A stretch of 64,000 nt of DNA from Novakomyces olei. Its lineage: Eukaryota. Position numbers and translations under genes: made by a program. Shown piece by piece: positions 1 through 64,000 of the stretch. Location of the stretch: contig JADEYG010000004.1 in the NCBI GenBank assembly GCA_016906335.1, positions 930,001-994,000 of the forward strand. Reading direction: 5' to 3'. The number at the start of each line of letters is the position of its first letter. The stretch's first letter is position 1. The notes below the pieces were generated by a model. The model saw only the letters and a program-made list of their open reading frames with translations, ran no database searches and was not told the DNA's origin.

Positions 1-200
1 GAGTATTGAGGTCTAGTGCACTGTGCAAATCTTTTTCAGTTGAAACAAATCTTTTTCAAGTAAAACAACACTTTCAATTGAAACAACTCTAATTTAAAAC
101 GACTCTCATTTAAAAACAACTCTCTTTTAAATCAAATATTGAAAAATAAGGTCAGTGCTAAGATGAACATCCCTAGAGTATTGAGGTCGAGTGCACTGTG
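1..200. repeat. 25-bp direct repeat pair (1-25 and 176-200) flanking degenerate ~18-20 bp A/T-rich units
   Basis: GAGTATTGAGGTCTAGTGCACTGTG vs GAGTATTGAGGTCGAGTGCACTGTG (1 mismatch). Confidence 0.8.
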
Positions 201-446
201 ACCCACAGCACCTTTGCACTATTATCATGTTTTACATTCGAGTCCGACGATCGGGCGTCCGTACAAAATTCATTACAAATTACGACGTACACTATATGAC
301 ATGATGGCAAACAAAAAGGGGTAACCCGCTAGTCAAATGTATTGTTCAAGGCATCTCCATAAAAAATCTAGACAAAATCTAGACAAAATCTAGACAAATC
401 TATTCAAAATCTATTCAAAATCTTTGAAATCTTTGAAATCTAAAAT

Positions 447-1490
447 CTAAATTTGAGGGTTCTCCTTCCACGGTACCCCAGCGTCACCGACCTTTTGTGT
501 GTTTGCATCCTTGACGGTTGCGGCTACTTCGTCCTCCTCTTCAGCAAGCAGCCTCTCCGCTTCCAAGGCAGCCATGCACCCAGTCCCCGCGGACGTGATA
601 GCCTGGCGGTACCTCTTATCCTGGACATCGCCAGCGGCAAAGAACCCCTTGACTGTGGTAGAAGCAGTTCCCGGGATCGTCTTTATATACCCATCTTCAT
701 CACACTCGACGGCAGTGCCGCGCAGCAAGGAGGTAGCTGGCTCGTGCCCGATAGCATAAAACAGGCCGTTTACTGCCAAATCGTGGACCTCTCCAGTCTT
801 GACGTTCTTGACAGCGAGAGCGTTGAGCAGGTTCCCATCGCCCTTGCACTCTGTGGCCACACTGTTCCACAGCACTTGGACCTTTGGATGAGAGAGCAGA
901 CGCTTTGCCATAATACTGCTCGCTCGTAACTGGTCCCGGCGCACCAGGACAAAGACCTTTGAGCCATACTTTGTCAGGAAAAGTGCCTCCTCAGCAGCAG
1001 AATCGCCTCCGCCAATCACAGCGAGAGGCTTATTGCGAAAGATGGGGACAGCCCCATCGCACACGGCACAGGCACTGATCCCGCTCTGCCAGTAAGTCTC
1101 TTCGCCCGGCAAAAACAGTCTCTTTGCCGTAGCGCCGGTGGCGTAGACAATAGCGTCTGCCGTGTGAGGCTCCTCCTCCTCTTCGCCCTCGAGCCAATAG
1201 CGGAAAGGCCGTCGGGACAGGTCTAAACGGGTGACAGTCTCGCTCACGATCTTTGTCCCAAACCGCTCACTCTGAGCGCGCATATTGTCCATCAGATCTC
1301 CGCCCATTATCCCGGCGGGGAACCCGGGAAAGTTTTCCACTTCTGTAGTCGTAGTAAGCTGGCCGCCCGCGGCTAAGCCGTTCGCCATCATTCCCTCATA
1401 CAAAACCGGCTGCAGCTCTGCCCGCGCGAGGTAAATGGCGGCAGTGTGGCCGCCGGGACCGGAGCCGATCACGACGACTTTGGAGTGCAT
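447..1490 (-). CDS. TRR1: Thioredoxin reductase (low-MW type); first ATG at 1490, open frame extends upstream without an ATG
   Basis: [29 protein letters not shown] active site, [24 protein letters not shown]. Confidence 0.97.
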
Positions 1491-1724
1491 TTGCCGGGCC
1501 GCAATTGGTGGCAGACGCGGAGCAGAATAGGAATAGAGAGTCGCTAACGGCCCACAACGGACGGGACACGATCGGGAAAAGATGTGCCGTGCAAGCAGAG
1601 TTTGCTGAAGATACAACTTACTCGGAATTTTAAAGGCGGAAAAACGGAGCAATTGGCCTCGCGTACTCACACCTTTGTTAGTTTTGTTTGGGCTGTTATG
1701 GTCTGTTTGGCGAGTCTTGCCTGC

Positions 1725-1732
1725 TTTATATA
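1725..1732 (-). promoter_or_regulatory. Candidate TATA box for TRR1
   Basis: TATATAAA on minus strand upstream of the TRR1 frame. Confidence 0.55.
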
Positions 1733-2304
1733 CCGAGCAAGCACTCTATTACAAATTCAGAGGCCGAGATTCTTCGATTATAAAGCGTATTATTATTATT
1801 ACGTGAGTACTGGGGAAATGGGAGAAGTTCGGAAAGAAATTTGTTTGAAAAAGAATGGGAAAAGGAAAGCTGCAGTATCATTTTGAGTGTTGTGTATTGA
1901 GTGTTGTACTGAGTAGTATTGTAATAAACCCTAACAAACCCTATTAATAATAGTATGGTCTAGATGGCTACGGTGTAATCCTGCGCGTCTATATCGCGTA
2001 TTAGAGCAAGTATAGTCACGGCACCCGTGCCTTTATCAAATAAAATACGAGCAACATCCTGGCAAGTAACACGCAACCTCAGCATTAGAATATAATGTAA
2101 TAATATAAATAATATTATATAATCTAATAATATACAGTATAATATTATATAATATAATAAAATATTACAATTAATAATATTATATTACAATTAATAATAT
2201 TATATTACAATTAATAATAATATATTATGATAATAATATAAAATATAGATATAAAATAAACATAAATAAATAATAAATAAAATTAATCCAAAGTCAGCGT
2301 CGGC

Positions 2305-3141
2305 ATGGCGGACATTGTGACGCGGACGCTGAGCCACGAGTACCGCGACCGTGTGCGGCTCGGCTTTGACGATTTTCTACGGACGCGGCACCAGTTCGGA
2401 CTCGATCCCGATCGGCCGATATGCGGGCGGTACGTGAACGGCCACTGCCCACTGGGACAGGCGTGTCCCGACAGGCACCCTCCACAGGTCTTTGCACACG
2501 GCAAGCAGGGGTCGGTAGTGTGCAAGCACTGGCTCCGGGGCCTTTGCAAAAAAGGGCAGCACTGTGAGTTCCTGCACGAGTACAATCTGAAGAAAATGCC
2601 GCCCTGCCACCATTTCCAGCAGCGCGGATGGTGCAACGCTGGCGAAGAGTGCCTCTACCTCCATATCGATCCCTCTCAGCGCCACGGAGTCTGCCCGGAC
2701 TATGACGCCGGGTTCTGTCCTCTCGGAGCCAACTGCCGGCACCGGCATGTGCGCAAAATGTTTTGCAAACTGTTCCTCACAGGGTTCTGCCCGCGCGGGC
2801 CTGCATGCAGTGATGCTCACCCAAAGTTTAACCCAGACAGTGTAAAGCGTATCTCCCAGGGCAGTGAGCAGTCTAAAGGTGGGCAGTCTAAAGGGAAAAG
2901 TGGGGGCAGTGAAGGAAAAAGTGGGGGCAGTGAAGGAAAAAGTGGGGGCAGTGAAGGGAAAAGTGGGGGCAGTGAGGGGAAAAGTGGGGGCAGTGAGGGG
3001 AAAAGTGGGGGCAGTGAGGGGAAAAGTGGAGGGCAGAATGAGGATTCTAAAACTGCTCAGCGCATAGAGGAGCGGCCCGATTACACGGCAGCCGGTGCCA
3101 ACACGGCTACTGATTCCGTGATGCAAGATGCCCCTGCTTAG
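2305..3141 (+). CDS. YTH1: mRNA 3'-processing CCCH zinc-finger protein (CPSF30 homolog)
   Basis: Five CCCH fingers incl. VCKHWLRGLCKKGQHCEFLHEYNLKKMP. Confidence 0.95.
   Translation: MADIVTRTLSHEYRDRVRLGFDDFLRTRHQFGLDPDRPICGRYVNGHCPLGQACPDRHPPQVFAHGKQGSVVCKHWLRGLCKKGQHCEFLHEYNLKKMPPCHHFQQRGWCNAGEECLYLHIDPSQRHGVCPDYDAGFCPLGANCRHRHVRKMFCKLFLTGFCPRGPACSDAHPKFNPDSVKRISQGSEQSKGGQSKGKSGGSEGKSGGSEGKSGGSEGKSGGSEGKSGGSEGKSGGSEGKSGGQNEDSKTAQRIEERPDYTAAGANTATDSVMQDAPA
2893..3033 (+). repeat. 21-bp coding minisatellite encoding (GKSGGSE)x6
   Basis: Unit GGGAAAAGTGGGGGCAGTGAR. Confidence 0.95.
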
Positions 3142-3525
3142 CGCATTATAGATACCCTGGCACACTCAGAGTTGCCGTACAAGAGTCGTTCTTGCGAGTC
3201 GGCGCTGCCTCTATCTGTCTACGTCACGTGGAGGACATTTGCATACTCTCAACATTATAATATTCTTTTTTAAAGTAAATGCCACTACCCGTCTAGATTC
3301 CCACAGCCTTGCTCTGCTCATGCATATTCACCCCTACAAGGTGCTGCACCGTTCACTCATACTAAATCAATGAACGGATCCTCTGTGGGGTCTCAATTCT
3401 TTGCTTGATTAGTCATAACTTTTCTCAATACCAAGCTCGCCGACAGCTGGAATTGAAATGTTCAGACGATGAACAAGCGTGCAAAATGTCTTACTGAATA
3501 AAACAAAAATGTATTGACGATCAAA

Positions 3526-3528
3526 AAA

Positions 3529-3587
<59 letters not shown>
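3526..3587. repeat. (AAAT)n microsatellite
   Basis: ~15 perfect units. Confidence 0.95.
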
Positions 3588-3989
3588 AGAGAAATGAAAT
3601 AAAGATTAAATCAATAAAAATCAAAACTGTAAAGTAGAAACTCTAGGCCTCTACCCCAAGTATATTCGCACGACCCCAACTGCCGGTGCAGTCTATACGA
3701 TGAGCAAAAAGATTCCGGCTTACAAAACTGTCACAGATCGAGATATGCAGCTGTTAGCGGAGAGAGCACTGCATGTCTATTTATAAAAAGGTATAGACGG
3801 ATGCAAAAAAAGCAGCAGGATAGAGAGCAACAGATAAAGGCATTGGGATAATGCTACAGTACACTATTGCGGCCGCAATTAGTTTTCACGTAAAGCTTGC
3901 ACACGAGGCATACACTCTCCAGGCCAAGTAAGCGAGAGGGAGACAAGGCTGCACAGTATTCCGGTGGAGGCTTACAGACCAGGCAGCCG

Positions 3990-6689
3990 TCACCTCGACC
4001 GAGAAGGTCCACCGTAGATATCTTCGTCCGTGTCAGACTTGGCCGGCTGAGGCTGTGCCGATTGCGTCCGAGAGCGTTGACCAGTAGCAGCAGCAGCAGC
4101 AGAAGAAGAAGAATGGCCTTCGCTTTCATCGTCACTGCTTTCATGCTTGAAAGCATCATACAACTGCCTTGCTTCCTCGTCGCCATTGTCGCCTGTATCA
4201 TCCTCGTCACCTCCTCGCAGTACCTGAAACTCGTAGCCCGATCCGTGGCCTCCAAAGGCCTTTTCTCTCGCAGACTTGCGGTACTTTGCGTACAGCAAGT
4301 ACCCGCCAAACCCAACGATCGCTATACCGCACGATACTCCAATCACGAGAAGCCACACGTTTGATTTTGCAATGGATTTAGACGTGGACGGAACAGTACT
4401 AGTACTAGCAGTAGTACTAGCAGCAGGAATACTAGTACTACTAGCACTAGTACTAGTACTAGTGCTAGTGTGAGAGGCACTGCCAGTGGGCTTCTTTATC
4501 TGTGGCCGATGGGACTCGGTTACGCTGGGCAGAGTGGCAAACGGCACAGTAGTATGCGGGTCCTTTACGACAGTAGCCGGCACTGACGTAGTACTGCTGT
4601 CGGCATCGGCACCAGTAGAATCGCCAGGCAGAGGGTAAAGGACTCCACGCTGCTTCTCTGCGTCCCAAGCCTCACCGAGCAGTGAAAGCCGCCAGCTTTC
4701 CAAAGTGCCTCGGAACTGAGGGTTGATGGCGTCACGTACGACTAAAGTCCAATTGCCCACTGGCGACTCGCCCCAGTGGGCGACAGACATAAAAGTCCAG
4801 TCCAGGAACCCCTCGGCACTTTCGTCGTGCGGTCTACGGGCGGCTAAATCGCTCTGCACTCCTGTCGGAGAGAGCAGGGACACTTCTATATCGCCCCGCC
4901 TTTCGTGAGTCATATTAATAGTAACCAAAACGTGCTCTACTTGCTTCAAATTAGCCGCCTCTACTGCCCGCTTCGTTACTTGGTAGTGGGACTCTACACG
5001 GGTGTGCTGATCGCTCGCTGGCACTGCCTGCTGGACACTGACACGGGGCCCGTGCCACCAAGCTTGAGGGCCTACTAGCACCCAATCACGGGCGGCCATA
5101 ACAAAGGCGTGGGCATCTACCTTGCCGTACCCAAACCAGTGGCTGTACAGCCGTCCGGGTGTACCGGAGGGCCGCCAGCTCGGGTCCTGGGGGGCTACTA
5201 CTTGAGCAGTGGCCACTTGCAAGTGCTGCAAGTCCCGCCAGGTCAGTTCTGGTCGGGCTGACAGAGCGAGAGCGTACACTGCCGCTGCCAAAGGAGCTGC
5301 CGCTGACGTTCCAGTATGAGCAGAAGTGCACCTGCGTGGCTGACCAGCGAGAGCCATGTCGCACGTATGAATTGCGTCTCCACTGCCAGAGGAGTAGGCG
5401 ACAGCTAATTGGGCGGCACAGTGCTCAGCGTACAAGGGCCGATTGTGTTCCCTATCAACAGCACCAATAGTTATACTTAGAGGGCTGTTTGTGTACCCAT
5501 CAAAGTTGCAATCGTCCCCATAAGCTCCGCCATTGCCCGAGGCAAATACGTAGACACTGCCCCGACCACTGCGGCCGGCATTGACACCGTGCTGGAACGC
5601 TCGTTTGATAAGGAGGCCGGGACCCTCCATTGTCCTGCCGTCGTCAGCAGGACCCCACGAGCAGCTGTATATATCATTGTGCTGGAAATCATAGACAAGT
5701 GCAGCTGCCTCGTCCGCATCGCTTATCGGGCCAGAAAGGATCCGCAGGCCGGATACACGACTGCCATAAGCGACACCGACGCCACAGTAGTCGTTGATAG
5801 CGGCGGCTATTTCCCCTGCACAGCGGGTCCCATGATAGTCGTCGTACAGCCTTGGCCTGGGCTCGGGGACATGGTCATTGAAATCATAGGATCCATTGGC
5901 ATAGTAGGCATGTGCAATATCAGGGTTATTGAAATCGATTCCATCGTCAATCATGGCTACAGTGGCGTTTTTGCCAATGTAGCCTTCCAGCCAGAGCCCA
6001 GTAACATTAAGATCGTTGCCTACCTGCCTCGTATTGAGCAGGTGCCATTGCTGCGGGAATATAGGGTCGTGGATGCCCAGCTCCTCCACTGCTGACTCTA
6101 ATTCAGAGATACCGTCAACATCTGTAATGGCAAAGGGTAGGCTTGGCTTGTATTTAGAGCCGCCAAACTTGGAGCCGCCAAACTTGGAGCCGCCAAACTT
6201 GGAGCCGCCAAACTTGGAGCCGCCAAACTTGGAGCCGCCAAACTTGGAGCCAAAACTAGAGCCAAACTTGGAGCCAAAACTAGAGCCAAACTTGGAGCCA
6301 AAACTAGAGTCAAAACTAGAGTCAAGACTAGAGTCAAGACTAGAGTCCAGACTAGAGTCAGTGCCACTAACGACCAACCTCCGACGGTGCCTTTGTCGCC
6401 GTACTTGTGGCTCGATCGTGTGCACGAGATCAGACGAGGCGAGGTCTCTTTTAGAGTGGGTCAGTTGGCCAGAGAAGAGATGGTAGCCTGGGACATTGCC
6501 CACTGGTCCCACGTAGTCGAGGCCCAAATGCTGGGCGACAGTATCGACAGTGGCCCCGTCGCTAATGTGCACAGCAAACTGCTGCGGCAGTGGCACTTGA
6601 GGATCTGCATGTGCTTGAACAGTGCAGAGGCCACTGAAGGTTGCGAGTAAGTGAGCAAAGGCCGCCAGCGCCACAGAGTGCAGACGCAT
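3990..6689 (-). CDS. KEX2: Kexin (subtilisin-like proprotein convertase)
   Basis: Signal peptide, prodomain, catalytic IDDG / HGTRCAGE / ASGNGG / GTSAAAP, P-domain, S/T-rich stalk, TM helix, acidic tail. Confidence 0.97.
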   Translation of the reverse strand: MRLHSVALAAFAHLLATFSGLCTVQAHADPQVPLPQQFAVHISDGATVDTVAQHLGLDYVGPVGNVPGYHLFSGQLTHSKRDLASSDLVHTIEPQVRRQRHRRRLVVSGTDSSLDSSLDSSLDSSFDSSFGSKFGSSFGSKFGSSFGSKFGGSKFGGSKFGGSKFGGSKFGGSKFGGSKYKPSLPFAITDVDGISELESAVEELGIHDPIFPQQWHLLNTRQVGNDLNVTGLWLEGYIGKNATVAMIDDGIDFNNPDIAHAYYANGSYDFNDHVPEPRPRLYDDYHGTRCAGEIAAAINDYCGVGVAYGSRVSGLRILSGPISDADEAAALVYDFQHNDIYSCSWGPADDGRTMEGPGLLIKRAFQHGVNAGRSGRGSVYVFASGNGGAYGDDCNFDGYTNSPLSITIGAVDREHNRPLYAEHCAAQLAVAYSSGSGDAIHTCDMALAGQPRRCTSAHTGTSAAAPLAAAVYALALSARPELTWRDLQHLQVATAQVVAPQDPSWRPSGTPGRLYSHWFGYGKVDAHAFVMAARDWVLVGPQAWWHGPRVSVQQAVPASDQHTRVESHYQVTKRAVEAANLKQVEHVLVTINMTHERRGDIEVSLLSPTGVQSDLAARRPHDESAEGFLDWTFMSVAHWGESPVGNWTLVVRDAINPQFRGTLESWRLSLLGEAWDAEKQRGVLYPLPGDSTGADADSSTTSVPATVVKDPHTTVPFATLPSVTESHRPQIKKPTGSASHTSTSTSTSASSTSIPAASTTASTSTVPSTSKSIAKSNVWLLVIGVSCGIAIVGFGGYLLYAKYRKSAREKAFGGHGSGYEFQVLRGGDEDDTGDNGDEEARQLYDAFKHESSDDESEGHSSSSAAAAATGQRSRTQSAQPQPAKSDTDEDIYGGPSRSR
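6157..6359 (-). repeat. 12/15-bp coding tandem repeats (DSSL, GSSF/GSKF, GGSKF) in pro-KEX2
   Basis: Units GACTCTAGTCTT, GGCTCTAGTTTT, GGCTCCAAGTTT, GGCGGCTCCAAGTTT. Confidence 0.95.
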
Positions 6690-7978
6690 CTCGCTGCATG
6701 CGACTCGGCCGCAAAGTGACCGGTTTGAAAAGGACGGCTGCTCAAATCGTCGCTGTACTTTTACGTCTTGCGCTTGTCAGTCTTGCCAGTCGTGCCAGTC
6801 GTGCACGATTGGCCAATCAGCGGCAGTCAATTGCACCACTATTGCCACCCTTGTTACACTATGGGATAACGCGTACCCGACTCGGCAGACAGCGGGAGAA
6901 GTGGGACAGTTGAACGCTGCTCTCCACCGACCAGACTTGTCACCTTGTAAAGTACGTACACTGCAGTCTCCGCAGCTAAAGTTAGCCTTAGCGAAACTTT
7001 ACTTGCTACTTTATTATGTTACAGCGTTTGTGTGTGTGTGTGAGTGCACGCTAATCCTACACGTATATAGTCCCAAAATCGGAAGTATGTTGGACGTGTT
7101 ACAACAAATCGGTACCAAACCTGTTTTGTGGGATATACGACTGCACACTGCAAACTGCTATAGTATACGTATGTGTATATAGGTCGACGTGTCTATATGT
7201 CGATGTATCTATAAGTCGGTGCCTATACAGAAGCGGTACCATTCGACTAGTCTTAATGTCGGCGTGTGAGGAGCAGCGGTATTTGTATACATGAAACGTA
7301 AATGTATTGCCCCCAGCACCGCTGTAGCACTGGTTTAGCACTGCTAATGGGGCACTTGAAGGCAGCTCATACGTACAAGTCTTACATAGTGATTCGTGCA
7401 ACCAAACTCGCACGTACACACCATACGTTGTTTGTGACAGGGAGTGTGGCTCATTCGACGATCTGGGTTGGGTAGACACACGGACCGTGTGGTACTGCGC
7501 GCGGCACTGACTAGTCTGCTATTTTGTATTTTGTGTTTGACGAGGCTTTATAACATTCTACGGTCCGTTGGCTGGCTGCTTAAACAGTTGTGTTACCCTA
7601 TGACATGACTATGCCATACACAAACAAATTTATTTAAATTTACTAGTTAATTCTCGATGTTGAACCTGGCAGTTTAATTTGCACTTTCTCTCTCTCCTTA
7701 ATATACAGCGGGCCAGCTGCTTGTACAGACGATACTCTTAGGTTATTCGGACGTTCTTAAAAGTATACGAATTATATACAGTCAAGGTTATCGGCGAGCC
7801 ACTCTAACATTGCACCGCACTTGGCAAGTATACCGTATATACTATATACTGCCACTGTACTGCCACTGTACTGCCACTGTAGCCCAAACATACAAAAGTG
7901 GGAAAAGTAGGGTCTTATCAGACCGTTACTCCACATTACGGCCCCAAACTTGTGCAGACCCAAACTTGTGCAGACCCA

Positions 7979-9214
7979 ATGTTGGCCCGTTGGGGTAAGG
8001 CCACTTTAAGACCGGCACTGTGTTGGCGCACATTGACAACGTTCACGGCGGAACAAGTTCGGCCCGTTTACAAGCATCAGCCGTTGCTGGAGGGATTACA
8101 GACTCTGCCCCAGGGCCATTTGTCCTTTTGCCTGGATGGGACGCGTGTCAGCGTATCAGGGCTGCAATTGCGCGATATGTGCCGCGACGCCAGTTCTGTG
8201 GATCCATATACGACGCAGAAACGGTTCCGTACTACTCAGATCCCGCGCGATATCGCCGTTAGGGCAGCGCGTATAGTAGACAATACGCTGGAAGTTGTAT
8301 GGACAAAAGGTGTGGAGGGAGTCCACTCTGCTCTGCGCAGCCGCTACGACTCCGCCTACCTGTGGGAAACTTTACTCTCCTCTGTGGCTCAAGGCAGTGC
8401 CATTGACGCGTACACGCTCTGGTCCAACGACAACTGGCGCACACATCTCGTGGCCGACTATGGCGACGTTGTTCAGGAGAAGGATGTGCATGTACTACGC
8501 CAGCTGCAGTCGTACGGCCTCGCAATCGTAGACAACGTCCCACTATCGGGACAAGGCAAGCCGGGACTCGCTCATTTGAGTAAAGCACTTGCCGACACGG
8601 AAATGAACACGTTCTACGGCCTCGGGTTTGCCGTTACTTCCTCGCCTCAGAGTAATAATGTCGCCAACACCGCTGGCCTGCTTGACTTGCACATGGATTT
8701 GCTCTACTATACCTCACCACCAGCACTGCAGTTGCTGCTGACTGTGGAGAATTCGGCTCAGGGAGGAGAGAACTATTTCGTGGACGCTTTTGCTGCCGCT
8801 GAACGCTTAAGGGCTGAGAAGCCGATTGCATTCGAAGCTCTCTGCCGTGTGCCGGTAACGTTTCAGTATCGCAACGATGGCAAATTCTACCGCGACACGA
8901 AACCAACGTTTCAGTTGGACGGCCCAAGACTGAGCAAAGTCAATTACAGCCCACCTTTTCAAGGGCCTTTCTTGGGACAAGTTGATTTAGACTCGTTTTA
9001 CGAAGCAATGGGACTGTTCGAAGAGCGGCTAGCTGATCCAGATATACGGTATAATGTGCGATTAGAGCGCGGCCAGTGTGCCGTTTTTATGAATAGACGT
9101 ATATTGCACGCCCGACACTCGTTCGACCCGAGCTCGGGGAATCGGTTACTGGCGGGTACTTATACCACTATTGATGGATTTCGGAGTAAACTGCGAATGG
9201 CTCAAGGGCGGTGA
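7979..9214 (+). CDS. Mitochondrial Fe(II)/2-oxoglutarate dioxygenase, gamma-butyrobetaine hydroxylase/TauD family (AIM17-like)
   Basis: First ATG 7979 gives an Arg-rich presequence; LRDMCRD..SVDP.T.QKRF domain; LHMDLLY (HxD), NRRILHAR. Confidence 0.85.
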   Translation: MLARWGKATLRPALCWRTLTTFTAEQVRPVYKHQPLLEGLQTLPQGHLSFCLDGTRVSVSGLQLRDMCRDASSVDPYTTQKRFRTTQIPRDIAVRAARIVDNTLEVVWTKGVEGVHSALRSRYDSAYLWETLLSSVAQGSAIDAYTLWSNDNWRTHLVADYGDVVQEKDVHVLRQLQSYGLAIVDNVPLSGQGKPGLAHLSKALADTEMNTFYGLGFAVTSSPQSNNVANTAGLLDLHMDLLYYTSPPALQLLLTVENSAQGGENYFVDAFAAAERLRAEKPIAFEALCRVPVTFQYRNDGKFYRDTKPTFQLDGPRLSKVNYSPPFQGPFLGQVDLDSFYEAMGLFEERLADPDIRYNVRLERGQCAVFMNRRILHARHSFDPSSGNRLLAGTYTTIDGFRSKLRMAQGR

Positions 9215-9332
9215 GGTGTACGAGGGTATGTACTTGTTTGAAAAGCTAATAGATGAATGGAGAATTTTGCCTTTGCAAGAATTTGTGAATAGCTCTGTAT
9301 GAATTAGACGAGCGGCCTTCTTGTCGTTGTAA

Positions 9333-9334
<2 letters not shown>

Positions 9335-9416
<82 letters not shown>
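9335..9416. repeat. (AAT)n microsatellite just upstream of the NIT3 ATG
   Basis: ~27 units. Confidence 0.95.
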
Positions 9417-9426
9417 TTAATTAATC

Positions 9427-10369
9427 ATGCTGCGATCAATGGCAACACTCGTACCTTCCTCGTTTCGGCGGTTTCGTCTTGCGCTTTGCCAGACAAAAGG
9501 CGGTGCAGACAAACAAAAAAACCTTGTAGGTGCTCGCTCAGCAGTCTTGGAAGCCGCAGCACGTGGCGCTGATGTAGTCGTACTTCCTGAATGCTTTAAT
9601 TCGCCTTATGGCACGCAATACTTTGCAGAGTACGCAGAGAAAACGGAGCCTCACAATCCGTCCTACGATGCTCTGCAGGCAATGGCTAAAGTAAGCATTG
9701 GGAACAAAAATAAATAAAAGTGTATTATTTTACAGTTGGTGTCTTTATTTCTTTCAATGCTAATGTCAGGATGCCAAAGTCTACTTGATTGGAGGATCCA
9801 TCCCAGAAACAGAGTCGCAAAAGCTGTATAACACGTCTCTTTCATTCTCCCCTGACGGAAATCTTATCGGCAAACATCGAAAAGTACACTTGTTTGATAT
9901 CGACGTCCCGGGCAAGATTCGATTCCAAGAATCTGAAGTTCTAACGGCCGGGAATAAAGGAACGATTGTGGAAACCGAGTTTGGACGAATTGGGGTAGGA
10001 ATCTGCTACGATATACGGTTCCCCGAACTGGCGATGGCTGCAGCTCGTAATGACTGCTGTGCAATGGTGTATCCTGGAGCCTTCAATACGCACACTGGTC
10101 CGTTGCATTGGCAGCTGCTCGCTCGAGCTCGAGCTATAGACAATCAAATATACGTGGGCCTCTGTGCACCTGCTCGCGATCTCTCTGCTACTTATCATTC
10201 ATACGGCCATTCGCTCGTCGTGAACCCTAACGGCGCTGTTGTTGACGAGCTGGATGAGAACGAGGGGATCTTGATTGCAGATATTGACCCAGAGGTCATG
10301 GCTTCTACCCGCCAGGGCGTGCCTATAACCACTCAAAGGCGATTTGATGTTTACACTAAAGTAGAGTGA
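9427..10369 (+). CDS. NIT3: Omega-amidase, nitrilase superfamily; intron 9691-9769
   Basis: [54 protein letters not shown] intron joins the frames. Confidence 0.93.
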
Positions 10370-10612
10370 TGAAGGACCATAGTAATGTACTGTATTTTAT
10401 TGTTGCAAAGTAAGCACGAGTCTGTCGCGATGTGTATCAGCGGGACTATTGTGGGACGAAAGGCTTGGAGTCTATGAATTACGGCAAAAACCCGAAATTT
10501 AGGTTGACGTAGATTACAAACCATGAGCAACATATTATGGTACATTGCAAAAAGACTGCTTTTATTTGAATAACGTTGCAAAGGATAATACTCATAACCG
10601 ACGGAACCCATT

Positions 10613-12146
10613 CTAAGTCCGCTGCTTTTCCTGTTCGAGCCGGTTTTGCAACATAAAGATAGCCATCTGGTTAGATTCTGCTGTCCCCGTTACCGTTACA
10701 AGCCTAGATATCAGCATCGTAAGAAGGGGCATATCAAGAAAGTTGACAAAAGTGATTGAAGAATGGGCAGTGTCATAGCCTGACTAGTATAATAAAACTT
10801 ATAATTCAACAGTTCAGTGTGCGCTCACAGACCAAACCGAACCAAATCCGAATTGAATGAATTCAAGACGAGACGTTAGGCGCAAGGCTCGAAAAACAAC
10901 CTCAACAAAACAAAGATTCCATAAAGATAAAAAGGGAAATGAAAAAGCAAAGAAGAAAAACCTATAATATAATAGGATAAAAGCACTACTAGCCATACCT
11001 TTCTGCTCCGCTTTCAGAGGACTCCGTAATCTTGACATGGGAGCCCGACATGGTGCGTATCTCATTAATCTTTGATCCCGCTTTGCCAATAATAGCGCCC
11101 ACCATATCATTTGGAATATAAATCTGCTGGCTAACAGGTGCAGCAGCAGCACTACTCTTTACAGCAGGCCCAGTTCTGGCAGCAGCAGTTGTCTGTTGCT
11201 GCTGAGCAATCTGCTGCTGCCTTGCTTGCTGTACTTGGTGCAGTATTTCCGTTTCAAACGAGTGCACAGGTACTCCGTAGGGATTAGCAGGAGTAAGCTG
11301 TACGCTTCCTTCTGGCAGCACATTAAAAGTCGAAGGCGGAGCGTACCGTCCGCCCAGGTCCAAAGGCCGATATAAAGTGTCGGCAATATCGCCCTCCGTA
11401 TCCCTTTCAAACTCAGCCAGCAGCGGCAAAACAGTGGCGGTTATTTGCTCACTGTTGCCACGTACACAAAGCAATCGATCCAGAGTCAAAGGCAGCACTG
11501 TCTTTACCAGAAACACTTGAGCCCCAGAGGACGAGGAAATATCTTGAATTGCCGTGTTTGAGGCGGCCTGAAGGGCCACAGCCACATCGTTGCGGACTAT
11601 AAACCGCAAAGTCAGTCCTTGCTTGTGTGATTCTTGCTCCTTCAAATTTTGTAGCAATTCATCGGAACTTTTTGCCTCTGTCGATTCGGCCGCTGGTTCG
11701 GCCACAGGTTCCTCCTTTACTTCTTCAGCCTGCTCAGTCTCTTCTTTAACCGCCGCCGCCGATGCCTTTCTTTTTGCTCCCTTCTTGGGACCCCTTTGCG
11801 CCTTTTGCTTGGGCTTAGATTCCTCCTCGGCGCTTTCTTTTTCCTCTTTAACTGTATCTTTTTCCGCTGGCTGATAGAGCAGCTCGCTCAGCTGCTTTAC
11901 GGAATCACGCAGCTGCTCTGGAAGACCATTGATCTCCAACACTTTTTCAATAGAGCCAACAACTTGCTCGGGCAGGTAGAGCGTTGCGCCAGTACTGTCG
12001 CTGATTGGCTTCAGCTGCTCGTTCAATGTAGAAGCCTGCTTCAGAGTCAATTGCAGCCGAAGAGACGACGCCGCTGAGCCGTTTTCTTCGTGCGGTGGGC
12101 GCCGTTTTGCAAGCGACGATAATTCCTCGCCTTCACGTTTTGACAT
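10613..12146 (-). CDS. Three-KH-domain RNA-binding protein (PBP2/HEK2/Rnc1-like); intron 10704-10998
   Basis: KH3 IYIPNDMVGAIIGKAGSKINEIR; spliced end ERLVTVTGTAESNQMAIFMLQNRLEQEKQRT*. Confidence 0.8.
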
Positions 12147-12332
12147 GGCCGTTTGAAGAGTGCTGGTTCTTGATTTGTGGCCTAAACTCGAGGTGGATTT
12201 ATTTCGCAGTAGAAGCTGTGTCTATAAAAAATAAAGAACAAATGCAGAATGTATTGGGTACCTTTGATGATTGGGCGTTCACTGCACATTTATTATATAC
12301 TATTGCTTGCTGTACTGTTATTGTACATTTAC

Positions 12333-12455
12333 TATTATTATTTATTATTTATTATTTATTATTTATTATTTATTATTTATTATTTATTATTTATTATTTA
12401 TTATTTATTATTTATTATTTATTATTTATTATTTATTATTTATTATTTATTATTT
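12333..12455. repeat. (TTATTAT)n 7-mer array
   Basis: ~17 units between the BUB1 stop and the KH gene start. Confidence 0.95.
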
Positions 12456-12525
12456 AATATTCTGATTTTCAATTTATTATTCAATTATTGTAAATGAAAT
12501 ACACCTCTTCTGCTAAACACGGCCC

Positions 12526-15500
12526 TCAAGACCTTGTACGCCTCACGCTATCGTGCAAACGCTTCAGCATCATTTTTAATCCAATCCCACGTGTACAGTT
12601 CTCTGCGATATAAGCTTCAAATTGCGACTGCACTTTTCGTAGCTGTTCTGTAATTGGCATTGCCGCGTCTTGCGAGTAGGATACCGGGTTCAACAGCATG
12701 TCAAACAGAGGTTTCCATAGTTCCTGTTGCCAGTACCTTTTCAAAGGCTGTCTTAGCCTGTAGTGCCGTTTACCAGGCAGCAGATTTTCGCGTACAGTCT
12801 CAATATACTGTCCAAACAGGAGCGTATGCACTATACACGCAACCCCATGGTAATCAATCTGGTAGCGCCAGGGTCTCATCTCTTTAAGCTCAGCGCAATC
12901 CTGCTGCGTTGGTTCCCAGTCAGCAATGAACTGTGTGTGATTGCCAAACAGGGAGAGATCGATACTGCGCCCGAAATCAATCAGCACGAGTCCAGATTGC
13001 ACTTGTTCATTGCCAACACTTTGCTCCCTCTCATCTTTTTCATCAAACCTGAGCAAACAATTGTCCGCCTTTAGGTCGCCGTGCAGAATGCCGCTGTCGT
13101 GCAAAGCACAGACCGTCTGGAGCACTTGTACAGTGTAATACATGGCCAGCAGCTCGTCCATGCCCTGAGCTCCCTCTGCCTTGGCCACGTTTACCGCGTC
13201 CAGCAATGTTCCCTGAGCACTGTAATCAAGCAGCAGGAAAGAAGCGTCCTGGAAAACGACAGTGCTGTGAGCCTGGATTACCGAGTCAAGACGCTCTCTG
13301 CCCTTTAACCGCTCCCTCGCGCTTCGTATCACAAAGCTCTCCAGCGTGGACGGCGGCTTTTCCACTTTAAGTGCATAATTTACGCCATTCATTTGCACGA
13401 GGTACACTGTCGCATAGGCGCCCTGGCCGAGCTGCCGAATGACCTGCAGTGGCATTGGGAAGCCGTCAATATCGACAGTCATTCCGGCCGGTGAAGAGCT
13501 GCCTCTATCTGCAACTGCTTTGGCAAATTTCTCAATTGCTGCTGAGGGAGAAACTGCAGTGGATTCGTAAAGGCAGCCTGCACTCTCGAGAGTGAAGCAG
13601 TGCACTCGCTCAAGACGGGAGCGTGTCTGTGCATCAAAGGGATTGCACACAGAGTCCTCAACTACCACAACCGACTGTTCAATGCTCTGCGCTTTGGTCA
13701 GTGGAGAGTGTAGCGCAGCCATTACTGGCGGCGGAGAGTGCACTGCCGCCTGCTCAAGATCCAGACGGGGCACTGGGTCTTCCAGGAAAGGCGAACTCTG
13801 CAGATTAGTCGGCCCGCTGCCATCTTCATCTGGCTCTTCCTCATCAAAGCTAATGAGGCCTCTATCGACCTTTTCATTTGCCTGTTGCTCTTGAGCTTTT
13901 TCTTGAGATTTTTCTTGACAGTCTCTGTCTTGGTCTCTGTCTTGATCTCTGTCTTGGTCTCTGTCCCGCTCCTCTTCATTGCCGCTTTGAAATCCATTCG
14001 AGTCTTGGTGCTTTGGAGGAAAAAGCTGATTGCTTCCCGCAAGGCTCCCCAGCTTCTCTGCCTGAGGACTCTCCATTATCGCAGTGCCCAGTGTCCTTGC
14101 TCGTACCGTAGAAGGAGGCATTGATTCCCTGCCTTCATTGATTGGGGTCATTAAAGGGAAAGGAACGCCTCGGCGGCCTGGACCAAAAGCCAGTTGCGGA
14201 TCTTTTTCAGGTGTGTCTGGCACTACAAAAGACGAGGGTCGTGGTTCTTCTTGGAGCGAAGTTTGGCCCAGGTCAGCAACTGCTTCCGAGACTCCTTCAT
14301 CTCCATCTGAGACTGTGCTGCTCTCCGACTCGCTGTCCTCTGCAGCCCCGTACTTTTCGCTACTGTCCCCATCATTTATCCCCGTTCCGTCTTCCTCACC
14401 GCCTTCTTCGTCTGACGAATCGTCGTGCTCTACTGAACGGCCAAACTCTTCGGCTCCTTCAGACTGCTGTTGAGCAGCAGCCTGAACTGCGTCTGTTTGT
14501 GTAAAACTGTCATCCTCCTCCTCGTCAGAATCCTCCGCACTCTCATCGGAAGACTGCTCAAATTTCAAAGGCTGATTAAACAGATCAAAGACGTCTGCAA
14601 GAGCGGCTTTTGTGTTTATTGTCGGCGAGGCACGATGATGCTTTTGTGAAGGCCCGTGCTCGGGGCTTGAGCCTGTAGACGCGTTAGTCGTTTATGTACG
14701 TACGCAATTGCTTACCTTTTACGGGAGTGCCTTCCGCCAGAGGGACAGCGTACTCGTTGTTTGCGTACTCTTTAAGGCTGGAATCATGGGTTTCCTGTTT
14801 GCAGTCTTTTCCTGCCTGCTCAATCACGGCATTTTGCAGGGTCGTTTCTCGCTGTTCTTGGCCTTGCAGTATTATAACTCGCTGCTCAACTGGCTCCAGC
14901 GTACTGTCCTCCTGAACGGAGGCCTTTTCACAGAGAAATTCTTGCTGCTCAATACAAAGCCTGGCAGACGATTCATCTGACGCTTTTGGCCTGCTTTCTT
15001 CCACCGCCTCATCTTCCACCGCCTGTACCTCGGCAGGCCTGATTCCTTTAAGGAACCCTCGCGCCCGGCCTACCAGCTCTTCGAGAGACAGTTCTTCTCC
15101 GTCTCGGGGGTAAATTAGCGTTAAAGACACCGCAGTTCTCTCTGGCCGTTTGCTCGAACTTGCACTAGTTGCGCCCTATAATGTTAAGAAAAGTCTGTAT
15201 GACGCATAGCAGCCAACGCACAATCGAAATAAAATTGAATGGGTTAGAAGGACAATGTTGAATATAACATAATCAATGCTCTATTGAAAAGGAACGGGTC
15301 TGGTGAGAAGCACTTACTGTATCCTTAAACACGGCAAATTTTGATACTGCGACGGGATTAGAAGAGCTCTGAGCCATACGTTCTCCAACCCACGGGGCAG
15401 GTTCCATTGTATTTTCCCTTTTCCTTGACTGTAAGCTGCCAATACTGCCCCACCCTCCACTTCCCACTGCCGGGTGAGCCAGCTGAGCCGGCTGGCCTTC

Positions 15501-16232
15501 ACCATCAATTTCATCTTTGAATACTTGCACTTTGCTGCCCGGTTTAGGCACTGATTCCGATTGCTGAGTGAGCGGATTCAGAGTGCTTTGCTCCATTGTC
15601 TTTGAGGACAAGATACCCCTTTGCAATTCTGCTGGAAGTTCATCATTAGCAGCTTGAGGGTTCAAGAGCAGACGCTGCTGAAACTCTTGGTATCGACGAC
15701 GTAACCGTTCCAACGGCCTTGCCTGCCTCTGTAATCCCTGTTCATAAACGTATTGAGCATGCTTTTTTCGTCCTAATCCTTCCAGCAGTCCGGCATACTG
15801 TTCGTAAAATGCAGCCAGCTCAGTGCCTACGCCGTTCTTCCACAGAAACGCAAAAATCTCCCGTGGCTCGTCACAGTACCTGGCGTACTCTGACCATACT
15901 CGCAAGTACCGTGGATCATTTGCACAGAAAGAGCTGCCTGTAAAGTGCTGGCAGCATCGTTCAAGCACACGGGCGAGGCCACTGTCGGCCGAGTTGCCCT
16001 GTGGAAAAGCCTTGTGGATCCAGTCTATGTAAGCGACCCAGACGCCTAGAGGATCATCGGACTCGTCTGCACTCGACAGTTCTTCTTCGTAAAGCGCTCG
16101 CTGAGCTGCCTGCTCCGCTCGCTGATGAGCAGGATCGTGGCGAAACGTTTTTGCCAGTTGCGAGGCAGAGCGGCCTTGTGCACAGGGCTCAATGTTTTCC
16201 TTTGAGTGCTCAATTTCGCTAAAGTCGATCAT
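12526..16232 (-). CDS. BUB1: Spindle checkpoint kinase, unsplit Mad3/Bub1 (MadBub); introns 15176-15317 and 14673-14715
   Basis: KENIEP box, TPR (DDPL..W, NDPRYL), GLEBS EELSLEEL, CD1 SPTINTKAALADVFDLFNQPL, kinase HGDLKADN, LIDFGRSID. Confidence 0.93.
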
Positions 16233-16340
16233 CGCAAAGGACTTTTGCAAAGAGCCAGCAACACTGGCGCGTTGACTTTGTTTACCTGTAAACAAGAGAT
16301 GGTGCAAAGTAAACAGTATGGAATAAAATAAGCCAATAAA

Positions 16341-16893
16341 TACAATAATTACAATAATTACAATAATTACAATAATTACAATAATTACAATAATTACAAT
16401 AATTACAATAATTACAATAATTACAATAATTAAAAATTACAATAATAAATAATTACAAATAAATAAACAATAATTACAATAATTACAAAAAATAATTACA
16501 ATAATTACAATAATTACAATAATTATAATTACAATAATTACAATAATTACAATAATTACAATAATTACAATAATTACAATAATTACAATAATTACAATAA
16601 TTACAATAATTACAATAATTACAATAATTACAATAATTACAATAATTACAATAATTACAATAATTACAATAATTACAATAATTACAATAATTACAATAAT
16701 TACAATAATTACAATAATTACAATAATTACAATAATTACAATAATTACAATAATTACAATAATTACTATAATTACAATAATTACAATAATTACAATAATT
16801 ACAATAATTACAATAATTACAATAATTACAATAATTACAATAATTACAATAATTACAATAATTACTATAATTACTATAATACAATAATTACAA
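16341..16893. repeat. (ACAATAATT)n 9-mer array, roughly 55-60 units
   Basis: Near-perfect array in the BUB1/ADE2 divergent spacer. Confidence 0.97.
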
Positions 16894-17195
16894 TAAATAA
16901 AAATAAAACAAGTAAACTAGTGCGGTTCAATCTAGCAAGCAACACTATCGGAGACGACAATTCATTTGAGTATTCCACATATATAGTATTAATATATGTA
17001 TAATATGTATAATTGTTAAAACTAGCCAAAAGTTTTATATCAGCAGACTGCTAATCAAATTTGCGACAAGTATCACTCTTATCAGGACTAAACTTTAGAC
17101 GTCGCAAATAAAGAATAATACATGGATAATTAACTAATTAATCAACCAATTAATTAAAAAAAAAAAAAAAAAAAAGACGAAGCGCCGTATCAGCC

Positions 17196-19085
17196 ATGGA
17201 CAATCGCACTCTAGGCATACTAGGCGGCGGCCAGCTCGGGCGTATGATGGTCGAGGCCGCCCACAGACTCAATGTCCAGACTGCTATATTAGACGCGCCT
17301 AATGCCCCGGCGAAGCAGATCAATGGCTCTCAGAGCCACGTGGACGGCTCGTTTCGCGATGCGCAGGCAGTGCGAAAACTAGCGGAGACTTGTTCCGTTC
17401 TGACAACGGAGATTGAGCACGTAAACACCGACATTTTGTCAGAGTTAGAAGCGACAGTTTCCGGTGTATCTGTCCAGCCGACAGCGACAACGCTGCGTCT
17501 GATTCAGGACAAGTATATACAAAAACTGCACTACCAAACCCACAATCTGGCAACGCCAGAGTTTATGGATATCGGGCCGAGCACAGAGGCAAATGTGCTG
17601 TTGGCTGGAGAGCGGCTCGGCTACCCTTTCCTACTGAAAAGCCGGACAATGGCCTATGATGGCAGAGGCAACTTTGTAGTCCGATCGGCTACGGACGCCA
17701 ATGAGGCTATCGCCTTCCTCCGCGATCGGCCACTGTACGCTGAGAAATTTGCCTCATTTACAAAAGAACTGGCAGTAATGGTTGTACGGACACTGCAGGG
17801 CGAAACATTGGCTTACCCGTGCGTGGAAACGGAGCAGGAAAACAATATCTGCCACCTTGTTTATGCTCCGGCAAGAGACGTCTCCGAGTCCTGTGCTGCT
17901 GCTGCCCGTCGCCTGGCAAAGCAGGCAGTCTCAACCCTCAGTGGAGCTGGGGTTTACGGCGTAGAGCTTTTCCTTATGCCGAACGGAGACATTCTTCTGA
18001 ACGAAATTGCTCCCCGGCCTCACAACTCTGGACACTATACGATCGAGGCCTGTCCAGTTTCCCAGTTTGAGAGCCATGTAAGAGCTGTCCTGGGACTGCC
18101 TTTGCCCGCCTGCAGTGTAGAAATGTCAACCCCACATACACACGCAATAATGGTGAATATCTTGGGCGGCAAAGAGCCTGATTCTCATATTCGTGTGGGG
18201 GAAAGAGCGCTCGTTACTCCGGGCGCCACTTTGCACTTGTATGGGAAAGGCGACGCACGCAGTGGCCGAAAGATGGGACACGTGACGATCGTCAGGGAGA
18301 CAATGACCCAGTGTGAAGCTAGTGCTCATTTCATACTGACAGGATCCTATGAACAAGGGGATTTAAGGGCTTCTAGCCCAAAACCTAAAGTTGGGATTAT
18401 TATGGGCTCCGACTCGGATCTGCCTGTAATGCGGGCAGCAGCACTGGCACTCTCTGACCTTGGTGTGCCTTTTGAATTGAGTATAGTGTCCGCTCATCGT
18501 ACTCCAGACCGAATGGTCGACTATGCCAGAACCGCCGCTCAACGTGGCCTCTCCGTTATTATTGCCGGCGCTGGTGGAGCTGCTCACCTGCCGGGGATGG
18601 TCGCAGCCATGACGCCTTTACCTGTCGTTGGTGTCCCTGTCAAGGGCAGTGTACTGGACGGAGTTGATTCACTGCACTCTATTGTGCAGATGCCGGTAAC
18701 ATTGACGCCTTTTTTTTTTTTTTTTTTTTTATTTATTTATTTATTTTTTTTTTTTTAAATATCAAAGTACCAATATGAATATTAAAAATTGAATGATGTT
18801 TCTAGTGTCGATCTATTTTTAATTTAATTTTTGCGTATTTGTTTATTTTTGGGTTTATTTTCTACACAACCGTATGCTAATATATAGCGTGGAGTTCCAG
18901 TGGCCACGGTTGCTATCAACAATGCAATGAACGCAGGACTGCTTGCCGCCAGAATTATCGGTGCTAGTGACGGGCTATTGCGGCGTCGGCTGGAAGACTA
19001 TTCACGGGCAATGGAGAAGGGCGTAATGGATAAAGTGAGCACTCTTGATTCTGTGGGCTGGGAGGCCTACGAGTACAAGAGGTAG
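17196..19085 (+). CDS. ADE2: Phosphoribosylaminoimidazole carboxylase (PurK-PurE fusion); intron 18696-18887
   Basis: [48 protein letters not shown]. Confidence 0.97.
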
Positions 19086-19553
19086 CCAAGAGCAGTTTGC
19101 AATATATACATAAAAATTGAATCGATAGAGACATGTTTAAACCCCAAAACGTAAAACACTTTGAGGCCTTTAAGCACAGGTAAACGTGCCTTTTGTCGCG
19201 TGGAAATTGCTGAAATGTAGTCGATACCATTTTGATTGATGCCCGTACAAAGACACACAGTGTGATGAAAAGATAGACTGCACAGCGTAAATTCTCATGT
19301 AACAGATTGACCCTAACCCTGATAGTTCAAAATACAACATTGCTCTAGTACTTTGAGCGTGCAACGGAGGAAATATCAAGAAATAACCCTTATTATCCAG
19401 CAATGTACGACGCCCTTTTAAAGATCTGTTTACCCACAAACGTGGAAGGTCTGTCATTCGAAGTAATGTATTAAACTTGATGCTACAAAATCAACTTTTC
19501 ACGAGATGAAAAGAAAGGAACTAATAAATAAACTGAGATCAAATATACACAAA

Positions 19554-21939
19554 TCAGCTCTGCGCAGTGGCTCGCAAGGCGATATTAATGACAAAAGCAC
19601 TCGTCAAAATGGCGGCCACCGCGGTAGGCCCAAACCGGTCGTCGTAATTAACAGCACGGTGATCAGCAATAGCCTGTGCGCGCCATATGTAAACGAGTAA
19701 AGCGTAGCACAGAGTGAGAGCAGCGACAAGGGAGAACGAGGCTGCTGCATAAAATGCCACAGAATCCAGACCGAAATTTAGCATTGCAGTGGAGATTGAC
19801 CCCGCCAATATGGCAAAGTCGAGGTACTGTAGAAACGTCCGCTCCAGTGCAAAATACGTCTTTGGCTCTACTCGCACAGGGACGGCAATAAGACGGCCCG
19901 GTGGCGCATGAAATTTCGTTTCAAACACGGTTCCAGGTACGACCCGTGTCTCTACTGGCTCGTACCTTGGATGAGTCAGTGTATGCCGGACGGAAGCCAG
20001 CCAATCCTTTAACTTTGCCGCCAAGGGCTTGCTCGTCTCCTGCTCCTCACCGCCTTCGTCCTCGTCTTGTTCGTTAATAGAGGCACGGGATCTCGTTGCA
20101 GCAGAACGAGAGCTGTGCGCAAGTCCGCCGAGTCGGGCAGACAAGGGCTTTGAACGAACAGAGCTAGAATTGCCTCCGACTCTTTCCTCATCGTCCAAAA
20201 CATTACTATCACTGACGGAGGAGACTATATCGCTGGTAGCGGCAGAGGTAGCCGATCTTGAAAAGGGATTCTGGTGTTGACGACTGCTTTCCAGCAGTCC
20301 ATTAGCAGGTTTGCGTATATCAACGTCCATTTGTGGCCACCAAAAAGGAAGCAATTTGACGTTACGAGGTAACAAGGCAGAAACGCCATGAATGAACTTT
20401 GAAAACTTGGGGACTGCCTCTACAAGGTGCGACTGAGTCAGTCTGCGGATCCACAATGGTGCTTCCTGGCCAAGTTGTGTCTGCAGTTTCACCTCCAAAA
20501 CTGCGTGTGGGAAAAGCTCTACATCTCTCTCATCAATCTGAGAAAATGGGTAATCAATACCGATATCGGTACGGCGCCAATTGCCGTGTGTACGATCAAC
20601 ACCATCGAAATCATCCTCCCTCACCATCGCGAGTTCTGTATCCAGAGAGATACGGACACGGGCATCCCCGGGCAGCTGGAAGGCAGTACGATTGTAGAAG
20701 GAACGGGCAACTGGCTTCAATCGCCGTTTCAAAACAGACTGCTGAATATCCGTGGCCAATTGCTGCAAGTCATCGATCTCTTTGACGCTTTTTTTGCCCT
20801 CTTTACGCATCTTTTCAAACACTTGGCTAGGCTTGTACGTGCCGGCAAGGTACGCATTCACGTATTTTTCCTTGATAGGGAACCGGGCCTTGACCGATTT
20901 TTGGCCCGTCCAGTCTTCTCGATGAGTTTTCCGCTCGACAAATATCGTTGTATTGTCCATGCCTCCATACCATCGCAGCCGGATGGCTTCAGCTCCCTCG
21001 GACTTTTCCAAACGGCCACGGTAGAGCTCGAGTTCCCGGTTATCAAAGTATATAGAGGAAATAGCCGAGTCCTCTTTGGAAAACTCTTTGTTGGGGCTGA
21101 AAACAAGGACAGGGAGGTGCTTGAGAATGAGCAGTTTGAGTTCCGTTACATTGTCCGAGTGCACCCAGTACTGGCTGTGAGTAAGGCATACAGAGATAGA
21201 TACATGGACAATAAAATAAAATAAATTAAATTAAATTAAATTAAATAAAACAAAATAAAATAAACTTTCTTTTTGTATCCATTGAACGCCTACCTTTGTG
21301 GTTTGCCGAACAAAATTCTGCTGAGTTCCACCGGCGGCACTATCGCCTCCGGCAGCATTCCCGCGATTACGCACAGTATCATAAAGCTTTGATAATTGAA
21401 CAATATACGCATCATAATTGCCCTTAAAAAACGGTTTAGCGTTCAATCGAGCCCGGAAAATCGGGCGCAAGTACCACCCCGTATGTTTCTAAACGTTAGC
21501 AATCGTATATAAAATAAATATAAAAGCCTCCTACGTCATGTTTCTTGATAATCTTGTGGAACGCGGTATAGTTGAGAGCGGAAAATTTTTGCAAGTCATG
21601 AACGTCGGCGATAATGTCGGACAAGACTTCCTCCAATGCATCAAAATCGTCATTAATTTCGTCTACGTCCGCGTGTGGATCGCTCTTTGACAAGAGAACA
21701 TGATCAACCTCTGTCTGGCAATCGCGAATACGCCTCGATATTTCGTTTGCCTTGACCATTTGAAAATTGTAGACTTTGTCGAGCTCCCGTTCCAGCAGAC
21801 TAACGAACCGGGACTCATCGTCCTCTGACCACGTTTTGCCGTCGCTGGTTTTCAACGCCGCTTTTAAAGCGTCATAGTCCATATACTGGTACCGGAACTC
21901 CCGCACCAGCGTATCCCGTAGCTGTTCACCAAACTTCAT
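19554..21939 (-). CDS. VTC4: Vacuolar transporter chaperone / polyphosphate polymerase; introns 21489-21534 and 21171-21293
   Basis: SPX (MKFG..DYDALK, KIIKKHDK), RQTTK|YWVH, SIYFDN, IRLRWYG, EVKLQ, VRVEPK.YFA.ERTF membrane domain. Confidence 0.96.
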
Positions 21940-22184
21940 GGCGGCGCACGATGTTTGCTATTGTCTGAATAACGGGAAAATTGCAGCAACGCCAAATTTC
22001 ATGCGCTCACGGGGATTTGCAGGCCCACGTGGACGTCCATGTCCTTTATTACTTGGGCTGGTGCGATGTATAATAATTGTACTATATTGCTATGAATTGT
22101 CTGCAGCGTATAATTTTAACGCTTCATACATTCAATATCTATAATATGTCGTGCCAATGGGAGAGCAAGTAAGCAGACTTGCCT

Positions 22185-22445
22185 ATAATAAATAATAAAT
22201 AATAAATAATAAATAATAAATAATAAATAATAAATAATAAATAATAAATAATAAATAATAAATAATAAATAATAAATAATAAATAATAAATAATAAATAA
22301 TAAATAATAAATAATAAATAATAAATAATAAATAATAAATAATAAATAATAAATAATAAATAATAAATAATAAATAATAAATAATAAATAATAAATAATA
22401 AATAATAAATAATAAATAATAAATAATAAATAATAAATAAATAAA
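22185..22445. repeat. (AATAAAT)n 7-mer array, ~36 units
   Basis: Perfect array upstream of VTC4. Confidence 0.97.
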
Positions 22446-22644
22446 ATAGTTCGAATAAAAGTCTATAGCGATTATAATGGCTTTCCTGTTCGATTAGATG
22501 CGAAAAGGGCATCAATCGGCTCAAGCTTGCAATAGGCAATGTTTTACACTGGCTGCTATTTGGTAAAAAATACATGATTTAGTTACAGGTATCCTGATGA
22601 GGGCCAATTCGTTTGTAAATGTGTTTTAATGCTCTGTTCTATGC

Positions 22645-23346
22645 TCATCCACCCTTGCGCTCCTGGGCAGGCAGGTATGCCCCCATCTGCAAATGTTAGC
22701 TCCGTATAATGCAACTCTTACAATTCGTTTTACGCGTGACGAAGCAGCAGGATCCTTTGGATCGCCTTGTACGGCACTCAGCGTATAAGGCGGGTCAATT
22801 CGAACCGCATCAAGTACGATAATACTCTCGTTATACCAGCGGCAGGGAAGTCTAAAGTAAGTCTCGTATACTCCACAAATATGTAACCAAAACGCCTTAC
22901 GTTCGTGCAAGATGATCAAACAAAGACTGTGCTTCTTCCGTGACATTTACTCCTCGTCTTGCAGCGGCAGCAGCTGCAGCAGCTCTTGCTGCTCTTTCAC
23001 GTGCCGCCACAGTCTCGAGTGAAACCTCCTTTGTTCCTGCGTCAGCTAGCAACTTTTCCACTGTGTCTCCAGAGGGCCCATCGCCCAATTGTGCTGTGGC
23101 TGCTGCTAAAGCCGGGCCTTCAAGGACTACAAAGTCCCGAATATTGACAATACGAATTATCTCAAAGTCGCGAAGTGTCGGCTGCCGACTAGAGCGCCAG
23201 GCATCACCACTGGCCATATAAAGAGCGACTGTATTTGACTGCGCATCTACCGCATACACCCTTCCAACATATTCCTCGTCGGATTTAGTGTGTATTCGTA
23301 ATGGCACTGATATTAGCCATTGCAACGACGTCGCTCCCTGGTCCAT
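22645..23346 (-). CDS. LSM12: LSM12-like protein (LSm plus anticodon-binding domain); introns 22852-22900 and 22687-22721
   Basis: GVNVTEEAQSLFDHLARTLPCRW..SIIVLDAVRIDPPY; ends ERKGG*. Confidence 0.8.
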
Positions 23347-23705
23347 GAGTTTGTCTAGTGTGCATTTACATATAGGGGCTCATACTATATATCAGACTCT
23401 TATTTTGCGTGCGATTTAGTGTACTTTTTAAGGACAACGATTTATTACTATGGCCCCTGCTATATACGGGAAAAACTAGTATGATTAATTTACTAAGAAT
23501 ACCAATCTCTACATATGTCGAGTACCCGAAAATACGCATAAATATAGATTATAATTGCTCTATTATTATAATTATTATAATTATTATTGTTCAAATTATA
23601 GTTATAATAAATAAATAATTATTTATTCATAGCACAATGCTTCGAGTCTGGATTCCGATTAATTGGTCATACACATGATGAATCGGCCTTTGGCGCGGGA
23701 GAGCA

Positions 23706-25502
23706 ATGGCGCCATCAATAGTGTACGTGATGAAAGCCAAACTCTCCGACTCTCAGTACAATGAGGTGTGCTCTGCTATAGAAACGCGGCAATGGCGCAA
23801 AACAGATAATATACAAGATGCGACAGTGCTTGTAACGGCACTAAGGCACAGAAAGCGTATCGAACGAGAGATTGCTCTGCTGAGACTCAGGGTAAAGCCT
23901 GAAAACCCGGGAGAACGCAGTCTTAAAGTTGTTTCAATAGACCAGCTGCTCCATGCTGGCACAGAGGAGCAGGCGCTCTTTAAGATAGCAGTGGAAGCAG
24001 TGCCACGGGAAAAGCCTACACCGCACGAAGCGAAACAAGAGTCCAGCGGCGCTCAGAAACGCAAAAGCACGGATATTACGCATAGCTCTCCTACCAACAC
24101 AGACTCTAAACCTGCAGCCGAATCGGCGACACCAGCCAAGCCCAAACTGTCAGCCAATGCAGCTCAAACAAGTACTGGAATAAACCCTAACCCTAACCAA
24201 GCTACCCTGGTAAACCCTAGCATCGAACCGGTAGCGGATCCAGAACCTCTTCCAGCCAGCGTCAGCCCCAGTTTGCAAAATTTGTCGTCGCCACACTCTG
24301 CAATTTCCGATGAAAATGGTGAGCCTTTGCGGAAACGGCCAGTCTTGGACGAGGACCAATTCTTTCAAAATTTCAAGCCTTTGGCTTGCCAGCGTCGGCA
24401 TCCAGAGACTTGTGCAAACGAAGATTTTGCCCACATTCTAAGAGACATGAGGCATATCCGCATTCTGCAAGAAGACGAGCATGGAGAACGTGCTTATTCA
24501 ACAGCACTAGCAAGTGTGAGATCAGTTCCCTTCCGTATCACATCTGCACGGCAAATTGAAAGACTAGAAGGCTGTGGCCGCAAGATCAGTGCTCTCTGGT
24601 CCATCTGGCATTCGGCGGGCAGGGTCCCCGAGCTGGAAAATGCCTGGGCTGATCCAGTAGTGGAGAGAAAACATTTGTTTTGGAACGTTTGGGGAGTCGG
24701 TCCAGTGCAAGCGAGACGGTGGGTTGAGGAATACCATTGGAAAACATTGCAAGATGCATTAGAGCATTGGGACCAGCTAACGAGGCAACAGCAATGTGGA
24801 TTAAAATATTATTATCATTATCAGGATCTAATGGACCGTGATGAAGTGTGGCAGATCGCAGAGTTGGTGGTAGAGCAAGCAAATAATGTAGTAAAGGCAA
24901 AACTGGCTGGCCAGAGAATAGCGGGCAAAAAGGGTGGTGGTAAGGAAGAGGACTCAAGTTTGGAGCAGGTGACATTTTGCGTCGTAGGCGGAACGCGCCG
25001 GGGCAAAACGGCGTCGGCTGATTGTGATGTTCTTTTGACCCACAGCCGTTTGTTTACGCGTGAAGATATGCTGATGCCGCTGCTACGGCAATTAGAAGAC
25101 GCGGGTTTGGTCAATTTAACTCTTGGTGTAGTGGCAAAATCCAACCGTGATCCGCTGACACAGAGGCAGCCAGTGCTTACAGCTATGGTGGACTTTATGT
25201 CGCCTAAGCATCGCGGCTTTCATAGACGAGTAGACATTATTATTGCTCCCCCAGCTTTTGCAGCCACTGCTCTTGTCGCATGGACGGGGGCAGTGACTTT
25301 TGAACGGGATTTGCGACGTTACACACAAAGGAGCCTTGACTATCGCTTTGATAGCTGTGGTGTTTTAGATATGAGGACAAATAAGCTCATCTCTGCCGAT
25401 GTTACTTGGCACCCAGGTGAAAGTATTGAGGCCGCTGAGCGCAGAGTCTTTACGGTGCTGAAATTGGAGTATATCGAGCCGACGGAAAGGTGTACCGGCT
25501 AA
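23706..25502 (+). CDS. POL4: Family X DNA polymerase (Pol mu-like)
   Basis: 8-kDa domain, VWGVGP HhH, GG.RRGK...DCDVLLTH, RRVDII, WTG..FERDLRRY. Confidence 0.9.
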   Translation: MAPSIVYVMKAKLSDSQYNEVCSAIETRQWRKTDNIQDATVLVTALRHRKRIEREIALLRLRVKPENPGERSLKVVSIDQLLHAGTEEQALFKIAVEAVPREKPTPHEAKQESSGAQKRKSTDITHSSPTNTDSKPAAESATPAKPKLSANAAQTSTGINPNPNQATLVNPSIEPVADPEPLPASVSPSLQNLSSPHSAISDENGEPLRKRPVLDEDQFFQNFKPLACQRRHPETCANEDFAHILRDMRHIRILQEDEHGERAYSTALASVRSVPFRITSARQIERLEGCGRKISALWSIWHSAGRVPELENAWADPVVERKHLFWNVWGVGPVQARRWVEEYHWKTLQDALEHWDQLTRQQQCGLKYYYHYQDLMDRDEVWQIAELVVEQANNVVKAKLAGQRIAGKKGGGKEEDSSLEQVTFCVVGGTRRGKTASADCDVLLTHSRLFTREDMLMPLLRQLEDAGLVNLTLGVVAKSNRDPLTQRQPVLTAMVDFMSPKHRGFHRRVDIIIAPPAFAATALVAWTGAVTFERDLRRYTQRSLDYRFDSCGVLDMRTNKLISADVTWHPGESIEAAERRVFTVLKLEYIEPTERCTG

Positions 25503-25701
25503 TACAGATTTGAGTGTTGAGCAAGCACAGTCTTGTACATAGATTATCGATTTCGTTTAATCATCTTTGCTCTAATGCTGCTGTCCTGTCTACTGCTCAC
25601 CGGCTCCTTGTAGCTTTTAATCTTTCACTTTTTCTCTATTCTGTTGTACCCTCACTGCTTTCCAGTATCGGCTCCATCGCCTGATCGCTTGCTGTAGTCG
25701 G

Positions 25702-26705
25702 CTAGGGTAAAGCCGCTAGTTCCTTGGCCAAGCATAAAAAATTGCTCTGGACGAGATCTGGAATGCAATTAGTCGCAGGCGTTTAGAATGATAAAATTAC
25801 CAGGCTGGCCAAAAATGGTGTGACACTCTTCGCACTCTGCATAATCCAAGTATGCGGTTTTGAACCTGAATATTAGAGGCCAATGACCAAAGCACATAAA
25901 ACAAAACAAATGAAAAGTATCGAAAAACAAAAACAATAAACATTAAATTTCAACTTGAATGCACGAGGCAAAATTCGAGTTTCAAATCAATTCAATGGCA
26001 AACTCAAGGTAAAAACGAATGCATAAAGACGCAGTAAACATATAAATTTATATTTACGGTCCACTTCAAATGAGCTAAATCGTTGATAGGACATTACCCA
26101 TTTCGTTTTGCTGAGACCAGGTCCCACTGATGTGCAGCCACGAACCAAGGATCGCCCTTTTCCGCGACACCACTATACTCTGACAGGGCACGAACGGCCT
26201 TTAGCCCCGCTTCATATACACGCTTGTCCGGTTTAGCGGCTCTTAATGTGTCTGTAGAAACAATCTCATCGTCCATCATTGCAATACCAGCGGAAGCAAA
26301 GAAATTCTTTGTTGTTTGTACGCCTCCATTAGTCACAGCCACGACTCGATGGCCGTGTTGCCGCAGCAACTCGATCCCCGGCCGTAAGCCTTCTACTGGC
26401 TGTAAACGCGTAAACGCGGCAGATATTTGGTTCAAGCAATGGTCTGAAATGCCTTCGAGAGGGACGCATAGCATACGCAGAGCGCGTCGCAGCGTATACC
26501 GAAGCACTTGCGAGATCGGTCGGTATTCGCCGGCCATAGAAACATAAGAGAAATCTCGTTGCGCTGCACTGAACCAAAAGAGCACAAGAGCACGTGGCGA
26601 AATGCCTTGCACTTCAAGCTGCTGTCCAATGACATCATCGACCGCAGCAACGACCGGATCGAGGGTAAAACACGTCTCCAGCACGTCCAAGCAGATCTCA
26701 ACCAT
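25702..26705 (-). CDS. HAD-superfamily hydrolase (haloacid dehalogenase type II-like); introns 25866-26097 and 25758-25800
   Basis: LDVLETCF, VTNG, AKPD, VAAHQWDL, G|FKTAY. Confidence 0.85.
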
Positions 26706-27122
26706 GTTGCTTGTGTATAAGCGCAGTCCTTAGAAAACTGCTGCCTATCTTTGACTCAATCGATAACTGCAAATGAGACTAGACAATAAACAACCGAAAC
26801 AGAAATCGAAACAGAAATAGAAATAAACTCGACGCTAAACAAACTGAATCGCCAAGTGCAATTGCCGTTGCAATTGCCGTTGCGAATGCCGTTGCGATTG
26901 CCGTCCACCTGTTTGTCGCAGTATGAGCTAATCATACGTCATAGTTTATGTCAAAGTGATATAAGCAGGAAAAATACGTATACCCTTCTGGGGTAGCAAA
27001 TATACGAGTCCCTATAATGTGGGGAAATACTATAATAATTACGAAATATACGATGCCGTATATTATAATATACGGACTAAAGCACTAGTCTCCAGAGATG
27101 ATAATAAAACCAAGAAAAATCA

Positions 27123-28490
27123 TTACAGTTTAGACTGAGGTCTAACGTCTGCCGCTGCCGCTGCTAAACACTTTTCCGCGTCCATAGTCATACTGCTTAT
27201 GATTTCGGCGGCAGTAGGAACATCGTTTATCGCACCAGCAACGGAACCCATAAGCCACGGACGAAGCTCCGCTTCATCAAGGTCAGGGTTCTCGTCAATA
27301 TCATGCTGGAACGGGAGTACTCCTTAAAAGTAAGACGATGCCTTTCAGCTAAATAGAATAAAATTAACAAAAAGATGTAGATACCTTGTGAAGTAAGCTT
27401 TGCAATTTCATCGCGTCTTTTTGTTTCCCAGTTCTCAATGTAAGCCGTTTTGCGTACATTGAGCGGCCTTCCAGTATATATAAGCGTCTTTATTACTCCG
27501 TCAGACGGAGCAGACAGAACGGCTTCGACATGAGCCCGTGGTGCACCGGATTCGCGACAGGCAACGAACCGTGTTCCCACCCAAACTGCCTCTGCACCCA
27601 TAGCCAGAGCGGCGGCGAGAGAGCGGCCGTTGTATATACCACCAGCAGCGACTACTTTTACTGGCATTTTCGTGACAGACGACTGGCAGCCGCTGGCCTG
27701 CACCGCGTCAATGACTTGAGGCAGCAACACTGACGTGGGCACGTGACCAGTATGGCCACCGCCCTCGCCGCCTTGAGCGCATATGAAATCGACTCCAGCT
27801 TTAAGAGCTTTGTCCACGTGACGGACATGCCCAATCATATTCATGACAGGGATTCCGGCAGCATGGAGCTTTTCGACAATCTGACTTTTAGAAAAGAAAA
27901 TAACGATAACATTGATTTGAAGGCAAAAGACTGAAAGAACAAAACAGTGAAAAAGAATTATCAGCATTAAAAAGATAGTTGGACCGTTGCCACAACAGAG
28001 CAGATAGAAGAGCAGATAAAAGAGCAGACAATAACAACTAAAAGTCTTTGGCAGAGCAAACCCCGCTAGTCTAGGCTTACATGAACGGGTGGCACGCCCA
28101 CAGCAGAAATGAAAAGGCTGGCTCCCTTTTCGATAACGATATCGACCAGTTCGTCCAATTTCCCTTTTGTATAGTCATAATTGGTTTTGCGTGCAGAGCC
28201 GCCGACTTGTGGGATCAAAAGGTCCACGCCAAACTTACGACCGGGCTCTAGCAGCGACTTGAGCTCGTCGATCTTCTCGCTCAGCATCTCGGGCGTGTAA
28301 AACACTCCGCCCCAACAGCCGAGGCCGCCTTGCTCGTTAGTTTGGAATTATAAGATAAACTCTGCTTTGCAAAGGTACCAGCGTTACTGACAGCCGCAGC
28401 CAGTCGTGGATTGGCCACCACATTCATGCCGGCAAGCATAATGGGCGTTTGAAGGCCAAAGTAGCGTGAAGTCGGAGTCTCTAGCGGCAT
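27123..28490 (-). CDS. Nitronate monooxygenase / 2-nitropropane dioxygenase family, C-terminal SKL; introns 28329-28378, 27881-28080, 27323-27384
   Basis: PIMLAGM, AAVSNAGGLG, QGGEGGGHTG, VAAGGI, VWVGTRF; last exon ends VRPQSKL*. Confidence 0.92.
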
Positions 28491-28976
28491 TTTGACGCGG
28501 GGTAGTGTGGGGAAGTGCCTGTTATATTATATATTCCGACTTGCCAATGTTATATACAAAACGTATATTTGCACGTGACAGCGTTATGTGTTGTATATAA
28601 AGTTTGCTGCTGCTCAATATATGTATTTATATTTATTTCTATTTATACATATATTCATCTCTCCTTATGTTTTGCTCAAGTAGCAGATGAGCCAATCATG
28701 TTAGTACTAAGGCTCGTAGCTTTGCTCGTTTAATGCAGATAATAATTGGGGTTAGGGTTAGGTTCAGGTTAGTTTGGGGGTTGAGTTTACAATTATAAAA
28801 TTTATTAGATTGAATCACTTGGCGCACAATCAACGTACTAATAATACTCAAAATTATTCGATCGTTGCTACGCTTAACGCACGCGTAAAGATAGGCACAC
28901 ATACCACAATGCAGTAATATAATGTGAGCGTAATACAGAACATGGTAATAAAGTAAACGTAACAGTAGATGTAATT

Positions 28977-29034
28977 AATAAATATAAATATAAATATAAA
29001 TATAAATATAAATATAAATATAAATATAAATATA
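28977..29034. repeat. (AAATAT)n 6-mer array
   Basis: ~9 units upstream of DNM1. Confidence 0.9.
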
Positions 29035-29197
29035 ATAGCACAGGCAATTGCCCCTAGTTTTACGTCTTTAAACTGTCCTGCTTACGCTCGGTTGTGCGCG
29101 TGCAACTGGGCGTCATCGGCTCGAACGCAATTGCAGTCACTGCAGACTGTTTACCGTCTTTTGTTCCATTTCGTTCACGTGCTTTTCTTACAAAATT

Positions 29198-31806
29198 ATG
29201 GATACGGAAACGGGTGAACGGCCGTCTTTTACCGCCCCAGCGTCTTCTCGACCAAGCGCTGCCACAGCAGCAGCAGCAGCTCCTTTGCTGCCTTTTCCTG
29301 ACGCCGGCAGCCCCGAAGAGTTTTCACGGAGTTCTTCGTCGACACCCAGCTCGCTGGCTCCGGCAACGGCTACTACACGCTCGCGCGAGAGCAAAATTAA
29401 TATGATGGATGATCTTATCCCCCTGGTCAATAAACTGCAAGATCTGGTCTTCAACACTATTGGAAATGACACTTTGGATCTCCCACAGGTCGTTGTTGTC
29501 GGCAGCCAGTCGTCCGGGAAAAGCTCTGTGCTTGAAAATATTGGTAACTTTGTTCATTGTCCTTTTTGCAACCCAACTAATTCGTAGTGGGCCGAGACTT
29601 TTTGCCACGTGGGTCTGGCATAGTGACCAGAAGGCCGCTCATACTGCAGCTTATTAATGTGAAGAGTGATCGGTCTGAAAGCGCCAAGCCGCATACGGCA
29701 GAAGCGGTTGGTTCAGAACCGGAGTGGGCCGAGTTTTTGCACCGTCCTGGCGTCAAGTATACGGATTTTCAGGACGTCAAACATGAGATCGAGGCTGAGA
29801 CTGCTCGGCTGGCCGGGAACAATAAGGGAATCAGCCGGCTTCCCATCAACCTCAAGGTCTACTCGCCGCATGTCCTCAACCTGACACTCGTAGACCTTCC
29901 TGGGCTCACGAAAATTCCTATCGGCGATCAGCCTACGGACATTGAGCGGCAAGTCCGCAGTCTTATTTTCGACTATATTGCTAAACCAAACTCTATTATT
30001 CTTGCAGTCACTCCTGCCAATTTGGACCTTGTCAATTCTGAGGGCCTCAAACTTGCCCGCCACGTTGATCCACAGGGCAAGCGTACTATTGGCGTCCTTA
30101 CAAAGCTCGATCTTATGGATCAGGGTACAAATGCACTAGAAATATTGGCGGGCAGGGTCTATCCTCTTCGTCTAGGCTTCATCGGAACCGTAAACAGGTC
30201 ACAACAGGATATTCAAGCCGGTATACCGCTATCAGAATCCTTAAAGGCAGAAGAGGCATTTTTCCGAAACAACCCAGCCTACAAAAACATTGCCCATCGC
30301 TGTGGAACACCTTACTTGGCCAAGACTTTAAGCAATACTCTGATGGCTCATATAAGGGACAGGCTTCCAGAGATAAAGGCACGTATAAGCTCTCTGATAA
30401 ACCAGACAAAGCAAGAGCTGCAGTCTTATGGTGACAGTCATTTCCAAGGCAAAGAGCATCGTGGGGCTCTTATCCTTCAACTACTAACCAAGTTCGCTGC
30501 CAGATTCGTAAACAGAATCGATGGAACAGCCCCAGAAATATCGACAAAGGAGCTCTGTGGCGGTGCTCGTATTTATTACATTTTCGACTCGGTCTTTGGG
30601 CACTCGTTAAAGCTGATAGAGCCTACTGACAATCTGACGGAACGAGATGTTCGCACTGCAATTCGAAACTCTACGGGTCCGCGTGCAAGTCTTTTTGTAC
30701 CAGAATTGGCGTTTGAACTCCTTATTAAACCTCAAATTTCAATGCTGCAAGTTCCCAGTCAACGGTGCGTTGAGCTGGTGTACGATGAACTGGTCCGAAT
30801 CTGCAATTCTTGTGGCGACACGGAGCTCGAAAGGTTCCCAAGACTTCACGGCAAACTGATTGAAGTCGTTTCCGATCTTTTACGAGAGCGTTTAGGTCCT
30901 ACTGCAGATTACGTAGACAGCCTTATTCAAATACAGCAGGCATACATCAATACAAATCACCCAGATTTCGTTGGCGGAGCCGGTGCAGTTAATTCAGTAC
31001 TGAGTAAAAGGCAGTCGTCTTCAGCAGCGGCCCAGTCGAGACGGGAGATTGTCAACGGGGGCAGTTTGGAGGGTTCAGACGTACACGTTTCAGCAAAAAA
31101 TTTGAACGCTAATAGCCACAACACGAATAGCATCAGCCACCATAGCCATCACCAGCAGAGATCATTATCACAACCGCCTTTTATTGACGAGGGCTACGGA
31201 GCTTCCAAGGCCTCGTCGGCCAGAACAAACGGCCAATCGGCCCTTGCTGAACCAGAGTCCCTGGTGGATCATACTTCACAACAGCAGCGGGACTCTCGCG
31301 AATCGTTCTTGACATACTTCTTTGGTAATCGCGACAGTGCCTCGAGCGTGGACCGTGTCCTCCCGCCTCCTCCACAAATTAGCACGGAAAACCCTGGAAT
31401 AGACGGTCCCGGTTTGCATGGAAATACTGCGGACGCTTCTGCCCTTCGACTTGAAGGACTCGCTCAAGATTTGCACGGAGCTGCTCTGTTAAACGATACG
31501 ACTGAAGACGATCCCCTGACGGAACGGGACCATATGGACTCTGAGCTAATCCTCCACCTTATCACATCCTACTTTAATATCGTTCGGCTCTCAATCCAAG
31601 ACCAGGTCCCCAAGGCGGTCATGCACTTGCTCGTAAATTTCAGCAAATCAACCGTACAAAACAGGCTCGTTACGGAACTTTACAAAGAGAATTTGTTTGA
31701 TTACTTGCTACACGAAGACGAGGCGCTTGTGGCAGAGCGAGAAAAATGTTCTAAAATGCTGGAAGTTTATCTGAACGCAAGTAAAGTCATTTCTGAAATT
31801 CTTTGA
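29198..31806 (+). CDS. DNM1: Dynamin-related GTPase for mitochondrial/peroxisomal fission; intron 29544-29587
   Basis: [64 protein letters not shown] domain. Confidence 0.95.
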
Positions 31807-32229
31807 TCAGTATTTGTTTCTCTGGAAAATTCTCAATTTCCTGGATGATTTGATCTCGACTCTTACTCATCTCTTTTGTTTATTTACTGTTTTACCGATC
31901 GGTCTGTTTATTTGTCGATCTGCTTTTTCATCAGTCTTATTTTCTCATGTCTCCTCATACTCGCTACGCTTTCATTCGCTGTAATTTCCCTGTCACTCTA
32001 TTATTACACGAAAAATTGCTTGTCATCATCATTTTTCAACCTGTCAAACGATTACTTACATTTGCTTACTTTACATTTTACTACTTGTGTATTAGACTAC
32101 CGTGCAACCTTTCCGTTTCTGCCTTGTCTCACCAAATCTCGTCTTATCTATCTGTCTATGGAGTGTATAGAAGATTCTTTTGCGATCAGTATCAAAATAC
32201 TATTGAAACGATTACAAATATTCTGTAAT

Positions 32230-32732
32230 TTATGATGTTGTTTGCTGTGTAGTGTTTTGCACGGGGCTGCTTGTTTGTGGCCTGAGGCAGTTTATTGTAC
32301 GAATAAACAGTTTCAATCGCCTTAAAGCTTGCATTCCGCGCAAATGGGTCTTTTCACTAAAAGTATGCTCAGACCGTGGTTTTTGCACGCCCGTCACTGT
32401 ATCGAACTCTGACGCGGAAGGCAATTGCTCTAATTGCGCCACTTGAGTTAGAAGAGTTGATTATAAAAAGCCAATTAGACTAGAATACAATAAAAAAACA
32501 GTAAAAAATAAATAAATAATTTACTAATAAAATAACTGCAATTTGCAAAGAGCATACAGACATCAGGCGTCGAGGGCTCGGTGAGATTTATAGCTTCCGG
32601 CTGAAGCCCAGTCTCTGACGGCTGTGGAGCCGCCGAACTCGGTTCGTTTTGGAATGACTCGCTTGATTCCATACGGTAATCGAACTTTTGCAAATAATCA
32701 GAAAAATAAGACCACCAAGACGACGCCACCAT
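32230..32732 (-). CDS. Predicted 128-aa two-exon orphan protein; intron 32442-32557
   Basis: GTATGC donor, CTAAC branch and AAG acceptor join two ORF-track fragments in phase (175+212 nt). Confidence 0.55.
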
Positions 32733-33391
32733 GGCTTTGGAGATAGCTTTACTGCCGGGAAGCAGATCAATGGATTTTCTATCTTGACACACTCTTTCTC
32801 ATATCATAGTAATAATTTGATGGAATCATTTGCAATTATAATGATTGAAATTATCCCGGAGTGCTATGTGATATTTTATCACGTGAACATTTTTTTCCCT
32901 TTTAATACTACGCGTACACAATGATCACGAGAGCCATCATTTCCGAATCAAATTAAAATGCTTCCTAAACCATATCTATTCTCTATAAGATGTGCATACA
33001 AGTATGCTTTGCTTTTGATTTGTGTAAATTGAACAATGCACGTATGTACATATGCCGTCAATCTTAGACCAAGACACGTAAAATACACGTTTCAATGCCT
33101 GTACATCAATGAGTTACTGCTGCAGTAAAGCATTGCGCGTGCCATGTTTGCACCAATTTGCACCAATTTTGAGCTTTTGTTTTGTCAACCAGTAATTGAG
33201 TGGCCGTCATTAGATATTCGTTATGATAAAAGTACAAGTATCTCACCGTTAGAACTCTTACTCATCAACCATCTCAACCATCTATTCCTAAAAAAACCCG
33301 TCTGGATCTTTCGATAATATCGTCCCTCAAGCGGTCAAATACCAAAATAATAATCCCTTTCTCTTTACCATTCTTCCGTCTTGCGGAGAAT

Positions 33392-35270
33392 TTAATGTCC
33401 ATTGACCCGGTGATGGTGATGATGATTAAATATAGAAATATCATCAGCGGCCTTTTCTTCCAGATGCACTGTAGCACCTTCACTCAAAGGCTGACCGTCC
33501 ACGGACAGTCCGCTCTTCATTGCCGATAATTTAGCATTTTCGCTTCGAATGTAAGCCAAATGCTCCAAGTACTCTTCTTCCCGGCCCGTCACATAAGTGC
33601 CATTAAACAGTCCGACTTCAAAGCTTTCAATTTTTGGATTAGCCTCCACACACGATCGAACCAAGTTCTCCAGAGTCTGGTAAATCACACAGTCAGCTCC
33701 AATCTTCTCAGCTACTGAGGCCTCTTCCACACCATAAGCAACAAGATGCTTTCTGTCTGCTAAATCTATCCCATAAATATGAGGATGACGAATAGGCGGA
33801 GCGCAACTAGCAAAAAGTACTTGCTTTGCACCTGCTTCCCGAGCCATTGCCACAATTTCATGTGAAGTAGTTCCCCTGACAATTGAATCATCTACTAAAA
33901 GCACAATTTTATCCTTAAACTCTTGCGGCTGCGCATTCAGCTTTCGACGAACTGACTTCCTGCGGACTTGTTGGCCGGGCATAATGAAAGTACGGCCAAC
34001 GTACCGGTTTTTTATGAACCCTTCGCGGTACGGCAAATCAAGATCCTGTGCTAATTGAAGAGCCGACGTTCTTGCGCTATCTGGAACAGGAATAACAACA
34101 TCGATGGAGGGAACAAACTCTGCCCCAACACGATCAACGACAGTTTTGGCCAAGTAATGGCCCATATTGACACGGGACTGATAGACGGAAATGCCGTCCA
34201 AAACAGAGTCTGGCCGGGCGAAATAAACGTACTCAAAGACATCGGGAGTGTACCCGAGCTGCTGGTAAACTTGCCGAGCCAGTACCCGCGGTTCACGGGC
34301 CCCTGAACCGGGTTTCTCTATAATTATTGCCTCTCCAGGAGCCAAATCACGGAACTTCAAGTACCCATTTTGCTGGCAAACGACACTTTCGCTCGCAAAC
34401 ATGTAATCTTTGCTGCCATTTGCATTTACTCGTTCCCCAATAACGAGCGGACGTATACCGTGTGGATCACGGAAACCTAGAATGCCGAACCCTGCAAGCA
34501 TGCCCACACACGTGTAGCCGCCTTTGCAGCGGGAATAAACGCCGCTGAGGGCCTTGAAAATATCGTCAGAATTGATACGGAATTTTCCGGTTTTTTGTAG
34601 CTCTGAAGCAAAGACATTTAATAGCAGCTCAGAATCAGAGTCCGTGTTAATATGACGATGAGCGTCAATGTCAAGGTAGTGCCGTAACTCGGGTGCATTA
34701 ACCAAGTTGCCGTTCTATTATTAGCCATTATTTTAACGTTAAAAATAAGATAAACTAAATTCATTAAAAAAGAAGTCATACATGAGCAAATGCAATGCCA
34801 TAAGGTGAGTTGACGTAGAACGGCTGAGCTTCACTGTTTGCAGAACTGCCGGCCGTGGGGTATCGTACTGTTGCGTAAGCATTATAAATAGACAGCCGAT
34901 AGAACGAGTGATTTGACTATACTTTGTACAATACAGTCACGAGGCATGAAAAATCAAAGAGCAAAAGTAGAATAAAAGAGCAAAAGTAGAATAAAAGAGC
35001 AAAAGTGCAGGGTAGCACTCGACTCTGTCAGCAATAAAACGTACCATGTCCAATCCCCATACTGCCCAAAAGGCCACGGAGCTCAGAATCATCAAAGACC
35101 TCCGCTACCATACCGTTGCCCTTGCATTGGTACATACGGCCGCGAGGGCCGCATGTTGTAATTCCAGCGGCATCTTGTCCGCGGTGCTGAAGGCTATATA
35201 GCCCTTCGTATATTTCAGGGCACGCTGGCAGTGAAGCATCCGATAGCAAAACACCCAGAATCCCGCACAT
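33392..35270 (-). CDS. ADE4: Amidophosphoribosyltransferase; introns 34868-35044 and 34715-34781
   Basis: [50 protein letters not shown]. Confidence 0.97.
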
Positions 35271-35279
35271 GATAAAGAC

Positions 35280-35471
35280 CTTGTATTAGTGTGTGATGTG
35301 GGAAAGAGTAAGAGTGTCATTCACGCTCAGATTGAATCGAGTGATTTGTTGTCTGCATTGCGCTGGGCGCTTAGCAGTCTAGCATGTATCTTCTCATTAA
35401 TCATCATCGCACGAGTCAAGGCATATTGATTTGATCTCGTAAAAAATCATACAGGAATACAGAACAGATAC
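35280..35471 (-). other. Predicted 5'-UTR intron of ADE4 (donor at 35452, 35460 or 35471)
   Basis: CTAAT branch and AAG acceptor 9 nt before the ATG; GTATGA/GTATTC/GTATCT donors upstream. Confidence 0.65.
35321..35414 (-). ncRNA. Box C/D snoRNA, probable snR58 homolog (LSU Cm663-equivalent guide)
   Basis: Box C ATGATGA (35401-35407), box D CTGA (35327-35330), terminal stem UCGUGC/GCGUGA, D'-like CTAA, C'-like ATGCAGA; guide ATACATGCTAGACT complementary to the LSU GAGUCUA(A/G)C region. Confidence 0.8.
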
Positions 35472-36046
35472 TTGTGCTATTCTGCTTCAGATCGCAGCAA
35501 AAGAAAAATATCCGAACCGTGTGCAGTTTGAGTCTGGAAAATTCGAATAAATAAATAAATAACTAAAAAATTTAAATAAAATTTGAATAAAATTTGGATA
35601 AAATTTAGCAAGCTTACCACGCGAGGACTGAGCGCGGGAAAGAGTGTAGAGTGGAGAATGACCTATCCTCGCCTCAGGAGCGACGAGACCGGCGTAGAGG
35701 AATACGGTAATATATATGTACAGGCGCAAAAAATCGTAAATATCCGTGAATACTTTGCAGTACTCTGCGGATTTCGAGTGTTTTACGCTCAGATTTTAAG
35801 CGGAAACCCTCCGCACTCGACACCAAGACTCGAACTTGCGAGCTCTGTTGCCGCGAAGCCGACGATTGACACGACAATCAATGCGCCAAGGAGAAAAAAT
35901 TGAAATGTGACGAATAATTATTTTTAAAAATCTACTTTTAGGGTTTTCTATATAGCATTTGCTTGATACCCTCGTACATGTCAGGGTTTTCAATCAGGGT
36001 GTTTTTCCTGTCAAAATAGCATGGCGACTGCAGATTGAGCGACGGA

Positions 36047-37205
36047 ATGCCGACGGTCGGCATTGGCGATACAATTGCCGTTGCGGCTGTTTTCGGCGGG
36101 TGTTGCACTAATGTAGTCGCGCTGGAGAATCTGATTCAGTAAGGTGGCAATAGTGTGCGAGTAATAACGTTAGAAAAGTTCCTCAGACGGGGACAATTCT
36201 TACATGTGTGCAATTTGTGTTGACAGCCGCGCTCTCACTGCCCGCTGCGTTTAATGCAAAAAGCCATAAGGGAAATGTGCCGCTGCCGTTGCTGGTCTCG
36301 AACACGGCCCTTTTTTTCGCTTCTAATGCTCTAAACAATTGGGCCTGGGCTTTCGGAGTATCGGTCCCGCTACGTAAGATGAATCCGCTTGCCTATTATT
36401 TAAATTCTTATCAAACTTTTAATGGCTTAAATTGCGCTCAAGACTAACGGCAGACGTCATTTTCCGCAGCTCGAGCAGCCTTGTACTCATGATCGCTGCT
36501 TTTTTAATACAAAAAAAACGGTACTCCAAGGCACAGGTTTTTTCAATCGCTTTATTATGCACTGGGCTCGTGCTGGCCACTTTATATAGCACGCAAAGTG
36601 CGCCTTCACCGGCAGCAAAGCACGAGCTGGGGAAGGGTATTTTGGTGCTCTGTATCGGCCAGATTACAGGCGCGGGTATGAGCCTGCTGGGGGAGCACAT
36701 TTACAGAGTTCACCGGCCTACACCGGAACAGACTCTATTTTTTTCGGTATTTATTTATTTAATTATATATCTATTTATTTATTTATCTATTTATCTATAT
36801 GTTTTTTATTTAAATTTATTTCTTTTTTGATTTAAAACGTTTTCTAGTATTAATTCATACTATTGTGCCTATACTAACCGCTAGCATGCGCTTGGAGCGC
36901 TATTCTTTCTGCCCCTATCGCAGCGAATGGGCCGTGAATACAAGGCACTAACTTCAACCGGGAGAGATACAATTATCTGGCTCTTTGTAAACTTCGCTTC
37001 CCAATATGCCTGTGCATTTAGTGTGCAGCAAGTGGCAGCAAAAGAGTCGGCTCTCACAGTGCAAATAGTACTGACTCTGCGTAAAGCAGCGAGTCTGCTT
37101 ATAAGCGCATACATTTTTGGGAACAAGCTGCAGTGGCCTGCGTGGCTCGGGTCGGCAATGGTGTTTGCCGGTGGGCTATGCTACTCTCTACAGCCAGCCT
37201 TATAA
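36047..37205 (+). CDS. YEA4: UDP-GlcNAc transporter (SLC35B4 family); introns 36139-36173, 36374-36453, 36747-36884
   Basis: VFGGCCTNV, LNNWAWAFGVSVPLHVIFRS, VLTLRKAASLLIS..FGN. Confidence 0.9.
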
Positions 37206-37403
37206 ATCCAAGACTGGCGGTATGAATATATGAGAATAAATTTGGAAAAATGAGGCACTACATAGATTATGAATACGATCTAGATTATGAATAGAATATA
37301 TATAAATTGATGTATAATGAATTTATTTCCTTTTTTCTTCTAATCAAAACAACGTTGTATTGGCTAGCGCACTCTAGGCAGCAGGTAGAGGCAGCTGCCC
37401 TGC

Positions 37404-38735
37404 TCACGCATCAAATTTTGGGGGAAAGAATCCATGGCGGCCAAACCATTTGCCCTTCAAGAAACGGGTAAAGTATACCCAAGGGAAGAAATCTTTCTTT
37501 AGCTCATAAGCAAGCCAAGACGGTTTTCCCTGGTCAAAAAACTGGGCAAAACTCTCATCGACAACGCCATTGTACTTGAACTCGGCCAGGATCAGTTTGC
37601 CATAGCCCACCAGGATGGGGCAGGAAGTATACCCATCGTAGAAAACGTTTGCCGGTTTCTTTTCCGTAACAACACGGTAAAAATTATGAACAAAAATGGG
37701 TGTCTGCGACATAATAGCGGCGGCAGTTTTGCTTGTCGGCAGACTGGAAGAGTCTCCCAAGGACCAAACGTTTGCGTACTTACTACTCTGCATTGTGCCC
37801 TTATCAACAGCAACAAATCCCGCTTCATCGGCCAGTTTACTCTTTGCAATGAAGGGGTAAGCATTCATAGGCGGTACAGCATGAAGAAAGTCGTACTCGA
37901 CTACACTTTCGCTTCCATCTGCCTCTTTAAAAGTCGCCTTTTTGTTGGGTCCGTCTACAGCCGTGAGCACGCTCTTGTAGTGCACGTCTACTCCACGCTC
38001 TTTGCTCAAATTTTCCAGTACTTTAGAGTATTTTGCAACACCAAACATACCGGGCAAGTTTGTATGGAACTCGACCCGAGCAGGAGTGCCTTTGCCCCGC
38101 CAGTAGTCTTCAGCCATCCACATAATCTTTTGTGGCGCTCCAGCACATTTAATAGGCCCAGCGGGCTGAGTAAAAACGGCGCGCCCACCACGGAAGGCTT
38201 CAATGGCCGGGAAGACTTTGTCGCACGCATCGTAGGTGTATATACTATGAGCGGCTCCAGAGGCCAATGCTTCAGGCAATCCTTTAACTGCCTGCGGGCT
38301 TACTTGCAGACCGGCGCATACAACAAGATTGTCATACGTCAGCCGCGATCCATCGGCAATTTCTACCGTATTCGCATCCGGGTCAAGGCGCACTACATTC
38401 TCCTGCACGTGATCGACTCCCTCCGGAACAATGTCCGCGATACGCCGGCGCAAGTCCGATTTGTCTGCCAGTCCGGCGCCGACAAGCGTCCATCCGGGCT
38501 GATAATTGTGGTACTCGGCCCCGTCGACGATCGCCACACTCCCGGATTTGAGGGGAGACGGGCTTTTGGCATAGCGCTGGAGCAATTGCTGGGAGACATT
38601 AATACCAGCTGTGCCTGCGCCCACAATAAGAATTGGGAAATGACGGTCTTTTTTGGCCGCCGCTGCCGCTGACGTCGTTGAAGACGACGCGAAACGCGTG
38701 GCGCAAGTGGTAAAGGATCTGACAGACCCGAGCAT
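37404..38735 (-). CDS. SQR: Mitochondrial sulfide:quinone oxidoreductase (hmt2/SQOR)
   Basis: Presequence from ATG 38735; VGAGTAG, YQPGWTLVGAG, IKCAGAPQK, YDGYTSCP. Confidence 0.95.
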   Translation of the reverse strand: MLGSVRSFTTCATRFASSSTTSAAAAAKKDRHFPILIVGAGTAGINVSQQLLQRYAKSPSPLKSGSVAIVDGAEYHNYQPGWTLVGAGLADKSDLRRRIADIVPEGVDHVQENVVRLDPDANTVEIADGSRLTYDNLVVCAGLQVSPQAVKGLPEALASGAAHSIYTYDACDKVFPAIEAFRGGRAVFTQPAGPIKCAGAPQKIMWMAEDYWRGKGTPARVEFHTNLPGMFGVAKYSKVLENLSKERGVDVHYKSVLTAVDGPNKKATFKEADGSESVVEYDFLHAVPPMNAYPFIAKSKLADEAGFVAVDKGTMQSSKYANVWSLGDSSSLPTSKTAAAIMSQTPIFVHNFYRVVTEKKPANVFYDGYTSCPILVGYGKLILAEFKYNGVVDESFAQFFDQGKPSWLAYELKKDFFPWVYFTRFLKGKWFGRHGFFPPKFDA

Positions 38736-38824
38736 TTTCCGGTTTAATGGGTGACCAGGATCTATTTTTTCAGGCAAGGCACCATACAAAATTAGTTGCT
38801 AATACCAATATTACAATTTAAATT

Positions 38825-38933
38825 AATATAATATAATATAATATAATATAATATAATATAATATAATATAATATAATATAATATAATATAATATAATATA
38901 ATATAATATAATATAATATAATATAATATAATA
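38825..38933. repeat. (AATAT)n 5-mer array
   Basis: ~21 units upstream of SQR. Confidence 0.95.
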
Positions 38934-39203
38934 AATTGGTTACTCTTATTTTTTATTTTACGAATGCCATATCATTGCCGTACAACGGGTCAAAGATATT
39001 AAAACTACAAATCGTTTCAGTACGCTTAGCTGTTCACCCCCTTACGATTATCGTGACCACAGTACTATCTAAATAGCTAAACGTTGACGGCTGCATTTAT
39101 CCCTTTGCACAAGAATAGCACGCATAGTGCCGTACACATGCTATACTCGGGCTGTGTTACGCCTGCAATAAACTGCATTCACACAGCGCTCGATCAATTT
39201 TAT

Positions 39204-40708
39204 CTAGTCCAGTTTTACTTCCCGACTGAACTCGTCTGCTAGCGCATCGGCCTGAGCTTCGACTTTGCGTCGCTCTGCCTCGCTTTTATTCTTTCCATCA
39301 TCTTCTTGTTGCCCTGAAAATTCTATCCTTTCCAGTTCGTCATTGCTACTCTCATCTCCCCCCTCTCCCTCCTCTTCTTCTTCCTCCTCATCCTCCTCAT
39401 CACTCAATTCTTCTAAATCATCCAAGTCATCAATCTCTCCTCCACGGTAATCAAAGACAGATCTGATCTGGTCCAAAGCCTCGTCTTCGTCGGAAAAACG
39501 GTTACCGTTCAGTTCAAGCAGCCGCAGCCCCGGTAGTACATCAGCGGCACTGCCTAAAGCCGCAGACAAAGCGGCCAATCCATCTTGCTCTAGTTCGTTG
39601 TATTGCAACTTTAGGACTCGCAGTGATCTATTCTTGCCTCCACCAAGTGCCTCGACTACAGCTCGAGATCCACGAGCACCGAGCAAGCAGTCAGACACAC
39701 CGAGTTCCAAAAGCTCCGTCCATGAATCCACACAGCCGGCCAATTGAGCTGCTCCACGATGGGTAAACGTGTTGTCTTGTAAATCCAAGATTTGCAAAAA
39801 AGTACATGCCGAAAGGCCATCACGTAGTAGAGCTTCAATTCCCGCGGGTCTGATACCGTTTTGTACCATACGGACAGTACGTAAAGAAGGAGAATGTGCA
39901 GATAATGCTTGAGCCCAGGCGGCCATTGATCCATCTTCGAGCCGATTTCTCCCGCATACTATTGTCTCCAGCATGCTATTTTGGGAGCCCTTTTTCTTTT
40001 GAGCAAGCTCCTCAAGTGCCCGAGCTATTTTACTTCCCGCTTGAGGGCCGAGTCCGTTATTTTGCAGGTATAAATGTCTCAGGGGAACATGCTGGCCCAA
40101 AAACTTGATCAAAGGCTCCTGCGCAGTAGGACCAAAAGCGTTATCACTCAGGTCTACGGTATGAAGGTTCGGGAGTTGTAGTAATGCAGTTAAAAGCGCG
40201 TCTAGAGCATCGGGGATTTCATTTGCTAACCGTCCTGTGAATATGTCTCCAAGACGAGCCGCCTACCGTTAGCTCTGGACACAAACGAAATAAATTGGTT
40301 TTTCTGTATAGCAATGAGACGGAGGCAGTGTCGATTACGACATACACAAAGTAGCGTAATCATACTCATGCAGAGACAAAAGGCGTATAAGCACACAACA
40401 AAGACGACAGAGGAGCAGCACGAAAAAGATCAAAAGTGCCATGGCTCTCGCAGGATCTTGCTTACCTCTAAATGCTTCAGCTGCGAAATTTCTTTTGCTA
40501 AAGCCTTGGCAGCATCGATGCCGATTGTGTTTCCACTTAAACGTATTTCTTGAAGATCTTCACGGCCACGTTTCAGCTCTTCACAGATCTCATGAACATC
40601 TTCCGCAGTGTCGTATTTTGCTCCTACAGTCTTGATAGAGTACGACTTTTTGCTCGACGCCAGCTGTTCTTGAGCGCTCGACGTTGCGGCTTCTGCCGTT
40701 GTCGCCAT
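39204..40708 (-). CDS. RNA1: Ran GTPase-activating protein; intron 40263-40465
   Basis: LRRs [38 protein letters not shown]; acidic tail. Confidence 0.95.
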
Positions 40709-40934
40709 ACTCTCTCGCAACTCTGCCTCGTGATTCGTAAGGCAGAAATAGAATAAAAATAATCGAGTGGACTTATTGTAGTATATAAATCTAACAAGGA
40801 TTGTATTAGTTTATTCGTTTATTATTTATTATTTATTATTTATTATTTATTATTTATTATTTATTATTTATCATCTATCATTATGTATTACAAATTATAA
40901 TAAACTCCAGATCGTCAACATCAACGAGACCAAG

Positions 40935-41219
40935 ATGCCCTTAATCACAGGTGATTCTGTCTTGGGCGACTATGATCCGGCGACAGTTGAAGTCGCTGTG
41001 GTCGAATGGCCGGCTGATCGCAGTCGGCCAAAGCCGTGCTGCGCTTGTCCGGAAACAAAAAAGGCGCGAGACGATTGCATGCTGGAATCACCGGACGGAG
41101 CGATAGCCTGCCGTGATCTTATTCTTGCCCATCGACGGTATAATTCCGATACTTAATTTGTATTAGAGGTACAGGAGCTAATTTCAAGATGCATGGCAAG
41201 CTTTGGTTATCGGATTTAG
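40935..41219 (+). CDS. COX17: Copper chaperone for cytochrome c oxidase; intron 41138-41188
   Basis: [31 protein letters not shown] (twin CX9C). Confidence 0.93.
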
Positions 41220-42116
41220 CATAAGCCTTTTCAAAATTAGACGAGCAGTTTCATGGATTTGTCAAGGGTAAGCTTAGCCAATGAATGAATGTATGCTTAT
41301 ATAGTGCTTACAATGTAGACGGGACCGTTTATGAACAGTCTTCAAACTCTCATGTCAAACATACCTCATCACTCTTCGTGGCCGGTAATGGGAATCCTGC
41401 GGCATTTTAAACAGATGAATCAGGTACCCTTGAGCAAAAGGTTATGATACAAACACCGATTAAATCTGAATAGGCACAATGATCAAAGGATTAATAAATA
41501 ATAATGATACTTGGTACTTGCAATGGCTTTACCCGCTATATCGGACAGTGTGAGTATTACACTACCGGCTGTGGCCAGTCTTTTATTTGACAGAGTAGAA
41601 TTATAGAATGATACACAGCACGCAATTAATTAAACAACAAAAAGCAATGATCAAATTTTCGGTAACAAGAGGCTGTCCCAAAATACGACGCCCTCGCGCT
41701 TCCAGAGCAAACATCACCATTATTTCATAAACAAAAAAATAAAAGTAATATATAAAGATATCAAATAAACTAAACCCTAATGTTCTTTAAATCCAAACAC
41801 TTTCATTCCTTTCATCGCTAGCCATCCATCGTCTGCACTGCCCACTAGACGCTCCCGGAGTTCGAATTTTTCCCAATTCGAATTTTTTCCGGGTTCGAAT
41901 TTCCCCTAGCCCTATCCCTCTTCACAAAAAAATAGATCAAAAGGAGGTATTGACCTTGCGCCAAGAAACTTTCACAATACTTTTAAACTATATGTTTTCT
42001 AAAAAAAAAATAAAAAATAAAAAAATAACAAATAAAAAACAAAAAAATAAATAAATAGAATTAATTTTCTTTTTCTTCAACTTCCTTCCCGCTCAGCAAG
42101 CCCAACTTCATCCCGT

Positions 42117-45100
42117 CTATCCCTGCTTAGGCAGTTCGGGCGATGTATAATCATCCTTCAACTTGTGCTCCGTTCGAAGAGCCCATCGTTGAGCCTCTTG
42201 CGTGTTGACTCGCTGAGCAGGTCGCGGCCGTTCTGCTTTTGATCTGGTCGCAGGAGATTCATGGACCAGTCCGGTATTACCACTACTGGCACCGGAAGAC
42301 GATTTACTAAGGACTCTGCCATTGGCATCATACCCCTCCTCCGTACTGCCAGGCCCTGCTCCAATAGTCCCTCCTCCATACTGAGCCAAAAGCTCTTCGC
42401 ATTTCCGTACAAGTTCCTTGGGTGAAAGTTCCGATAGAGTGGACAAGAGCGAAGAGTCCTGTAGAATGATTGCAATATCAGCCGGAACCATACAGAATTC
42501 GCTGTTGTACTCTAGCAGAGCATGAACGGCTTCAATGGCGAGAAAACTATCGTCTTTGCCGTAATCCTGGTCCTTTTTAAACAAGATATTTGGAGCCATT
42601 ACAGTGGCAATATTATGCAGATCCATTTTGCTGCCGGACGATTGCCCTACCTCTGAGAAGCTTGCTGCCCAGAGCAAGAAATTAAACAAGACTTCCATAG
42701 TATCCCTGTGGCACTTTGGCAGTAGACAGCAGGTCAGGTGAAGCAGCCTGAGCTGTGCTTGTTCATCCTCCATAGTAGCAGACAGAATCCAAATCTTGTA
42801 GAGCTTGAACGTCAGGAGAGGATCCGGGAGAGCCCGAAGAAACTTTTTCAAAAGTGCTGCTAATTGCACAGGCGTTTCATTTTCAAAACTGACCTGCTGC
42901 GGGTTCCGATCCAGCCGCTCCGAGAGCTCACGGAGCCGCCTTATATTGCCATTCTTACGGAAAACACCCTCTACGGACATGTCCTTCTGTCGCATTGCAT
43001 TGAGCACGTCTTCAATAAAACTCGGGATTGGCAGGTTGCCCGAGGTAAGGCCCTGAGCAGATTCAGTAGAGTCTCTTTCGACCAAGACTTCCAGGGACAC
43101 ACCAAAAGTATTGGCTGCGCTTTTCTTTACACCATCCTTCTTGTCTGCCGCTGTTTTGCCCTTCAAAGCTTTACCAAACTTTTCCCAAAATCCGCCCTTG
43201 CGCACTTCTATCATGTCCAATAAATCTTCAATGGAAAACTTGTCTTTTACAAGCGGCTGTATCAATACTACTGCAATATGTCGAACAATAAGCATCTCTA
43301 GTGCCGATAACTCTGACAGGTACCGTGTACGTGGCTGATTGTAGGCCGCATGCAGCCCGGAAGAGCCTTCATCGTCGCCCACACTGCGAAGATTGCTTTG
43401 CCTCTGCTCATCAGCTATCGTACCGTCAGCAACGACACTGTCGCCATTATCCTCTGCGAATACATCTCTAGATCTGTTGCAAACAGCTTCGTCCTGCGCA
43501 TGGTTCTCGCTCGAAAGTCGGTGCGAGGGAACTCCGTGGGTTCTTGCGTGCTCAGACGAGAGCATCCTCGAACTCCGCATGTGCTGGTAAGCATTCGGCC
43601 TGTACTCCCGGTCTTGCCGCTCGTTCAGCAGTTTCGGGATATCATCAAGCGTTAGAAACCGGTCTGTTGACCTCGACTGAGGAAGGCGTCGGCCAGAAGT
43701 GAAAGATGTAGCACTAGCAAACGCACTAGCATCAGTACTAATAGTTGCATTAGCAATAGTATTATTAGTATTAATTATTCTCGTGCCAGTGGTGTTGCTG
43801 TTGCTGACATCACTTGCGACAGGAAGCCTCCGCTGTGTCGGTGAGACAAAGCTTTGCTTTCCTTCCTGCACAGGATCGTTACGGACCAGCCGTATATCTC
43901 CAGCCTGAGGAGGCTCTTTCCTCGCCGATGACTGACCTAGAGCGTCATGCTTTTTGGCTGTATCAACACGAAGCTTTTTCATCTCCTGCAGAGCATGCAT
44001 ATAATTCTTTTTCGTCGTATGTTCCACATCAAACGACTTTGACCGAGAATTCGACCGTTGCGGTCCGGATTTGGCCAGATTGATGTTGGTACTGGGTTTG
44101 TTGGTGATATTGTTGTTGATGTTGTTTTCGTTGTTATAATCATTCTTGCTATTTCCCTGATTCGAGGCTGAAGTATAAGAGGCTGGCGGACGTACTTGCT
44201 CTGCTGTGTGAGGTAATAAAGGACCTTCCTTCAGCATCTGATACAGTCGAACAAGAGCCACAGACAACAGGAAAATATACTGACCAAGTTTAGTTACAGG
44301 AACAAACTCCTGGAATGTCAATTCGTGCTGCTGAATAGCGCCTGCATTGTTTGCTGATAAATGATGATTACAACGGACACAATTGCCACGAGTGTCCCAG
44401 CGTGCATTCGCTACTTGCCGCCTTAGAAACACGTGGCAAGTTGCACACTCGAGGCACCCGTAATGGGCTCTTTTACTGGCAAAATTGGGCTGTTTGCCAT
44501 CCCCAGCAGCAGCTGAGACTGTAGCCACACACTGATCTTCCACAAGTCTCTTACAGACTGCACACGTATCCATTTCGGCATCAACGCTTTGGTTCAAATC
44601 AAGGCCTGCTCCATCAGCCAGTCTGGCACCAGTGCGGTTTGTACCGGTGGACTTGCTGTTGGTCCGTCGATGGAAATGATCTAAATGGCCCAAGAACTTT
44701 TTAAGCGCAGTGCTATCGCCAAACTCCCGTTCTGCACGAAGAGCCGAAGTCAACGCTGTTCGGATAAGCAGTTTGAGATAATGAGCAAGACCAGTAACGA
44801 GGGACAATAGTTCTTGACTCATTCCCGTCCTGCGCTCACCCAGACTAACTCCATTGTGCTGTGATTGAGCTATTAAATCAAAGAAAGCCACTACTTTGCG
44901 ACATAGCAATTTAGCCTCCCGGCCATAGTTTATCTGGCCTTTTCCCAGGCCTGCATTATTGGAGGCCTGGCTGCCCGCATCATTGCCCTTGCTTTCATCC
45001 GACGCAGCTGCCTGTTTAACAGCTGCATCGATAAAGATTTTGTCTATCTGATCAATGGCTTCAAAGAGCACTTGAACGTGAGCAATAAACCTTCGTGACC

Positions 45101-46187
45101 CATGTATTCCATCGACTAGAGCTCCGTTGGACACGTGCAGAAGCATATCCGAGATACAGGCAGCCGAGGACTCTTCAAACGTAGAGAGCACAGACCAGAT
45201 ACGGAATACTTTGTCTTCTGACTGCTTTGCCACGCGCTTGAAGTCCTCAGCAGTTAGTGTCTCCGGTCGGAACCTTGTGCCCTCGTACTGACTGCACAAG
45301 TCCTTGCTGCCCGACGGTTCGTGACTGGAAAGCTTAACGTTCCAGAACTTTTGGATCATATAGCACTCTGGGTGCCAGTACAGTTTCTGTCCGTTTCGCA
45401 TTATTTCTACAAACTGCTTTAATATGGGGATTTCACAGCCGCTACACCGCAGGGCAAACATTGTGGAATAATGATAATGGCAATACACCTGCCCTTCATG
45501 CTCATAGTAGCTGTCGTGCGGGCCAAACACAGTTGGGCATATCGAACACGTAAAATGCTCAATATGGTACTTGCGATTAAGAGCAGTAATGTAGCTGCCA
45601 CGTAAAGCTTTCCCGCACTTGTCGCACAAAAGATTTAGCCGCCGAAAATAGTCTGTTTCGCAAAGTGATAGCTGCTTTGAACTATCTGAAGGATCGGCCA
45701 CAGGGAAAAACCGGTTAGCCACGACTTTTCCACAATCAAAGCACCTCAAGCATTCGAGATGAAAGGTATCATTGAGCGCTCGTACAAATTGACCGCTAAG
45801 TTTCTTGTTGCAGCTTGCACAGTAGCGGACTGTAGTTGATCGCTTTGGACCAGGCTCCGAGTCTTTTCCAGCTCCAGGGAGTTTTGTAATGTTTCCGACA
45901 GACTCGGTGCTCGTATTGCTCGCTTTAGACGCGTGATGATGAGCATTCTCTTGATCAACGGAGTTCACTCCCGAATTTGACCCGTAAAAGTGGGCAGCTG
46001 AAGAGTTTGAAGCGGGGGTATCTGTATAACGGTCCGATTTCGTGGGTGAGCCGCCTCCTTCTCCATTTTGCTGAGGTGAAGCATTTGCAGTAACAAGAGA
46101 AAAAGTGTTGCTGTTTACAGTCGGCAGTTTTCGTCCCACTGCAGCAAGACTTTTGCGGAACTTTCCCCGGTCAATGACCGAACTCAT
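42117..46187 (-). CDS. LRG1: LIM-domain Rho GTPase-activating protein (Lrg1 / S. pombe Rga1 type)
   Basis: N-terminal LIM domains; RhoGAP EGVFRKNGNIRRL, KMDLHNIATVMAPNIL. Confidence 0.9.
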   Translation of the reverse strand: MSSVIDRGKFRKSLAAVGRKLPTVNSNTFSLVTANASPQQNGEGGGSPTKSDRYTDTPASNSSAAHFYGSNSGVNSVDQENAHHHASKASNTSTESVGNITKLPGAGKDSEPGPKRSTTVRYCASCNKKLSGQFVRALNDTFHLECLRCFDCGKVVANRFFPVADPSDSSKQLSLCETDYFRRLNLLCDKCGKALRGSYITALNRKYHIEHFTCSICPTVFGPHDSYYEHEGQVYCHYHYSTMFALRCSGCEIPILKQFVEIMRNGQKLYWHPECYMIQKFWNVKLSSHEPSGSKDLCSQYEGTRFRPETLTAEDFKRVAKQSEDKVFRIWSVLSTFEESSAACISDMLLHVSNGALVDGIHGSRRFIAHVQVLFEAIDQIDKIFIDAAVKQAAASDESKGNDAGSQASNNAGLGKGQINYGREAKLLCRKVVAFFDLIAQSQHNGVSLGERRTGMSQELLSLVTGLAHYLKLLIRTALTSALRAEREFGDSTALKKFLGHLDHFHRRTNSKSTGTNRTGARLADGAGLDLNQSVDAEMDTCAVCKRLVEDQCVATVSAAAGDGKQPNFASKRAHYGCLECATCHVFLRRQVANARWDTRGNCVRCNHHLSANNAGAIQQHELTFQEFVPVTKLGQYIFLLSVALVRLYQMLKEGPLLPHTAEQVRPPASYTSASNQGNSKNDYNNENNINNNITNKPSTNINLAKSGPQRSNSRSKSFDVEHTTKKNYMHALQEMKKLRVDTAKKHDALGQSSARKEPPQAGDIRLVRNDPVQEGKQSFVSPTQRRLPVASDVSNSNTTGTRIINTNNTIANATISTDASAFASATSFTSGRRLPQSRSTDRFLTLDDIPKLLNERQDREYRPNAYQHMRSSRMLSSEHARTHGVPSHRLSSENHAQDEAVCNRSRDVFAEDNGDSVVADGTIADEQRQSNLRSVGDDEGSSGLHAAYNQPRTRYLSELSALEMLIVRHIAVVLIQPLVKDKFSIEDLLDMIEVRKGGFWEKFGKALKGKTAADKKDGVKKSAANTFGVSLEVLVERDSTESAQGLTSGNLPIPSFIEDVLNAMRQKDMSVEGVFRKNGNIRRLRELSERLDRNPQQVSFENETPVQLAALLKKFLRALPDPLLTFKLYKIWILSATMEDEQAQLRLLHLTCCLLPKCHRDTMEVLFNFLLWAASFSEVGQSSGSKMDLHNIATVMAPNILFKKDQDYGKDDSFLAIEAVHALLEYNSEFCMVPADIAIILQDSSLLSTLSELSPKELVRKCEELLAQYGGGTIGAGPGSTEEGYDANGRVLSKSSSGASSGNTGLVHESPATRSKAERPRPAQRVNTQEAQRWALRTEHKLKDDYTSPELPKQG

Positions 46188-47720
46188 GAGTCGTGAGTAC
46201 CGCTACTCGAGTGTACGTTGCAGGTATCACAAGAATTTTTTTTTAAATCAAAAGACTGGAGTTGTTTTGTCAGGCTAAAGTTACATGAATACTATCATGC
46301 CGAAAAAATACAAGCAAACAAAAGGATATCAAATCAGGAGGCCCAGGTTTTAGAACTGCGCTCGATTTCGTCAGACTCGTTCGTCAGACTCGTTCGTCAG
46401 ACTCGCGCAGTAACGCAGTAACGCAGTAAACTGGTCGTAATGAGATGCAAAACTTTTAAAATTTAAAGCAAATTAGCATAAACCGATCTGAAACCTTGAA
46501 AGGATCGATCGAGCCCGTAGGATTTTGGATAGAGAAATAAAACGGTATATAGTGTTCTTGTCCTTGGCCTCTATGGCAAGTCGCGCGCTTGACGCACGGC
46601 AAAGTGCCCGAGGAGAAAAACGCGAAACTCGCGGCCTGTACGCGCGGACACTCCGTGCAAGGCAAGTCACGCTAGAAAGATTGTGCGACGAGAGCAATTA
46701 ATGCGAAATTGAACGCGAACAACTCAGTCTCGATGGATCTGTTTCGAAACAGTAAAAACGAGAGTAAGTGCACCAATGTGCCCCGGAAATTGACGCGTTT
46801 TTCAGCTCAAATTTAAAAGTCTACCAGATAAGAGCAACACAAGAATCCGCCTTTGCCTTCAGCTGACTTTAGCGAGGCGTTATCGCCACGCAAACGCAAA
46901 CCGCCGTCTCTGTTTTGGCACACAATCTGCGAAAGCACTTTGTATACAAAATAATTACAGTGTGATACCAAGTAAGATTCTGAGCCATGAGAGTTATTGT
47001 GCTTTTTTCTATTTAGACTAGTATTCTTTGTTTATGTAATAATATTGCAGGTTTTATACATTACTATGGGCAGTCGCAGTAATGGAAAAATCACACTGCA
47101 CATTTTATACTAATACCGCACGAAAATAGTCTTCTACTTTCCGCTCCACTTGCTTATGTAATTTAGGCACAATAGAAAGAGCGGCTCGTACAAGTAACGG
47201 ACGCGTCAGTTCGATAAGGTCGAGCGAATAGTACAAGAGCCGTTTTGCCTTCGCGTCAAGGCTAATAAGACAAGTATATGCAATTATTACTACACTTGCC
47301 AGTCGACTAGTCTCAGGGAAGCCTGTGCCAAGGTATAAAACAAATTGATCTTGAACTGTAATGCGCCGACCCAGGATACATCTCAGCTGGTTTGTTTAAT
47401 TGTTTATGTTTATATTTGCGTCTTTTCTAGTAGCAATTCGATTAGTCCCATTCAAACAGCAATTAATAGTCGACTAAATAAAGGAGACAAAAGATCTACA
47501 TGGTTTGAGATTCGTCAAACACTGGAACGATAATCAAATACGTAAAAGAGACTTGACGAATAATGAAACTGAAGAGTATTTGCCTTTAAATAGCGAATCA
47601 TTTAATACGAAAAGTAAAGGATTACAGTGCTACATGACAAATATATGGCAATTATACAACGTATACAATTAGAATGTAAATGCAGGTATCACTTTCCAAC
47701 TATGCACAACCCTTTGGCGC

Positions 47721-48983
47721 CTACTCCTCTTCCATTTGCGCCTGTTTCATGTCCCGTTCGGCTGTAAGTTTTGCGATATCGGCCATAAACCGATTACGCA
47801 ATATCGGGTTCGTAGCACGCTCTGCATCGCGTTTCTTTTGTGCTATTGTCGTCTCTAATTCATTAATCCGAGCACGTATCAACCGGTGCTGCTGGTTATT
47901 CTCTCGAACAGCTTCGTCTTCCTCCTCATCATCCTCATCATCCTCGTCATCGTCCTCGTCATCATCGTCTTCGACTCCGCTATGTGCAGCCCCAGTCCCC
48001 GTATCATGTGTCTGTTCCCGATCGAAGGCCAATAAAGACTCCTCAATTTGACCCGCCAACATAGACTCGTCCAATGCCTCTTCTGCCCCACCCTCTGCAG
48101 GTCCACGGCGTAGATCTGCCTCTAGTTCCATCTCTACAGCTGAATCTTGTGTCTGACTATCGGCAGTGGCCTCCCGACCATACTGTCCCATAATATCAAA
48201 ATCACCACTCGTTTCCGACCGTGCCAAAGACGATTCACGGGCGGCTAATCGGTTACGATCGACTAACTCGAATGAAGTTGATTGGGCATGAGCATCTGCC
48301 GATAGTAACCGATCAACTTCTGCTTCGATTGTTTCAATAACGCGATTAGAAACGCGTTTACGAAATCGGTTTGTGCGGACGTATTTCATAGGTGGAGTTA
48401 AGCCATGAGCAAAAGAATAGTCTCCGCTCTCTCGGCCCAAAGTAGCGAGAACCGTGTCTTCATGCTCAATACGGTCGCCCACTATAAGCATCTGACAGAT
48501 GTCCGCAGTCTTGAAGATTGCCTTGTGATCAAAAGTTTTATGTGATTCTATAATACAGGGCAAATCCACCAGAGTAGCAGCGTATTTATGGTCGTTCACA
48601 CATACTACTGCATGCCGAGAGTCCTTGAATTTAATCCATACATCGGCTCCATTTCCAATCTGCCTAGTTGCAATCGCTTCGCGCAAATAATCGCAGTCTG
48701 GGCCGGGCTTCATACGAAGTATACACTGCTCGGTAATACGAGGGTTTTCTTCACGATCAGAGGCCTCAGAATCGTAGCCTAATCCCATCTCATGGCGCCG
48801 TCTGATACGGATTTTATTTGTATTAACGGGCTGTCGAATCCGCAAACGCGGCTGAACAGTTAACGTCGACTCATTTGGATTTTGGGCTTGCTGAGAAGCA
48901 GCTGCGCTATTGACATCAGCCGCTGCCTGTGCTGCCGCTCGAGGCGCGTTCTCTGCGGCCGCTCGAATTTTGATGACCACCAT
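47721..48983 (-). CDS. TAF7: TFIID subunit 7
   Basis: GYDSEASDRE, QCILRM, LVDLPCIIES.KT, KTADICQML, HGLTPPM..VR..RFRKR, NPILRNRF. Confidence 0.93.
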   Translation of the reverse strand: MVVIKIRAAAENAPRAAAQAAADVNSAAASQQAQNPNESTLTVQPRLRIRQPVNTNKIRIRRRHEMGLGYDSEASDREENPRITEQCILRMKPGPDCDYLREAIATRQIGNGADVWIKFKDSRHAVVCVNDHKYAATLVDLPCIIESHKTFDHKAIFKTADICQMLIVGDRIEHEDTVLATLGRESGDYSFAHGLTPPMKYVRTNRFRKRVSNRVIETIEAEVDRLLSADAHAQSTSFELVDRNRLAARESSLARSETSGDFDIMGQYGREATADSQTQDSAVEMELEADLRRGPAEGGAEEALDESMLAGQIEESLLAFDREQTHDTGTGAAHSGVEDDDDEDDDEDDEDDEEEDEAVRENNQQHRLIRARINELETTIAQKKRDAERATNPILRNRFMADIAKLTAERDMKQAQMEEE

Positions 48984-49094
48984 GCTATGCCATGCTCTCG
49001 TCTGCTATAGCTCTTGTCTGCTATTAAATTGGATAAGAATAAACATCAATAAAATTGTATATAATATCACGCTCCTAATAATTAATATTTATAT

Positions 49095-49133
<39 letters not shown>

Positions 49134-49310
49134 TATTTATTTTCAATATAGCAGCCGCCTTAAATAATGGCTGTAATATAATGAGTTTATTATGATAGAC
49201 ATCCCCTATTAATATTAATTTTTGGGCATATGTAATACAGTTACTGCACTTGATAATGCGAATAATTCTAATCTCTATAAAAGCAAATAAATTATTTTTA
49301 CTCGGCTGCT

Positions 49311-51896
49311 ATGGCCAAGAGCAAAGGCTCACAGCTGAGCGGCCTCAAGACGTCGCTCAAATCGGCGGGCGTTATCCGTAAACCGAGCAAGAAAAGTTCA
49401 GGCCGCAAGGGTTCAGACAAAAGTCTGCAGGCTGCAAAGAGGCAGGATGCACTGGAGCAAATTCGATCCCAGTTCAATCCTTTTGACGTTAAAGTTAACA
49501 AGCAAAAGCATGAAATTGCGGGCCGTAAAGTGCGGGGGACACGCGGTGCTCCTTTGGAGAAAAGGCAGCGTGCTGAAGATAATTTTCAAAATGCTTACCG
49601 CCAGTCACGGTCTCGTACAACCAAAGCAGGTGGTATTGTAGACCGTCGATTTGGGGAGAACAACCCTCACTTGTCCCTGGAGGAGAAGATGCTTCAGCGT
49701 TTCACTCACGAAAGACAGAGATCTCGCGGGAAGGGTGATATTTTCAACCTGGAGGGGGACGATGATGACGGTGATGGAGAGGCCCTTGATGGCCTAACAC
49801 ATTATGGCCATTCATTAGCGGAATTGGATGATTTTAATGAACCAGATATCGTGGACGATGACGAAAGATACGGGGATATTGATGACGAGATGGTAAACAG
49901 AGTCCATTTCGGTGGATTCAATGACGAGGGTGATCACGACGAAGCAGAGGGGGATCGGAAGAAAACCAAAGCCGAGATCATGCAAGAGCTTATAGCAAAA
50001 TCTAAAATGTACAAGCATGAACGACAAATGGAGAAGGAGGCAGATATCAATGAAATTGATGCTTTGGACGCTGAAATGGATGATCTGCAGACCGCACTGC
50101 AGGGTAATATTAGAGCACCGAAGGTAGTAAGAGGAGGTGATGAGGCTTTAGCTGCTGATAAGGATTATGATACACTTGTGCGGCAGATGGCATTTGATCG
50201 GAGAGCTCGACCTGCTGAGCGGACAAAGACGGAGGAAGAAATTGCTGAAGAAAAGGCTGAAGAATTGCAACAAGCTGAGCGGAAACGGCTCAAGAGAATG
50301 AGAGGCGAGCCAGATTCTGATGACGATGATGAAGCAGCTAAAGAGAAGCGGTCAGGAACTCGTGAGGGAGACAATTTAGAGGATGACTATGTACCAGAAG
50401 ATGACAGTGTCGGTCTCGGTGGTGGTCTGCAAGCTCTAGCGAGCGAGGACGAAGACGAAGACGATGAAGAGGAACTAGAAAGTGATCTGCAAGAAGAGGA
50501 AGACCAGGATGAGGAAGGTGGGGAGGAAGACTCAGAGATTGAGTCGTTACATGGAGACGCAGATTTTGAGCGTCAAACTGGTCATACAAAAATAGATGCG
50601 GATAAAAAGTCTCTGAAAAGATCTGATACCCTTGCCGAAAAGCACGAGCTTCCTTTCACTTTTCGCTGCCCTCAAACGCTTGAAGAATTTGATGAAATTT
50701 TGATCAAAGTTAACGTTAAAGATATCCCCACTGTGGTGAGTCGGATACGTACTCTTCATCACCCCAATTTGCACCCGGAGAATCGACCAAAGCTAAGGAA
50801 GTTTACACCACTTCTTTTCAAAATGATTCTTCTTATTGCCGATGAACATCCGACGGAATTAGATGTTATTGAACAGCTCTCAGCGCACCTTTACAGTCTG
50901 AGCAAAACTTATGGCAACGAGCTGGGTGAAGCCTTCCATGACCACATCGAGTTCATCAATGAAGAACCCGAATTTTTAACCACTCGTTTGGCCCCTCGTA
51001 ATCTTGTTTATTTTGCTCTTGTCCATAAAATATTTCCTACTTCTGACTTGCTCCATTACGTGGCTACTCCGGCCATGCTTCTTATGGGGAAATATCTTTC
51101 GTATGGACCTATGCAAGACGCAATGGATATAATTGCAAAGGTGCAATTAGCTCGACTGTTTTTGATATACCAAGAATTTTCTCAACGACTTGTTCCGGAG
51201 GCGGTCAACATTATTGGACAGAGCTTAATGGCTTTATCATCAGCCGCCGGGCAAGCAGGCTCCTTCCCCTGGCTGCCCGAGCAAATGGCCAAATGTGCAA
51301 TTAAAAGGGAACAGACGGCTCCTGCTATTTTTCCTTATTTCAATGCCTTTTCTGAGGGTTTTTCCTTTGACATCAACGACGAAAGCCTAAAGACCAGAGC
51401 GCTTTTGGACACGGCTAAATTATGCGAGCAGTGTACTGCCCTTTACACTGGAAAACCTGGATTTGTGCAATTGATGGGGCCTGTGTTATCTTTGCTAGCG
51501 CCTTTTACGCGTCTTGAGCTGGACGAGAATGTTATGATGACTGTGCAAAAGGCATACGCTTCCCTGGAGAAAACTCTTTCTTTTGCCTTACAAGCTTTAA
51601 GACCCCTGCATTTGCAGAGACACCGACCAGTTCCACTTGCGACTCACGTTCCTAGGTTCGAAACTTCATACTCCCTAGACAAGGTCTCTTACGATCCTAA
51701 TCGCGAACGAGCAGACGCCAATAAAAAGGCTGCTTTGGATCGAGCAGCAAAGAAGAATCAAATGCGAAATTTGCGAAGGCAGTCTCAGTTTGTTGCGCGA
51801 GAACGTGCCCGAGAGCAACGGGAGAAAGACGATGTGTACAAGAAGAAGATGAACAAGCTGGAAAATAGGCTCATGCATTTTGATCCTGCTGTATGA
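49311..51896 (+). CDS. NOP14: SSU processome component Nop14
   Basis: NPFD.K, DRRFGE, EEKMLQRFT.ERQ, LTHYG, KTKAEIMQELIAKSK, LQRHRP. Confidence 0.95.
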   Translation: MAKSKGSQLSGLKTSLKSAGVIRKPSKKSSGRKGSDKSLQAAKRQDALEQIRSQFNPFDVKVNKQKHEIAGRKVRGTRGAPLEKRQRAEDNFQNAYRQSRSRTTKAGGIVDRRFGENNPHLSLEEKMLQRFTHERQRSRGKGDIFNLEGDDDDGDGEALDGLTHYGHSLAELDDFNEPDIVDDDERYGDIDDEMVNRVHFGGFNDEGDHDEAEGDRKKTKAEIMQELIAKSKMYKHERQMEKEADINEIDALDAEMDDLQTALQGNIRAPKVVRGGDEALAADKDYDTLVRQMAFDRRARPAERTKTEEEIAEEKAEELQQAERKRLKRMRGEPDSDDDDEAAKEKRSGTREGDNLEDDYVPEDDSVGLGGGLQALASEDEDEDDEEELESDLQEEEDQDEEGGEEDSEIESLHGDADFERQTGHTKIDADKKSLKRSDTLAEKHELPFTFRCPQTLEEFDEILIKVNVKDIPTVVSRIRTLHHPNLHPENRPKLRKFTPLLFKMILLIADEHPTELDVIEQLSAHLYSLSKTYGNELGEAFHDHIEFINEEPEFLTTRLAPRNLVYFALVHKIFPTSDLLHYVATPAMLLMGKYLSYGPMQDAMDIIAKVQLARLFLIYQEFSQRLVPEAVNIIGQSLMALSSAAGQAGSFPWLPEQMAKCAIKREQTAPAIFPYFNAFSEGFSFDINDESLKTRALLDTAKLCEQCTALYTGKPGFVQLMGPVLSLLAPFTRLELDENVMMTVQKAYASLEKTLSFALQALRPLHLQRHRPVPLATHVPRFETSYSLDKVSYDPNRERADANKKAALDRAAKKNQMRNLRRQSQFVARERAREQREKDDVYKKKMNKLENRLMHFDPAV

Positions 51897-52294
51897 GGTG
51901 GGAATGGATCAAATACTCTGTATGGACTATTGAATTATATGCATATTTCACTACGGATAACAGTTGATATGGCCGACAGAAAACTCGATTTTCCAATTTT
52001 CAATAATGCATTTTAGTACCATTGATCAACTCTGTATGTGTAACAATGATTTGAACCGTGTATTTTCATATTCCCTACTACAATATTGTTGGGATTCTGA
52101 TAAGGTGTATTTATCTTTATATATAGATTAACCCTAAACGTAAACCAAGCGTATTATAATGCATTTTGAGCATCATTAACCCTAATCATGAATTATTCGA
52201 AGGGAACGTATCATTTATAGATAAATAATGCCAGCATAAAATAAAATATATTTATCAGAGTATCCCATAATTGACGTCGACATCGAACCTCGAC

Positions 52295-53573
52295 ATGATA
52301 GATTTACCACCGTCTTCGTTAAGGGCATTAGCGCCTTATATTTCGCGAGCTAGAGAGTTTGAAGGACGAGACGACGTTATTTGCTTTTACGGTATTAAAA
52401 ATTTGATTCATAGCCTTGTACTAAATGAGAATAGCTTTATACTATGCCGTGCAACAGGCGCTTGCGCAAGATGCTGCCAAAGGCCCCGACCGTGATTATG
52501 TAGTAGACTTGCTGGACCGCACGGAAGCTGTAAGATTGCGATTTGCGCCCTTTTAGTCTATAAGCTTATTTCTTTTTATTTTGAATTTTGCTTTTACAGA
52601 TTCTATCTGACTAGCGTGTAGCTCAAAGGCAAACTCGCCGATAACGATCTGATCACGGACGACGAAGCTGGTCTTGCGTATGTTGAAAACCTGGCATTGA
52701 AAATATTTGGGCTCGCGGAGAATGAAGAGCATGCGGGAAAAGTTAGTCGGTATGTTTTGTATTTGGATTAATTGTTAATAATGTAAAGAGGAACAGTGAC
52801 AAAGTTTCTCGCATCTGTCAGCTTTTTCGAGATCTGCAAGCAGTTTGGAGCATTAAGCACTGATGTAAGAGGAAAACAATCTGATTTTTTTGGGCATATC
52901 AGCTTATTGATCACAGTTATCCGATCGTATAAAATACGCAAAACTGCATGCTTCACGTATTGGGAAGGCGTTTCGTGAAGGAAACGATCCCAACGAGGTC
53001 ATTAAAGAGTTGCTGCAGAGCAATGCCTCGCAAACGGGCGCCGAGTCGCCTGAGCAGTTTCTTGAAAGCTCATTAAGAACGCCGACAGATAATGTGGATA
53101 AAAGTTGCGACTTGACTAGTGCGCAAGATGACCGCGCTAATAGCACGGCTGGTACTGGTCAGGATAATGCACAAAGTGGTGAATATTTTCCTATTGTTCC
53201 CAGTACTTCGGACGAAAGTGCTCCAAGCGCACCAATCATCAAGTCCCCACCAAATGCTGATCTTGGAAACGCGGAGCCTATTAACAAGGCCAAATCCGTA
53301 TTAGATAATGACTGGGAACCGCCTGCAAAGTTGGGCTTGCCGTCCAAAGCAAACCTATCTACGAAGCCGGAAATGCCGCTCGATAAATTTGATCGATCTC
53401 TAGAACAAGACGTAAATACGTTTTCTCAGGCCAAGAAAGCTCCAGTAAGTTCTGGGTTGATCGAACTGGCTCAGAAGCATTCCAAATGGGCAATATCCGC
53501 TTTGGATTATGAGGACGTCGATACAGCGATCAAAGAGCTAAAGCTTGCTTTGAGCAAGCTGGAAGGGACTTGA
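52295..53573 (+). CDS. VTA1: Vps4 activator Vta1; introns 52392-52434, 52530-52621, 52750-52788, 52865-52916
   Basis: MIT-like N-terminus, IKYAKLHA.RI.KAF.EG.DPN, VSL AQKHSKWAISALDYEDV.TA. Confidence 0.92.
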
Positions 53574-54080
53574 ATGGGAAACAAGGAATTAAAGTAAGGG
53601 TAAAAAATGGTAGTATCAATGGCTAATTGTATACGCAGAGCAAGGTAGATCAAGGCACAACTAGCGAGAAATTGCTAGTATCTTTGCAAGTCCGCTTAGC
53701 CTGAAAGTGTGCAGGCATTTAACAAACGTTATAGCGGGTCGTCATGACGCTTATAATTGCAAGTGAAAATACAAGGCTGGGCAACTATTGCACGCTAAAT
53801 CGGTCACAGTGGACGATAAAGCCTGGCTTTGTGTTCGGCGTGAATAACAGTCTTTTTGGCTTTACCTTTAAAAGTTTAAATGTGTGTCTATTAAAAGTGT
53901 CAGATTAATTGCGGTAAAGATTAACCTGCAGTAAAGTTACTTGTATCAATGGAATTCCTAACGGCTTATCGCGGATACGTCTATATATTGAAATTCTTAC
54001 GTAATACACCATATTAGGAATATATGCAATCATACAATCGCGCGAGTCTGACGAGGCTTTCGCCTTTAGAATGAGTAGAG

Positions 54081-54599
54081 ATGCACCAAGAATCAGGGAA
54101 AATAATGTTGGAGAGGCTTCAAAAGCCGCGCGGGTCCAAGTGCAAAATGGAAGTTTTATCAGAGAAAAGCTTTTATGCATTGGTGGGAAGGGTGCAAGCC
54201 CCAAATATGAAAAGAGCAGTAAATAGTCAGTTACAAGAGAAATCAAAATACGGCAATGGCAGCGCAGATTGTTCCAATGAAATGCTCGACGGATCGCAGG
54301 ACCAATGCTTTAAAGGCGAATTGGATCTCTCCTTTGATTGGCTGCCTGAGCTTTCGCCGGACAACACGATACTGTCTCAAGACCAGAGTGTATGCAGCTC
54401 GAAAACCCCGTCTTCACAGAATTTTAGTGCCGCTCTTACAGATCTATCTACACTCGAAACTAAACGCCAAAAAATGGCATTCGGTAGCCTTTTATGTCCA
54501 CCAGCTGAAAGCATTAATTTTAAAGAGACTGGTGAGTTTTCCGTGCAATCAAATTTTAATTATTGCGATGACGGGTTCGAATGGGATCCGAACCTTTAA
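54081..54599 (+). CDS. Hypothetical 172-aa ORF, possibly the last exon of a longer spliced gene
   Basis: ATG-initiated ORF filling the VTA1-BNA5 gap; no recognisable family. Confidence 0.4.
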   Translation: MHQESGKIMLERLQKPRGSKCKMEVLSEKSFYALVGRVQAPNMKRAVNSQLQEKSKYGNGSADCSNEMLDGSQDQCFKGELDLSFDWLPELSPDNTILSQDQSVCSSKTPSSQNFSAALTDLSTLETKRQKMAFGSLLCPPAESINFKETGEFSVQSNFNYCDDGFEWDPNL

Positions 54600-54707
54600 A
54601 ACAATCGATGATGGCAAATATAAAGAGAATGATGATTCAGTTTTTTGGCCCATCTATGAGCAGTTTGCGTATGAAAACGATCAATTTCACAGAATTCCTG
54701 AAAGCTC

Positions 54708-55940
54708 TCAAATGCCCTTGATGCCATCGAAAACATTATCAAAGCATAATGCAAATTGCCGTACGTCTTCAAATGTATTATACAACGGTGCCGGGCTCAC
54801 ACGAATGACGTCTGGCATTCGCTCATCGGTGACAACTCCTCGATCCACAAGGCCAGCAGCAATTTCAGGCATAGCTGAGGCTGGGAATATTCGCAAACTT
54901 AACTGCGCACCTCGTTCATTTTTGGCTGCGGGTGTAATAATATGGAATCCAACTTGATTCACACTTGGCGTCGTACAATACCTGCTACTGGACTGTAAGA
55001 GGGCTTCCAAGTACCCCGTCAGAGCACGACCCTTTACCCGCAACCCCGTCATTATATCTTTCTGGCCAGTCAATAAGCAAACTTTATCGAACACGCTTAA
55101 ACTAGCCCGTAATGAAGCACACGCGAGTACGTTAGGATTTGACAATTGGAATCCTTGAGCGCCCGCACTAGCACAGAATTCGTTGGGCATTTGAAACCGA
55201 GTTTTCTTGTCATGGCCCCACCATCCAGCCTGCCTTACAATACTTTTATCGGTCTTGTGCCTTTGGTGAACGAAAATTCCCCCTATACCGCCGGGACCCG
55301 CGTTCAGGTACTTGTACGAGCACCAGACTGCAAAATCAACATCCCAATTGTGAAGCTGCAGTTCTACATTTCCTACGGCATGAGCCAGATCCCATGCTAC
55401 GATAGAGCCCTGTGCGTTGGTTGATGAACAATGCTAAATAAATAAGACATTTACTCATACCTTTGCCCGAGCTGCTCGGGTTATAGTTTCAATATCAAAA
55501 CATTGGCCAGTCAAGTACTGCACTCCACTAAAACACACAATGGCCACAGTATCACCAATTTCTTCAATTTTATCGAGAATATCGCTCGTTCGAAGACTTG
55601 CTTCCTCTGGTCGCGGCCTCAGAGCTACTACAGTCTCACTAGGTGAGTAGCCATGCAATTCTGCTTGCGAAGCAAAGGCGTACTGGTCCGAGGGAAATGC
55701 GCTTGCTTCACACAAGATTCGAGACCGTTTTGCCGTAGGATGATAGAACGCCATAAACAGCGCATGCAAATTAGCGGTTAATGTTGACGTCACTGCAACT
55801 TCATCCTCTTTCGCGCCTACAATGTTTCTCAATACAGGTAAACACGGCTCGTCAATGGTCATCCATGGTGTGCCACGGCTATCAAAATGTCCCAGAACTG
55901 CCCTGATTGTTAATTGCTATCATAGCTATAGTTTTAGTTT

Positions 55941-55974
<34 letters not shown>

Positions 55975-56426
55975 GATTTTTTTCTGATTTTTTTTTTTTT
56001 TAATTTTTATTTATTTATTTATTTTTATTTATTTTTTAATTTTTTTTTGCTTGTTTTGTATAGGAAGAGAAAAGCAAGAGTATTTCTGGGTATTTATCAA
56101 GTTTCTTTAAACTTTTTGGTACTTGAGTGTCCCGCTCTTTATGTTTCTTCTCTTTTTGAGTCCCTTATTTCAGTGGAGTTTGGTAAACTTTTTACACAAT
56201 CCTACCTTTCTCCCCATGCGTCTAATTCGCTCTTGATCTCAGCACGCGCACGTTTTGGTAAAAGCCCTAGAGAATTGCCGCAGAGATAAACAGTGCGCTT
56301 GGCTGACTGTAAACTGGCATTTGGAACTGGATATGTGGGAAGTTCGAACTCGTTGCGTAACGGTGCTAAAGCGTCAGTCTTGTCCAGGAACTCGGCGTAA
56401 GCAGCCGACCGGAAATCCTCCTCCAT
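54708..56426 (-). CDS. BNA5: Kynureninase; introns 55903-56205 and 55410-55460
   Basis: YLCGNSLGL, FPSDQYA, GVQYLTGQ, WDLAHAVGN, WCSYKYLNAGPG, LSNP. Confidence 0.96.
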
Positions 56427-57259
56427 ATTGTAATGAATATTGACGGTTGGATAGTATTGTCACGAGTAGAATTCAATCAAAGTTATATGTTTGTTCCTTT
56501 GAACTTAAATCGTTTGGTCGATCTCTGGAGAATCGGCTTATATGTACAACCAACCTAATTTGTAAAATGGTAAAAAATAATCCCCTGTAAGAGTTTAATA
56601 TAGGACTGTTCAAAAGTCTGAATTCTACATGCTACTATTATTGTTGTGAGGCAGTGATAAGAAGAGCAATACTTTTACGTGACGTTAAATTGTACAGTAA
56701 AGTCTTTTTTTTGCCATTGATAATATTGCCGAGTTTGAAAAGTGCTCAGACTCAGTACGATTAACTATCGGCTTTTTTGTACTATAACAAACTAATAACG
56801 GTGTTGCTCCTAATTACATTGGGGGGCCGATAACGATGTACCATAAATTAACTGGTATATCCAAAGATGTACAAGACTCGTAGCGGGTCACACTTTGAAT
56901 TCAGTTCTCGGAAAACCATAAAGGTGGCCTTATTTGTGCAGATGAAAAAGCATATAATCCTGTGGAATCAGTGACCCTAATCGCGAAATCAATATGACTG
57001 AATTGAACTGACAAATCTCTAACAACTACTACAGCTTTAATTTCCCGACAGAGAGCCTATCAACACAGACATGTTTATTTACCACAGAACGCTTATCTTC
57101 ACATACTATTATATAATATTATTCTGAAATAATAATTTTATAATGCGTTATTATGATGCACAATATACTCTTCGTGTTCCCCGAATATTAATGTTTTTTT
57201 GCTACGTCTTATTTTCAAATCGTCAAAACTAACTTTGGCAATTGGTATCAATCTCAAAA

Positions 57260-59100
57260 ATGAGGACAGCAGCGCTTTTGTGTCTGGCTGCATCGTGTGT
57301 AAGCGCGCTCTATACTGCAAAGGGCCCAGTTACTATATTGGAAGCAGACACGTTTAATAGCACAGTCAACGTGCGTGACCAGGTGACTATAGTCGAGTTT
57401 TTTGCGCCCTGGTAAGCCGGAAATGAAGTGTGCTCTCGCTAACTATTTAGGTGTGGCCATTGGTAAGTGTTTCAATATGATCGAGATGTTATTCATTTTA
57501 CTATGCTTTTATTTATTTATTTAATTTAATTTTTACATTTTTACTAAATGCTCATTGTAGTCGAGACCTGGCACCAACCTATAAAAGGCTTGCGGCTGAT
57601 GTTGGGGGCCTCGTGAACGTGGCAGCAGTCAACTGCGATAATAATCTCAATCGGGCATTATGCTCCAAGTATGAGGTACAGGGCTTTCCTACCATCAAGG
57701 TCTTCCATGCCAATACTGCTGGAAAGTCTTCGGTCATGGGTATGCTTTTCAGTTTTATTTATCGAATATTAGGGTCAATTTTGATCTCTTAATTTTTTCA
57801 TTGCCTCTTTATCACTTTCTCTTTTATACATTTTGATTGATTTGTATATGTACTTTTTTTGTTTTAAAGTCACCTGAAGCCTAGCCGTTTTATATTAATG
57901 CACTAAATGTGCGGCTAACTAGTAGACTACAATGGCCCCCGCACGGTGAAAGGTATTGCTGAATTTGCCACAAAACTCATACGCAACCGGGTGAAGCGTA
58001 TAACTTCCGACACATTGCAATCATTCCTGGACGATAAGGTATTATATTCTCCAATGTCAATTTGTTTTCTGGTCAACCAGCCTTGTATTTTCATTTATCT
58101 CATATTACGCTGTCCGCTTTGTTTATCAACAGTACCCTTATCAGTTTCCTTTTTATTTGTATCCTGCCTTGATCGGTCGTTTGTCAATTCAGCCGCTAAT
58201 TATAGGCATCCGTACATAAATATATCTTGTTCTCTAACAAGGGCTCAACAAGCTCTACTTACAAAGCACTGGCCCTAAAATACCCATCTCTTCCTTTTGC
58301 TATGGTGCGAGACAAGGAAACAGAAGCAGTATCTAGATTTGGTATCGACACTTTCCCCTCTTTTATTGTCTACGATAGAGAGTCGGATAAAGCGGAAAAG
58401 TTTTCTGGAGGTAATCAGGACTAATTGCAAAGACCTTGCTGACTCTATAGATTCATTTTCAATACAATCGCTCCAGGAATTTGTAGAATCTTCTGGTGTT
58501 GGCAAAGAGAGTCATGGTCAATCGAGAAAGGTCGCCAGTGATCGTACAGATAGTACGGCAAAAAGTCAACAAAAACCTTCTAAACCGTCTCCAGAAGCCT
58601 CTCCAGAAGCCTCTCCAGAAGCCTCTCCAGAAGCCTCTCCAGAAGCCTCTCCAGAAGCCTCTCAAGAAGCCTCTTCAGAAAAGCTATCAAACCACAATCC
58701 AAATGATGCTTCAGATCCTTCTCCAGGATCTTTTCCCAAACCTTTGTCGGAGCCACTGCCAGTCTTGGATGACATGGAACTGCTTAGATCTCATGGGCTG
58801 AAGCTTGTGATGATAGCGGGAACTGATTCCCCTGAAATTTTACGTGATATACGTAAAGCTTTACCCAATGAGGGCTTGAATTCTGTATTTTCTGCCCCGT
58901 TTAATAGTGCAATAGTGGAGTCGCTTTATCCTCAAGGGGAGGGCATTTGTACTGCAATTGCCGTAAATTCACGAAAGCAATGGGCGGTCTGTTTTAGAGG
59001 GGAACCGAAGGATTTAGCGCAATGGACTCAGGATATCGTTCTTGGCCAGTCTTCAAACAAGCGGCATTATTTTGCGAAGAAAGCGCACGACGAACTTTGA
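57260..59100 (+). CDS. ER protein disulfide isomerase family (MPD1/PrpA-like) with HDEL; introns 57412-57450, 57463-57560, 57740-57925, 58039-58205, 58411-58450
   Basis: Signal peptide, VEFFAPW|CGH|CRDLAP, AAVNCD, VQGFPTIK, DYNGPRT, C-terminal HDEL. Confidence 0.9.
58588..58680 (+). repeat. 12-bp coding repeat encoding (SPEA)n
   Basis: TCTCCAGAAGCC x6 plus 2 degenerate units. Confidence 0.95.
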
Positions 59101-59557
59101 TTGCATCTGGCAAGAACAGCATTGATTTAATTAATTATCTTTGTTTCGTTTCATTTTATATTATTAGATTTTACGGCCAAAAACATTTATTACTATGCAT
59201 TTAAATGGGCTAAGAAAATCAAAATACATGATTTAGCGTTTTTTTTTTTGCTTCTTAAGATCTCGATTATTGCGATTATCTGGCCGACTTATTTATCTAA
59301 ATAAATCCGAGCCATATATGGTCAAGAAACAGAATCGAAACCAATGTACAACACAGTCTCTAAAAAATATCTACAGAGAACAGGGCCTACAACCGACAGA
59401 TCCTAGTCGTTGCAAAAGCATGCACGATCCTTTTATAATGACAAATATGAAAAGTCTATTTAAACAATGTTGCATCACTTAAAATCTCATCCGTGAACAG
59501 TATAAAAATAGATGCATCTTCTTAGAGCCTTCTAGGCGGTTCCCTTATTGCTGACCT

Positions 59558-60502
<945 letters not shown>

Positions 60503-60598
60503 TGTGAAAGATGTCGCTCACGATCTGATTGTGTAGCAGCGCACTAGGCAGGCATCAGTGGGGACGTCGTATCCAGAAATAGGGTGTTTTCTCCAGCC

Positions 60599-60727
<129 letters not shown>

Positions 60728-61495
60728 TAGACCAGAATACCAGGAAGACGTAAATACAATTAATTACATGTGAATTCAGAATCAACGTTTTTACTAAATA
60801 ATTGCGCGACTCAAACAAACGTACACATACAAACTAAATACTGTGCAATCAGATATATTGAATTATCGAAGCGGACTATTAAAATTGGACATACTGGTCA
60901 CCATCCGTCATTACTGCACCGATCTCTGCCTGTACTCACAGAAAAAGCACCTACGATAGATTTAAAACCCTGTCTAAATTGTATAATTGGCGAGTTCATA
61001 CACCTCGCGCGTATCACCACTTGCAACGGGTTGGTTAATGCCATACTTATATTTAATAATAATTAAATATTAATAATAGCAAATTAAAAATCATAAATAA
61101 TAAATTGTAAATAGAGAAAAAAAATGAAATTCAGTCTCAGAATTGCCAAAATAAACACAGTCCCAATAGTATTTGAATGTCCATAGTGCTCGAGAGTCGA
61201 CGCGGTTTAGATTTTTCCGGCCAAAGGATCTGCGATAACTAATACGACCACTTCGGTCTGCACCGTTCTATATTTAAATATATTTCACAACTCGTAAAAA
61301 AATAAATGTAAGGCTGGAATCAGCCTTAATCTTCAAATCACGCTAATCAAACAATCTATGATACAAATGCGTTTGCAAGCAGACTACAACGCTGTTTTGC
61401 TTCCCGTATAGCGACCGTCTATCGCTTATTGAGGGATAATGCTCCAGTTTGCATTGCAAATTGAAGAAAAACAACAAAAGGGAACATTGCAGTGT

Positions 61496-62612
61496 TCATT
61501 GGCCAAACCGCTTCTCGGCGTACCCATAATGAGTCAGAGCACGTAAAAACGTGGAATATCTCACATCATAATAATGATCTTGATGACTAATTTGGATTAG
61601 TAAATCTTTAATGCACCACAGACATACAATATCTCTGTAAGCCGAATCTGCCAAGGTGGGAATCCTTGAAGGCGTGCATCTTTGGTGAAAAGAATAAGCA
61701 GATCTGGTTCGGGCATAATCGTTTCTGAAAGCTCAGAATCAATCAGTTCAGCGGTGACCTCATTCTCCGCTAGCTCGCCCCGCACTGCTGCTTCTGACAA
61801 GGCTTGTGTAAGCCCGACTATCGATTCACGGCCATCTTCCAAGGATATTAGATCGATCTGCAAGTCCGCCACTAGATAGTCAGATACGTTTTATTCCACT
61901 TTTCAACAATAGAAAAAAATTGTGAGAACCATGATACATAAATGATGAAACGCTTAGCAAATCGGATTGAGTCCAGTAAACAAAATTAGAACCAAAGCAA
62001 CTATAAATTAAAGCAAAAGTTTGCAATCAAATGCCATTTGGCAAGTGAAATATTACCATCCGTGCTTTTAAGAGTATCTCCATTTGAGCAGGAACCGACA
62101 TGCGGTGCCCGTACGACGAACTTTGGACGGTAGCGGCCAAAATACCGTTGCAAATGTGATGCTACCACCTGATGGATCTGTGCCGGAGAAGACTTTAAAT
62201 ACCCTGTTTGTCAATTAGTATTCAATCAATTCAATACAGAGAACAGAGCAAAAAGAAATAAAAATTAATAAAAAGAAATAGAAATAAAAAAAATGATAAT
62301 AGAAGTACCCTTTCGTTCATAAACGCTCAACCGTTCAATCCCTGCACTAGCGCACCAACAGCTTATTTCTCCTACTTGATCAACCAGCTGTTCCGTGCCA
62401 CCTTCCGTTGTGTGTTCAAGTATTACAGCCAAGTGTAGTGGCCTTCGTGGCAGTTTTGCAGTATCATTGCGAATAAGCTCTGGAGTTCGATGGTGATGAT
62501 AGAGCAAAGCAGGTAGAATTTGTGTCCATAGCATAATGTATGCCTCTATACGCCACCACACGCGATATACAAAGTGGAGGGCCCATAGGATTAGCGTCGC
62601 CACGAACGCCAT
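61496..62612 (-). CDS. NUS1: cis-prenyltransferase subunit Nus1; introns 62204-62308, 61872-62056, 61587-61627
   Basis: P.HLAVIL, WCASAGIERLSVYERKG, DGRESIV, PEPDLLI, GFPPWQIRLTEI, C-terminal RFG. Confidence 0.93.
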
Positions 62613-62751
62613 TGCCGTCCTGTGATATGGGCCTTTGGTTCTTTTATACAATTATCTCGAGTATCTATCAATGTTATTATGTATTATTTATGTATTATTT
62701 GTTATTTGTTATTTATTCATTATTTACAAACTGCGATGTCAAGCATGCGTC

Positions 62752-64000
62752 ATGAGCCAAGATAAACGTGGAGTGTTCGCGCACGACTCCGTGCAGCGCT
62801 ACGTAAACATTGACAGGTTTGGGGTAAGTTTAACGAGGCATTCGACATTGTATCTCATGTTCAGGACGATTTCACAGGCCGAGATTTGATAAATCTCTTA
62901 TCCGCATCGCTGCGAAGAGTATCCGTGCAAGATGGCAGTAAAGCATTCTCTCCAAAACCTTATATCCGTTTATTTGAGGCTTCATTGAACCAATTACGGG
63001 AACTAAAGTCTGATGCCTTGCGCCGTTCAGAGAGACTGGCGCAAGAAGCTAATGCTGCTCGCCGAGAGCATGCTCGCAATCTAGCTTCTATTAGGCCCGA
63101 GTACACAGTACGTGACTTTTTACAATTCTTCTTACACTAGTTTTGTTGGTTTTTCGTCTACGCTATACACTTTGTTTTATTTTATTTCATCTTCAATCCA
63201 ACGCATCTTTTTATTCTAACTTCTAATCATTTTTATAATTTTATTTATTATTAGTTCCATTTGCCAGCTTTTCATTTACACGCCTTCTAACTTCAAGAAC
63301 TTGCTATCTACTTTTGACTCTGTGGAGACAAATACTACAACGTCTAGTCGTACTGCAATGCAAATTGGGAAACAGCTTGGAGAAATCGACTTGCGACGGC
63401 AAAAAGCTTTAGAAGCAAAGTTTTTGTTTCAATGCTACATCGATTTCTGTAATGGGTCGAGTGAGAGGCTGGAAGACTTGAGGCTCAAGGAGACAGAAGC
63501 GTCATTAAAAAAGTGTGCTCACACAACACGTAACCTTGTTGTTCTCGCCAAAGACATAAGCTCTCCAAGGTCGGAAAAGGCGCGTAATGCTATTGAAAAG
63601 TACTCTGAATTCCTCGAGCAGTACTTGCTGGACCAATTTGAAGTTCAATATCGCAAACCAAATATTGCAAAAATGAGTGTAGGCTGTGCTTTATATTTTT
63701 CTTTTTTTGGTATGCAGATGATACTGACATTAAAGCTATACGCTGGAATACTCTACGAATTCGATGGGGCCAATCGCGTGATGGCCCAATTTTTAAATCA
63801 ACAAGACTTCTTCATCCTACAAGACAATTTGCAAGCCGATTCAGGGCTATCTGATTCTTTGGCTCAGCGGTTGTCTGATCCGGACGAGAACGTTCAAGAT
63901 ATTGTTATTCCAATAATGGGACTGGTAGACCGGGTCAAAAAGACTATGGACGATGAGACGCCGATCATTATTAAAGTGTTTCCAAATGCTGTTGAAGTCT
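62752..64000 (+). CDS. SEC10: Exocyst subunit Sec10, 5' part (runs off the window); introns 62824-62864, 63108-63297, 63679-63735
   Basis: FSPKPYIRLFE.SL.QL, AMQIGEQL, IEKYSE.LEQ.LL.QF, FLNQQDFF, IIKVFP. Confidence 0.85.

Follow-up and report, generated by a model that had tools for sequence, protein, structure and literature searches.

The question raised by this locus is whether the segment that precedes ADE4 on the minus strand encodes a box C/D snoRNA and, if so, which rRNA nucleotide the RNA would address and by what route it would be made. Within the 64-kb window (the whole stretch of DNA that was analysed), direct reading of the sequence gave the following elements:

35321..35414, minus strand: candidate box C/D snoRNA of the snR58/U104 type, 94 nt
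35414-35409, minus strand: 5' stem arm, UCGUGC
35408, minus strand: spacer G between the 5' stem arm and box C
35407-35401, minus strand: box C, AUGAUGA
35389-35375, minus strand: guide AUACAUGCUAGACUG, directly 5' of D'
35376..35389, minus strand: D' guide AUACAUGCUAGACU, 14 nt, complementary to LSU AGUCUAGCAUGUAU
35374-35371, minus strand: degenerate D', CUAA, corresponding in position to the CUGA of the S. pombe snR58 probe complement and of the Rfam consensus alignments for SNORD104 and snoR64
35370-35360, minus strand: hairpin GCGC-CCA-GCGC, found in the minimum-free-energy fold
35358-35352, minus strand: degenerate C', AUGCAGA, from direct reading
35331..35351, minus strand: 21-nt spacer 5' of box D, a possible second guide
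35330-35327, minus strand: box D, CUGA
35326-35321, minus strand: 3' stem arm, GCGUGA

Boxes C and D lie close to the 5' and 3' ends, respectively, and are joined by a short terminal stem (UCGUGC/GCGUGA) of six pairs, two of which are G-U; this is the arrangement characteristic of the C/D class. The spacer between box C and the guide AUACAUGCUAGACUG measures 11 nt. The original prediction had described boxes C, D', C' and D, closed by a 6-bp stem, on the minus strand at 35414..35321, and upon re-reading this description proved exact. The candidate does not fold more stably than its shuffled versions (z = -0.93), and its minimum-free-energy structure lacks the terminal stem. Weak fold stability is expected for the C/D class, however, and is therefore uninformative about the candidate.

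An AT-rich leader that happened to contain box motifs and a short stem, and from which no RNA was made, could present the same features. Both strands of the window were scanned for RTGATGA followed by CTGA 40-140 nt further on, together with a flanking stem. The segment at 35414-35321 was the sole site in the whole window with a stem of at least 6 bp; one further match, with a stem of 4-5 bp, fell on the opposite strand of the ADE4 region that codes for a histidine tract. (This histidine run, HHHHHR..., at 33395-33430 on the minus strand, forms the end of ADE4 and lies outside the alignment with S. japonicus Ade4.) Shuffling the window 100 times with dinucleotides preserved gave a mean of 0.12 sites with a 6-bp stem; at least one such site was present in 12 of the 100 shuffled windows. 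The C/D architecture by itself is thus just mildly improbable, a circumstance that speaks for a chance look-alike, as does the missing Rfam match described below.

Weight beyond the architecture comes from the guide, whose 14 nt address a known methylation site in the correct register. Counted upstream from CUAA, guide positions 2-15 form 14 contiguous Watson-Crick pairs with AGUCUAGCAUGUAU, as read in LSU loci from other organisms, and G 35379, the fifth nucleotide upstream of D' CUAA, is paired to the target nucleotide, which is the C of GAGUC within CCAAGGAGUCUA of the LSU. That the D'+5 rule would place the methyl group on this C, as had been proposed, was confirmed by a hand count with CUAA taken as D'. 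By our own arithmetic, the chance expectation of an exact 14-mer in 128 kb is ~5e-4.

As for the site itself, one published table assigns Cm at position 663 of yeast 25S rRNA to snR58 (PMC5699541), while another equates yeast snR58 (RF01199, clan CL00077) with human U104 (RF00289, Cm1327) and Arabidopsis snoR58Y (Cm674) (PMC3511168). These assignments in yeast, human and Arabidopsis indicate that methylation at the GAGUC site is ancient and conserved. Among fungi, the snR58 family (CD_68) is described as widespread and is reported to be absent from Sordariomycetes (PMC5824354).

A direct comparison was possible with S. pombe, whose snR58 serves as a northern loading control and for which an oligonucleotide table gives the probe GATGAAATTCAGAAGTCTAGCATC (PMC4301722). 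The complement of this probe reads AUGCUAGACU, then UU, then CUGA. Over the 24 nt of S. pombe RNA that were compared, the 10-nt guide core AUGCUAGACU, located two nucleotides before D', is identical in the candidate. Differences are found on either side of it: S. pombe has CUGA as D' where the candidate has CUAA, and the 5' part of the guide reads GAUG in S. pombe and ACAUG in the candidate, in parallel with the variable part of the LSU. The guide variant of the candidate is thus present in an snR58 that has been detected by experiment in an early-diverging ascomycete. Since a guide is constrained by its target, this identity of the core is not proof of common descent.

The animal and plant counterparts point to the same place. 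SNORD104/U104 (RF00289) and the plant snoR58Y share the LSU site predicted for the candidate, and the consensus guides of SNORD104 (..GUUAGACUG CUGA) and snoR64 (RF00267; ..GUCAGACUU CAGA) align with the candidate guide and D'. The likeness to SNORD104 and snoR64 is confined to the boxes and the guide. Judging from its consensus guide, snoR64 itself would also target the C663-equivalent site.

These comparisons make a chance look-alike very improbable. A random 14-mer would be unlikely to agree exactly with a real LSU variant while also sitting beside a D'-like box and meeting a conserved methylation site in the +5 register, and the guide core would in addition have to coincide with that of S. 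pombe snR58.

The check that accompanied the original prediction, a search against the Rfam snR58 model, came out negative. No match at the gathering score was obtained in the 64-kb window, and the best scores under the threshold were at background level. In a permissive search of 251 nt (E up to 10) we obtained eight matches, seven of them, the top three included, to C/D families. The snoR64 model aligned over its full length with 20.6 bits (gathering score 45) and SNORD104 scored 14.8 bits (gathering score 40), both alignments matching the candidate in box C, guide and D'. However, a 20-kb control, in which the candidate itself dropped out at the filters, yielded four unrelated matches of 16-22 bits, for example snoR113 with 19.7 bits within the VPS1 coding region. 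Because the background scores equally high, the sub-threshold matches carry no statistical weight, and we rejected those to snoR64 and SNORD104 as statistical support. By the criterion of the original prediction itself, the missing match speaks against the candidate. The Rfam snoRNA models concerned are short and were built from distant taxa, so that we judge this evidence weak. The identification as an snR58 homolog is partly supported, by the anatomy, the +5 target and the guide core shared with S. pombe, and finds no support in the Rfam scores.

S. cerevisiae snR58 (RF01199, CL00077) is a box C/D guide with the same predicted target nucleotide, the C of GAGUC, as the candidate; on the latter, the Rfam model of the snR58 clan scores far under its threshold. 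The two also differ in what they ask of the rRNA: the candidate guide, ...GCUAGACU..., implies UCUAGC, whereas Saccharomyces-type LSU loci read UCUAAC. From the guide, the LSU of this organism is predicted to contain AGUCUAGCAUGUAU, within a wider predicted 25S reading of GGAGUCUAGCAUGUAU, ...CCAAGGAGUCUAGCAUGUAU....

We asked whether such an LSU variant exists. The 20-mer CCAAGGAGTCTAGCATGTAT was found in 26 metagenome LSU loci, all of which contain the exact 14-mer complement by construction, having been fetched with a 20-mer that includes it. The predicted variant thus occurs in nature. Its 26 carriers are diverse, and none resembles an ascomycete: when they were aligned to L005, a locus of ascomycete type, the longest alignments reached 79.8% over 945 nt. 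The same 20-mer gave no match in prokaryote genome contigs. A more general LSU motif retrieved at least 51 loci in prokaryote genome contigs and one in viral contigs; among the matches listed, UCUAGC was present in 3 of these 52 loci (LSU context in two), and the full 14-mer in none.

The prokaryotic loci retrieved in this way (L002-L052, from at least 51 prokaryote-genome or MAG contigs, named isolates included) nearly all carry eukaryotic LSU rDNA, that is, contamination; L031 and L036 lack the LSU context. The viral locus, at 1985-2049 of an IMG/VR contig (L001) that encodes a picorna-like RNA polymerase, consists of ~65 nt of eukaryotic LSU rRNA at the contig end, probably an assembly or template-switch chimera.

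The LSU survey bears on the possibility that the RNA is a real C/D snoRNA to which we have assigned the wrong target. The native LSU might read UCUAAC and face a mismatched or decaying guide, or CUGC, one register upstream, might be the actual D', with some other target or none. Indeed, among the matches listed, all nine ascomycete- or basidiomycete-like LSU loci (L005 and eight others that share at least 85% identity with it across 430 nt or more) read UCUAAC, placing an A instead of a G opposite guide C8; on such an LSU, the guide would be mismatched (C-A) at position 8. In addition, D' is degenerate, and the D-side spacer (35331..35351) has no recurrent LSU target, with eight scattered matches of at least 10 nt across 77 partial LSU loci. 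A single predicted guide is in line with S. cerevisiae snR58, which has a single functional guide.

Set against this, S. pombe snR58, a detectable RNA, has the same C at that guide position, requiring the G of UCUAGC in the LSU, which makes a G-variant LSU plausible in an early-diverging ascomycete. It is to such fungi that the named ADE4 matches bring the organism nearest: the best are S. japonicus (66%), Lipomyces, Saitoella, Pezizales and Pneumocystis. The Nop14 encoded in the window shows 34-38% over its full length to Agaricomycetes, Schizosaccharomyces and Pneumocystis. We take the organism to be a deep-branching yeast-like fungus that has no close annotated relative. Furthermore, the 14-nt match spans the variable CAUGUAU, which a decaying guide would be expected to lose, and CUAA aligns with the CUGA of S. 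pombe, SNORD104 and snoR64. A misassigned target is hence improbable, and we consider it quite probable that the candidate is a functional guide of the snR58 type.

To consider how the RNA might be produced, we delimited the host gene by tblastn and examined its leader:

33392..35270, minus strand: ADE4 (amidophosphoribosyltransferase) coding region, stop included
35270-35045, 34867-34782 and 34714-33392, minus strand: ADE4 exons
35044-34868 and 34781-34715, minus strand: ADE4 introns 1 and 2
35280..35452, minus strand: proposed short intron, 173 nt, drawn from its motifs (donor GUAUGA at 35452, branch ACUAAU at 35285-35290, AAG end at 35280)
35280..35617, minus strand: alternative long intron, 338 nt, drawn from the donor motif GUAAGC at 35617
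35451..35957, minus strand: ATG-free stretch, 507 nt, read as ADE4 leader and ending at the GUAUGA donor
35716: TATA-like element

Residues 1-501 of S. japonicus Ade4 were covered in three pieces with 66-84% identity, and the ATG at 35270 aligns to residue 1 (MCGILG), implying that the sequence upstream of 35270 is leader. In agreement with the original prediction, an ACUAAU-ACAAG acceptor ends at 35280, 40 nt past the 3' end of the RNA, and is separated from the ADE4 ATG at 35270 by nine nucleotides (GUCUUUAUC).

The donor at 35452, GUAUGA, recurs unchanged in ADE4 intron 2. The distance from the branch A to AG is 6 nt both in the proposed intron and in ADE4 intron 2, and 7 nt in the VPS1 and ADE2 introns; the layout of the acceptor (CUAAU, a short gap, AG) is common to these three of the four introns that could be defined by homology. 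The four have GUACGU, GUAUGA, GUAACU and GUAACA as donors and CAG or UAG as acceptors, compared to which the AAG acceptor is atypical. A permissive scan for donor, branch and acceptor motifs returned 333 matches in the window and is for this reason non-discriminating.

The distribution of upstream ATGs was examined as well. The 507-nt stretch at 35957-35451 contains none, against ~8.1 expected from composition, while eight are found at 35450-35320, all within the proposed intron; with either donor, the spliced leader would be free of upstream ATGs. ATG gaps of at least 500 nt are 11 of 1752 in the window, several of them upstream of other minus-strand genes, which suggests that long leaders free of upstream ATGs are common in this genome. 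Examples are the 500-730 nt ATG-free stretches at 6699-7242, 16232-16965 and 46479-46988, upstream of genes for a Kex2-like protease, a Mad3/Bub1-like protein and a RhoGAP-LIM protein, respectively. For ADE4, the distribution of ATGs speaks for a long leader that loses the segment with the putative snoRNA by splicing, and a 5'-UTR intron around the candidate is plausible.

A real snoRNA might nevertheless be made without an intron, either from an independent Pol II gene sitting in the ADE4 promoter or by excision from an unspliced leader, in which case each transcript would yield snoRNA or mRNA, to the exclusion of the other. The AAG acceptor and the abundance of splice-like motifs are in keeping with this. 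So are the reports that most S. cerevisiae snoRNAs derive from independent genes (PMC2780460) and that N. crassa has exon- and UTR-encoded snoRNAs. However, the 50 nt between the 3' end of the RNA and the ADE4 ATG leave scant room for a terminator, a promoter and a leader, and an unspliced leader would hold the eight upstream ATGs just where the preceding 507 nt have none. Moreover, the GUAUGA donor has the sequence of the ADE4 intron 2 donor, and the branch/acceptor spacing, usual for this genome, is found in motifs that flank the RNA. We thus regard a non-intronic origin as unlikely. If the candidate is a functional snR58-type guide, it is fairly likely to be intron-encoded. Overall, the segment at 35414-35321 is probably a genuine box C/D snoRNA of ~94 nt, the local counterpart of snR58, U104 (SNORD104) and snoR58Y, with an intronic origin being the most likely one.

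An intronic origin would imply the following sequence of events. The ADE4 pre-mRNA would be expressed with the snoRNA most likely located in a leader intron of 173 or 338 nt. Snu13, Nop56, Nop58 and fibrillarin/Nop1 would bind the C/D kink-turn closed by the 6-bp terminal stem and, after splicing and debranching, exonucleases would trim the intron to the protected particle of ~94 nt. The 14-nt guide 5' of the degenerate D' would then pair with LSU AGUCUAGCAUGUAU, allowing fibrillarin to methylate the 2'-O of the C in GAGUC, which corresponds to C663 of S. cerevisiae 25S rRNA.

One could further imagine the snoRNA-bearing leader intron acting as a switch that couples ADE4 output to ribosome production. 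This idea, suggested by the pattern of upstream ATGs and the position of the RNA, is in our opinion highly doubtful. Were it true, ADE4 translation would be blocked by the eight upstream ATGs whenever the intron was retained, splicing efficiency could be altered by a snoRNP assembling on the intron, and the amount of snR58-type guide available, and with it methylation at the C663-equivalent position, would track the purine-regulated ADE4 promoter.

A purine-synthesis gene had been called an unusual host, a statement that now appears overstated. In four species of the Candida clade, snR58 is reported to lie in a 3'-UTR intron of CPAR2_601470, a gene for a mitochondrial RNA helicase, and snR79 of the same clade in a 5' UTR (PMC5033589). 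The Candida-clade snR58 and the candidate would then share the setting of a UTR intron in a protein-coding host unrelated to ribosome synthesis; they differ in the host gene and in the position of the intron, which in ADE4 would be in the 5' UTR. In view of the helicase host, ADE4 is not very surprising. The snR58 of Kuraishia capsulata is described as probably intronic, and 45 of 55 C/D snoRNAs of N. crassa are reported to be intronic. Our literature search, judged by title and abstract, found no report of a snoRNA in ADE4.

For a deep-branching yeast-like fungus without annotation, the candidate would mean one annotated snoRNA gene more, and it yields checkable predictions on the 25S sequence of this organism and on how the 5' leader of ADE4 is built. 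It raises no new question on snoRNA biology. It would rather be a further example of a snR58-type guide moving freely among fungal hosts: the S. cerevisiae gene is independent and not intronic, the Candida copy resides in a helicase gene, that of Kuraishia is probably intronic, and the present one would occupy the ADE4 leader.

Some other features of the window were recorded along the way. A tRNA scan of the 64 kb returned no genes. A TGACTC at 35413-35418 (minus strand), the only one in 35271-36500, overlaps the 5' end of the candidate snoRNA; it resembles the core site bound by Gcn4/Bas1 in yeast ADE promoters, and its presence may be due to chance. Intron 1 of ADE4 contains, at 34952-35006, 2.9 tandem copies of a 19-nt unit with 97% matches, and AT-rich 11-nt repeats occur in the ADE4 leader at 35546-35607. 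The purine-pathway genes ADE2 and ADE4 lie 16 kb apart; ADE2 (17154-19085, plus strand), which encodes fused PurK/PurE, is interrupted by an intron of ~190 nt with a long T-run.
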